64,000 nucleotides of DNA from Raja brachyura. Lineage: Eukaryota. The translations under genes and the position numbers were made by a program. The notes under the pieces were generated by a model, which was not told the DNA's origin, ran no database searches, and saw only the letters and a list, made by a program, of their open reading frames with translations. This document shows positions 1 to 64,000 of this stretch, piece after piece. The DNA lies in the NCBI GenBank assembly GCA_963514005.1, contig OY740790.1, positions 27,962,001 through 28,026,000 on the forward strand, written 5' to 3'. The number at the start of each line of letters is the position of its first letter. The first letter of the stretch is position 1.

Positions 1-669
1 GGAAAAAGTCAGGCCATGGGAGAGATAAACACACAGCGCTGGAAGAACTCACTGAGTCAGGCAACGTCTGTGGAAGGAATGGACAGGTGATGTTTTGGGT
101 CAGAGCCCTTCTTCAGATTAATGGATGGGGAACTAGAGAATGCGTCAAGAGAGGAATTTGCTATTTTCTATTCTATTTGTATTTCCTGTTTACTATTGTC
201 ATATGTACCGATGGAACAGTGAAAAGCTTTGTTTCTCGCTGTCCATCAGATCAGATATACTATACATAAATCCAACCAAGTCAAACTCAAATACAATAGG
301 TAAAAGGGGAAGGTACAAGGTGCAGAATATAGTTTTCAGCATTGTAATGCAACAATTCCAGAGACAAAGTTCAATGTCCACAATGTATAGAGGTGAATCG
401 GACAGTACCCAAGCTTATGGAAGTCTGATTCAAATGCGTAGAAATTGGTAGACTGGTGGTGCACACTTTCAAGCTTCTGCATCTTTTTCCCAATGGATGC
501 GGGGAGAAGAAAGGACTTGTTATTACAAATTGTTAGTAGTTATCAAGATGAGAGAAAGGCGGCACAATGGCACAGCAGTAGAGTTATTGTCTGTACGGAG
601 TTTGTATGCTCTTCCTGTGATGGCGTGGGTTTTCTCTGGGTGCTCCAGTTTCCTCCAACATTCCAAAAA

Positions 670-3470
670 TCCCCTCTCCCTCTCCCTCTCCCTCTCCCCC
701 TCCCTCCCTTAAAAAAAATCTTTAAAAATTGAAGGGGGGAGGGGGAGAGGGAGAGGATTTTTGGAATGTTGGGGGGATAGGAGGGTTTCTTTTTTTTTAC
801 ATTTAGGGAGAGGAGGGGAGAGGGGTTATGGAGGGTGGGAGGGAATGACTGAGGTTGGGGAGGGTTGCCGTCACTCGCTTCACAACGGGGATCTCTGGCA
901 TCACAACGGGAACCCGTCAACCGCGCCCACACAGTTGGGGGCTATGGGTGAGTGGTGGAATATTACGTTGGGGGTCCCGCCCTCCCATGTTACAGGGACC
1001 CACTTAGTCTAGTATCTATCTATCTATGTATTACCAAAACCCCTCATCTTCTTTGGCCATCATCGAACACTTAATCGTGGTCCTGGCAGCAAATGATTGA
1101 ACAGGAAGGGGAGGGGCCAGGGTAAGTGGAATTGGAATTGGAAGTGCCGGAGGAGGCAGGAGAAGTACAATTGGAATTTTTTTAAGTCCATTGCTGGGGG
1201 AGCCAGGTAAGTGGTGGAATCTTACGTTGGGGAATGGGTTGCATTGGGGGACCAGGCCTCCCATCGGGGCTATGGATGAGTGGTGGAATATTACGTTGGG
1301 GGAATGGGGCCCAACGTGTTCCACTTGGTCTAGTATATATTACTAAAACTCTTGCCTTGTTTCTATCTATATGTCTACTACGTATGTGTGATCCTGGAAC
1401 TACGTCAAAACGGTACACAATAGCACTAACATTTTTGCACCACCTTACTCACCATTGTCACAATTCACAGGTTATTGTCATTTAAAAGTAAAAAAAAAAC
1501 ACTTTGAGAAGAATAACTGTGACTGCTGTGAGACTTTTCTGGCAGTTTCCAGCTATGATGTCACAATGGCATCTCACCGTCCACCAATCACAACGGGATC
1601 TAATTTACATACACTGCCGTGAACATTCCGCCGGCCGACAATGACATCATAATGGCATCGCAGCTGCCAATCTACAGCGTTGGGATAAGCTCCAGCCAGT
1701 GCAATGAGTGGGGGAGGGGAGGAGAAGAAATGTTATTTAAACATTGTGTTTAGTGGGGGAGTGTGAAAGGGGAGAAGTGAGGGAGGGAGTGACTAAGGGT
1801 AGGGTCATCTGAGGTTAGGGTCTTCAAGGGGGGGAAAGGAGGGAATGAGATTTAAAATAAATCCGTTTTAATCAGATTCTTGGGGAGAGCTTTCCTTTAT
1901 ACAAACAAATTCCAGATTTTTTCTTGTACGGGGGGGGGGGGGGGGTGGGATGGGGGAGATGTCCATGTGGAGGTTTTCATTTGGGGGGGGGGTGGGAGTG
2001 GAATATGGGAGAGGTTTCATATCCAGAACTTTCCTTGGGGGGGGGGGGGGGGGGATGGGATGTGAATCCAGTCTGAGAACGATTCAGCAGTGTGGCAGTT
2101 AGAGCTATGACATCACAATGGGATCAGCATAAATCCACTTTAATCAGATCCTTGGGGAGAGGTTTTGTTTATTCAAACAAATTCCAGAATGTTCCTTGTG
2201 TGGGGGGGGGGGGGGGTGGAGGAAACGTGGTTTTCCATTGTGGGGGTGGGGGGGATGGTATAGGGGAGAGGTTTCATTTTCGGAACTTTCCTTGTGGGGG
2301 AGGATGAGGGGTGGGGGCCTTCATCATGTGGGGGGGGGGGGGGGGTAATAAGGAAGCAGTTTAATTTCCAGAACTTTCCTTGTGGGGTGGGGGGTTTCCA
2401 CATGGGAAGGAATCCGGAATGTTCCTTGTGTGGGGGGGATGGAGGAAACGTGGTTTTCCATTGTAGGGTGGGGTGGGGATGGAATAGGTGAGAGGTTTCA
2501 TTTCCAGGGGAGAGGTTTCATTTCCAGAACTTTCCTTGTGGGTGGGGGGGGGGGATGATTGGTGGGGGTTTTCATTATGGGGGGGGGGAAATAAGGAAGC
2601 AGTTTAATTTTCAGAACTTTCCTTGTCGGGTGGGGGGTTTCTACATGGGAAGGATTTATTGGCGTTGCACAAAAAAAACAGAACTTTTCTCCGCCTCCGC
2701 CGCCGCTCCCCCCCCCCCACCTGGGAAGGATTGATTGGCTCCAGGGAGTCAATTACTAAAAGTCAATTACTAGAAGTAGAATTGGAATTGGAAGTGCTGT
2801 GGGAGGCAGGGGAAGTGCAATTGCATTCTTTAAAGTCCTTGAAGCAAAAGGAGGGGGAGGCAATGCTGGGGGATATGCCCTTGCACAGTTGGGGGCTATG
2901 GCTTAGTGCTGGAATATTGCATTGGGGGAACGGGTGAGTGGTGTAATATTGCGTTGGGGGACAAGGCCTCCCATGGAGGTTATGGGTAAGTGGTTGAATA
3001 TTGCGTTGGGGGAACAGGTTGTGTTGGGGTCCAGGCCTCCTCTCATGGGGGCTATGGGTGAGTGGTGCAATATTGCGTTGGGGGACAAGACCTCCTGTGT
3101 GACAGGGACCCAACGGTATGTATGTATTTATGTTCTTGAAATAGAGCCAAAATGGTACACGATAGCACAAAAAAAAGGTTGAGCTCCTTAGTCACCATTC
3201 GCCTGCGGTGTGCAGTGTCAAGTTTTGTTTAATTATACAAAGTAATTCCCTTTTTAAAAGTTAATTAACTTTCTACCTTGAACGGCAGTGCGCTCCCGCT
3301 TACCGGAACCGTCAGCCGTGACTGCACAGTTTGGGGAGGGTTGCCGGGCTCGGTATCCACACGTGCGCAGTTGATGAATTCGAAATAACTGAACGGGTTG
3401 TACTTGATTGCGTCACAATGGGGATCTCTGGCATCACAACGGGGACCCAAGGGGTCCACAGGTCGTCTAG
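670..3470 (+). mobile_element. Tandem array of non-autonomous Helitron-like units
   Basis: Units end in CTAG|T at 1012, 1333 and 3470 after a gggaccc/gggtcc-type hairpin (partly deleted in the first two). New units begin (TC)TAT..ATTAC(T/C)AAAAC. Shared internal repeats gggggctatgggtgagtggtggaatatt. Confidence 0.7.
1850..2650 (+). repeat. G-rich minisatellite within the Helitron unit
   Basis: Recurring ggagaggtttcat..ccagaactttccttgtgggggggg units with long G-runs. Confidence 0.85.
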
Positions 3471-4969
3471 TACTATTTAATATTTAAGATAGACACAAAA
3501 TGCTGGAGTAAGTCAGATGGTCAGGCAGCATCCCTGGAGAAAATGAATGTGATGATTCGGGTCGGGAGCCTTCTTTGGCCTATTTTAATGCCTTTGCAGC
3601 ACATATTTATTCAGAAAAGGTATATAAAATGTAATACAGCATTGAAATCTATTCTGGCACTGACTTGTTTTAATACATAATGATGTATTCAGGCATTTGC
3701 TGCAGTATTGATGTCTATTTCAAATCACAAAAATTTACATCACACAAGATGGCTATTGCTCCATTATCACAAGATGGATATTGGTCCATTATGACCATAT
3801 TGATTGAAGAAGAGCTATCCAACCTAATCCAAATCTCCTCCTCCATCCTGATCTATTACATTCTGTGCTCTTGATGTGGTTCAGCCTGGCACTGAGGCTA
3901 CCAAAGATGTACATCCTTTCAGAGATATTCTTCTCCAAATTAGTGTGAAATGTCTATAATCACCCAATCAGGTTCATGTATATTTCAGTACAAGTATTTA
4001 TTTTCTAAAGCTCGGACAGTGTACGGCCAATCTTCTTAGGAACCTCCTTGGAAGATAAAAAGGCCAAAACAGTATGCAATACCCCATGGCAGCTATAACC
4101 AAGTCTGTTTGAATCAAGATATCTTGATTTGTCACAGAGTCCAGTACAGGCATCCCCTTACTTATATAGGGTTACATTCTGAACCATTACGTAAATCAAA
4201 TTTTACTTAAGTTGGAATCACCATCCCCATCCCCATCCCATGCCCAAAGTAACTCGCGGAGAATATTCATTGTCTCAGCAGATTCTGGCTGTGTCCAGGA
4301 CACATTCTGCATGCAACCTTCTGGGTAAGCACCTGTATCCCATGAAAACTTGTGATTATACAGTGTTGTGGAAATCACAAACTTGCACTAGGGACTGGGT
4401 ACAGAATTGTTTATGTAAGTGCGAATTTACATAAGTCTCTTATTGCATAATTCATGGAGTGTCTGTATTCCGTAAAGTATTTGGTGTACCTGTATGCTAA
4501 CTTGCTGTGATTCTTTTATGAAGACATCACAATTTCTCTAAATTATGAAACCACAATGACTACTTCCACACCAGAGTGAAAGTATCATACAGGCACAGAT
4601 ACTGGAAATATTACATTTGTCCCTTTCTTACCAGTGAATTGTACAAACCCTACTTATTTTCACCTTTGCTTCCGCCCAGAATATTTCAAGCAGCTTGTGA
4701 TGTCCCGTACTCTGGTATTATTTCGGCAATGTTTTTCCTCACTTGGGCTATATTGAATTTCTATTTCTTATTTTGTAGTCATATTACATGACTAATACTC
4801 TGGTCTTACACTCTCTTGATCTTCTGCTGTAATTTAAGTAGGAGATCAATGGAAACTCAAGAGAACTGGTGTAAATGCCATTTTGGATGTTCTTTTGGGG
4901 ACGTGGACCTTTAATCTAGGTTGTGTATGATATGGGAACATCCCAAAGACATTCACCTAGACTGTTTAT

Positions 4970-5770
4970 ATCCATAAGACTTGCTGTAGGAGCAGAAATA
5001 GGCAGTCTACTTTGCCATTCAATCATGGCTGATCTAATTTTCCCTCTCAACCCTATTATCCTGCCTTCTCCACGTAACCATATAACCATATAACCATAGA
5101 ACAATTACAGCACGGAAACAGGCCTTCTCGGCCCTTCCAGTTCGTGCCAACCATTTATTTTCCCCTAGTCCCATCTACCTGCACTCAGACCATACCCCTC
5201 CATTCCCTTCCCGTCCATATATCTATCCACTTTACTTTTAAATGTTAAAATCGATCCTGCCTCCACCACTTCTGCTGGAAGATCATTCCACACAGCCACC
5301 ACTCTCTGAGTAAAGAAGATCCCCCTCATGTTACCCCTAAACTTCTGTCCCTTAATTCTCATGTCATGCCCTCTTGTTTGAATCTTCCCAACCCTCAATG
5401 GGAAAAGCTTATCCACGTCAACTCTGTCTATCCCTTTCATCATTTTAAAGACCGCAATCAAGTCCCCCCTTAACCTTCTGCGCTCCAAAGAATAAAGACC
5501 TAACTTGTTCAACTTTTCTCTGTAACCTTTGACACCCTTACTAATCAAGAACCTATTAATTTCCACCTTAAAAACAAGCAATGTCTTGGCCTCCACCGTT
5601 GTCTATAGCAATGAATTCCACAGATTTTCTACCTTCTGAAGAAATTTCTCCTCATTTCCAATGTGCCCTCTGATTCTCGACTCTCCCATTACTGGAAACA
5701 TCCTTTACAAATGCATTCTATTCCAAGCCTTTCGTTACCCAGTAAGTTTCAGTGTGATCCCCCATTATCC
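4970..5770 (-). mobile_element. Nested CR1 3' fragments (younger copy ~5077-5525 inside an older one)
   Basis: ORF 5165-5596 reads LGLYSLERRRLRGDLI...FFTQRVV..WN. (AACCATAT)n tail; gtaacc occurs at both junctions. Confidence 0.8.
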
Positions 5771-6479
5771 ATGTGGATCATGCTCTCCGTCATTCCATGA
5801 ATGCACTTTTAGTTGGGAAAACCTTCATAATTTTGAGCCAAAAAGCTTAGTTTTGTCTTTGGCACTCTATGCTTGATTGTCTTAATCTTTTTGGTATCCT
5901 AAGATCTTGTGCGGAAGTTCCATGAACATTACATTAAAGAATTGGATTAACCTTACAGACTGCACAGAGAGCAGCGCTAACTCCACGGCTCAGGGCTGGT
6001 GTTCAGTCAGTGCAGCGAGGGCTGTAGGTTAACCCAGTGAGACAAGCAGAGTTGAGCTGGATTTAGCGCTGCTTCTCCGCGCTGGCTGTAAGCCTGGGCC
6101 GTTGTTTCCGTACGTCCAGGTATGGCTGGTAGGTTCACAGGCAGAGTTGAGCTGGATTTAGCGCTGCTTCTCTGTGCTGGCTGTGGGCCTGGGGGCGCCG
6201 CTACCGTCTGACTTCCGACATCTCTGGTCGTCCCCGGACGGGGGGCACTCGGGAGGGGACAGGGATGTCCAGTGGCGGTTCAGCAGCGATTGTGGCACTG
6301 CAGACCTGGGATCGATCCTATTTGCCTATGTCCATGCCGCAGTACGGCTGCTGAGAGTTTTTATCGCTTGCGACCTTTGAGAAATTCCATGATTCCTTGC
6401 GTTTCACGGAATACCAAACTCACTTATTGGATTGTCTGATGTTCACTAAATTTTAAGTCTCCTCTCTTTTATTGTTTAG

Positions 6480-6625
6480 GACTTATATGAGTGTGAATGA
6501 ACTGAAGGAGACACTGCAGATCAATGGTTCCATGTATCTGAATGTTTATTTTGCCAATTCCGTACGGGAGGAACTGGCAGGTGCTGCCACCTGGCCCTGG
6601 GATAAAGAAGCCCTGAGTTACTTGG
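6480..6625 (+). CDS. PAPPA2: Pappalysin-2 internal coding exon (146 bp), metalloprotease domain N-terminal part
   Basis: Polypyrimidine tract then tttag|G acceptor and G|gtaag donor. Translates (R)[48 protein letters not shown](G), matching the pappalysin [11 protein letters not shown] motif. Its phase-1 end joins the exon at 29650. Confidence 0.95.
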
Positions 6626-6919
6626 GTAAGTGTGTTTAATAGATATTTCTATTTGTTGGATAATCTTGGTCAGCTGCATGCTTCCTGTGCACATCAATCT
6701 CACTGTGATTAATATGAATAGAAACATTTTGTTGAAAGACAAAAAATTCTGGAGCTACTCAGCAGGTTAGGCAGCATGCCTGGAGAGCATCGATAGATGA
6801 TATTTTAGGTCAGGAACCTTCTTGACACTTCTGTCATTTGTCGGATGAGACAAACATCACATCGTCTATGGCTATACTTTTTTGGATCATTAAGAAACAT
6901 CAAGACCTTATAAAATGAT

Positions 6920-7178
6920 GCTAGTTCAGTTGAGAGATACAGTGTGGAACCAGGCCTTTTAGCCCACCGAGCATGCGTCAACCACGATCACCTATGCATT
7001 AGTTCTACCCTCCACATTAGAGACAACTTGCAGAAGCCAACAAACCCACAAACCTGTATGTCTTCAGAATGTGGGAGGAAACCGGAGCACCCAGAGGAAA
7101 CCCACGCGGTCACAGGAAGAATGTACAAACTTGTGTCTCTGGCATTGTAATGTGCAACTCCACCACTGCACCACTATG
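6920..7178 (-). mobile_element. V-SINE (HE1-like)
   Basis: Reverse-complement V-domain tgtgggaggaaaccggagcacccagaggaaaccca. Confidence 0.75.
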
Positions 7179-8471
7179 ACATCCTGGTTAATAGGTAATA
7201 GAGCCAAGAAGTTCATAAATGGATGGGACAAACTCTCTTTGAAATAAACGGTAATTTTTAACGTACTTGGATTTACTCTTCATCTGCACATTTAGACTTT
7301 CCTTCACTACTGTCACATTAGCAACCATCTGCAAATTCAATAATCTATTTCACCATAAGCATAGCTTCTAATCTTCCTAATTTCAAAGACACATTGCACC
7401 ATTGCTCTTAACTTTCCTTGTCTCTGCCCTGCCTCAATTCATCTGGCGCTGAGACTCCCGTAGTAGGTCATAGAACACACAACAAAGAAATGGTCCCTAG
7501 ATATAGAGTCATACAGTGGGGAAAACAAGCCCTTCCGCCCAACATGTCTACTACTGACCAACATGTCCCATCTACACTAGCCCCACCTGCCTGTGGTGTA
7601 GAGCTTGACCGATAGAGACAGAATTTTGATACGCGTCTATGATAGCTTGTTGACAGAATTCCATTTTGAATGCATAGGATTTGAGTCATTCTATTGACAG
7701 TCTAAGAGCTCGGTACATTAAATTTCTAATGAAAACTTTAAAGTTTTTCCCTCCAAGAGAAGGAACTCTATAAGTTTCAAGTGCATGTCTTTACTCGTCA
7801 CAAATCTTGATTCTGTATTTTAATATAATTGATCAAAAAAAAGTATATACTTTATATAGATGGGAAGAAGATAGATCTGAAGAAGGAGAGCTAAAGAAGG
7901 GTCCCGACTCAAAATGTCACCTAGGCATGTTTTCCAGGGATGCTGCCTGACCTGCTGAGTTCAGCTCTTTTTTCTTTTTTTTCTGGTTTGTTTAATTTCC
8001 TACATAGATAATAGTTTTTTTTTATTTGCTCTTGTGTCCCTCCTTTGATATCATTACCTGTTCTATTTGCTGCTTAACTAGGGAATGAAGAGGTATTCAT
8101 TACTCTTTCCTATAGATAGAGTGTTTTTTATAGTTTATCTAGATAATGGGCAGAAGAAAGATGTAGTTTGAATCACAGGGGACTGGTCGTCATCTTTTGC
8201 CCAGTTATATTGAATCTAATTTATTGCTATCACCTACAAAATTAACAGAGCAATAAATGTATAGAATTGACAGCACTTATCAGTTATTGTGAAAGTGAAT
8301 CCCCAGAACCAGGTGTAACGATCGATCTGAAACTTTAACTCTGATTCCATCTCAAGAGATGTTGGCTGAGCTGTTGTGCACTTTCCTCAAATTTAATGTC
8401 AGTAAAACATACTGAATGGCCTCAGTAAAAAAAAGGAATTTGACCTATTTAGTTATTACCTGTCAGTAAGT

Positions 8472-9078
8472 CTGATACAGATAGATACAGATAGATTTTA
8501 TTTGTCACATGTGCCAATTGGCACAGTGAAATGAAGTCACCATACAGCCAAAAATAAAGAACACAACATAGAGTAGACAGAAATTCAACATAAAACATCC
8601 CCTCACAGCAGGAACAAAATTTCCCACCGTGAGGGAAGGCACCAAAGTCAGTCTCTTCCCGATGTTCCCCAATGTTCACCCATGATCGGGGCCTCACCCA
8701 GCCCTCCGCTGTCGCCGCTCCGGGCGGCCTGATGTTCAGGCCCGCTCCCCGGGGTGATGCAAGTCCGACATCGGGGCTGGGGGACGTCCTCAGCGGCCTG
8801 GACCCTGAGTCGGCCCGCTCCTACCGGAGTCTGCAGCTCCCAAAGTCCGCGGGCATGCCGGGTGGAGATTCAACGCTGGAGGCCCTCGGCAAAGGGCCCC
8901 AGGACTCCAGGGAGAGGGAGTTCAGCGCCGCCCGCGTTGGGAGCTCTCCCAAACCAGAGCTCCACGATGTTGGAGCAGCAGCCCAACGCTCCGGAGCTCC
9001 AACGGTGACCCAGGTAGGCATCGCCAGCTCCTCGGTGACTCCAGCACCGCCGCCGCTGTTGCAGCTCTGGTCCGGTTC
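8472..9078 (-). mobile_element. GC-rich non-autonomous retroelement with (TATCTG)-like tail, probably 5'-truncated
   Basis: Its 3' region (gccttccctcacggtgggaa...ggatgttttatgtt) is shared with 58223-59080. Microsatellite tail follows an AATAAA-like signal. Confidence 0.6.
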
Positions 9079-9129
9079 CAAGTCATCTTAACAGCATAAA
9101 ATAATGATCCTCTGATGTAATCAGTGAAA

Positions 9130-9500
9130 CTTGGAGCGCAGGAGGTTGAGGAATATTTTTACAGAGGTATATAAAATCATGAGGGGAATAAATTTTTTCC
9201 CAGGACAAGGACATTAAAAACCAGAAAACATAGGTTTTAGTTGAGGGGCAAGGTTTAATAGGAACCTGAGGGGCAATGTTTACAGTCAGAGAATGATGGG
9301 TATATGGAATGAGCTGACAGAGGAGATAGTCGAGGCAGATGCTATTTAAAAGATGCTTAGACAGGCACATGGATAGGAAAGGTTTAGAGGGCTATAGGCC
9401 AAATGCAGGCAAATGGGCTATCTTAGATGGAGCACCTCGGTCGGCATGGATGAGTGGGGCCGAAGGACTTGTTTCCGCGCTTATGACTCCATTACTCTAT
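9130..9500 (+). mobile_element. CR1 3' fragment
   Basis: Degenerate end of CR1 ORF2 (FKRCLDRHMDRKGLEGY) plus 3' UTR. Confidence 0.7.
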
Positions 9501-9841
9501 AACTCCACAGGAGAGAAAACAGTTAATTTACAGGAATGTGTTCCAACATAGCCGCTGTGTCAATAATGTTGAGAGCTACAAATGTGGTCAGAAATACAGC
9601 AGACCGATGCACTCCACCACTCGTATTCAGCTGCTACCTCCCTCTGTAGCACACACTGTTATTCCTTACTTTTTGGACGAGAGACCTGTGGTATGGAAGT
9701 TATTAGCAAATATCAAAAGCAGCTTTGCTAACTTCTGAGGGAAATCTTTTCAAAGGTTATGAAAAAGTTACACTGCAATCAGATTATTTTCTTGCATTGT
9801 ACTTTTAGCGAGGGAGTGTTGCGTAAACAGTGGTACGCACC

Positions 9842-11835
9842 TCAAATCAATCAAAATCAAATACGTTTATTTGTCATTGCACATCAACTGTACAACAAAA
9901 TTTCATGTGCATCCCCTTCAATGGTAAACAATGAAAAAAAAGGATAAAAAGATTAAAAAAAGAACAAAACACAATAACACAAACAACCATTTACTCTCAC
10001 ATTTACATTTACTACAAGATCAATGCATAAAATAAGTAATAGATAATAAAAAATGCACATTATATTGCACATTCTAGCAGACAAATTTTTATTTGCATCC
10101 CGAATTGTGTAGTGTTGCCCGTAGTGTTATCTGTTTGAGTTAAGTTCTCTAATGGCACGTGGGTAGAAACTGTTAGTCTGCAAGTGCGGGCCTTCAAAGA
10201 CCCGTATCGCCTCCCATAGGGCAGCAGAGTGAAAAGGTGGTTGGCAGGGTGGAATGAGTCCTGCGTGATGTTTGTCGCCCGGCATAAACATTGGGCCTTG
10301 TAAATGTCTTCCAGGGAGGGTAGTTGAGTGTTTATGATGCTCTGTGCTGTTTTAATAACCCTCTGTAGTGCCTTCCTTCCAGCCACAGTGCAGCTAGCAA
10401 GCCACACCAGGATGCCATAGGAGAGGATGCTTTCCACGGCGCACCGGTAGAAGGACAGCAGCAGCTGCTGTGAGACGTTTGCTCTCCGCAGAGTCCTCAG
10501 GAAATATAGCCGCTGCTGTGACTTATTTACGAGACTGATGGTGTTCACTGTCCATGTAAGGTCCTGGGAGATGTATGTGCCCAGGAACTTAAAGTCAGTG
10601 ACTCTCTCCACCATGTCTCCTTTGATGTAAAGAGGAGCAGGTTCTTCTCTCCTCCTCCTGAAGTCAATAACCAGTTCTTTTGTTTTGATTGAGTTGAGTG
10701 CCAGGTTATTGTTAGTGCACCAGACAGTCAGTTTTTGGACTTCATCTCTGTAGGCAGACTCGTCGTTGTTATTTCTCAGCCCCACCACAGTTGTGTCATC
10801 TGCAAACTTAATGATCCGGTTTGTGCTGTGTGTCGGTGTGCAGTCATGGGTGTATATTGTGTAGAGAATAGGACTCAGCACACAGCCTTGTGGCCCCCCT
10901 GTGCTGAGTGTCAGGACTGGGGAGTGATTGGACTCCATCCTGACAGTCTGTGGCCGATCTGTTAAGAAGTCCTTGATCCATCTGCATGTATTGGCATTTA
11001 CACCCAGGTCAAACAGTTTGTCCACCATTCTGCTGGGGATGATGGTATTGAATGCAGAACTAAAATCTACAAACAACATCCTCACATATGAGCTGGGGCG
11101 CTCCAGGTGAGTCAGTGCAGAATGTAGAGCCATGTTGATGGCATCTTCTGTTGACCTGTTGGCTCTGTATGCAAACTGATGTTGATCCAGGGTGGGTGGG
11201 AGTGAGGATTTAATGTGGGCCAGGACCAGTCTCTCAAAGCACTTCATCACAGTTGAAGTGAGAGCAACAGGTCTGTAGTCGTTCAAGCTGGTGATAGATG
11301 ATTTTTTCGGAACAGGCACAATGGTGGCAGTCTTGAAGCATTTAGGAACAGTGCATGTTGACAGAGAGAGGTTAAAGATGTCGCTGAATACCTCCGCCAG
11401 CTGGTCTGCACAATCCCGCAGTACTCTCCCTGGGATGCCATCTGGGCCAGCAGCTTTCCTGGGGTTGACGTTGCGGAGTACTCTCCTGACATCCTCTGTG
11501 CTCACAGTGAATGCCAGGTCGTCAGTGCTGGACGCGGCTGCAGGCACAGGCTCCGCCTTACTCAGCTCAAAACGGGCGAAAAAGTGGTTAAGCTCCTCAG
11601 CCAGCAAGTTACTACTACTGCTGCTGGTGGTTAACCCCCTGTTGCCCTTGTAGTTGGTAAGTTGCTGGATACCTTGCCAAACACGCCGGGGGTCCCTCTC
11701 ATTAAGGTGTCCCTCTAGTCTTCTTCCATAGGCTGCCTTTGGCTCTTTGATGGCTCTCTTCAGTTTGGATCTGGCAGTGCTGTACAGTTCATCATTGCCA
11801 GATCCAAAGGCTGAGTTGCGTTCCCTCAGCAGCCT
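9842..11835 (-). mobile_element. Rex1/Babar-type non-LTR retrotransposon, 5'-truncated, long open RT frame
   Basis: ORF 10060-11607 has [47 protein letters not shown] and FKFLG. (ATTTG)n-like tail at ~9842-9861. Confidence 0.88.
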
Positions 11836-12299
11836 TCAATTCATTCCAAGGCAACTGGGAACTGTTTAAAGCAATACTTGTCCAGGGCTAATGGCAGCAA
11901 ACACCCAGTGCTCAGACTCACGATTCCAAAATTGCAGAGACCTTAACAATAATTTCTTATTTCCGATAACATTGCACACAGCCACCCAAACGTAAGCATG
12001 TTTTTCAGGTGAAGCCATGGAAGAAAATCTCGATAGGGGTGCAGGCATAAAACTATATGAAACCAAATAGTCTGTCAATGATTTACACTGCATTTTATTT
12101 TTATCTATCTATTTAAATTGTCAAGCTTCAATGAAATAAGAAAACAATGGTAGGTAGAGTTTGAGGTGTCCTTCAAAAAACTGGAATGCAAGGGTTTCCC
12201 CACTGGTGGGCTGGTAAATGTTAACCTCAACAGTTTTCATTCTGTACATGGGATTAGTAAAGCAATATAAAATAGAGGGTGCTCAGCTCACAATGTTCA

Positions 12300-12588
12300 T
12301 GACTTTACACTTTAGAGAGATACAGTGTGGAAACAGACCCGTCATTCAAGCACATCCGTGCTGTCCAGTGCTAGGGTACACTAGCACTATCCTACACCCT
12401 AGAGACAATTTACAATTTTTACAGAAGCCAATTAACCTACAAACCTCTATGTCTTTGGAGTGTGGGAGGAAACCGGAGCACACAGAGAAAACACTCGCGG
12501 TCACAGGCAGAACGTTCAAACTCCATACAGACAGTACCCATGGTCAAGATTGAATCTGTGTCTCTGGCACCATCAGGCAGCAACCCTG
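12300..12588 (-). mobile_element. V-SINE (HE1-like)
   Basis: tgtgggaggaaaccggagcac V-domain and tail. Confidence 0.75.
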
Positions 12589-12949
12589 TCATAGAGTCAT
12601 GGAGTGATGCAGTGTGGAAACAGGCCTTCGACCCAGCTTGCCCACACCGGCCAACATGTCCCAACTACACTAGTCCCACCTGCCTGTGCTTGGTCCATAT
12701 CCCTCTGAACCTGTCCTATCCATGTACCTGTATAAATGTTTCTTAAATGATGGGATAGTCCCAGCCTCTACTATCTCCTCTGGCAACTTGTTCAATACAC
12801 CCAATATCCTTAGTGTTATCCCTCAGATTCCTATTAAACATATCCCCTTCTCCGTGAACCTGTCCTCTGGTCCTCGATTCCGCTTCTCTGGGCAAGCGAT
12901 TCTGTGCAACTACCCGATGTATTCTTCTCATGATTTTATACAGCACTAT

Positions 12950-14828
12950 GTAGCATTGTTCCAAAATCTACCATCAGCAGCGCTACAGATCTGCCACTGC
13001 CTGTTTGTGTGATTCCGGAGGCTTTGGGGGGGGACATGATTAAAATGCAGGTTTGCATTGGTTGTCGGAGAGGGATTTCTTCGGGCTGCTAGCGCTTCCG
13101 TTCCTGTTTTAAAAAACAAAAATTTGTTGGACGATTGCATCGCTGGATTAAAGTTAAACGCTGCTTCTAACGCCTTCAACATCACGGATCGCAATATCAG
13201 GACAAAACAAAAGGTATGTTGTTTACTTAACATATTATCTTGCTTTTTGGTGTGGCTTCATTTTAATCTTATGATGCAAAAAATGTTATTTAGGCCCACA
13301 TATGAATTGGCCGTGTCTTGCTGCCGATAAGGGCTTAAATCGTGGCAGTGGCCACATTCCAATAGATCAGATTCCAGAAACATCCACTCTCAACATAATC
13401 AAATTCATTATTCTTTTGCACACAAGGTGTACATAAGAACATCTAAATCATCTATACTTTGTGTTAGTGTCTATCCATGATCAATATTTTCATACTAAAT
13501 ATCCACAGTACAATTTTAGTCAGATGTATTGTGTAAAAAATAATTATTTTGATTATCTTGAGAGTGGATGTTTCTGGATTAATTTATGGGAATTAAACAT
13601 TAAAATACTTCCATTTGGCATATAAATTCATGACAAAGTGAGTTTTAAAAATCATGTTATATTGTGCATTCTTGTGTGAATGGGATCAGTTTGTTATTTG
13701 CCATTTGGAGACAGGCTATTTAAAAAAAAATAACCTTTTCTTAAGAAATTAATAATGTTTAGATCTAGTCATTGAATTTAGATTAATTTAATTGATCAGA
13801 TGAATTTGATTTGAGGAAAGTGATGAATATGAATTTTTTGTTGGGTATTTACAATTTGTTTTAGCGTTTAACTTTATCATTTCTTCCTTTTTTTTCTAAA
13901 ACTGCAAATAATAACTTGTTTCTGTTAATGATGTTCAGTGTTTCTTTTTTCTTTACATTTTAAACAGATGTCTCCGAAGAAGAAATGCAAAATTATCAAT
14001 CCAAATGTCCAGTAAAAGATTTAGACAACATTCGCTGAGATTATTGGAATTTGGACTCCTCCAAATGTGATGATCTACAGGACATTTTTAATGGGAAAGT
14101 AGTGGGCAGAAAAACATGTCATGCGTGGTTTGAAGAGCAAAAACTTGTAGTTTACAATGCCAAAATTGAAAAGTTATGGAAAAACAAGATGTACAGAGTT
14201 GCTTATTGGTTACAATCTGGGGAGTATGAAGATGCCACTGATTATGATATACCAATGTACCGACAAACAACTGATCTTCTCCATAACGACTTGGTATTTT
14301 GCTAGAAATTGTAATTTCTTTACCTGTCTGTTACGGACTTACAGCATATAATACAATAATATTAAAGTTCTGATCTTGAGAATATCCCATTTTTGAATTC
14401 AAGGCAGTCTGTGTGTTTATTATTATTTCCGTCACTACGGTCAATTTTGTAATTAGCTACAATTAGGTAAGTAACTAATTATATGCTTTAATTTCAGGTC
14501 ATCCAAATGAGATATTTTATAATTGTTTCAGAATGCTTCAATCTTTAATAACTGAAAATGTCATTCAGTTCTCGTAATTTTTAAGAAAGTTATGGACACA
14601 CTGATCTGTTTTGTAATCAATGCCTCGATCATAGCTTTTATATTAAGACAATGGAAAAGCAATAGGGAACAAGATGCTAATTCCCCAGTATGAAAATGGC
14701 CATAACTTTTTTAATACTGAAGATATGAATGTGAATTAGGTACCAAATTGAAGTTATTTTTATGCTTTGTCTGATGGGAAAATTACAGGCTTGATTTTTA
14801 AAATCCCAACATTTTGTAACATTCCTAC
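12950..14828 (+). mobile_element. Unclassified TIR DNA transposon, copy A (internally deleted, carries a degenerate terminal exon)
   Basis: Imperfect TIRs GTAGCATTGTTCCAAAAT / ATTTTGTAACATTCCTAC; flanks actat/tctat. Both ends are homologous to copy B. Confidence 0.75.
13968..14305 (+). pseudogene. Degenerate terminal exon inside the DNA element, Tudor/Spindlin-like pattern
   Basis: Strong acceptor tttctttacattttaaacag|AT. Frame DVSEEEMQNYQSKCPVKDLDNIR*DYWNLDSSKCDDLQDIFNGKVVGRKTCHAWFEEQKLVVYNAKIEK...YRVAYW...TDLLHNDLVFC*. Confidence 0.5.
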
Positions 14829-15256
14829 TCTATAAGATCACCCCTCATCCTCCTGTGCTCCAAGGGATAGAATCCCAGTCTACTCAACCTCTCCCTATAG
14901 CTCACACCCTCGAGTCCTGGCAACATCCTTGTAAATCTTCTCAGAACCCTTTCAAGCTTGACAATATCTTTCCTATAACATGGTACCCAAAACTGAACAC
15001 AATATTATAAATGCGGTTTCATCAATGTCTTATACAACTGCCATGACCTCCCAACTTCTATACTCAATACTCTGACTATCCCGGGCCGCTCTGCCACCCC
15101 TTGGGAATTTGGGAAGTTTGGGAATTTTCCTTCAGAAATCAGGGTAAGCTGCTGGCCATTGTAAAAACTGGAATGCAAGGGTGTCACCACTGGTGGGCTG
15201 GTAAACGTTTACCTCATCAGCTTCCATTCTAAATATATATATATGGGATTTGTAAA

Positions 15257-17278
15257 AGTTCAAGTTCACGTGAGTTTATTGTCATGTGTCCCTGATAGGA
15301 CAATGTAACTCTTGCTTTGCTTCAGCACAACAGAACAAAGTAGGCATTGATTACAAAACAGATCAGTGTGTCCATATACCATTATATACGTAAATACACA
15401 CATGAACAAATAAACTGATAAAGTGCAAATAACAGACAATGGATTATTAATGTTCAGAGTTTTGTCCAAGCCAGGTTTAATAGCCTGATGGCTGTGGTGA
15501 AATAGCTATTCCTGGACCTGGTTATTGCAGTCTTCACGCTCCTGTACCTTCTACCTGAAGTATGGCCAGGATGGTGTGGGTCTTTGATGATACTGCCAGC
15601 CATTTTGAGGCAGTGACTGTGGCAAATCCCCTTGATGGAACGAAGGTTAGAGCCGATGATGGACTGGGCAGTGCTTACTACTTTTTGTAGTCTTTTCCTC
15701 TCCAGCGCGCTTAACTTGCCAAACCAAGCCAAGATGCAACCGGTCAGCAAGCTCTCTACTGTGCACCTGCAGAGGTTAGAGAGAGTCCTCCTTGACAAAC
15801 CGACTCTCTGTAATCTTCTCACTAAGTAGAGGCGCTGATGAGCTTTCTTGATAATTGCATCAGTGTTCTCGGACCAGGAAAGATCTTCAGAGATGTGCAT
15901 GCCCAGGACTTTGAAGCTCTTGACCCTTTCAACCATCCTGAATGTTGACATAAATGGGACTGTGGGTCCCCTTCCTAATCCTTCCAAAGTTCACAATCAG
16001 TTCCTTGGTTTTGCTGGTGTTGAGGGCCAGGTTATTGTGCTGGCACCATATGGACAGTTGCTCGATCTCTCTTCTGTACTCCGATTCGTCCCTATCAGTG
16101 ATACGTCCCACAACAGTGGTGTCATCAGCGAACTTGATGATGGAATTCGCACTGTGACCGGCTACGCAGTCCTAAGTATAGAGAGAGTACAGCAGGGGGC
16201 TGAGCACGCAGCCTTGTGGTGCTCCCGTGCTGATTGTTAACGAGTCTGACGCATTTCCACCAATACGAACAGACTGTGGTCTGTGAATGAGGAAGTCGAG
16301 GATCCAATTGCAGAGGGATGCGCAGATACCCAGTTCTGCGAGTTTGGTAACCAGCTTGGAGGGGATGATAGTATTAAATGCCGAGCTGTAATTGATGAAT
16401 AACAGCCTGACATATGAGTTTTTGTTGTCCAAGTGGTCCAGAGCGGAGTGGAGAGCCAGCGAGATCGCATCCCATGTTGATCTGTTGTGGCGGTAAGTGA
16501 ACTGCAGTGAGTCCAGGTTTTTGTCGAGGTAGGAGTTGATTTGCGCCATGATCAACCTCTCAAAGCACTTCATCACTACAGGCGTTAGTGCCACAGGTCG
16601 ATAGTCATTGAGGCACGTTACCTTGCTCTTCTTGGGCACTGGTATAATTAATGCCTTTTTGAAGCAGGTGGGAACCTCAGACCTCAGACGCGAGAGGTTG
16701 AAAATGTCCGTATAAACTCCAACCAGTTGGTCCGCACAGGTTTTAGACCACGACCATCAGGTCCAGACGCTTTTCGAGGGTTCACTCCTCTGAAGGATTT
16801 CCTGACGTCGGCCTCTGTGACTGAGACTGAAATACCATCACAGTGAATGGGGGCTTGGGAATGCACATCGGTATTCTCCCTATCTCCCTATCTCCCTATC
16901 AAAGATGCGTAAAACGCATGGAGCTCATCAGGGTGTGATGTTTCGCTGACTTTCGAGCTGCCTCCTGATTTCGCCTTGTTGGAGGTAATTGCATTCAGGC
17001 CCCGCCACAGCTGCCGAGCATCTGTCTCTTTCTCCAGCTTGGAGCAGGTCCCTTTTGGCCTTTTTGATGGCCTTACCAAGGTCGTTTCTGGACTTCTTAT
17101 AGACCACTGTATCATCAAACATGAATGCCCGGTGTCTGGTCTTCAGAAGAGTGCGGATCTCAAAGTTGATCCAAGGTTTCTGATTGGGAAACATTCGGAA
17201 GGTTTTTGTAGGGATGCAGTCCTCCACACATTTCTTAATGAAGTCTGTAATGATTGTGGCGTATTCGTTCAAGTCCGT
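15257..17278 (-). mobile_element. Rex1/Babar-type LINE, 5'-truncated and frameshifted (second subfamily)
   Basis: ORF fragments [26 protein letters not shown] and KAHQRLY; short tandem tail at ~15257-15272. Confidence 0.87.
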
Positions 17279-18506
17279 AAAACAACAGGAAATGGAACAT
17301 GGAACTTTACCGCACAGGTACAGGGCCTTTAGTCAAACCTGTCCATGCCGAACCTGAAGCCACTTTGTGATCTTTTGGTTCTGATGTTAATTTGTTCACT
17401 GAGCAGAAAAGAATGCTAGGAACCAGAAACGACCCTGATCCTTCAGCAAAGAAGCTGAGCACAGTCTGATGATGTAATTGACATTGTATTACAAATTGTA
17501 TAAAAGGGCTGGGGGGTCTTCCTGGTCCCAGTTACTTACCCGGAATAGCTTGCAGCAATGTCTAATAATGTGAAAGATTATGTAACCACTGCTTCTTTCC
17601 ATCCTCACCTGTACACAATTCAAGGGGGAACTTGTTCTGATGTCAGAGCAGCTGCAGTTGGAATTTGCTTTTAATTTCCTGGGTCTCTAATCAAATATTT
17701 TTTGGGGGCTGCCAATGCCTTTGCCCTTCTTTTGTTTCACTGCACTTGGGATTTCTAAATGAACCTATGTTTAATCGGAATTTACATTGCACTAAACTCT
17801 ATACCCTTTATCTTGCATCTGTGCACAGTGGACGGCTTTTATTGTAATCATGTTAGATTAGTTTATTGTCATGTATACCGAGGTACAGTGAAAAGCTTTT
17901 CTGTTATGTGCTATTCAGTCAGCAGAAAGACTATATATGAATACAATCAAGCCATCCACAGTATACAGAGACAGGATGAAGGGAATAATGTTTAGTGTAA
18001 GATAAAGTCCAATTAAAGATAGTCCGAGGATCACCAATGAGGTACATGGTAGGTCAGGACTGCTCTCCATTTGGTGATAGGATGGTTCAGTTATCTGATA
18101 AGAGTTGGGAAGAAATTGTCCCACTTATGTACTTCTTGCCTGATGGGAACGGGAGAATGCATAGTCTGGGTGGATACAAGAAACAAAGTTTTCACTGTAC
18201 CTCAGTACTCTTGACAATAATAAAATAAATTAATCTTTAGTCATATTATGACCTTTCCCAAGTAACATCCTTCATTAAACAGGATGTTCTAATTGTCAAA
18301 CATCATTCACTCCATTAATTCCACCTCTCCCATTCGCATTTACCAAATCCTTCACTTCTCTTGACCGTCACATTCCCAAACATTAGTCCCTCAATTAATC
18401 TAACTTGTCAAATTCCCAAATATTATTTCCTTCACTAACGCAGACAGTCCCATTCTTGAATTTCAGATGCTTTCCTAGTATCTTAGTTTCCTCGTTTCCT
18501 GAAACC

Positions 18507-18567
18507 CACATTAGGCAGGAAAGAAATCCACATTGGACAGGAAAGAAATCCACATTAGGCAGGAAAT
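18507..18567 (+). repeat. Tandem repeat, about 3 x 22 bp
   Basis: ccacatt(ag/gg)(g/a)caggaaagaaat repeated at the 5' junction of the CR1. Confidence 0.8.
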
Positions 18568-20035
18568 GGTGTTGGATAGACTGATTTGACTGACGGCTGA
18601 TAAATCCCCAGGGCCTGATGGTCTGCATCCCAGGGTACTTAAGGAAGTGGCTCTAGAAATTGTGGATGCATTGGTGATAATTTTCCAATATTCTATAGAC
18701 TCGGGATCAGTTCCTGTGGATTGGAGGGTAGCTAATGTTATCCCACTTTTTAAGAAAGGCAGGAGAGAGAAAACAGGGAATTATAGACCAGTTAGCCTGA
18801 TATTGGTGGTGGGGAAGAGTCAATTATAAAAGATGAAATAGCCGCACATTTGGATAGCAGTAACAGGATCAGTCTGAGTCAGCATGCATTTACGAAGGGG
18901 AAGTCATGCTGACTAATCGAATTTACGAAGGGGAAATCATGCTTGTCTAACCAATAGAAAATTGGTTGGCAGACAGGAAAGAAAGAGTAGGGATTAACGG
19001 GTCCATTTCAGAATGGCAGGCAGTGACTAGTGGGGTACCGCAAGGCTTGGTGCTGGGACCGCAGCTATTTACAATACACATCAATGATTTGGATGAAGGG
19101 ATTCAAACTTACATTAGCAAATTTGCAGATGACACAAAACTGGGTGGCAGTGTGAACTGTGAGGAGGATGCTATGAGAATGCAGGGTGACTTGGACAGGT
19201 TGGGGGAGTGGGCAGATGCATGGCAGATGAAGTTCAATGCAGATAAATGTGAGGATATCTACTTTGGTAACAAAAACAGGAAGGCAGATTACTATCTAAA
19301 AGGTGTCAAGTTGGGAAAAGGGCAAGTACAACGGGATCTGGGGATCCTTGTTCATCAGTCTATGAAAGTAGGTATGCAGCTACAGCAGGCAGTGAAGAAA
19401 GCGAATGGCATGTTGGCCGTTATAACAAGAGGAGTCGAATATAGGAGCAAAGAGGTCCTTCTGCAGTTGTACAGAACCCTAGTGAGACCACACCTGGAGT
19501 ATTGTGTGCAGTTTTGGTCCCCTAATTTGAGGAAGGACATTCTTGCTATTGAGGGAGTGCAGCATAGGTTTACAAGGTTAATTCCCGGGATGGTGGAACT
19601 GTCATATGCTGAGAGCAGCTGGGCTTGTACACTTTGGAGTTCAGAAGTATGAGAGGGGATCTCATTGAAACATATAAGATTGTTAAGGGTTTGGACACGC
19701 TAGAGGAAGGAAACATGTTCCCGATGTTGGGGGAGTCCAGAACCAGGGGCCACAGTTTAAGAATAAAGAGTAGGCCATTTAGAACGGAGACGAGTAAACA
19801 CTTTATCTCACAGAGAGTTGTGAGTCTGTGGAATTCTCTGCCTCAGAGGGCAATGGAGGCAGGTTCTCTGGATGCTGTCAAGAGAGAGCTAGATAGGGCT
19901 CTTAAAATTAGCGGAGTCGGGATATTGGGAGAAGGCAGGAATGGGGTACTGATTGGGGATGATCAACCATGATCACATTGAATGGCGGTGCTGGCGTGAA
20001 GGGCCGAATGGCCTACTCCTGCACCTATGGTCTAT
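18560..20035 (+). mobile_element. CR1 LINE, 5'-truncated with internal deletion
   Basis: PGPDGLHP, GNYRPVSL, SGVPQG, KFADDTKLG, RPHLEYCVQFWSP and RGDLIETYKI, followed by a CR1 3' UTR. Confidence 0.9.
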
Positions 20036-20058
20036 AACCAATGTTGTTCTGCAACATC

Positions 20059-20194
20059 TTCTTATTCTTGCTTATGGTGTGCACAGCCTAAAGTTGGAGA
20101 CACCAAAACACTACATCTATTTGTTTGTGCATGTCTGGTTGATTGCATTAGTCGAAACAGGGTGGACCAAGTGAAGTTTGCAATCTCCCCACCC
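20059..20194 (-). mobile_element. ~140-bp short retroposon (putative Vingi-mobilised)
   Basis: 12-bp TSD ttctgcaacatc at 20047-20058 and 20195-20206. Reverse-complement homologue of 40636-40776. Confidence 0.7.
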
Positions 20195-22479
20195 TTCTGC
20201 AACATCAGATCTTTGAGTTACTCAACCTGTCCCATTCTCACAAACCTTCTCTATTGCAGCCAGTTTGTTTCTCAGAAACCAGCTGTTCCATCACCAATAT
20301 CATGTATGTTGCTTTAAATGTAATTTTCTCTTGTCTTGCTCTCCTTTGAGCTTACATATACTTTACACTGGATATTGAATTTAATTGGAGACAGATGCTG
20401 GCAACAGAGTGCATAGATTTGTTTGACGTGTACCAGATGTGTATGAGTTATTAACTCTTATTTAAGCTGTTCAATGTGTTACATTTTGCACACTTTGCAA
20501 AATGCTCAGCTCGATATCATGGTGCAAATCTACTGTACATTACTATCATGGTTTGTTTTAGCACTACCATCATAGGCACAGGAATTATGTTTTGTCCAAG
20601 ATTTCTCTCCTTTCCCACTGAATGCTTCTGTGCGATGTGACAATTAACTATGTATAAAATCCATCAATGGGTTGCATTAGTAACCAAGGACATGCAAATT
20701 CTTATCATTTCTCATTCAGCCTTTCTTAAGCCATCTTGGACCTTTTGTCCTGACCTTGCTTCTTGAGATGAGGGGTTGCTCTTTGAAGAGAATGAGGAAA
20801 ATTGGGTTGTTCTCACTGGAGTGTGAAAGGATGAGAGGTGATCTCATTGAAAGATACAACATTTTTTTGAGACAATTTGTCAAAGTTGTTTCATCAAAGT
20901 GGACAATTCACAACTGGAAGACCAGGTATTAAAGGATTGGTTATTTCAGTCCAGCATGAGACATTTAATTGCACAGAAGGTTGTGAATCTGTAAAATTGT
21001 GAATAGTTAGGATTCTCTACCTCCATTGTGGATGTCCCGTCATTGCATATATTGAAAGCTAAGATTAATGGATTCTTAGAGCAAAAGTGAGTCGGAGAAT
21101 GTAGTGATTGGGCAGTAAAAGAAGGAGTGATCGGATCAACCAGAATCTGGATGAAATCCATATCAGAAAGATGGCCTATTCTAGTTCTCCTGTGATTGTG
21201 ACATCCTTTAACTGTATTGTTTGGACATCACTGTGGCTACTGATTCTTTTGAACATTCTTGTTTATAAACTTCTCACTGAGTTAAAATCAGAGCTACGTA
21301 TCTTATTTTCATGGTATATTCAAATGGTTCATCATTTGCCTCCTTAGTAGTTTCTTTGACAAGCAAAACAGGGAAGGAAGGGAGTAATTCAGAAGTCACG
21401 ATACCTTTGATACACAACAGGAGTTGATGCCCTTTAGTTAGCGTTTCTGAAGCTAGGGAGCCAATTTAAAAGAGAGAATCGTGAAAGTGATAATCTCTCG
21501 ATCAGTCTCGCTGTCATGTACTGGCAAGAGAGGAAGTAGAAAGTAAATTTTACTTCCGAGTCACGTGAGTGACTTCGTGAAGACCCCGCCAACATGCATG
21601 CGCGTCACATCGTCGCGCGCATTTGCTACCAGCAAGCTGGGGGGGGAGTGCGTTTCCCCACCAGCTCCTTCAAAAGACTGCTCCAGGTAAGTAGAAACTA
21701 ACCTTGAGCTGGTTCTTCTGTAGGTTTTTTCTTACAGAAGCGATGGAGGAGAAGAGGAAACTCTCTAAGAGCCGCGGGTCGCGGCATACTTCCTCGGCGC
21801 TGACTGCAGGATCAACACCTGTTAGACCGGGGAAGCAGGTGCGGAAGTCGGACCCTATGGAGTTGGTAGGGGCCGACTCGCCTCCGTTATTAGCTGGAGG
21901 AAAGTCCGCACGGGAGCAGGGGGAAGGAGACCCTGACTTCGTTCCACCGTCGCCCAAAGTCAGGGCTGGTGGGAAAAAGGCACAACGGGTGCCTCGCACG
22001 GCAAGTACCGCTTCTGTTTTACAGGGTCCCTAGGGAGCAGACCCGAGGGAAAGCCGTGCAGAAATCAAGCCCAGCTGCTGCAGTGGGCATTGATATACCG
22101 CAGGGGAAAACTGCGAGGTTCCGGGCTGGCGACCGTACTGCTGGAGCAGCATACCCTGCAGGTGCAGGAGGTACCAGCACTGCACCAGAACAGGCTGCCG
22201 GAGCGTAGACCGGTGGCAGGAAAATGCGGTTAGGCAATCCCGTTGCTACGGGTAAAGCCAGCCAAGCGCCGTCACAGACCCCTGGGGGTGAGGGTGACGG
22301 TGTGCCTGCACGGACCACGGAACTGGTGTTGGAGACCGGTTCCGACTCATCTCCTTTGCCTGCTCATCAGGTAGAGAGGCCGCTAAGGTCCGAGAGACAC
22401 TGGGCAAGCGGGTTGTCTGTGCGGAAGTTGTTCAGCCCCGGCAGGAGCGGGTGCTGACGAATACCTGTCAGCGCACTTC

Positions 22480-23562
22480 GTGCAGGTGCGACCAACTGGC
22501 AGAAGCCCCAGCGACTCAGCAGGGCCTGGGGAAGTCGACCTGTCGTCCGCGTGTAGCGGCGGCGGTCGCATGGCACGAATGGAGCAAATGGTGGAGGTGC
22601 TCTGTCAGCGGGACCTGGAACGACAAGAGCGGGAGTCCTTGCAGTCTGGGAGTAAGAGCAGGGTGCCTCTGTCGATTTCACCCTCGTCTTTCGCTAGCAG
22701 GTGCAGTGAGCGGATGGGTGATTTCGAGGACACAGAGATGGAAGACCAACCCGCAGGTCCAGACGCTGAAGAAATGCTGGAGGCTGTTGCAAAGTTTGGG
22801 AAACCAACTAGCGTTGGAGAGCCACTACATCCGAAAATAGCGGCTACTATCAATTATTTATCATCTCACCAGCTCCAGGATAATGTCATTGGGGAGACAT
22901 TGGAGAAATATAAGGCCCCAGCAAATTGTGTGTCCCTCAGTGTGCCGAAGGTCAACCTGCCAATTTGGGGGAACATAAATAGCAACACCAGGGCACAGGA
23001 GGGCAAGCTCCAGAAAATTCTCAAATTACTGACGTCAGGAATCACGGCTTTTGCGAGGACATTGGATGGAGCAGATGTGTCGGAGGGACAGCAGGACGCA
23101 TTAGCTCTCCTGTGCAATGCACAGTTTGAGATAAACTGTTTCAGGAAAAGCTCCATTCGGCCCAAACTAAACCCAAAATTTGCTGGGTTGTGCCGCACCT
23201 CCACTGCACCACCAACAACACAGCTGTTTGGGGAGGACCTGTCTAAACAGGTAAAAGAATTGGATGAAGAGGCCAAAACAGTGGGGCTTATGAAGCCACC
23301 TATGTCGGGTAGAAGCCTGCCCTATCAAAGGCAGCACCCTTATTCTTCATCCAAACCCAGGTGGCAGTCGGATAGGAACCCAAGAACATACCCAACAAGA
23401 ACTTACCAACCACCGGCTCCCCAACAGCAGTACCAACATCAGCAACAACAACAACTGTCTTTTTTAGGGCAGGGCCCTCCGAAGCCCACGTGGAAAATGC
23501 GGCAACAACCAGCATCAGCCCAAAGGCCGCAAAAGCCCCCATTCTCCAGACCCCGGAGGTAA
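22480..23562 (+). CDS. DIRS gag-like ORF1 (open C-terminal part; upstream low-complexity part from ~21743 is interrupted)
   Basis: 360-aa ORF directly upstream of pol, with PANC..L.VP.VN.IW and LFGEDL motifs typical of DIRS1 gag and a Q/P/R-rich C-terminus. Confidence 0.8.
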   Translation: MQVRPTGRSPSDSAGPGEVDLSSACSGGGRMARMEQMVEVLCQRDLERQERESLQSGSKSRVPLSISPSSFASRCSERMGDFEDTEMEDQPAGPDAEEMLEAVAKFGKPTSVGEPLHPKIAATINYLSSHQLQDNVIGETLEKYKAPANCVSLSVPKVNLPIWGNINSNTRAQEGKLQKILKLLTSGITAFARTLDGADVSEGQQDALALLCNAQFEINCFRKSSIRPKLNPKFAGLCRTSTAPPTTQLFGEDLSKQVKELDEEAKTVGLMKPPMSGRSLPYQRQHPYSSSKPRWQSDRNPRTYPTRTYQPPAPQQQYQHQQQQQLSFLGQGPPKPTWKMRQQPASAQRPQKPPFSRPRR

Positions 23563-23564
23563 CC

Positions 23565-25495
23565 ATGGAGGTAAGGGGGTTTGATTCTCGTCAAAAAGCA
23601 GCAGAGGTACCCTCACAGGTCGGCGGACGGTTGCGGTACTTTGCGGGTGCTTGGGGGAAAGTCACTTCCGATGTCTTTATTCTCCAAAGTATTCAGGGTT
23701 ATGTGATAGAGTTTATTAACGACAAACATCCCCCTACGCAGCATGTGCCTCATCGCAAGTTTGCGCTTTCTCAAAAAGAGATGGAGGTAGGACATGCAGA
23801 AATTTTACGATTAGAAACAAAATGGTGATAGAAAGAACGACACATGAGCCAGTTGAGTTTGTGTCCAACATCTTTACAAGACCTAAAAAAGATGGTGGTT
23901 GTCGTATTATCGTTGACCTAACCCAGTTGAATACTTTTGTACAATACACCCATTTTAAAATGGAGACGTTTGAAACAGCTAAACAGTTAGTTAGCAAAGG
24001 GTGCTTTATGGCCTGCATTGATTTGAAAGATGCATACTATACAGTTTCTATCACAATGTCTCATAGGAAGTTTTTGAAATTTGTCTGGAAGGATCAGTTA
24101 TGGCAATATAAAGCGTTACCCAATGGGATTACGACAGCACCTCGGCTGTTTACGAAAATTGTTAAACCTATTTTGGCATATCTCAGGAGACAAAATCATA
24201 CCGTCATGGCATATCTGGACGATATATTGATCATAGGAGAAACCTTAGAATTGGCGCAGCTGGCAGTTGCAGCTACAATAGCGATATTTAAAGAGTTGGA
24301 ATTTGTCATCCATTCAGACAAATCAAAGTTTAATCCCTCACAGGTTATGGATTATTTGGGGTTCACTATTAACACGAATCAGATGATGGTCACTGTCCCA
24401 GCTGGGAAAGTTGCTGATATTCAAGAAACTTGTAACAACTTTGCTTGTGCTGCGGTACTCACTATTCGACAAGCTGCTAAGGTAATTGGGACGATTGTAG
24501 CTACATTTCCTGCTACACAGTTTGGACCACTACATTATCAAAATTTACAAAGAGCAAAAATGTTAGCGTTAAAAGCAAATGCTGGACATTTTGACAAACC
24601 CATGCAGCTGCCGATAAAGGCAAATATTGAGTTACAATGGTGGACCAACAATATTGGTGACTGTTATAAACCCATCATTGTCTCGAACCCATCAGTTGTG
24701 GTACAAACAGATGCAAGTGCCCAAGGATGGGGAGCGACTGATACTGCATCCAGTTGTGGGGGCAGATGGGACGCTCATGAATTCATGCTTTTACAGTCAC
24801 AAGGGATAAACTATTTGGAGATGCTAGGTGTTTTCCATGGGCTACGGGCATATTGCACAAAATTAAGTAATGTACATGTCCATCTTCAAATAGATAATAC
24901 CACGGTGGTAGCGTACATAAATCATGTGGGTGGTATCAGGTCAGTATCTTGTGATGAATTAGTCAACACAATTTGGCACTGGTGTATTGAAAGAAATATT
25001 TGGATCTCAGCAACCTATCTTCCAGGGAAGCTCAATACAGTGGCAGACACCAGGTCACGAGTATTTAATGATAACATTGAGTGGATGTTGAATCCGAAAA
25101 TATTTGCTGAAATAATAGCTAAATTTGGTACACCAGATATTGACCTTTTTGCGTCTAGGTTGAACCATCAGATACCAACATATGTGTCTTGGGAACCAGA
25201 CCCTGGGGCAGTAGCAATGGATGCATTTTCTCTCCATTGGGGGAAATGGTTCTGCTACGCATTTCCCCCATTCTGCCTCATCAGCCGGGCATTGCAGAAA
25301 ATCAAATTAGATTCTGCTTCAGGTATACTGATTATACCCGACTGGCCTACGCAACCATGGTACCCGGTGGTCCTCCAGATGGTCCAAAGCTCATGGGTGC
25401 AAATTGCTAAACACACAAAATTGATTATGAACCCTGTTACTGGGGAAATTCACCCGTGCCATCGCCACTTAAACCTGTTGGCTTGCAGGTTCTAA
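23565..25495 (+). CDS. DIRS pol: reverse transcriptase, RNase H and DNA N6-adenine-methyltransferase-like domain (one frameshift at ~23821)
   Basis: VGGRL..F..AW N-terminus; RT motifs IDLKDAY, LPNG and YLDD; RNase H motifs TDASAQGWG, INYLE and DNTTVVAYIN; MT-like DIDLFAS and YAFPPF. Confidence 0.92.
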
Positions 25496-26451
25496 GAAGA
25501 CCGCTTCTGGAGGCTGGGATCTCCTCTAGGGCCATGGACCTCATCGTTGCGTCATGCAGAGTTTCAACAAGAAGGCAGTACCTCACACAAATCAGGAAAT
25601 GGGAGGCATACTGCGCAAGAACTTCTACAACCTATAACTCTGCTACAATCCCTGACGTTCTGGAATTCCTGGCAGGCCTTCATTACGATGAGGGTCTCAG
25701 CTACAGTGCCATCAATAGCGCCAGGAGTACGCTATCCTCATACCTCAACATAGGTGTGGGGTCTAATCAACTGGTGTCAAAATTCATGCGGGGAGTGTTC
25801 AATACCAATCCCCCACGACCCAGATATAACATCACATGGGATGTAGGGGTGGTGTTGACCCTATTAAGAAACTGGTCTCCCATGGAAGAGTTACCACTTA
25901 ACAAGCTCACCCTCAAAGTGGTAATGCTGATGGCACTGACAACGGCTCAGCGGGTGCAGACCCTGCAGAAACTGCGACTTGATAAAATGGTCTCAACTCC
26001 GCATACAGTAACCTTCATCGTCGAAGGGTTACTTAAGCAGCACAGGCCAGGTGCGCTGGGGCTGCAATTGGAATTCCGGGCGTATCCAACAGACGCCACC
26101 CTCTGCGTAGTCACCCATCTTCACCACTATATTCAACATACCAGTATCATTAGGAAGATGGAACAAGGGCTCTTTATCAGCCATAAGAAGCCTCATCACT
26201 GGGTGACTGGTTCAACAATTGCAAGGTGGCTCAGGGAAGTATTGGATGCAGCTGGGATAGATACTAATGTGTTTAAATCTCATTCTACCAGGGCTGCATC
26301 CACTTCAGCGGCGAGGACCATGGAGGTGCCCATGGATCATGTCCTCGCTACCGCGGGATGGGCCAGTGAATCCACATTTCAAAGATTCTACAACAAACTG
26401 GTGGCCAAACCCGCGATGTTTGTGGAAGCTGTGCTGGGAGCTGCTCTGTAA
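25456..26451 (+). CDS. DIRS tyrosine recombinase
   Basis: 331-aa ORF overlapping the pol end, with catalytic residues TAQR, HSTR, GW and FQRFY. Confidence 0.93.
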   Translation: MPSPLKPVGLQVLRRPLLEAGISSRAMDLIVASCRVSTRRQYLTQIRKWEAYCARTSTTYNSATIPDVLEFLAGLHYDEGLSYSAINSARSTLSSYLNIGVGSNQLVSKFMRGVFNTNPPRPRYNITWDVGVVLTLLRNWSPMEELPLNKLTLKVVMLMALTTAQRVQTLQKLRLDKMVSTPHTVTFIVEGLLKQHRPGALGLQLEFRAYPTDATLCVVTHLHHYIQHTSIIRKMEQGLFISHKKPHHWVTGSTIARWLREVLDAAGIDTNVFKSHSTRAASTSAARTMEVPMDHVLATAGWASESTFQRFYNKLVAKPAMFVEAVLGAAL

Positions 26452-26616
26452 ATTTGTTTGTCCCCGAGTTAGGGGTCTTATTATTTGTGTTATTAAACAT
26501 TCATTTATTTTTCAGCCTGTCCAGTCTGGAATGTATTAATAAATTTCCTCCATCAGAATTACGGCAGTGTGGCAACATGGACGTGGTCCAGGGCATGTAA
26601 TCACAGAGCTTTGAAA

Positions 26617-26729
26617 TCTTCACGAAGTCACTCACATGACTCCGAAGTAAAATAGTAAGATTAAACAAGAACTTACAAGTTTGAAGTTTGATCTTTATTT
26701 TATGGGGAGCTGCGATGAGGGATTTTGTG
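26617..26729. repeat. DIRS internal complementary region (ICR)
   Basis: 26617-26653 is the near-perfect reverse complement of the left end (21547-21583). 26651-26729 is the near-perfect reverse complement of the right end (26863-26941). Confidence 0.92.
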
Positions 26730-27134
26730 CCCTCCGTTCCCAACCCTCTATCATAAGTTCAACTGGTATGGTCAAGTTTTAATCTTACTATCTTCGTTTT
26801 GTGATTTGTGATTCCACACCGCTGCTTTGAAGAATGCTGCGCATGCGTGTTGGCGGGGTCTTCACAAAATCCCTCATCGCAACTCCTCATAAAATAAAGA
26901 TCAAACTTCAAACTGGTAAGTTCTTGTTTAATCTTACTATTAATGCATATGTCCCTGGGAGTATCTAATCAAAATGGATGGGCTGTATCTCTAAGATTGG
27001 GATTAATGACCTCATGGGATGCTTGGAGAGGGTTTAAACTAAAATGGCAGTAATGGGCACCAATGTACTGCGTAAGATGAAAGGAATCAGATACAAAAAT
27101 TAGTGGGAGTAGCACATACCTTTCCTTTCCTATT

Positions 27135-27425
27135 TGTTTAATTTAGAGATACCGTGTGGAAACAGGCCTTTTGGCCCACTGAGACCGCACCGACCAACGA
27201 ACTCCCCATACACTAGTGCTATCCTACACACTAGGTACAATTTACAGAATCCAATCAACCTACAAACCTGCACGTCGTTGGAATGTGGGAGGAACCTGGA
27301 GCACCCGGAGAAATCCCATGTGGTCACAGGGAGAACATGCAAACTCTGTATAGACAGCATCTATAGGCAGATCGAACATGGGTCTCTGGTGCTGTAAAAG
27401 GCAACAACTCTGCCATTGTGCCACT
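27135..27425 (-). mobile_element. V-SINE (HE1-like)
   Basis: Near full-length reverse-complement copy. Confidence 0.78.
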
Positions 27426-28380
27426 CGGTTTTGTGACAATACCAGATCTAAAAATCAATCAGACTTGTTCCGTGACAACATTTGGTTCCACTTCACCTTG
27501 GCTACCTTTCCATTCTCATTCTATTGAAATTAGCCTTCCTCCTGTTATCAAATTTTGGCAGTAGATTGCACTTTATTCTTATTCATTACTGACCAGTTTG
27601 GGGCCAGTTTTCTCCAAATGCTAATACATCCCTCCCACGGAGTTAAGGAAGTGTTTGCAAATACATGAGGCTTTTGCCTTAATGATAGATAGCGTATAAA
27701 GTAAATGGACCATATGATGAAAATGAAGGAACAAAAACAGAACATGCAGGTAAGCACAGCAGGTCAAACATCAGTAAGAAAAGAAACAGGGCCCATGCTT
27801 TGTACAACAAAATTGAAATCCTGACGGAAATTAAGGACAGTCAAATTTTGCAAGAAAATCTGTTTAGAGATACAACAAGGCAGCGCCTCTACCAGCTGTG
27901 CAACTTTGCCACCCTGGGCATCCATTTAGCCAATTAAGTATTGCCATGGCCCTTACTAGGGGCATTTTGACTGTGTCCCTGTCAGATCAACCAATCACCT
28001 TTTTTATTCTTGGTCCATACCTCAATATCAAGAGGAACAGCAATCTTATGGCTTCCATAGATTCAGTCGTGCTCCCCCATTTGAGAAATAATACTGTTTC
28101 ATTGGGGGCAGTTCAAAGAAGGTTCACTAAGATGTTTCATTTTATGGAGGGATTATCCAATGTGGAAAGATTAACTTGGTTGGGAATCCATCAGGAATTG
28201 TAGCTGAACCTGGCGCTGATCATAGGTTCTTTTGGAGAATAGAGCTCTGGGCAGCTTGTGTTCCCTTCTCTCTCTGGTTTCAGTGTTCCTACCTTGCAAT
28301 ATCTCAACAGTATAAGCAGCCTTAAGGATGAAAATAGGGAGTTTTTTTCCTCTGGATAACTTAGAATTATATTGCATATA

Positions 28381-29410
28381 CTTGCAATGTTACAACATTT
28401 TGAGATTTAAAAAATCAAGTCTGCAATTTATCCCATCAGATAAAGCATAAAAATAAGTTTAATTTGACACCTAATTCACTTTCATATCTTCAGTATCAAA
28501 AAAGTTAGGGCCATTTTCATACTCGGAAATTAGCAACTTGCTTCCTATTGCTTTTCTATTGACTTATCACAAAAGTTGTGATCGGGACAGTCAAAAGCCC
28601 ATAACTTCCTTAAAATTTAAGAGAACTGAAAGAAATTTTTAGTTATTATAGATTGAAGTATTCTGAAACAAATATGAAACAATCTTACTTGGATGACCTG
28701 AAATGAAAGCATATAATGAGTTAGTTACCCAATTGTAGCCAATTACAAAATTCAATTACTAGATCTAAACATTTATTAATTTCTTAAGAAAAAATTAAAA
28801 AAATGTAAAGCCTAAGTGTCCAATTAACAGTCGCACAATAATTCACAATAAAACATGATTTTTATATCTAATTGTCATTAATTTATAGGCCAAATTGAAG
28901 GAATTCAGTGTTTAATGCCTGTAAATTAATGGGCATTTGAAACAGCTTGCGAGTGGGATTTTAAGGAACGCGCTGCATTGGAACATTGCGGTAGCGGTGA
29001 ATTTAAACCCCATATCAGCAGGACAAATTCTGACAGTTCATATGGGGGCTAAATCACCGTTTCGCAACATGAAATATTGATTAAAGTCCCCTAAAAAAGC
29101 AAGTTTATATGAAAAAATAAATAGCTTTCACTTACCTGTCCCCTACGTAAAATCGGTCCCCGTTGTCGGCGTTCACGGCATTGGGAGCTAATTTTAATTT
29201 TACTGCAGCAATTAAATAGTCGGACGATTTATTTTAAAAAAAGGACTTACCGGCAGTCGGAACAAATCTCCGAAAATAGATTGCACTCCGTGAAAATAAA
29301 CGGCATTTCAACCCCGCCCCCCCCACCCCCCCTTAAAGGCGCCAAAGTCGCGCACACTGCCAGCGGCAGAACTCCAGCACTGCTACAGGGAAGTTTTGTA
29401 ACATACCTTC
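28381..29410 (-). mobile_element. Unclassified TIR DNA transposon, copy B (non-autonomous, 1030 bp)
   Basis: Ends CTTGCAATGTTACAAC / TTTTGTAACATACCTTC, atata on both flanks. Reverse-complement homology to ~14400-14828 and ~12950-13700. Confidence 0.75.
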
Positions 29411-29649
29411 ATATACATTAACCTATGAGTGTAAACTGAACAGCAAAGTTAGGCTTTCCTCCCATTATCCCAACAGCCTGATCCAAGTAACAAAACAGAA
29501 CGGACTGTGGTAATGTTTTATCATCCAATCTATTGTTTGTTTAGTTTCTGCAAAGAGGAATCTCCAACTGGAAATGTACTCATGTTGGACAGTGGTGCAT
29601 TCACTGGATCTTCCATGCTCAGCTGATAATGTTTGTATTTTGTTTTCAG

Positions 29650-29943
29650 GTGGGGTTGTCCTAAGTCCAACTTGCTATGGAAGGCCGGGCCATACCAACA
29701 CTATGATTCACGAGCTTGGCCACATCTTGGGCTTGTTTCATGTCTTCAAAGGAGTGAGTGAGAAGGAGTCGTGTGATGACCCTTGCAGGGAGACGATCCC
29801 ATCAATGGAAACTGGGGACCTGTGCGAGGACACCGCACCAACTCTTAATAGCAAAGTCTGTCGGGACCCAGATCCAGTGAATGATACGTGCGGTCAAGTG
29901 CGATATTCTGGCACACCATTCAACAACTACATGAGCTACACAG
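29650..29943 (+). CDS. PAPPA2: Pappalysin-2 catalytic exon (294 bp) with metzincin zinc-binding motif and Met-turn
   Basis: ttttcag|GT acceptor and G|gtagg donor. [59 protein letters not shown]...NNYMSYT contains HExxHxxGxxH. [16 protein letters not shown] and NYMSYT resemble PAPPA2 rather than PAPPA (from recall of the human sequences). Confidence 0.96.
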
Positions 29944-30429
29944 GTAGGTGTTCGGATCTGGTGAGATCTTGTAATATAGGAGTTGGCATGTTATTTTGCA
30001 ACATTACAAAATACTAGTTAGTGTTTGGCCACAATATAGGTAGGATGAGATTGTGCTTGTGCGAATCTAGAGGTTCAATATAATGTTGCCTGGATTTATA
30101 GGACGTAGCATTTAAGTAATTTGATTGGTACATGGATAGGACAGGTTTAGGGGGATATGGGCCCAATATAGGCAAGTGGGATTTGTGTAGATGGAACATG
30201 TTAGTTGGTGAGGGCAAGATGGCCAAAGGGCCTGTTTCCACACTGTATGACTCTATGACTCTATGACTTATGTTAGAGGGATAGATTGAATTTGCTGGTT
30301 TCCCTGGAACGAAAGATATAGATAGTCAAAATCAGATGCCATTACTACATTTAAAAGGCATTTAGATTGACACTAAGTAAGGCAAAGAAAGATGTGGGTT
30401 GAAGGAAGAATATGGTATTGCATTATTTT

Positions 30430-30730
30430 GGCGGTATGGTGGCGTAGTGCTACAGTTGCGGCCTTACAGTGCCAGAGACCAGGTGCGATCCTGACCAAGG
30501 GTGCTGTTGGTACGGAGTTTGTATGTTCTTCCTGTGACCGCATGGGTTTTCTCCTGGTGCCCCGGTTTCCTCCTACATTCCAAAGACGTGCAGGTTTGTA
30601 GGTTAATTGGCTTCTGTAAATTATCCCTAGTGTGTAGAAATAACTAGTGTACATGCGTGATCGCTGGTCGGTGCGGACTCGGTGGGCCAAAGGGTCTGTT
30701 TCCGTGCTGTATCACTAAACTAAACTAAAT
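30430..30730 (+). mobile_element. V-SINE (HE1-like)
   Basis: Same head and V-domain; (ACTAA)n tail. Confidence 0.8.
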
Positions 30731-31199
30731 TCTTGGTAACGCCATCCAATTAACCCCATTTTTCCCTTGAGGTTCTATTTATCCTTTCTGACATCCTTTC
30801 TGACAGATCAAAACTTGCTTTATATAAAATAATTGACCTCTGGCTCTTCTGTCATTCACCTTAACCATATGTTCCCTGCTACTGGAAACAGATTTGCCTT
30901 ATACACTCTTCCAAAATCATTAATGATTTTAAACGATCTACTAAATCTCCACTCTGCCTTTTCCACTGTAAGGAAAATAACCTCAACATCGATCAATGGA
31001 TTTTAAGATTACAAGGTAATCGAATTATGCAAGTTTACTACAGGGAAGTATTCCTGAGGTAAGAAATAGCAGGTGGCAGAGAAGTCATGAGGTGCCAAAT
31101 GGCCTATATCTGCCTTCATCTCCCAGGTTATCGCTCCTCTCTATTTTTGCTGGCTAATGCAATTGGTTTGCCCTATTGTGGTTGATGCTACAACTTTAC

Positions 31200-31670
31200 C
31201 AACAGGGCTGCTTTATGATAAATGTTAAATGCAAGAAGTTTCAGAGAATTGTGGGCGCAACCAGACCATCACGTAAACCAACCTCCATCAGTAGTACATC
31301 AGTTTCTGCAGTTCCTTCCGACACATACACTTCATGCTGCCTTGGCAAGGCCACCAGTATAATCAAGGACGAGTCACACTTTGTTCACTCCCTCTTCTTC
31401 TCTTTCCCATCAGGTAAGGGGTTACAGAAGTGTGAAAACACATACCTCAGACAGTTTCTTCCCAGCTGTTTTCAGGCAGCTGAACCATCCTATCACCAAC
31501 TAGAGAGCGGCCCTGAGCTACAATCTACCTCATCTTTAGTTGGACTTTACTAGGCTTTATCTTGCACTAAACATATGACAGCTCGATTATAATCATGCAT
31601 AGTCTTTCCTTTGACAGATTTAACACACTTTTCATTGTACCTCAGTACGTGACAATAAACTAAGCTAAAA
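31200..31670 (+). mobile_element. Rex1-type LINE 3' fragment
   Basis: KKFQRIV...CLGKATSIIKDESH...PSGK, homologous to the C-terminus of the 15257-17278 element. Related 3' UTR pieces at ~170-520, 17755-18230 and 47500-47990. Confidence 0.65.
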
Positions 31671-32299
31671 TGTCCAGAGAGATGAGACAAAGCAAGTCAT
31701 GCTGGGTGTGGCTGATGGGCCTGCAAGGGAAGCCACTGGCTTGGGGCCACTTGTGGATAAGCATGCTGTTGACTTGTGTGGCTCCACCATCAATCTAATG
31801 CAAGCTGAATGTTAGATGTCAACACTTCTGTCACTTCATTGTGGCAGAGCCACTCATCTCTGGGAATTAGCTGGGGAATCTGCCACTGTGATCCAATGCC
31901 AGACAGACCCATCATTGGATAGGAATACACATTCCGAATACTCATTGTTGGATTGCAATGAACATTAATAGGATCTTCTGACATGGAGATCAAGAGGTTA
32001 ATTATTTTACTTTATTTGAATGTTTTATATGCAGTAGTTTCATTCCAAAAGCTAAATATGTCATATGATTAATTTTTTTTTTACACTTTAGTTTTTATTG
32101 CTTTTATGTATACACAAATAAAACACAAATATAACAACAAAACATACAACATTACAGTGAAACGTACAACAGTGCAGCGGGGTGTTCAGTTTACAACTAA
32201 TGATGCAGTATACAGAACTATTTTCATATTAAAACATTTTCCAATAACTTACATTATTGTCTATAAAATTATACAGTGTTGATGTCTTTATTTCTATAC

Positions 32300-35200
32300 C
32301 TAATCCATTTATCCCATTTTCTATTAAACTCATCTTCTTTCACTCTTGGAGAATATGTAATTTTCTCCATGACAAATATTTCATGTCTAACCATTGTCTA
32401 AGTCTGGGTGTGTCTGCTCCAAGCCAGTTTCTTGTAATGGCCTTTCTGCCAGCTGTGAGTAGATTTTAACCAAGTAATGGTCTTCCTTCAGCACCACTGT
32501 ATTTATATTACCCAGGTATAAAATGGAACACTTCTTGCAGACTGTATATCCTAATACCTCTGTTAATTCTGAATTCACTCTGTCCCAAAATGGTTCTATT
32601 TTTGGGCAACTCCAGGAGATATATGTGCATGATTTGCATCTGTTTGACCACATTGCCTCCAGCAGGTTTGCTGCCTTAGAATTTCCTTGCTTTTTATGTT
32701 AGCAGTAATAAAGAAACAAATCAAATTTTTCCAATTAAATTCTCTCCAATTTTGTGAATTAATGGATGTCTGTAGTGTTACACACATATGATGCCATTCT
32801 TCTTCTGAGATTGTGATGTTCAATTCCTTTTCCCACTTACATTTTACATAAAATGTAATTTTAGCTTGACATTCCATTAAACTATGATAAAGTTTAGAAA
32901 TAATCCTTAATGTTTTTTGATGATACGCATTAACTATCACTTCTATCCCTTGATTCTTTTCTTCTAATGTCTCCCTTTTTTACCTTTTTATTATAATAAT
33001 CTCTCAGTTGGAGGTATCTAAACAAGTCTTGGTTCCGAAGTGCAAATCTATCCTTCAAATCTTGAAAACTTCTTAGGTCTCCATTTTCAATAACAGTACA
33101 AAATGCAGTCATTGCTTTCTTCATCCACTCTTTAAATGTTGAGTCATACATCCCTGGTTTAAATTCATCATCCAAAGCTATCCATCTTAAAATTTTTTGT
33201 CGTTTATTCAGTTTAAGTTGCCTGGTAAGAGTGAACCAGGTTTCTAAAGTAAATATCATTATTGGATCGATTATACTCCTGATATGTCCAGGAAGCGCTT
33301 TTTCTCCCAAAAGTGTTTGGATGTGGAAGTCAGGGATATATGTCTCAATCCCTTTCCACCTAGCTATATAGCTGTCCTCACACCAATTAATTAGTGGTCG
33401 AAGTTGGGCTGCATAGAAATATATCCTAAAATTTGGAAGTGCCATTCCACCTTTGTCCTTTGGCAACTGTAGTGTAGTGTATCGAATTCTGGCCTTTTTT
33501 CCTCCCCAAATAAATCTAGATATGAATTTATCCCATTCCGTGAATTGTTTTAATGGTACCTCAATTGGCAGAGATTGAAACATGTACAATAGCCTTGACA
33601 AAATATTCATTTTCACCACATTTATCTTACTACTAAAATCCATTGGGTAGGTGGACCATCTTTCTATATCCTTTCTTATGTTTTGGTTGATGTGATTATA
33701 ATTGGCCCCATACAACATTGATATAATGTTTGTTATATGTATCCCTAGGTATTTGATTGATTTTGAATCCCATTTAATATTATAATGTTGATTTCTTCTG
33801 GAGGACAATTAAATGGGAGGATTTGAGTTTTTGAAATATTCACTTTATATCCTGCATAAAAATTAAATTAATCTATGATCCCATCATCCTTGGAAATGAG
33901 GTGTTTTCTTCCATGAGATACATCATTATATCATCTGCGAAAAGGCCAATTTTATGTTCTCTGTCTCTTATAGTTACTCTCCTCAGTTCTCTGTCTTGAC
34001 GAATCGCTTGAGCCAATGGTTCAAGATATATAGCAAACAGGGTACGGCTAAAACAACATCCCTGTCTCGTTCCTCTTCCTAACACAAATCTCTCAGTTAA
34101 GGACCCATTCACCTTTACTCTTGCAGTAGGTTGCTGGTAAATTGCTTTAATGACTTGAATTGACTCTTCAGTAAAGCCAAATCTTTCTAGTGTTTGATAT
34201 AAGAATTCCCAATTAACCCTATCAAAAGCCTTTTCCGCGTTTAGACTTATCAGGACAGCACGTGTACTTTCCTTTTGAATCTTGTGTATTATATGTAGGG
34301 TTCTTCTAATGCTGTCCTGTGTTTGCCTGCCTATTATAAAACCAGTCTGGTCTTCATGAATTAAATCTAGCATGAACTTTTCAAATTGTTTGGAGATAAT
34401 TGAAGAATATAATTTATAGTCCACATTTAGAATTGATATCGGTCTGTAGTTGGTACAATTTTCCTTGTCTTTGTTCTCTTTGGGGATTAATGTTATAATT
34501 GCCTCTTTCCATGACGGGGGTGTCTTGCCTTCTTTGATAATCCAGTTAAAGGTTCTCAGAAGAAGTGGGTTCAGCTCATTCCGAAATATTTTATACCATT
34601 CTATAGGGAAACCGTCGCTGCCTGGGTCTTGTTTGATTTCATCTTACCAACTGTCTTCTCTATCTCCTCCAGTGATATTTCTGCTGTGATTATTTTATTT
34701 TCTGTCTCTCCAATACAGGGCAGATCTATTGTATTTAAAAAAGTCGTTATTGATTCCCCATCTACTGTAGAGGTTTGTGTATATAATTTTTTATAATATT
34801 CCTGGAAGATATATTTTATTTCTTTTGGATCACTCTTCAAATTCTGTGTACAGGGGTCCTTAATTTTGTGTATGGTGTTGTCAGCCTGTTGTTTGCGTAG
34901 CCTTCGGGCAAGTATTTTAGTGGATTTAGGGCCAAGCTCATAATGTGCCTGTTTTACAAATCTTGCTTTTTTCTCCACCTCTTGACCCAATATTCCATCC
35001 ATTTGTCCCCTCAAATCTTCTATTTGCTTGTAAGTTCTCTGGTCCTTATTATTTTTGTACTTCTGTTCTAAATTCTTCAGGTCTGTTAACTTATTATATG
35101 TTTTCATTCTGGCCTTTTTAATATGAGATGCCCTCGCTATTAACCTACCTCGTATTACAGCCTTCAATGAGTCCCATAGTATGGATGGGTCCACCTGCCC

Positions 35201-36030
35201 ATTGTCATTTTCCTCTAGATAAGTTTTGATTTCCAATTTAATATCATTAACAGTTGTTTTATCATTCAGTATTCCAACATTTAATCGCCACACTGTGTTT
35301 TTCCTTCTGTTCATTTGAATTGTTAAGTATATGGCATTATGGTCTGATACATCTGCCACACCGATTCTGCAATCCATTACCCTATAACAGTCTTCTTTCT
35401 GCATTAAGAAATAGTCCATTCTGGAGTAAACTGAGTGCGGTATTAAGTAATGTGTATAGTCTCTTTCTTGAGGGTAAAAATTCCTCCAGACATCAAGAAA
35501 ACAAAATTCTTCACAGGTAATGTTTAGTAGTTTTGTTAGCTGGTTCTTATTCTTCTTTTCACTGGTCGTATCAAGCCTATGATTCAGTACAACATTCAGA
35601 TCACCCCCACATATACAAATTCCTTCTGCTTCCATTGCAATAATATCAAATAGGGATTTGAAAAAATGTTTATCATTATCTGGGGGAGCATAGATATTCA
35701 CCAGTGTCAGGATATTATTATCAACTTTGCCCTTTACTATGATATATCTCCCTTCTTTGTCTTTTATTTCTTTAAACATTTCACTGAGTTTGATATCAAG
35801 ATTGCCACTCCTCTTTTATGACTGCAAGTATGTGAGCTATAATATGTGCTTTTATATCCAAATCTTTTCAGCTTCTCATGCACTTGTCGTGATAAATGGG
35901 TTTCTTGTAAGTAAATAATATGCATCTTCACTTTTTTCAATGTAGTCATGACTTTAGCCCTCTTAATTGGATTGCCCAAACCATTAACATTTAGAGACAT
36001 CAGCTTAAGTCCTTGACATTGCATCATTAC
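32300..36030 (-). pseudogene. L1 ORF2 (APE endonuclease, RT, C-terminal Cys/His knuckle), frameshifted
   Basis: SLNVNGL, YLQETH, GGDLN, SRMDY and SDH (EN); AEKAFD, GTRQGC, LFADD and IKYLGI (RT); CWRQCG..H..CP. Confidence 0.9.
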
Positions 36031-36529
36031 ACTTAGTGTGATTAATTTCACTGTATCCCCTCAACTCAACACCCGAACCATTCTGAACGACAAACCAAAA
36101 CATATGAACAAACAAAGGTGTTTTACCTGGCAAAACAAAACAAAACATCAAAACATATATGGACTCCCAAAAAAGAGTATTCTCTCTCCTCCATAGATCC
36201 AGAATCCCTTTGTAAATTGAGGGGGGAAACCTAACACTAAGAAAGGGCCCTCCCCTAGATAAGTGGGGTAACCCTCTATGGGTCCCTCCATTCATTCTAG
36301 CTCTAATATTTCGCTAATCTCCCTTACAGTCAGATTTATCTAATAGAGAAAGTTGTATTAAATCAACATTAATGACACTCACATGAGGTCTGTGATGCTT
36401 GGTGATATTTTTAGAACCAGGCTTATAAACAGATTTGTCCATGAATATACATATAAGCATTCTAACATATTGCGGTGGAAGCCATTGTGTTATCCATGTC
36501 TGTGCGTACCTTCATAATCATATCTCAGT

Positions 36530-37579
36530 TCATGCATGAGTCTTTTGTTGGAATACTTGAAGGCGCTCCCATGCCTGTCTGATTGTTTCTGATTCTCCGT
36601 GTCTCTCGACGAGCTGCCACCGCGCCGTTCGGTGGAGTTGTTCACGCAGTGGCGGCATGTCTGTGTCTCCCCGCAGCTCTTCCACTTGATAGCCTCTCTG
36701 TTGTAGCTCTCGCACGGCTTCCCTTGCGTTGTTGTAGGTTTGGTGACCGCTCTCCCAGTGAATACGTATCTTGGTAAATGGTGTTTGAAAGTGGATTCCT
36801 TCCTCTTTTAAGAAGCGTTTAACATGTTTGTATGCCTTGCGTTGTTGTACTACAGTGGTAGTATAGTCATGGTTAAAAGAGAGCATTCGTTCTCCAAGTT
36901 GGATCTTCTTTTGCCATGCCTGTTTGAGGACCATCTCTTTAACTTTAAACTGGAGAAAGTGGACAATTATGGATCTCGGAGGGGAACTAGGGCTTGGTTT
37001 CTGTGCCAGGGATCTGTGTGCTCGTTGAATCTGTAAATCTGTCATTTCAGGGATTGACATTTCACTTCTGAGCAGTTTCTCTACAAACTGAGGTACTAGT
37101 CGCACCCTCTGGCACACTGTATATCCGCAAATTATTTCTTCGGGATCTAGACTCCAGATCATTCAATTTGGCATTCAATTTCATCGTTTCTTGGAGTATA
37201 GTGTTTGCAGCGACACTCCATGTTTTCAGCTCCTCTATTCGGGTGGCGACTTCTTCCGTTTTTTTTTTGGTCTTGTGTTGCTTGTGCATTCGCTGCCATC
37301 CGAAGATTCATTTCATGTTTAAATTCGGCCAGCTCTTCTCTCATATCCCGCTTGAAATCATCTGAATGATGTGAAGTCCGCTTTTAATTCTCTTCTCAAA
37401 TTGCTGAATTGTGTACTTATGCTTTTTAATTCCTCATGGAGGGCCTCTGTTGCAGCGTCTCCACCAGCCTGTTTGTTTTTGGTTTCGTCTGTGTCATCTG
37501 TGTCTCTTCGGGCCTGACCTTCTGTTTCATGCTTTTCTAGCATCTTTTCCTTCAACTTTCTGCTCTTTGTTTTGCTCAT
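36530..37579 (-). pseudogene. L1 ORF1 (coiled-coil/RRM/CTD), frameshifted
   Basis: Fragments with LESRSRRNNLRIY and IQRAHRSL...PRSIIVHFL, typical L1 ORF1p motifs, split across frames. Confidence 0.85.
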
Positions 37580-39354
37580 TAAAACTTAAATACTTGCTTA
37601 CTTTGAATTTAGGGGAGGTTTATTTATCCGACTGTACGGAGCTCTCTGTCTAATCAGCCACCATGCTCTGCCGCCTACCGAAAGTCCCATATGATGAAAT
37701 CTAATGGAATTATTTGCCGCAGAAGACCATACTTCAGAGATACAATGCAGAAACAGGCAGAACAGGCCCATCAGCCCACCGAGTGTATGCCAACCAGCGA
37801 TTCCCATACACTAGCACGATCCTAAACACTTGCGGCAATTTACAATTTTACTGAAGCCAATTAACCTATAAATCTGATCGTCTTTGGAGTGTGAGAGAAA
37901 ACTGGAGCACCCAGAAAAATCCCATTCATAGAGCAAAGAACATTACAGCACAGGAGCAGGCTCTTCAGTCCAAAATGTCTGTGCCAAACAAGATGCCAAG
38001 TTATTCTCCTCTGACTGCACATGATCTATATTTCTCCATAGTCTTCATAAACATGTCTTTCTAAAAACCTCTTAAATGCCACTATCATATTGGCCTCCAG
38101 CACCACTCCTGGCAGTACATTACAGGCATTCATCGCTCTCTGTGTGCAAAAAAAGCTTACCTCATACACCTCCTTCAAACTTTGCTCCTTTCAACTTACA
38201 GCTAAGCCCTCTAGTCTTTGACATTTCCACCCTGAGGACAAAACTCTGACTCTCTACCTTGACTAATTTTATGATTATAAGGTTCCCCTTCAGTTTCTTA
38301 TACTCCAGACTACCTGCCAGGACTTGACCAGCCTCTCCTCTAGCTTTCATTCTCCCCTTACAATCAGTCTGAAAAAGGGTCCCGACCCGAAACATCACCT
38401 ATCCTTTTTCTTGCTGATGCTGCCTGACCAGCTGAGTTACTCCAGTAATTTGTCATTTGGTATCTGTATTCCACCTGATGGTTTTTCTATATTTTATCAT
38501 TCTTTTCATATGCCATTTAATTTTATGTCGGCTTGCTGCCTCTTCAATTTGAGCCTCTGGCCCATAGCTGATGGTTTTATCCATCTTCCCCTTTTAATTT
38601 AAACAACGGGTGTAACATTTGCAACTTTCCAATCCTCTGAGCATCATTATAGGATTACTGAGATTTCTGCTCTGATTCTCCGAGTTAGTCCTGACATTTA
38701 TAGTTTGATTCTGGATCAGATTCATTTGGGTCTGCTTAGCTGGAACCAGGCCCAAGCACAGAAAATGGTTCTACTTTGCTCATGCCCTTAATCAACTGGG
38801 TAACTGCAAGCAAAACGACTATACAATGTTAATCTGGTAGATTGTTTTCACCACATTAAGCAGCTATACTCTGCAGTAAATCAAGCCCGGATTAATTGGG
38901 AAACATGCTTTAGAAACAAGAATGGAGGAAACTTTGAAATTGAATGAAATATTTCTAACAGTACAGAAGAGGAATAAAACAAAATTGGCAGCTACCAAAG
39001 TTGGAAATTTATTAAAGGTTCAAGGACGTAAAAGGCGAGGATTGACAATCATATGTCAATTGAAGATAACTCAAAAGGATATTGGAAGACAAAATTCGAT
39101 GGGACTAAAGATTATGATGTTGTTTTGAACCAGGACGGGAGATGAGTCGGCCAGTAGGCTATAATCCATAAGGCTGCCAATTTGTACACAAATTGCCTTA
39201 AATTATTGCTCAATGCTGCCATCAGTCATGATTAAAAGCTGTCATTTGGACCAAAGGCAGTGATAGGTGTGCCTGTCAAGAACTATTTGGCGTCCTGATG
39301 GTGTTAATTGAGCAATATATGATGTTGTCCACTGGCAAAAGCAAGGAGTTGACA

Positions 39355-39603
39355 AAATGTAGAAGCAAGGAGCAGCAGACCTTGGTTAACACAAAAGGAC
39401 ACAAAGTGCTGGGGTAACTCAGCAGGTCAGGCAGCATCTCTGGAGAACATGGATAGGTGACATTTCGGGTCTGGGACTCTTCTTCAGATTAATTTAACTT
39501 GCCAATTTCAGAATCGGTCTGAGAAAGGGTCCTGACACAAAATGTAATCTATCTACAGAGATGTTGCCTGACTCGCTGAGTTACTCCAGCACTTTGTGTC
39601 CTT
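39355..39603. mobile_element. Second Penelope pLTR fold-back
   Basis: Inverted arms ~39397-39487 and ~39518-39602, each with a hammerhead-like core. Confidence 0.7.
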
Positions 39604-39909
39604 AAGGAACTGATAACAATGTAAGGATGATGGAATTGGCAAGCTGTATGGCTGGAGGACACTGAATGAGAGCAACTGGATGTTGCAGTGTTGCCTAACT
39701 ACTGGTCACGCACCACAATTCATAGCAACAACTATTCTAGTTGGAGGTGAAGGAATGCAAAGTACAGTAATTGGAGGAGATTTCCACAAGTTACAGTGAG
39801 AGGTAGGAATTTTCAAGGAGACCTGAGGAGGATTTTTTTCCACGCTAAGTGTGGTGGGAGTGTGGAATGCACTGTCTGAGGCAGATTCACTACATTTTGA
39901 TTGACTAAA

Positions 39910-40200
39910 TCAATTGAAAGACAGCGTGGAAACAGGCCCTTTGGCCCACCGAGTCCACCCTGACAATCGATTACTCGTTCATGTTAGTTCTATGTCATCC
40001 TCTCCCTACACACTAGGGAAATTTACAGAGATCAATTACCCTACAAACCAGCATGTCTTTGGAACGTATGAGGAAACTGGAGCTCCTGGCGGTAACCCAT
40101 GTGGTCACAGGGAGAATGCGCAAACTCCGAATGGGCAGCACCCGAGGTCAGGAGTAAACCTGAGTCTCTGGCACTATGAGACAGCTGCACCACTGTGCCA
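39910..40200 (-). mobile_element. V-SINE (HE1-like)
   Basis: Reverse-complement copy. Further partial copies at ~557-668(+), 37730-37925(-), 40400-40860(-) and 41690-41850(-). Confidence 0.7.
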
Positions 40201-40635
40201 TCCTTTTAAGAGGCATCTGAATAAATTGGATGGTTATAGGTAGGGGTATAACAGGTAGCATGGGTATGAAGGATCCATGTCAGTGTTGTATGATTGATTC
40301 TATGACAACCCTGAGTTTTCCACACCCCCTATTCCAACTGTTATAGGCAGTCACTGACTCTTTATTGCAAACTGGATACAGGAAGATGATCTCTTGTAGC
40401 TCACACAAAAAATTGGCCCTTCGTCCCAACAAGTCCACAGTGACTATCTACCACCCATTTACACTAATCCTACACTAATCTATTGTTTGCATATTGTTAT
40501 AAATTTCCCCCTAGATTCTACCACGTACCTACACATTAGAGGCAATTTACAGAGGCCAATTCGCACGTCTTTGGGATATGGGGGAACCCAGAGGAAACGG
40601 TTATAGGCAGAATGGTCAAACCTCGACACAGACAG

Positions 40636-40776
40636 GGAGTGGGAGATTGCAACCTTCACGAGGTCCGCCTTGTTTCAACGAATGCAATCAACCTCACGTG
40701 CACAATCAAATAAGATGAAATAGAACAAGTTGTCCTACAACTTTAGGCTGTGCACTCCATACGCAAGACGAAGAAG
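40636..40776 (+). mobile_element. ~140-bp short retroposon (putative Vingi-mobilised) nested in a V-SINE
   Basis: TSD acacagacag/acacggacag; 3' end CCATACGCAAGACGAAGAAG. Confidence 0.7.
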
Positions 40777-43629
40777 ACACGGACAGCACACAAGGTCAGG
40801 ATTGAACCTGGGTACCTGGTGCTATGAGGCAATTACTCTACAAGCTGCAACATTGTGTCACCCACACATGACCTAGGAAATCAACTGCCACTCCAGATCA
40901 GAATCTGTCGTGTGTGTTAGGCAGGTGGAGGCAGGAGCTAGACTCTGGAACCCATGTAGGGTCTTGAAGCGTTCAAACGTTGCAGGAGCCTGAAACTATT
41001 GCTCCTTTCTAATTTGACACTACAGAGTTAAACTTCATTGAAATTAGGTGATTGATGTTTACTGGGTGCACTAACTGCTGTTTAGTTACTTATTCATTGC
41101 ACAAATCAAGCTAGCCAATGGCTGAATTCAAGCTTTGCCGGAGAGTCATACAGCATGGAAACAGGTCTTTTGCCCAACTGGTCCATGCTGACAACCATGC
41201 CCCATCTAAATTAATCTAATTTATCCATGATAGACCCATATTCTTCGCAACCTTTGCTATCTATGTATCTGTCCAAATATCTTTCCAATTTGGTTATTGT
41301 ACCCGTCTCATCTACTTCCCTGGCTGCTTGTTCCATATACCCTCTGTGTAAAGAAAAAACAAATTGCCCATCAAAATCCTATTAAATCTTTCCCCTCTCA
41401 CAAACCTTTGCCCCTAGTTCTTGATTTCTCTACCCCGGGGAAAAATACTGCAGATTTACCCTACCCATTCCCCTCATGAATTCCACTAATCCATATGTTT
41501 GCGGGAGCATTAAACATGAAAAGATATTCCTTGTGTTCATGCTTATAACAACTTATTAGGAGGCTAGTTGGCCCACTCTGCAAGCAAAGCCCTTAGTTGC
41601 ACCCCACCCCCCTCTTGGTTCCATACAAGTCACATATTCCCATCAATTCCTCTTTATTTGTTTTGCAATTCTTCTGTACTTAGGAAAAATTTACAGTTGC
41701 CCATTTACCTGCCAACAAGACTCTAGGATGTGGAAGGAAACCGGAGCACCATGTGAAAACCCACACCTTCAGAGGATGAATGTGGAAAACTTCACATAGT
41801 TTATCTTAGATCATGATTGAACACAATTGAGCTATTGGGCAGCAGCACTCACTGGTTTATCAATTATTTACCACCAGTTACTGACTTTATCCATGTTTTA
41901 TCAGGTTGGTAGATAGATAAAAGGATATTTTTTCTGTTTGCTAAAAATATAAAAAGCAGTACCCTTACAGTCTAATCTAAAGATCAGTGAATTTCCTTTG
42001 AAAGTTAAAAGCTTGTAATGACCCATGAACAAGATCAGGAGGCCTTATACTTTCAAGCTGATGTTTGCTAAATAGGGTGGAATAAGTTGCCAGAGGAAGT
42101 GATTAATGTAGGTACAATAACAACTCATAAAATATATTTGGACAAGCACATGGATGGGAAAAGTTTAGAGAGATATGGGTTAAATGTGGCCAATTGGGAC
42201 AAATTGAAATGGACATCTTGGTTGGCAGGAACAAGGTAGGCCAATGGCTTGCTTCCATTGTGTATGATTTCAGGAATGGTTGTTCTCATAGCTATCCAAA
42301 GCTGATTTCATTTTGCCCCCATTTCTGTTATTGCTCTTCAAAGATATTTTTAAACTGAAAATAAAAAAAAACAGAATTAGAACATGTTGGTGCTCCATTG
42401 AAGTGGCATCTGCAAACTGTTCCAGTTAACATTTAATTTGGCGGTGCCTTTATAATTTTCTTATTTCTTTTGAGATCCAATGAAAACTGATTTGACTTTA
42501 AAGGATAAAGTTTCTTTTCCATCCATTATTCATTAGACAAAAAAGAGCTTGGAAAACAACATGAAAACAATTTTTTGAGTCAATTCCTTAAATACACAGA
42601 TTGATCTCAATGCTCCTCTACGCATACAGGAAAATTTAAGAATTTAAAAATTAGATCATGGGTTCAGATAGAGCCAAAATTCCTGTAGAAATTGGCTAAG
42701 CCAAATGATGAGAGGCTTATCCAGTTGATGTAATTCACTGGGGTTTCAAAGAGAGGTAGATGAAGTTCCATTTCAATGACAATTATTAAGATTTATTGAA
42801 TCTTAATTTCACTTGCTTTGGCAGTAAGCAACATAAGGTGCTGTTTAAAAGAAGTGGCTTGCATCATTTCACCATGTGTGTCTTGAGATACTGCTATTTG
42901 TTATTTTTATTATTGTTCACAGAGTACTTCTTGAAATGATATATGTTGTTGATGTTTTCAGACTTGGAGTAGAAAGGAGCCACTCATTGAGAGCTTTGTA
43001 TTTATCTTTAGGTCTTCAGAGCATTAGTTCATGACATTAGTATGATACATACATAAAATTGACTTGTTTCTTTTATTGTAGTTGGGGGAATCATTAAACG
43101 AGTGTAGAATCTGCAGGTACATCTTAAATACAGGCCTGATTTCATTATCGTGGTCTGATCTGATGAGATTAGTTCAATGTTCTTTTTACCAGTAGTTGCG
43201 ATGTGGGGGGTTTCATTTACTCTTACTATATCTCAGAAGAGTCCGTTTAGACACAAGATTTCCCATAATTGCACTAATCTCTAAAGTTTGAGAAGTGTCC
43301 CAAACTTTAACGTTATTATCGCCATTAATGGTGGCCACTAAACTGCCATGTGCTTTGTTATATGTGATGTAGATTTCTCAATCATCTCAACCTTGCAGTC
43401 ATTCTTAAACTTGGCCATGTATAGATCATAGACCAATACATCACAGGAACTTCGGCCCAAAATGTTGATATTGAACATGATGCCAAAATAAACTAATCTC
43501 CTCTGCCTGCACATGATCCATAACGCTCCATTTCCTGCATATCCACGAGCCTATCTAAAAGCCTCTTAATCATCAGTAATGAAGGTATTTGCCTTCATTA
43601 CTATTCTCTGAAAAATAAACTTTTCCCGC

Positions 43630-43930
43630 ACAAGGCTGACATAGTGGCACAGCTGATAGAACTACTGCCGCATGACTCCAGAGACCCGGTTCGAACCTGA
43701 CTTTGCATGAAATTTGCACGTTCTCCCTGTGACCACTTGGGTTTCCTCTGGGCGATCCGTTTTCATTCCACATCCCAAAAAAAGTGCAGGTTTGTAGGTT
43801 AATTGGTCTCTTTAAATTGCCCGGAATGTGTAGGAGATGGATGCGAAAGTGAAATAACATAGACTTGTGAATGAGTGATTGATGGTCGGCGTGGACTTAG
43901 TGTTTCCATGATATATGTTTCAATTAATCA
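43630..43930 (+). mobile_element. V-SINE (HE1-like)
   Basis: tRNA head (ggttcgaacc) plus V-domain. Confidence 0.7.
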
Positions 43931-44204
43931 ATCAAAAAATCTCCTTTAAACTGTGTTTTCACCTTCAACCTATGGTCTCTAATCTTTAGCATTTTCACTC
44001 TGGAGGGAACAAATGGTTCTGACTGACTACTTTTCATGTCCCTCATAATTTATACTTGAGTACATGGGGACAAAAAGATCAAACTAGAAAGAGCTGCACC
44101 CTAGAATTGCAATTAAACAGGTACTCAACCACTCAACTAGGCCATCAACAGCTACTTTTCTATCATGTTTCCTACTTCATTTTCGACTAGCACAGGGTCT
44201 GACA

Positions 44205-44525
44205 TTGCGGTACAGTGGTAGAGTTGCTGCCTTACAATGCAAAAGACCTGGGTTCGATCCTGACTATGAGCGCTGTATGGAATTTGTACTTTGTGACTAC
44301 GTGGGTTTCCTCCGGGTGCTCCGGTTTCCTCCCACGCTCTAGGCATACAGATGATGTACAGGTTCAATGCACAGGTACACAAGTTGTACAGGTTTGTAGG
44401 TTAATTGGCTTTGGTAAATATTGTAAATTGTCCCTTGTGCCTAGTATGCCGGGATCACTGGTCGGCACAGACTCAGTCGGCGGAAGGGCCTGTTTTTTGC
44501 TGTATCTAAACTATACTAAAATAAA
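44205..44525 (+). mobile_element. V-SINE (HE1-like)
   Basis: gcggtacagtggtagagttgctgcc...gggttcgatcc...tgggtttcctccgggtgctccggtttcctccca. Confidence 0.8.
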
Positions 44526-45312
44526 CACATCTGTGTGGGATTAGCTCAAGGAACTCCTGCAGTGAAGTTCAGGTGTTGTGATAATTTGTTGGCAATATTT
44601 GCCATCGTTAAGTCTTGTGTCTAGTGATATTCTGACCATGAAAGAATTTTCATTGAACCCAACTAATTTCTGTTTTGCTTGCGTTCCCTGATGCAGTGCT
44701 GGTTGAATGCCCCATTTATGTTGAGTGGAACCACTCTTGCAATCAGCTCATGTATCTATATGTGGATTAAGTCTACAATATGGTTTGGAGCCAAGTAGTT
44801 TTGGCAGGACCTGAATTAAGTAGAGTTGAGCATGTTATTTGTGAGTAATTGCAGTTTCATGGCACAAGAGTCAGAGACTTGTACAGCACGGAAATAGGCC
44901 CTTTGTCCCACCTCGTCCATGCCACCAAATTGTCCAATTTACACTAATCCCATTTGCTCTCTGATGCCTCTTTCCATTGCATTGCAATTGTTTGGGAGGT
45001 ACATGATAAGGAAATGATTGATTATGATAAATTAATTCTGAAAGAAATATATGATAAATCTTTGCACGGTTAGAATGAAAGATGTCTATTTACACAGATT
45101 ATAGGAGTTTTATTCTGAAGTAAACAGTGCTATTGGCAGACTTGGGTGCTGAGTAATGGATGTGTTTCATTCTTCACAACTAACATATTTTATCTAACAA
45201 CTTAAGTGTCACAGTTATATAACAAAGAAACAAGCCCTCGGCCCAGTTGGCCCATGTTGGCCCATGTTGGCCCAGATGTCCCATGCAAGCTAATCCCATT
45301 TGCTCATTGTTT

Positions 45313-45517
45313 TAAAGAAGGAACTGCAGATGCTGGAGAATCGAGGGTACACAAAAGGCTGGAAAAACTCAGCGGGTGCAGCAGCATCTAAGGAGCAAAG
45401 GAGATAGGCGACATTTCGGGTCGAGACGAAGGGTCTCGACCCGAAACGTCACCTATCTTCTTTGCTTCTTAGATGCTGCTGCACCCACTGAGTTTCTCCA
45501 GCCTTTTGTGTACCCTC
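45313..45517. mobile_element. Fold-back mini-element made of two inverted Penelope pLTR halves
   Basis: Arms 45343-45427 and 45433-45517 are near-perfect reverse complements; ~16-bp TSD ccatttgctcat(t)gttt. Confidence 0.8.
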
Positions 45518-46429
45518 CCATTTGCTCATGTTTAGTCCATATCCCTCTAAACATTTACTATCCATGTACCTGTCCAAGTGTTTTTTAAATACTGTTATAA
45601 TACTTGCCTTGACTACATCCTCGGCAACTCGTTCCATATACCCACCACCCGAGTGAATACATTGCCCCTTAGGTTCCTGTTTTTGTCCTTCTCCTGTTCC
45701 CCTCCCACACAGAGGGGCAGATCTCCAAGCATCTTAGGCTCCTATTGAAAGCAGATGCATCTTGGATTCATTTGGGATTTTTGTTATGATCATGCCAAGT
45801 TTCCTCTCCAAGTATCTGCACAGTGGAAAAGTTTTGGAGGATGTTTATTAGCTTGTGTTTGATCAGGCAAAACTGACAAGTAGAGGGGAGCTCTCAATGC
45901 TTCTGAGAAAATGATATTTTCTCAACGTACCGTGGATCCCACAGGCAGAACCAAAGTGAGAGACATGTCCAAAATAATTAAAGTAAATAGTTACCTCTCA
46001 TCTGAGAAGATTATTTCCAATAGTTTATCTGTGAACAATTGGAATATGCAATTGTTTCTGTAATTGATTTTCTACCAACATCAGAGAGAGTTAATGTGGA
46101 TAATTCATTTCAGACTGTGAAACAGTTCCAGCAAATATCTGATTTTCTTGGTAGATGGTTATGCGAGGCACTGTTTCATAAGCAAGCAAATATAAACCAT
46201 GCTGGAAAACATCAAAGAATAGTAGCAGAGTATGGATCATCCCAAGTGTGGCCCACAAAGGCGTTCCACCCCATTCTATATGTGGCTCATTGCCTTGGCA
46301 CTCTAATGCACAGAGAGTTATTTTCATGCCAGGAATGGGCATGACTAGATCATTGAACTAGCAATATGACTGCAGATCAATTCCTGCTAAAATGATGGGA
46401 CGTCTCACTTCGCTGATTTATGTAATCAA

Positions 46430-46730
46430 TGGCACAGTGGTGCAGCTGATAAAGCTGCTGCTGCACAGCGCCAGAAGCCCGGGTTCAATCTGGACCTCGG
46501 ATGCTGTCTGTGTGGAGTTTGTACGTTTTGCCTCCAGATGCTCCGGTTTCCTTCCTAAAGATATGTGGGGTTGTAGGTTCATTTTCCTCAGAAAAATGCT
46601 CCTTGTGTGTAAGAAGTGAATGCAAAATTGGAATAACCATAAAACAAGTGTGAATGGATGATCGATAGTCGTTGTGGACTCGCTGTACCGAAGGGCTTGC
46701 GTCTATGCTGTATTTCTAAACTAAACTAAC
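46430..46730 (+). mobile_element. V-SINE (HE1-like)
   Basis: tggcacagtggtgcagc...gggttcaatc...; (CTAAA)n tail. Confidence 0.72.
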
Positions 46731-46969
46731 TCAGTGACTATATTCTCGGGTCCTTGCGTGGATTTATTCATTGTCACTGATTTGTTGATGATCTTACCCT
46801 CTGCTTGTTGTCATGCGTTTCATTCTGGTGCTTTTTTAAAATCCCTATGCTGACCCTCATTTCTGACAACTTACCTGTAGACATCTGTCATTGTGCGTGT
46901 GTCCTTTTACACTTGCTGTTCTGTATTAGTATTGTTTTATTATTGTCACATGTACCGACATATCTGCTG

Positions 46970-47460
46970 GAACTCCTGCTTGCAATTTTAACTCCCCTTC
47001 CCATTCCCATACTGACTGTTCCATACTAGGCCACCTCCATTGCCAGAGGGAGGTCACATGCAAAAGGAACAGCATCTTATATTCTGCTTGAGTAGCTTAC
47101 AACCCAACTGTATGAACATTCAACTCTCCCAATTTTAAGGAACACCAGACAATAAACAAAATTAAGCTAAACTAAACTCTTTCCTCTGTCCTCATCCCAC
47201 CACTTCAGCCATTATTCCACCCTTCTTTCCCCACCCCATCTCCATCCCTCCCTCTTTTCTTCTCTCCTTATCTGTCATTCTCTTGTCTCCTTTTCATTTC
47301 TAGCCTTTGTCACCTACACCCTACTGCCAATCAAACACATTTATATGTATCCACCTATTACTTTCCATGCTTTGACCCAACCTCACCTCCTTTCCAGCCT
47401 CCTACTTCCTCTCCCAGTACAAACAATCTGAAGAAAGGTCCCGACCCAAAACATCCCCTC
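46970..47460 (+). mobile_element. Penelope-like element 3' fragment, degenerate
   Basis: Same GIY-YIG tail (ccattgccagagggagg...gaacagcatcttatattctgcttg) and a degenerate CTGAAGA...CAAAAC motif at ~47428. Confidence 0.65.
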
Positions 47461-48009
47461 TGCAAGCCCTCCACAGTTGTTGTCAGACTGATTGAGTTCC
47501 TCTCACACTTAGTGTTATACAGTGAGAAATCTTGTTTTGCATGCAATCCAGGCAAATCGTACACTACATGAGTACATCAAAGAGTGTAAAATAGAAAATA
47601 ATTGGAGTGCAGAATAGAGTGTTACAACTATAGAGAAAATGCAGGTAAAAAAAAAGTGCAAGGTTGGTAATGAGGTGGTTTGGAAGATTGGGAAATCATC
47701 CTTAGCATATGAGAGGTCTGTTCAAGAGTCAGATAACAGTGGGGAAGATGCTGTTCTTGAATTTGGCAAACATGCTTTCAAACTTTTGTATCTTCTACCT
47801 GATGGAAGAGGGGAGGAGATAGAATGGCTGGATGTGAGTTGGCCTTGATTATGTTGGCTGCTTTCCCAAGGCAGCACCAAGAATAAATAGGGAGTGGCAA
47901 AGTTAGATTTGTGATGGACTGGGGTGTGTTCTCAATGCTTTGTAATATTTTGTGATCTTGAGAAGAATGGTTGCCAATACCAAGCTGTGATGAGGTTCCT
48001 CATAATAAG

Positions 48010-48850
48010 TTCCTCATGGCTCCAGAAGGATTTGAAAACATAGGATCCTGGGAGAGCTAGCTAACTGGATACAGAATTGGCTTTGTGATAGAAAGCAAAG
48101 GGTGATAGTGGAAGGTTGTTGTTTGGATTGGAGGCCTGTGACTAGTAGTGTGCCTCAGGGATTTGTGCTTCGCCATAGCTCTTTGTTATCTATGATTTGG
48201 ATGAGAATGTACAAGGCATAATTAGTTCGTTTGCAGTTAACAATAAAGTAGGACATATTAAAGAGAGTAAAGATGGTTATCTAGAATTATAGAAGGACCT
48301 TGATCAGTTAGGCAAATGGGCTGACTAATAGCTAATGGAGTTTAATGTAAATAAGTGTGAGGTGTTGCATTTTGGTAAATCAAACCAGGGCAGGACCTTC
48401 ACTGTGAATGGCCGGGGCATGGGGAGTGTTGTCAAGCTGAGGGATGTAGCATTATGGTACATAGTTCCCTGAAAGTGGCATCACAGGTCAATAGGGTGGT
48501 GAAGAAAACTTTTGGCATGCTGACTTCATCAGACAGGAAACTGAGTATAAAAGCTAAAATGTCATGTTACTATTGTACAAGTCATTGGTGAGTCATACTT
48601 GGACGAATATGTTCAGTTTTGGCCACCCTCATATAGGAAAGATGCCATTACGCTGCATAGAGTACAGAGAAGATTTACAAGGATGCTGCCAGGAATCTAG
48701 AGCCTGAGCTATAGGGAGAGGTTGAGCAGGCTAGGACTTTTTTATTTGAGAACAGGTGGCTGGGTGATGATCTTAGAGGTATGTACAATCATGAAGGAAA
48801 TAGATCGGTGAATGTGCAGAATCTATTTTGCAGGGTAAGGGAATTGAAAA
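48010..48850 (+). mobile_element. Old degenerate CR1 RT fragment
   Basis: Decayed SSVPQG, FA..D, KCEVLHFG and VQFWPP.Y motifs with many stops. Confidence 0.75.
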
Positions 48851-50346
48851 CTAACCTTGTCATAGGCAACCTTATCAAATGCCTTCCTGAAGTCCATGTA
48901 AAGAACATCTATCATCCTGCTCTAATCCGCCTTCTTGGCTATTTCTTAAAAAAAATTAAATCAAATTTGTGAGACACAATCTCCCATGCACAAAACCATG
49001 CTGGCTCTAATAGACTTGCAGAGGAACCTGAGTTGTGCTGGCTCTACCAGTGCCCTGAGCATTTGAACACAGTCACAGGGTCCCGACTTGAAACGTCACC
49101 TATACATGTTCTCCAGAGATGTTGCCTGACCCTCTGAGTTACTCTCGCACCTTGTGTTCTTTTGTGTAAACCAACATCTGCAATTCCTTGTTTATGCTCT
49201 ATGTTTTCTAACATAGTCTTTTTGAGCGTGCCTCGAAATACTGTTTATTGAGGAAATCCTGCTTGTGATTTGACCAACAATCAGTGCTCATTGGTATTGA
49301 TTTATGGACAGAATAGTTTAAAAGGCTTGTAGAAAGAGAACAGTTACATTGTCTTGATTGTGTAGAACCATACGCAAATGCTAGATTGGAAGGCCAGCCA
49401 GCATGATTATAAGGTAAGTTGTGCATTTATGAGGTAGATAATAGGTTTATAAAAAATTGTGCTCTTGGTTGCCTGGTGATTACAGTGGTTCTGATATGAT
49501 TGTTGAAGCCTGCTGATACTGAGCCAATGACAATGACCCCTAACAAGGGCGAGACAGCAAATAAAGTAAAGAATATGGAAATATTAAAGACACAAATATA
49601 TATCACTTAGGAAACCTTTAAACACAACACAAACAAATGCAAATTAACACCATGTTTAAAAAGCTGACCAGTATCATTTACATGGTGCTGGCTTTACTTA
49701 AATGTGGAAAATTGAAGTCCTATTCCAGTATTCAGGAATGCCATTCGGGGAATAGAGACCACACATTACTAATGTTTTCTTAGAAAGCCACATTAAAGCT
49801 TTAACAACTACTTCATTTTATTTGGGAAGGAAATATTGGTGGAATACCTCATCTGGTAAACTTTTTTTAACTTGTGCCTTTGGAACAGCCATAGTTGTTT
49901 TTTCTTGTCCACCTCTTGGTGGATGCATGTGCTCATCCTGTTAGGGTCACAATGTCCCCAGCCAACAGCCATCAGGGAACCTCCCTGCTCAAAGTTATCT
50001 GGTGCTGGCTCTGGTTTATCCTGGTCTTTTCTTGCTGCCCGTCTCCCTCCCCCCTCAATCAGTCTGAACAAGGGTCCCGAACTGAAACGTCACCCATTCT
50101 TTTTCTCCAGAGATGCCGCCTGATCCACTGAGTTATGAAATCATTTTGTGTCTCTATCTTTGCTCATCTGTTTGTTTGTAAACTGTGATTTCATTTTTAC
50201 TGTATATGCGAGTTTGCGATAGGGTTATAAAGCCCTGAAACATGTCCTTCAAGGATGGTATATGCAAATTGTTAAATACGTAACTATTCAAATCCTGATT
50301 TCTGGAACGTGGCCCATAATCTATTCTAATCCCAATGCATGGAATT

Positions 50347-51396
50347 CTAGAAAAAGTGTGACCCATTGGGTCCCTGTCACATGGGAGGCCTGGTCCCCCA
50401 ATGCACACTGTTTCCCCAACACAATATTCAACCACTCATCCAAAGCCCCCACGGGAGGCCTGGTCCCCCAACACAACCCAATCCCCAATGCAATATTCCA
50501 CCACTCACCCATAGCCCCCAAGGAAGTCCTGGTCCCCCAACCTCTCATTTCCCCTTATTCACCCACATTAAATGAAAAAAAAATCCAAATTGCACTTGCT
50601 TGCTGACAGGACTCAGTGTGGTGACTCAGTGTGGTGAGAAAAAAGACAGGACTCAGTGTGGTGTGATTTGCAACATTGTAGCCGGTGAGAAGTTAAGTGA
50701 AAAGTAAATTGCCAGGAATCCCAGAATTGTCCTGGGATTTGCAACATTGTAGCCAGACGGGTCAGCAATTTGATTTGGAATTTTCAGTGACAAGTTTAAA
50801 TGTTTACAGTTTGAAATATGTATAACTTGTAAAATATACGATCAATCTGAATGATACACCAGACCACAGGACAATTGTGAGTAAGATGGTGCAAAAATTG
50901 TAGCGCTTTCTGTTTTGGCGTAGTTCCGGGATAACTAACACACACGCGCACGCACGCACTGGAATTAAAAAAAAAATCCAATTGCACTTCTCCTGCCTCC
51001 CCCAGTACTTCCAATTCCAATTCCGCTTCCCCTGGCCCCTCCCCCTCCTGTTCAATCACTCGCAGACAGGACCACAACTAAGTGTTTTATGATGGCAACA
51101 TTGTTGCAAATGTCGGGTGGCGGACTGTGAGATCCGTTTGTGATATCATAGCTGCAACTGCCACCACTGAAATGTTGAAGTGATTATCAAAGTGGATTTA
51201 GTAAACATAAAAATGTGATAACTTGTGCAATATAACATCAATCTGAACAAAACGTGATACAAACAACCACGGGTCAATGGTGAGTAAGGTGGTGCAAAAA
51301 TGTTCACAGTTTTGTGTACCATTTTGGCATAGTTACTTAAAATCGCACACAGACAGGCAGACATCCAACAAGATGAGACTTTTAGTGATATATAGA
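50347..51396 (-). mobile_element. Non-autonomous Helitron of the same family as 670-3470
   Basis: Minus strand begins TCTATATATCACTAAAAGTCTCATC and ends GGGACCCAATGGGTCACACTTTTTCTAG. Shares internal repeats with the first cluster. Confidence 0.72.
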
Positions 51397-51697
51397 TTGG
51401 TGGCAAGAAAAGGCCATTTGGCCCACAATGTGTGTGCCTGCACATAATCTATATCACTCCATTTCATTCATATCCATGTGCAAACCAAAAAATCACTTCA
51501 ATGCCACTATAGTATCTGCTCTGGTCTTGGCAGCTCTTTTTCAGGCTTTCATCACGCTCTGTGTTTAAAAAAATACCATCCCGAGCATCTTTAAAATTTG
51601 CCCCTCTCCACTTAAAACTATGTCCTGCAGTATTTGATATTGCCATGTTCAAAAAAGGGTCTCACTCTATATGCCTCTCATAATTTTATATATTTTT

Positions 51698-53227
51698 ATA
51701 CATTTTGGTTTCACCATGTAGAAATTACAGCTGTGTTTATACATAGTCCCCCCATTTCAGGGCGCCGTAATGTTTGGGACACATGGCTTCACAGGTGTTT
51801 GTAAGTGCTTACTATTTTGCTTAGTAATGTTTAGTATTTTGTTCCATATCCTTTGCATGCAATGACTGCTTGAAGTCCTCAATTCATGGACATCACCAGT
51901 TGCTTGGTGTCTTCTCTGGTGATGCTCTGCCAGGCCTGTATTACAGCCATCTTTAGCTTATGTTTGTATTGGGGGCTAGTTCCCTTCAGTTTTCTCTTCA
52001 GCATATAAAAGGTATGATCAATTGGGTTCAGATCGGTTGAGTGACTTGGCCACTCAAGAATTGACCTTTTTTTTAGCTTTGAAAAACTCCTTTGGTGCTT
52101 TAGCAGTATGTTTGTGATCATTGTCTTACTGTACAATGAACCACTGGCCAATGAGTTTTGAGGCATTTGTTTGAACTTGAGCAGATAGGATGTGTCTATA
52201 CACTTCAGAATTCATTAAGCTACTACCATCAGTGGTTGTATCATCAATGAAGATACGTGAGCCAGTACTTTCAACAGCCTTTCATGTCCAGGCCATAACA
52301 CACCCACCACCATGTTTCACAGATGAGGCGGTGTGCTTTGGATCTTGGCAGTTCCTTCTCTCCTCCATACTCTGCTCTTGTCATCACTCTGATATAAGAT
52401 AATCTTAGTATCATCTGTCCACAAGACCTTTTTCCAGAACTGTGGTTGCTCTTTTAAGAACTTCTTGACAACCTGTAACCTGGCCATCCTATTTTTGCAG
52501 CTAACCAGTGCTTTGCATCTTGCAATGTAACCTCTGTTTTTCTGTTCATGAAGTCTTCTGTGGGCAGTGGTCATTGACAAATCCACACCTGACTCCTGAA
52601 GAGTGTTTCTGATCTGTCGGACAGGTGTTTGGGGATTTTTCTTTATTATGGAGAGAATTCTTCTGTCATCAGCTGCGGAAGTCTTCCTTGGCCTGCTAGT
52701 CCCTTTGCGATTAGTAAGCTCATCAGTGCTCTCTTTCTTCATAATGATATTCCAAACAGTTGATTTTGGTAAGCCTAAGGTTTGGCTGATGTCTCTAACA
52801 GTTTTATTCGTGTTTCTCAGTCTCATAATGGCTTATTTAACTTTCATTGGCACAACTTTGGTCCTCATGTAGATAAACAGCAATAAACGTTTCCAAAGGT
52901 CATGGAAAGACTGGAGGAAAGACTAGGTGCTGAGAGCTCCCTTATACCTGCATTACGGAGGCATTTAAACACCCCTAGGCAATTACAAACGCCTGTGAAG
53001 CCATGTGTCCCAAACATCATGGTGCCCTGAAATGGGGGACAATGTATAAACACAGCTGTAATATCTACATGGTGAAACCAAAATGTGTAAAAATGGCCTT
53101 TATTAAAATTTGACAATGTGCGCTTTAACCGCACGTGATTTTTTTTCTATTACAAATCTCAAATTGTGGAGTACAGAGGCAAAAAATAAATGATGGGTCT
53201 TTGTGCCGAACATTATGGAGGGCACTA
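51698..53227 (-). mobile_element. Tc1/mariner DNA transposon relic with long IR/DR-type TIRs
   Basis: Transposase fragments: HTH (ISQTLGLPKSTVWNII), WKKVLWTDD, KHGGG, DNDHKH and WPSHSTDLNPID. 51698-51804 is an inverted copy of 52983-53088; the outer part of that TIR is missing. Confidence 0.9.
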
Positions 53228-53459
53228 GATATATAAATATACACATACACACGCACACAAAAAAAATTATAATAATAATAGTCTATGTAGTTCAGAGCTT
53301 ATTTGAGGTTGTAGTGTTGATATAATAGGATTGCGGGTCCTCATCCTTCCTGTAGGGAAGAAAGTTCCTGAACGTGGACGCTGGCTGCTTTTTTGAGGCA
53401 GCGACTCCAGTAAATCCCTTCAAGCTGCCAAACCAGGCCATGATGCAACTGGTCAATAT

Positions 53460-53830
53460 GCTCTCTACCTCCTCTGCACCCTTTCCAAAGCCTCCACATC
53501 TTTCCTGCATTGGAGTGACCAGAACTGCGCACAATACTCCAAATGTGGCCTAATCAAAGTCCTATAAAGCTACAAAGCTCTTATACTCTGCTCTAACCAA
53601 TGAAGGCTTCTTTACCACTCTATCTACTTGTGTTATTACTTTCATGGAGTTGGACCCCAAGATCACCCTGTACCTCTGTACCTCAATGCTGTCAAGGGTC
53701 TTGACATTAATTGCATATTTTCCCTTTGCATTCGACCTCCCAAAGTGCAAAACCTCACACGTGCTTGGATTAAACTCCATCTGCCATTTCTCAAACCATT
53801 CGTGTAGCTGATCCATATACCTCTGTATAG
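53460..53830 (-). mobile_element. CR1 RT fragment immediately upstream of a PAPPA2 exon
   Basis: WQMEFNPSTCEVLHFGRSN; [12 protein letters not shown]-like sequence. Confidence 0.75.
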
Positions 53831-53963
53831 TTTGGCACTTCCATAGGTCATGTTTTGTGTAATTTGATAAATCTGTGATTATTATAGAAAGACAATGGTA
53901 CTGGGGACTGAAAGATTTTTATTTCCTAAAAATGCTCTTATCTGTCTTTCTTTCATTTTACAG

Positions 53964-54156
53964 ATGATAGCTGTACCAATAACTTTTCACCAAACCAGGT
54001 TGCACGAATGCACTGTTACCTGGACCTGGTATATCAAGGCTGGATTCATTCTAAAAAACCTGCGCCCATTTCAGTGGCTCCAGAAGTGATCGGACAGACT
54101 CCGGACTCTGTAACTATTCATTGGCTCCCACCAATCAGTGGGATGCTGTACGAAAG
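53964..54156 (+). CDS. PAPPA2: Pappalysin-2 internal coding exon (193 bp)
   Basis: ttttacag|AT acceptor and AG|gtgagt donor. (D)[63 protein letters not shown](R) is in phase with the previous exon. This frame is absent from the ORF track. Confidence 0.95.
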
Positions 54157-54559
54157 GTGAGTCCTTCCGTATGACATGGTGTAATCAATTGTGTACTTAC
54201 AACAGCAAATCTTGGGGAGACATTTGGACAAGTACATAGATAGGAAATGTTTAGCGGGATATGGGCCAAATGTGGGCAGATGATGGTGGTGTTAAAGAGG
54301 CTTTTAGAAAGGCACGTGGATATGCAAAGAATTGTGGAAATGGATCATGCAAGGGCAGAGGAGATTAGTTTATCTTGATATAATGTTCGACATAGACATT
54401 GTAGTCCATTGCTATGTTCTCTAATTTCTGCAACCTTTTTCATGACCTTGGGGAATCATGATACATGTTGTAGCCTATGGGTGGTTTTAAGATGGAGTGT
54501 AATTTAAGCAGCAATCAAGTTTGGTCCAGCAGGGCCCATGGGCTGAATGTGTTCAGAAG

Positions 54560-54810
54560 CAGGTAACTCAATTGGTTGTGCCAGAAATAACTTTTGAGAG
54601 AACGTCACCACTGTTCTTTGAATTAGGACCACTGCATCTTTTATATCCCCCAGAGGGGGGCAGATGATGTTTTGGTTCAACACCTCATAACATCTGAAGC
54701 ATGGCAGCTGCGACAGTGCAGCCTTCAGGAAGTGCAACAGTGAAGTCTCATGCATACAAGGTTCAGGCCCAATGCAATCTCCTGACAATGAGTGCTATAC
54801 ATTGGCTGAC
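54560..54810 (+). mobile_element. Possible ancient Deu-domain SINE remnant (SacSINE1/AmnSINE1-like)
   Basis: ggttcaacacctcat..ctgaagcatggcagctgcgacagtgcagc resembles the recalled Deu core; heavily diverged. Confidence 0.4.
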
Positions 54811-54829
54811 ATCAGGTTTTAGTCACACT

Positions 54830-55175
54830 TCCTTATTGAGTTCCATGCTGACTTGAACAATCTGCCCAAGATGCGCCTGAAGTCACGCAAAGCTTTCTGG
54901 TCTTCCGTTAAATCCCTGGAAGACTTTGACTCCAAGACATTAACAATGGAGAGGTCATCACAGACCCCACAGTGAAACCACCGGGGGGGGGTTTGACCTC
55001 CATCGCAAGCAATGGCTAATCCTGATCAGAATCCGCACCCTCCATACAAGAACAGTCCTTCACCTGCGTAAGTGGGGGATGACGGACGGCCCTGCTTGCG
55101 ACTGTGGACATCCACACCAGACCATCCCACACATCGTGAATGACTGCCCACTGAGGTTTTTACCAGGTGGCTTTA
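54830..55175 (+). mobile_element. Vingi/Ingi-clade LINE 3' coding fragment
   Basis: Frameshifted translation RLKSRKAFW...DPTVKPPG(F)DL.RKQW...KWGMTDGPACDCGHPHQTIPHIVNDCPLR, a Vingi-type C-terminal CCHC region. Confidence 0.72.
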
Positions 55176-56209
55176 GTAGCTACTAAGTTGCAGGAAAACT
55201 CTGATATTCATGATTTAGATAGTGCTGCTGACCTTTTCACCTAAGCCTTTGTAACTTATTCCTCTGCTCTCATCTGTATTCACTTATCACTTGCCAGACT
55301 TTGTCCCACCATCTCCCTCACTCTCCCAACTTTTCGATTCCGGATTCCCTCCCCTATCAGTCCACAATCAGTCTGAAGAAGGGTCCTGACCTAAAAGGTC
55401 CCCTGTCATTACCCTTCACAGATGCTGCCTGACCCTCTGTTCATCCAGCACTTTGTGTCTTACTATTCTTTCTAGTGCAGCTTTACTGATCAGCCATAAA
55501 TGTTGGAGAGGAGGCGGCTGGCGGGCATAGTGGAAGGAGGCGGGCATCGACGGCGAGGGTGGGAGGGAAGAGAAGCAATTAGTGTATAGTATGTTTACTC
55601 TCCCCTTTGCTTCACTGTAGGGCATTTTCTGTTTTCAATTCACCCCTGTGGCATACAGTAAGGTTGAGGCAAATTGGAAACAGGTCTCTGGCTTCGACAT
55701 GCTGGTCACATCAGGCATTGAATGGAGAGAGAAAACAACTGCAAAAATTACGAATTAAATAAGAAAAAAGTCATAGAAACTAAATCGAGTAGTGTAAATA
55801 ATAGTAGCATTTGGAATGGAACAAGAAGAGGTAGCACTGAATATGCAGTCAATAGTGTGTGATAAGCAATGCCACAAGAACCTCATTTTTTTTTCCACAT
55901 AGAACATAGAACAGTGCAGCACATGCGCAGGCCTTTCAGCCCTGGATGTCTGTGCCAGACATGATGCCAAGACCATTACTTATCTACCTGAACATAACCC
56001 ACCCATATCCCTCCATTCCCTGTATAGCCATATGCCTCTCAAAAAGCATTTTAAATGTAATAACACATCTGCTTCAACCATCAACCCCAGCAGTATATTC
56101 CAAGCACTCACCACCCTCTGTGTGAGCGTGTAAAAGAAAATTGCTCCACTCATCTCTTTTAAACTTTGCCCCTACACCATAAAACTATGCACTCTAGTCA
56201 CATTACGTA

Positions 56210-56528
56210 TCCGACCTTTCTGTCCTGGGTCTCTTCCATTGCCAGAGTGAGCACCACCGGAAATTGGAGGAGCAGCACCTCATATTCCTCTTGGGCAGTT
56301 TACACCCCAGCGGCCTGAACATTGACTTCTCCAATTTCCGGTAGCCCTTGCTGTCTCCTCCCCTTCTCAGCTCTCCCTCAGCCCTCTGGCTACTCCTCTT
56401 CCTTTCCTCTTCCCGCCCCCACCCTGCATCAGTCTGAAGAAGGGATTCGGCCCGAAACTTTGCCTATTTCCTTCGCTCCATAGATGCTGCCTCACCCATT
56501 GAGTCTCTCCAGCATTTTTGTCTACCCT
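56210..56528 (+). mobile_element. Penelope-like element 3' fragment inserted in a CR1 piece
   Basis: LSVLGLFHCQSEHHRKLEEQHLIFLLGSLHPSGLNIDFSNF, then CTGAAGAAGGGATTCGGCCCGAAAC. ctctagt occurs on both sides. Confidence 0.75.
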
Positions 56529-57069
56529 CTAGTATTTGATTTTTCCATCCTGGAAAAAAGATTCTGCTTCTTTCACTCCATGTTGTCAATGACTGAAAGG
56601 ACAGGGGTTTTACATAAGGGGTTGGAGAATTAGAGCAGATTATTTCAACCAGAGGATGGAACTCAATATCTGTGAAGATGATGGAGGCAGATGCTCTCTC
56701 AGTATTTCAGAAGTAGTCAATGAATGCTGGAAATACCATGGCAGAGGGGAACTACGGGCATATTCCAGAAATTGGGATTAGAATAAATAAAGATTTGTCC
56801 CTTTATGTACACTGTTCCTATTTTTGGTAAAGTTCTGAGTTCTTCTTGGCAAGTAGTGCTATCACCACTGGTCACCTGAGCTTACCCCACCCAAAAAAGA
56901 AATGCCTCATGCAATGCCTAGAGACTGTGAGGCTACTTGTGTTGCTGTGACTTAGAGGAGGATCCAGTCCTTGATTGAAGTCAGTGTGTGTATTTTAGTT
57001 TAATTTAGAGATACAGCATGGAAATAGGCCCTTTGTCCCACCAAGTCTACACCAACCAGCACATCACTT

Positions 57070-57372
57070 GTTGACCTTCTGCCCTCAGGAAAGCACCACA
57101 AGATTAACGAACAGTTTCTACCCCAAGGCCATCACCACTCTGGACTCTGCACTGAATACACCCCCCTTAGCCAATATTTTGTACTGCTATAACACTATAC
57201 CGTGAGATATTGCACATTCTGACCTGACGACGTTTTTCTTGCCGTTTTTGCTGTTTTCATTGTCGTTATTATTTACCTAATACGTTGGAGCTCCGCTCAG
57301 GCAGTGTGCCTGAAATTTCGTTGCATGTATTTACAATGACAATAAAGTGTATTATTATTATTATTATTATTA
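57070..57372 (+). mobile_element. Rex1-type 3' fragment with (ATT)n tail
   Basis: ctgccctcagga...aacagtttctacccccaaggccatc, then acaataaa and (att)n. Confidence 0.55.
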
Positions 57373-58222
57373 ACCAAGAAACCTAGCCCTTCTTCCTCTA
57401 TTTCTAACCTCAGGGTGCCAAAGTATTTGCAGCATTAATAGACCGCGCCAATCATACTGACCTTACCGAGCCTAGAGGCAGAATCAGTATGTTTCAGCTT
57501 CTTGTGGTTTTTATCATTTGAGACATTTGGGTGGTGAGAGTTTTTTTTCCAAATAAAATGTCAAGAACTTGACTGAATCATTAAACCTAGACTGTCTTCC
57601 TGCTCGTTGATGTACAGTCACTCAGAGCCCTTTTTCATGGGAGTTCTGGCAGCATTTCATACCGGTGTCTATCCAGGTGGGTTTGTCCTTGAATTTTCTC
57701 ATTGTGTGTTTATTTGCTAAACTTGAATTCTGCAGCTGTTGGATTCCTTTTTAACGAATGACTTAGATTGATAAATTACCTGGGTCACCTGTTTAAGAAA
57801 GAATTGCAGATGCTGGAATAATTGAAGGTAGACAAAAAATGCTGGAGAAACTCAGCAGGTGAGGCAGCATCTATGGAAAGAACGTTTCGGGTCAAGAACC
57901 TTCATCTGTTCATCATCTCTCTGGTTAAGTTAAGTTCACAATATATTTCTCAGTCTTTGTATACCACAGCCATGTTCTCATTTGCCTCGATATTTAATTT
58001 CAAGTAACTTGCATTCTCTCTTCCCTCCCTCCCCCAACCTAATTTTCCTACTAGTTCTACTGTTTGCATCCTTGGATCCCTCGCTATCACACCTTCCCCA
58101 GCCACCAATTCGTGATTATGGGCTCCACTCTTCCTGAATTCATCTTGTGCGGGCCCTGATTTGTTGTAGCCATTTCTTGACTGTTTATTTGCTGGAGTAA
58201 CTCAGTGCGGCAGGCAGCATCT

Positions 58223-59080
58223 GAGTTCCAAGTGGTGGCGCCATCTAGTGTGGCTGCCTAGCCTGCAGCTGTCTGTCCTTTCATTCTCTTTGTTATTTTT
58301 TAGTCTGTTTTAAAGTTTGTTTTGGAGATCTTTTAGTCTTTTTTATGGTGGGGGGGGGGGGGGAGAGGGGGAAACTGTTTTCTTTCTCACTTCCTGGTCG
58401 AGGATTCGACTATTCTCCGAGCCGCATCTTCGTCCCCCCTCCTCGCCGCCTACCACCTGGATTGGTGTGGGCTTTCCTGCTGGAGACTGGCCAGAGCCAC
58501 GGCTTCAGCAGCGGTGGCGCAGCACTGGATTCCATCGCGGAGCAAGCAATGCCTTATCGGGGTCGCCGTCTTGGAGCTCCGGAGTGCTGGGACTGCCGAC
58601 TTTGATACCGTGGAGCTACTGTTGGCCTGCGGAACTCCCAGCCGCTGGAGGTGCTAACTTTCCAGCCGCGGGCGGCGCTGACGCTGACTTTAACATCGCG
58701 GAGTCCTGGGATCTCTCGTCAAGGTCACCAGCGTTAAATCTCCGCCCAGCTTGGTCTGTGGACTTTGGAAGCCACGGTCTCCAGTAGGATGCAGCCGATT
58801 CGGAAGCTCCGGGCCGCAGAGGGGTTCGAGTGCCTGAAACATCGGGCCCTTAGCGGCGACTGCGAAGGCCTCAATAGGCCCCGACCACGGGTGAACTGAA
58901 GAGGAGGACTGAACTTTGATGCCTTCCCTCACTGTGGGAAACGTTGATTCTGCTGTGGGGGGGATGTTTTTTATGTTAAATTATAGAGTGTTATGTTTAT
59001 CTTATTTGTGTGTTGTATGGTAACTCAAATATCGCTGCACCAATTGGTGTATGTGACAATCAATGTCATTTGTCCTTTGT
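58223..59080 (+). mobile_element. GC-rich non-autonomous retroelement (~860 bp) with (TTTGTC)-like tail
   Basis: Flanked by catct/catct and inserted in a Penelope-derived repeat. 5' ccaagtggtggcgcc motif; homologous to 8472-9078; no recognisable coding motifs. Confidence 0.62.
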
Positions 59081-59160
59081 CATCTCGATGGTGCCTATCC
59101 CGCTGAGTTACTCCAGCATTTTGTGCCTTTCCTCATCTTCTTATTTTGGAGTTACATAAG

Positions 59161-59440
59161 GGCGGTACAGTAGCACAGCGGTAGAGTTGCTGCCTAACAG
59201 TGCCTTAGACCTGGGTTCGATCCTGACTATGGGTTCTATCTGTACTGAGTTTGTACGTACTTCTTGTGACCATGTGGGTTTCTTACAGGTGCTTCAATTT
59301 CCTCCCACATTACAAGGACATGCAGGTTTGTTGGTTAATCGGCTTTTGTAAATTGTCCCTCGTGTGTAGCATGGTACCAGTGTTGATTGGTGCAGACTCG
59401 ATGGACCCTTTCCATGCTGTATCTCTAAAGTCTAAAGTGA
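59161..59440 (+). mobile_element. tRNA-derived V-SINE (HE1-like)
   Basis: A-box region and B-box (gggttcgatcc); V-domain tgggtttc...ttcctcccaca; CR1-like tail ending tctctaaagtctaaag. Confidence 0.8.
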
Positions 59441-60504
59441 GGCAGTTACAGCTCATTCGTTACTACTTAACTTCTGGATCTAGAGCAGAACGTGGGGCCT
59501 TCTGTTGTTGATGGGCTGAGGATTGCATGATGTGGGGAACCCATGGAACTGTGCTACTGGGCCAATACCTTCTGTTTCTCATCAGTGAACGCACAGCTTT
59601 GTTTTGCACAATGTTGTGTTGATAAGTGTGTGTGCAATGTTTAGGAGACAAGCATTTGATTTATTTATCTGTTACGTTTTTAAAGCTGCTAAACAGCTGT
59701 GGTGATTAGCATACAAAAAAAAAACCAATGGTGAGTATTGGGATCGGCCACACAAAGCCACTACCGATATAGTTCCAGGTGTACTACTTGCCACATTTCC
59801 AAAAGTGCAGTTTATAAAAATCAGTTTATACAAATCAGTTGTCAGCTTTATTGCTTTAATTATACTTCTTCCAAAGAATTTTGCAGTTTGAAAATAATTG
59901 TAAGGATGTTTGCTTACCAATATCCATTGTCTACGACAGGGTCTTGCAAGGAGGCTGGTTGTAAATAATACCAAGAACAGGCTTCTCCCAGTTTTACTTG
60001 TGGATCAAACAGTGAGCATTTTGCTGGAGCCATGCCAGGATAGAAATATCAGAAGCACTTTCTGATCTTGTATGCGGGAGAGAAGACTTCAGACTTCTAA
60101 TCTTTGCTCTTCATTTAACCACCTTAAATCTTTATCCCTGCAGCCCCTTACGTAAACAAAACCTATCAAAGCCAAACATAAAAACTCAAATTGACCTGGC
60201 ACCTGGTACCATTTTGGATGAATATTTTTGTCTTTAACTACATTTTACATGAGGTCATTAAGACCATTTGTTGTGTGCCAGGTTGACGCTGTTGAATTAG
60301 TGAGACCTGTTGTGGGACAATCCCAGCACATCTATGCCTTTCAACAAAATCATCAACAGCAATAGATACAGTCCAACCTGTTACTCGGGAAGTCTTGGAC
60401 TTGACAATGGGTCATCTGAAGACCTGGTCTTAATTTTTCTCCTTTCAGAACTGCCAGCTACATTGAAGATGTTTAATAAAAAAGTAATTAAAAAAAAATT
60501 AGAT

Positions 60505-60985
60505 GCTGGCAATCTCCCGGTTGCCAAACATTTTAACTCTGCTTCCAATTCCCATACTGACCTTCCTTTCCTGGGCTTCCTCCGCTCTCAGAGTGTGGGC
60601 ACATGCAAATTGGAAGTACAGCACCTCATATTTCACTTGGGCAGCTTGTAAACCAGCGGTATGAACGTTGATTTCTCTAATTTCAAGTAAACCCTGCACT
60701 CCCTCTTTTTCCACCCCTCCCCCACCCTCGTTGTCCTATCAGTTTCACTGTTCGCATCCCTATATCCCTTCATTACCACCTCATCCTAGCTAGCAATGGG
60801 CCATTATGGGCTCCACCCTTCTTTGGTCATCTGTTGCCCACCCTCATTTGTTCTGGCCTTTTCCTACCTCCAGTTTCTCCCCCCCTCTACTTTCAGTCTG
60901 ATGAAGGGGTCCGATCCGAAATGTCACCCATCCTTTTTCTCCAGAGATGCTGCCTAACCCACTGACTTACTCCAGCATTTTGTGT
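60505..60985 (+). mobile_element. Penelope-like element 3' fragment (GIY-YIG C-terminus, 3' UTR, pLTR with hammerhead motif)
   Basis: LPVAKHFNS...CKLEVQHLIFHLGSL..GMNVDFSNF, followed by CTGATGAAGGGGTCCGATCCGAAATGTC. Confidence 0.75.
60893..60930 (+). ncRNA. Minimal type-I hammerhead ribozyme motif (Penelope pLTR)
   Basis: CUGAUGA, stem II (GGGU ccg AUCC), GAAA, UGUC, ACC; very short stems I and III. Confidence 0.55.
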
Positions 60986-61034
60986 ATATTTTTGGGAAGG
61001 TTACACATCTTATTCATATCTGTAGATGCTTGAT

Positions 61035-61580
61035 TCATAAGATCATAAGTCATAGGAGCAGAATCAGGCCATTTGGTCCATTGAGTCTACTTCGCCATCC
61101 AATAATGGCTGATCGATTTTTCCCTCTCAACCACATTGTCCTGTTTCTTCCCCGTAAGTTTTGATAGCTGTACAACAACCAATCAATCGCCGCTTTTGAG
61201 ATTTGTCCTCCACCGCCATCTGTGGCAAGGAATACCACAAATTCACCACTCTCTGGCTAAAGGAATTCCTCCTCACCTCCATTCTTAAGGTTTGCCCTTT
61301 TATTCTGAGGGTCTGCCCTCTGGTCCTAGATTCTCCCACCAATGGAACCATTCACTCCACATCCACTCTATCTAGGCTTTTCATTATTTGGAAGATCTCA
61401 ACGCGATATCCCCTCATCCTTGTAAACTCTAGCGAGTACAGGCCCAGAGCCATCAAATACAAAACATGTGTTAACCCAATCATCCCTGGGATCATTCTCG
61501 TAAAGCTCCTCTGGACCCTCTCCAATGCTAGCACATCATTCCTCAGACACTGGGCCTAAAATTGCTCACACTATTCAGAA
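61035..61580 (-). mobile_element. CR1 3' fragment
   Basis: LERVQRSFTRMIPG, LGLYSLE, ESRTRG and FSQRVVNLW, plus 3' UTR. Confidence 0.8.
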
Positions 61581-64000
61581 GATACAGAAATACATGTAGG
61601 CACAAAATAAATTTAGAAAGGGAAGAGTTAATGTTATCTGATCGTAGGGAAGGCCGGAGGTCTGTGCCTTGACGTGTTCTATTGATCATATTAATGTGAG
61701 GCTCGAGCCATCTGATTGAATCTGAGGAGATCTCTGGGACTGGCATCACACCCAATTCTACTGCTTAGTGACGCTTCAGTGTGGGGAAGTCCGGCAAAAG
61801 CAGTGCTTCTATTTTCATAGAAGAATGGCCTGCAGAAATTATTGGAGTGTGTTTCTGGAGAATGGACTGAATTTATAGTGGCATTAAGTGGGATTTACAA
61901 ATTCAGAACTCAGTTAGCCAGAGGTAGTCTGACATCTGTTACTGATTCCATTGGCATTAGAACAGTAAGGGCTATGTGATTCTTAGCAGATTGTATGAAG
62001 ACAATATGCTGTATTCCAAATTATTTGGGATGGAATTTGTTTGGAAACAGAACTTATATAAGTGTTGGGATATGCTTCAGCTGTGTAGTTTCCCTCCGTG
62101 ACTCCCTCTGAGAAGTCTATTGGGGTCTCAATACCATCTCATTCTTGCACCAACCCTAATGCCCCATTCTAATCTTTCATTATCTTTCTACCTAGAGTGT
62201 CTTCTCGATGTCAAAAGTTTCATCAATCAGCTTTTCCTGTGCGTGATTTACCATTGTTCCCCTTTGTATCCCCTTCCTAAATGTCCATTGGCTAATGAAC
62301 GTGTATTTGCCATCCATAAGCCAATTGTGGATACATGCGTTTAACTCTGGATACAGAGCTTCGATGGAACCCCAAAAATGAAGCTTTCCCTTCTGGATGT
62401 CGACCTGCAGTGCTGTGAAATGGCTGTCCTGATCATAGAATCATACCCTGATCTGTTTGCCCACCCCTTTGGTACTTTCTACTCCTTTGGACACCTAACT
62501 TGTCAGATTGTTCCACAGATCCCAGCTCTGAATTAAATCTTTGCTCTCTACTGCTCAGCCACCTGTCTGCTGTAATTATGTTTCACTGCTTCATCCAGTC
62601 GCCTCTGATCTGAGCAATCACCATCTTTGTGTTTCATTTCCATCTTGGTTCACTCTCCCATCGTCTACCCTCCTGCCACATCTATTCAGTCTCTGGCGCT
62701 GTAAGGCAGCAACTCTACCGCTGCACCACTGTGATGCTCCATCTGCTTAATTAGTCATCTCCTTCTTGATGACCTAGTCTTGCAAAAACCTCCATCCTTC
62801 CACATCCTGACTGCTCACCCTGTTATAGTCCCTATCTGTACTCCCTTAATGTGATACAGTTCCTATCTCTGCTCCCTCTGTACCTGGAATGAATAATCAC
62901 AATCAGATTCCATTCTTGTCTGTCAAAGCTACACATTGTTCATGGTTATCTTCAAATACAAAGAGAAACCTGGGATGTTCACTATAACAGAGAGCTATGT
63001 TAAGCCTCTGTCTAGTTAGTGTGAGAAACTTAAGGAATTTTTGGACACCTAATTAACATCTTTCAGTCACTAGTCTCTGTCCCATCCTGCTCTAAAATGT
63101 TGTTAGATGACAACCTTTTAGATTTAAAAGGCCTCACCGATGTCTTGTACAACTGTAACATGACCTCCCTACCTCTATACTCAGTACTCTGACTGATGAA
63201 GGTAAATGTGCCGAAAACTTTTATGAGCCCCATCTACCTGCGATTTAATAATGAATTAGATTTTAATTTTAGTCTTTTTTTGTGCGTGATGGAAATTCTT
63301 GCATCCCTATCTGAAGGCCTTGCCATTAAGGATCAGCCCAGTGGTTGACAATAAACTGATATTACTGAATCTATCTGTCTATGTTTGGACCTCCTCATAA
63401 GTCAGTGGCAAGAGTGGGTGACTTGATGATGGCAGGAAATTTGAGTCCATTGTTTGCCATTGACAGGAGTGGCAATAAGGTGAGAAGAAAAATTTAAGTT
63501 CACAGTCAAAAGAACCACATTTCACGTGAGGAGAAGGAATAGTTGCTAACGTCTAGAGTTTACAGCTTGGTAAATTGTGAAGATAAGTTGAATACCATAT
63601 GAAAAGGGAATCCCCTTCTGGAGCACTCTAGGTAAAGAACAGGTGGAATAAAACAAATTGTTTTTTGCAACGCCAGCAATAGCAGAAAATTTGACGAGCT
63701 TCCTCCTACACGGTACGTTTTCTGAATGCCTAGATCAGAGAATAGAGAGAGGGTAATGCCAGACACCATTGAGGTCCTTTCAAGTTGCATTTTATTTGGG
63801 GTGATTGTGCTTGGAAATTTGTCTCTGAACAATTAATTGAAATCCCAACACAACAGCTGATTATGCCATCACATCCCAACACACAATGATTAACCTGAAT
63901 TAAAACATGTTGGTCAAAATAACAGTGAAAATGTCAGATTGTGATTAAAAATGCCTCCTTAAAAATGGTTTAGTAACTGAGTCATGTTGTTATGGTTGGT

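What the first reader, a model, noticed from the sequence alone, without database searches (positions are those of the whole stretch)
12950..14828. Unclassified DNA transposon with GTAGG-like termini, apparent 5-bp TSD and a Tudor/Spindlin-like exon
Seen: TIR consensus of about GTAGG(A/T)ATGTTACAAAA. Because copy A interrupts a CR1, the empty site can be inferred and fits a 5-bp duplication (actat/tctat); copy B has atata/atata. Inside is a spliced-looking terminal exon (13968-14305) with VGRKTCHAWF..VYNAKI..YRVAYW..DLLHNDL, resembling the Spin/Ssty Tudor-like pattern VGKRIxHxW..G.V..Y.I.Y..D...GDL. Inference: a remnant of an intron-containing transposon gene with a possible chromatin-reader module. 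The termini and TSD do not fit Tc1, classic hAT (8 bp), piggyBac/Kolobok (TTAA) or Transib (CAC).
Basis: partly seen in the sequence, partly recalled or inferred. Interest (0 to 1): 0.7.

Follow-up and report, generated by a model that had tools for sequence, protein, structure and literature searches.

The report
Dead hAT-type transposon with Spindlin-like tail
This is a broken, shortened copy of an abundant cut-and-paste jumping gene that duplicates 7 bases where it lands; intact relatives in the same genome encode an enzyme whose last domain is predicted to fold like the histone-mark reader Spindlin, so the enzyme may read chromatin, which is untested.

Summary
The element is real, but its ends were misread. 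It runs 12951-14827 with TAG...CTA ends and a 7-bp target duplication (exact in 40 of 52 copies with both ends); 'GTAGG plus 5 bp' is the same boundary moved out by one base. It is a non-autonomous deletion derivative of a 4.26-kb element with one 978-aa ORF, present in near-identical intact copies. The 'exon' is the deletion junction: about 12 start codons joined out of frame to about 97 final codons, decaying neutrally. The predicted transposase fold is closest to Hermes/hAT (Z 17.1, next 10.1). Binding is untested; young insertions show no CpG-island bias. It may be Repbase's hATw group (recalled, not testable here). The scan noted this family twice before in this genome, and a similar domain in a sea urchin.

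The parts
12944..12950 (+). Left copy of the 7-bp target-site duplication (CACTATG; 2 changes from the original target CTCTATA)
   Evidence: original target in 7 of 12 intact LINE copies
12951..14827 (+). Non-autonomous 1,877-bp internal-deletion derivative (copy A) of a divergent hAT-type DNA transposon
12951..12969 (+). Left imperfect terminal inverted repeat, starting TAG (15 of 19 bases pair with the right end)
   Evidence: sequence; 16 of 19 in the intact parent
13214..13967 (+). Possible 5'-UTR intron: donor-like AAG|GTATGT at 13214, pyrimidine tract and AG directly before the ATG; splicing not shown
   Evidence: similar motif in the parent, in copy B and in many copies of this subfamily; no joint in public contigs
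13356..13593 (.). Imperfect internal inverted duplication (69%) in the 5' region of this subfamily
13968..14005 (+). Start of the transposase ORF (ATG and about 12 codons with a basic KKK stretch); this frame stops after 15 codons here and after 20 codons in 21 of 30 copies
14006..14016 (+). Deletion junction: about 2.6 kb of the parent ORF, including the whole DDE core, is missing; frameshift
   Evidence: the same joint (parent 3754 to 6350) is in contigs of runs X3 and X4
14017..14305 (+). Remnant of the last ~95 codons of the transposase, with the Spindlin-like Tudor domain at about 14099-14302; premature TGA at 14036-14038; stop at 14303-14305
   Evidence: fold
14809..14827 (-). Right terminal inverted repeat, ending CTA on the + strand
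14828..14834 (+). Right copy of the 7-bp TSD (CTCTATA)
12588..12943 (-). CR1-like LINE fragment, left flank (host of the insertion; outer limit approximate)
14835..15060 (-). CR1-like LINE fragment, right flank (outer limit approximate)
28382..29409 (-). Copy B: 1,028-bp member of a different non-autonomous subfamily (parent 5' 666 bp joined to the 3' 370 bp, no coding remnant); exact 7-bp TSD GTATATG at 29410-29416 and 28375-28381

Best explanation
The stretch is a dead, internally deleted copy of a cut-and-paste DNA transposon with TAG...CTA ends and 7-bp target duplications, whose intact relatives encode a 978-aa transposase predicted to have a hAT/Hermes-type fold and to end in a Spindlin-like Tudor domain that likely binds a methylated histone H3 tail. 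Shown: the ends, the TSD, the deletion junction, the intact 4.26-kb relatives and the conserved D429/D506/E784 and C531xxH534 residues. Predicted: the Hermes-like core and the Spindlin-repeat fold of residues 881-978. Inferred: the transposase of an autonomous sister subfamily recognised the ends, moved this copy in trans and inserted it into a CR1 with a 7-nt stagger, preferring targets that often begin with C and end with G. The Tudor-coding tail kept in this copy is a passenger, out of frame and not selected. In the intact enzyme the domain likely engages H3K4-methylated or similar nucleosomes during target capture. That last step is untested.
For: TSD exact in 10 of 19, 11 of 12 and 19 of 21 copies; outer bases duplicated in 21 of 21. 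Parent L043:2895-7156 has a single ORF of 978 aa; seven other copies are 98-99% identical; 6 of the 9 best protein matches have no stop, in open frames of 891-1023 aa. Fold: Hermes holds the top 11 Foldseek ranks (best E 6.8e-7), and VIA Z 17.1 (rmsd 3.9, 336 aligned) against 10.1 for the next entry, P element 8.0, Transib 6.7. The Atlas structure neighbours of a Hydra homologue are hAT clusters. D429 is kept in 90 of 91 rows, D506 in 89, E784 in 91, H534 in 91. Tudor: model pLDDT 94; the top 24 entries of the second look are all Spindlins, aligned to repeat 2 where numbering shows it (Spindlin1 residues 123-193; best Z 8.6, rmsd 2.3, 66 aligned); Spindlin-1/3/4 make up 11 of 14 PDB sequence hits, all weak (E 0.13-1.4); hhalign with the host's own Spindlin repeats gives E 0.0009, probability 23%, and puts W920, Y929 and Y946 on the positions of cage residues F141, W151 and Y170 (cage residues from PMC3967050). 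Those three are aromatic in 77 of 80 homologues that span the domain; D969 is kept in 78 of 81 and D/E974 in 77 of 80, in register with Spindlin D184 and D189, which bind H3R2 and the H3A1 amine. Neutral decay in the deleted subfamily: pN/pS 0.83 with 12 stop variants across 30 copies.
Against: Histone binding was not tested. In the wide search the best Z values were only 7.2 (RDM15 Tudor) and 7.1 (Spindlin-4), tied with the non-reader TraI barrel (6.9), and Z under 8 can be a common arrangement. No Foldseek hit reached E 0.001. Pfam Spin-Ssty did not detect the domain. The Spindlin E142 position is Y/F, and the match of F/Y959 to the fourth cage residue Y177 is inferred, not aligned. The 1-kb flanks of 30 young copies are no more CpG-island-like than background (1 of 30 against 35 of 400; p > 0.1). 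The conservation counts are partly circular: A1 was seeded by the domain, and A2 holds 90 of the 120 listed homologues, picked for high coverage. The protein has no Pfam hAT hit, no BED-type Cys/His pattern and RL where hAT enzymes have RW (RW motif recalled), so it is a divergent member at best. The 5' half of copy A is only about 75% identical to the young parent, so its direct parent is a sister subfamily that I did not recover.
Confidence: 0.62

Rival explanations
1. Same element and same family, but the C-terminal barrel is an SH3/Tudor-like structural or DNA-binding domain, like the barrel of TnsB, with no methyl-reading role. It would help oligomerisation or bind DNA.
For: TraI (Z 6.9) and TnsB residues 1-57 (Z 6.9) barrels score close behind the Spindlins. 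The family has no detectable hAT C-terminal dimerisation domain, so something else may serve that role. A basic KLKKK loop is conserved. There is no CpG-island bias in the flanks.
Against: The best structural and sequence matches are Spindlin repeats, and the conserved set (W920, Y929, Y946, D969, D974) lies at Spindlin's ligand-contact positions.
Confidence: 0.25
2. The Spindlin-like domain is an anti-silencing decoy. It would occupy methylated H3 at the element's own copies, or compete with host SPIN1, rather than steer insertion.
For: The closest match is Spindlin. Search listings report SPIN1 acting in silencing of young transposons (PMC11499256 and bioRxiv 10.64898/2026.08.20.746118; titles and abstract starts only). 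The lack of flank bias fits a non-targeting role.
Against: No direct evidence. The domain is fused to the catalytic enzyme, the arrangement known for targeting chromodomains of integrases (bioRxiv 10.1101/2021.11.30.470311, section 10).
Confidence: 0.1
3. One reading: an unclassified element with GTAG ends and a 5-bp TSD, carrying a spliced terminal exon of an intron-containing gene.
For: The inner 5 bp are duplicated (10 of 19); G is the commonest base before TAG in this subfamily; there is a pyrimidine tract with AG at 13966-13967.
Against: The outer bases vary and are duplicated in 21 of 21 copies. The parent ORF is uninterrupted and starts at that AG|ATG. The Tudor part is out of frame with the ATG and decays neutrally. 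The core fold is hAT-like.
Confidence: 0.01

Closest known systems
hAT superfamily, Hermes transposase (PDB 8edg, 6dwz, 4d1q, 2bw3)
   Same: Predicted RNase H-like DDE core with a large helical insertion and CxxH; best structural match (Z 17.1; E 6.8e-7); short imperfect TIRs; non-autonomous deletion derivatives.
   Different: 7-bp instead of the usual 8-bp TSD; no Pfam hAT hit and no BED-type finger; long N-terminal coiled coil; C-terminal Tudor-like barrel; about 12% identity to Hermes.
Repbase/RepeatMasker hAT-hATw group (definition recalled, not seen in any call)
   Same: Recalled as hAT elements with 7-bp TSDs. The label is used for Hydra and amphioxus repeats (PMC13465017, PMC12905397, passages), and many homologues found here are Hydra proteins. 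Repbase holds hAT entries annotated '7-bp TSD' (PMC4455052, passage).
   Different: No hATw sequence or definition could be retrieved (supplements 39, 68, 72, 93), so identity is not shown. None of the passages seen mentions a Tudor domain.
hATm (PMC6004678, passages)
   Same: 5'-TAG termini; divergent hAT branch.
   Different: hATm has TAGGGTG ends, 8-9-bp TSDs and, in hATm-6, PF05699. This family has TAGGTATG/TAGCRWTG ends, a 7-bp TSD and no PF05699 hit.
hAT7 of rust fungi; hAT5 and hAT6 (PMC12730594, passages)
   Same: hAT elements with non-8-bp TSDs; hAT7 makes 7-bp TSDs.
   Different: hAT7 is fungal and clusters with Ac/Tam3-type hATs; hAT5 and hAT6 make 5- and 6-bp TSDs. No sequence comparison with these was possible.
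Spindlin1 Spin/Ssty repeat 2 (PDB 7e9m, 5y5w, 4mzh; PF02513)
   Same: Best fold match (Z 8.0-8.6); three cage aromatics and the D184/D189 positions conserved.
   Different: Single repeat instead of three; 13-16% identity; below Pfam detection; a longer beta3-beta4 loop; the E142 position is not kept; binding not shown.
Gypsy-10_Ec32 with a C-terminal Tudor domain (PMC12477816, passage); hAT-chromodomain fusions in Ephydatia (bioRxiv 10.1101/2021.11.30.470311, section 10)
   Same: Transposon enzyme fused to a Royal-family reader.
   Different: The first is an LTR retrotransposon, described in 2025 as the first TE with a Tudor domain. The second is a species-restricted chromodomain fusion. Here a Spindlin-type module is kept across a cut-and-paste clade from sponge and Hydra to fishes.

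Membership tests
hAT superfamily | RNase H-like DDE core with helical insertion, closest to Hermes | tested here: met
   Predicted model: Hermes Z 17.1 against 10.1 next; Foldseek ranks 1-11; D429/D506/E784 kept in 89-91 of 91 rows
hAT superfamily | CxxH motif after the second Asp (feature recalled) | tested here: met
   C531 in 90 of 91, H534 in 91 of 91
hAT superfamily | Short terminal inverted repeats | tested here: met
   19-bp imperfect TIR, 16 of 19 in the parent
hAT superfamily (canonical Ac/Buster/Tip groups) | 8-bp TSD | tested here: not met
   7 bp in 40 of 52 copies; 8 bp in 0 of 19 and 0 of 12. hATs with 5-, 6- and 7-bp TSDs are accepted in the superfamily (PMC12730594), so this excludes the canonical groups only
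hAT superfamily (canonical Ac/Buster/Tip groups) | BED finger and PF05699 dimerisation domain | tested here: not met
   No hAT Pfam hit at E <= 1 in 10 proteins; only 3 scattered Cys in the first 420 residues
hAT superfamily | Phylogenetic placement among curated hAT transposases | not testable with these tools
   No Repbase or Dfam protein set is available
hATw group | 7-bp TSD (recalled definition) | tested here: inconclusive
   The TSD is 7 bp, but the definition was not found in any held paper
hATw group | Sequence similarity to hATw reference transposases | not testable with these tools
   No reference sequence in the supplements searched
hATm group | TAGGGTG termini and 8-9-bp TSD | tested here: not met
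   Only TAG(G) is shared; the TSD is 7 bp
hAT5 | 5-bp TSD | tested here: not met
   Outer bases duplicated in 21 of 21 copies
P superfamily | Core fold closest to the P transposase | tested here: not met
   P element Z 8.0, rmsd 7.9, against Hermes 17.1
Spin/Ssty (Spindlin) Tudor-like reader | Tudor-like beta barrel of the Spin/Ssty type | tested here: met
   Predicted model; the top 24 entries are Spindlins, best Z 8.6; Z 7.1 in the wide search, tied with RDM15 and TraI
Spin/Ssty (Spindlin) Tudor-like reader | Passes Pfam PF02513 | tested here: not met
   The genome search gave 6 matches, none at a transposon locus fetched here; their sequences are host-type Spindlin repeats. Not among the top 25 families for 78 domain sequences
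Spin/Ssty (Spindlin) Tudor-like reader | Four-residue aromatic cage (F141, W151, Y170, Y177) | tested here: inconclusive
   Three positions aligned by hhalign and aromatic in 77 of 80 homologues; the fourth is inferred to be F/Y959 (aromatic in 71 of 79) but was not aligned
Spin/Ssty (Spindlin) Tudor-like reader | Binds methylated histone tails | not testable with these tools
   Needs a binding assay

The most novel reading that the evidence does not exclude
A clade of animal cut-and-paste transposases, from sponges and Hydra to fishes and still recently active in this genome, carries a functional single Spindlin-type reader that binds the methylated H3 N-terminal tail. It would be a DNA transposase that reads a histone mark directly, to choose targets or to evade SPIN1-guided silencing, and a possible link to the origin of the Spin/Ssty repeat.
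Probability: 0.35. Interest if true: 0.75.

Novelty: new variant of a known kind. Interest (0 to 1): 0.48.

Why it matters
The copy in the window is ordinary junk DNA. The family matters for two reasons. First, histone-reader domains that steer insertion are known for retroviral-type integrases, and a 2025 paper calls a Gypsy element the first TE with a Tudor domain (PMC12477816, passage). My searches listed no paper whose title or abstract start describes a Tudor or Spindlin domain in a DNA transposase; I opened 2 of those 42 listed rows, and Repbase Reports and most subscription journals are not held. A reader kept across a whole transposase clade would make chromatin-guided target choice by cut-and-paste elements directly testable. 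Second, intact copies 98-99% identical to each other give a ready natural enzyme for such a test, and possibly a new gene-transfer tool with a 7-bp stagger.

Tried and rejected
5-bp TSD with GTAG ends, and a 9-bp TSD with AG ends: rejected. Terminal coding exon: rejected. Selection on the retained tail in the 1.88-kb subfamily: not seen (pN/pS 0.83; each variant codon counted once). Pfam gave nothing significant for the peptide, the transposase or nine homologues; for 78 domain sequences there were only weak Agenet (7 members, best E 0.032) and PTM/DIR17 Tudor (6 members, best E 0.0051) hits. The PDB sequence search with the full profile hit only coiled coils. Expression and splicing: no RNA holder on record was listed, and contigs of 8 runs showed no joint from the donor-like site to the ATG; this says nothing either way. 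Insertion bias: GC, CpG o/e and CpG density of 1-kb flanks of 30 young and 28 old copies did not differ from 400 random 1-kb pieces taken from 40 stretches on 8 contigs; this has low power, follows selection and is only a proxy for H3K4me3. The hATw label could not be tested: four papers asked for by recalled id were not held, and supplements held as text had no hATw sequence (tree files and figures may not have been visible). The Atlas feature search gave only unnamed clusters. No complex prediction was run, because methylated peptides cannot be modelled there.

Full report
Observation. The window holds a TIR element at the stated place. A search of the own genome (2.7 Gb) returned 7,531 first-look candidates, of which 40 were scored; the best full-length copies are about 1.85-1.91 kb and 80-87% identical. 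The flanks read as the 3' end of a CR1-like LINE on the minus strand (label recalled), and 7 of 12 intact LINE copies spanning the site carry CTCTATA once.

Ends and target duplication. With the ends set at TAG...CTA (12951-14827), a 7-bp duplication is exact in 10 of 19 copies in which both ends were found (19 of 30 loci), and no other length from 2 to 12 bp exceeds 2 of 19. In 31 copies (19 of this subfamily, 12 long ones) 21 have the inner five exact, and all 21 also duplicate both outer bases. This includes 14 of 14 where the base before TAG is not G and 6 of 6 where the base after CTA is not C. A young 1.03-kb subfamily adds 19 exact of 21. The total is 40 of 52. Targets often start with C (15 of 21) and are A/T-rich inside, which explains the apparent 'GTAG...CTAC'. 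Copy A has two changes in its left TSD copy. Copy B (28382-29409, minus strand) has an exact 7-bp TSD and belongs to the 1.03-kb subfamily with no coding remnant.

The parent. An intact copy of the peptide found a 514-aa database protein, which found long open frames in the own genome. L043:2895-7156 (G000:C8) is a 4,262-bp element with a 19-bp imperfect TIR, TSD CATATGC and one ORF of 978 aa. Seven further copies are 98-99% identical, so the family was active recently. Copy A aligns with its 5' region up to about codon 12 and again from about codon 884. The ATG frame ends after 20 codons in 21 of 30 copies, and the tail shows pN/pS 0.83 with 12 stop variants, as expected without selection. 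Copy A is 87% identical to the young parent in its 3' part and about 75% in its 5' part, so its direct parent was a sister subfamily. The AG before the ATG and a GT donor-like site at 13214 suggest a 5'-UTR intron. Contigs of eight public runs showed no such joint, which is not evidence either way.

The enzyme. Pfam has no significant hit. There are 124 homologues at E <= 1e-5, with named ones from sponge, Hydra, molluscs, echinoderms, a priapulid, a brachiopod, an annelid and teleosts. I aligned 90 of the 120 listed, chosen for high coverage. The AlphaFold model (pLDDT 84.6) matches Hermes best: Foldseek ranks 1-11, best E 6.8e-7, and VIA Z 17.1 against 10.1 for the next entry, 8.0 for P, 6.7 for Transib and 6.4 for RAG. 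D429, D506, E784 and C531xxH534 are kept in 89-91 of 91 rows. There is no BED-type finger and no PF05699 hit. It works like a hAT transposase, and it is best filed as a divergent hAT branch outside the canonical 8-bp groups. hATs with 5-, 6- and 7-bp TSDs are accepted (PMC12730594, passages), and Repbase has hAT entries annotated '7-bp TSD' (PMC4455052, passage). hATm shares TAG but has TAGGGTG ends and 8-9-bp TSDs (PMC6004678, passages). I recall hATw as the animal 7-bp group, and the label is used for Hydra and amphioxus, but no definition or sequence was retrievable.

The C-terminal domain. The peptide found 187 representatives at E <= 0.001; 77 of the 150 listed, mostly the short ones, were aligned with residues 881-978. 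The model (pLDDT 94) is a four-to-five-stranded barrel with a helix. Foldseek found nothing at E <= 0.001, but Spindlins fill most top ranks. The wide search gave RDM15 Tudor 7.2, Spindlin-4 7.1 and TraI 6.9, which are tied. The second look ranked 24 Spindlin entries first, best Z 8.6, on Spindlin1 residues 123-193, the H3K4me3-binding repeat. By sequence alone, Spindlins were 11 of 14 weak PDB hits, and hhalign with the host's six Spindlin repeats gave E 0.0009 at probability 23%. That alignment places W920, Y929 and Y946 on F141, W151 and Y170 of the cage; D969 and D974 fall in register with D184 and D189, which hold H3R2 and the H3A1 amine (PMC3967050, passages). Of 90 rows with the catalytic core, 80 span the domain and 77 of these keep all three aromatics. 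The fourth cage residue is likely F/Y959, which is an inference. The domain is nearly as conserved as the core (0.56 against 0.63).

Function test. If the domain steered insertion to H3K4me3 promoters, young copies might sit in CpG-rich DNA. They do not: 1 of 30 flanks is CpG-island-like against 35 of 400 background pieces, with p > 0.1 for GC and CpG measures. The test is weak but does not favour promoter targeting.

Literature and earlier notes. A 2025 paper calls a Gypsy element the first TE with a Tudor domain (PMC12477816, passage). A survey of chromatin-domain and TE fusions names mainly PHD and chromo fusions, including hAT-chromo in a sponge (bioRxiv 10.1101/2021.11.30.470311, passages and section 10). 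Searches listed no title or abstract start describing a Tudor-bearing DNA transposase; I opened two of those papers. Earlier scan notes, looked up after my own fold results, report the same family twice in this genome and a Spindlin-ended transposase in a sea urchin. They are not independent support.

Verdict. The window copy is a dead non-autonomous element, and its '5-bp, unclassified' status is not supported. The family is a divergent hAT-type transposon with a 7-bp TSD, possibly already catalogued. What remains of interest is the conserved Spindlin-like domain on a recently active cut-and-paste transposase. Its fold is well supported by prediction, and its function is untested.

Noticed in passing
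L003, from the ATG onward (G000:C21, about 9.679 Mb): One of 30 copies has a 114-codon frame from the ATG; L003 shows a further small deletion at the junction that would join the basic N-terminus in frame to the Tudor tail. Single copy, probably chance.
   Followed up: partly
L061-L090; window 28382-29409: A young, uniform 1,034-bp non-autonomous subfamily (97-98% identical to the intact parent's 5' end). Three full copies and one partial match were found in 400 kb of random sequence, suggesting some tens of thousands of copies genome-wide.
   Followed up: partly
L043:185-2673 and 7233-9899: The intact parent copy is flanked by two GC-rich 2.5-kb repeats, 85% identical, so it inserted into a tandem array.
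   Followed up: no
L044:7606-9901: A second, inverted and more diverged (87%) copy of the transposon's 3' half lies about 480 bp from a full-length copy.
   Followed up: no
window 13356-13593: Imperfect inverted duplication (69%) inside the 5' region of the 1.88-kb subfamily.
   Followed up: partly
window 26651-26941 and 45343-45517: Near-perfect short inverted repeats (79 bp at 96%; 85 bp at 93% with a 5-nt loop), possibly small MITEs or head-to-head SINE pairs.
   Followed up: no
window about 930-3110: G-rich tandem array with units of 32-110 bp and a related inverted copy near 50400-51100.
   Followed up: no
G000:C3:66367149-66371283 and G000:C32:32810940-32825147: Two host Spindlin genes, each with three Spin/Ssty repeats on separate exons.
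   Followed up: partly
P0218, P0248: Database gene models that join this transposase to other domains (a BTB domain in a sea spider; PF22178 in a sponge); these may be annotation artefacts or fusions.
   Followed up: no
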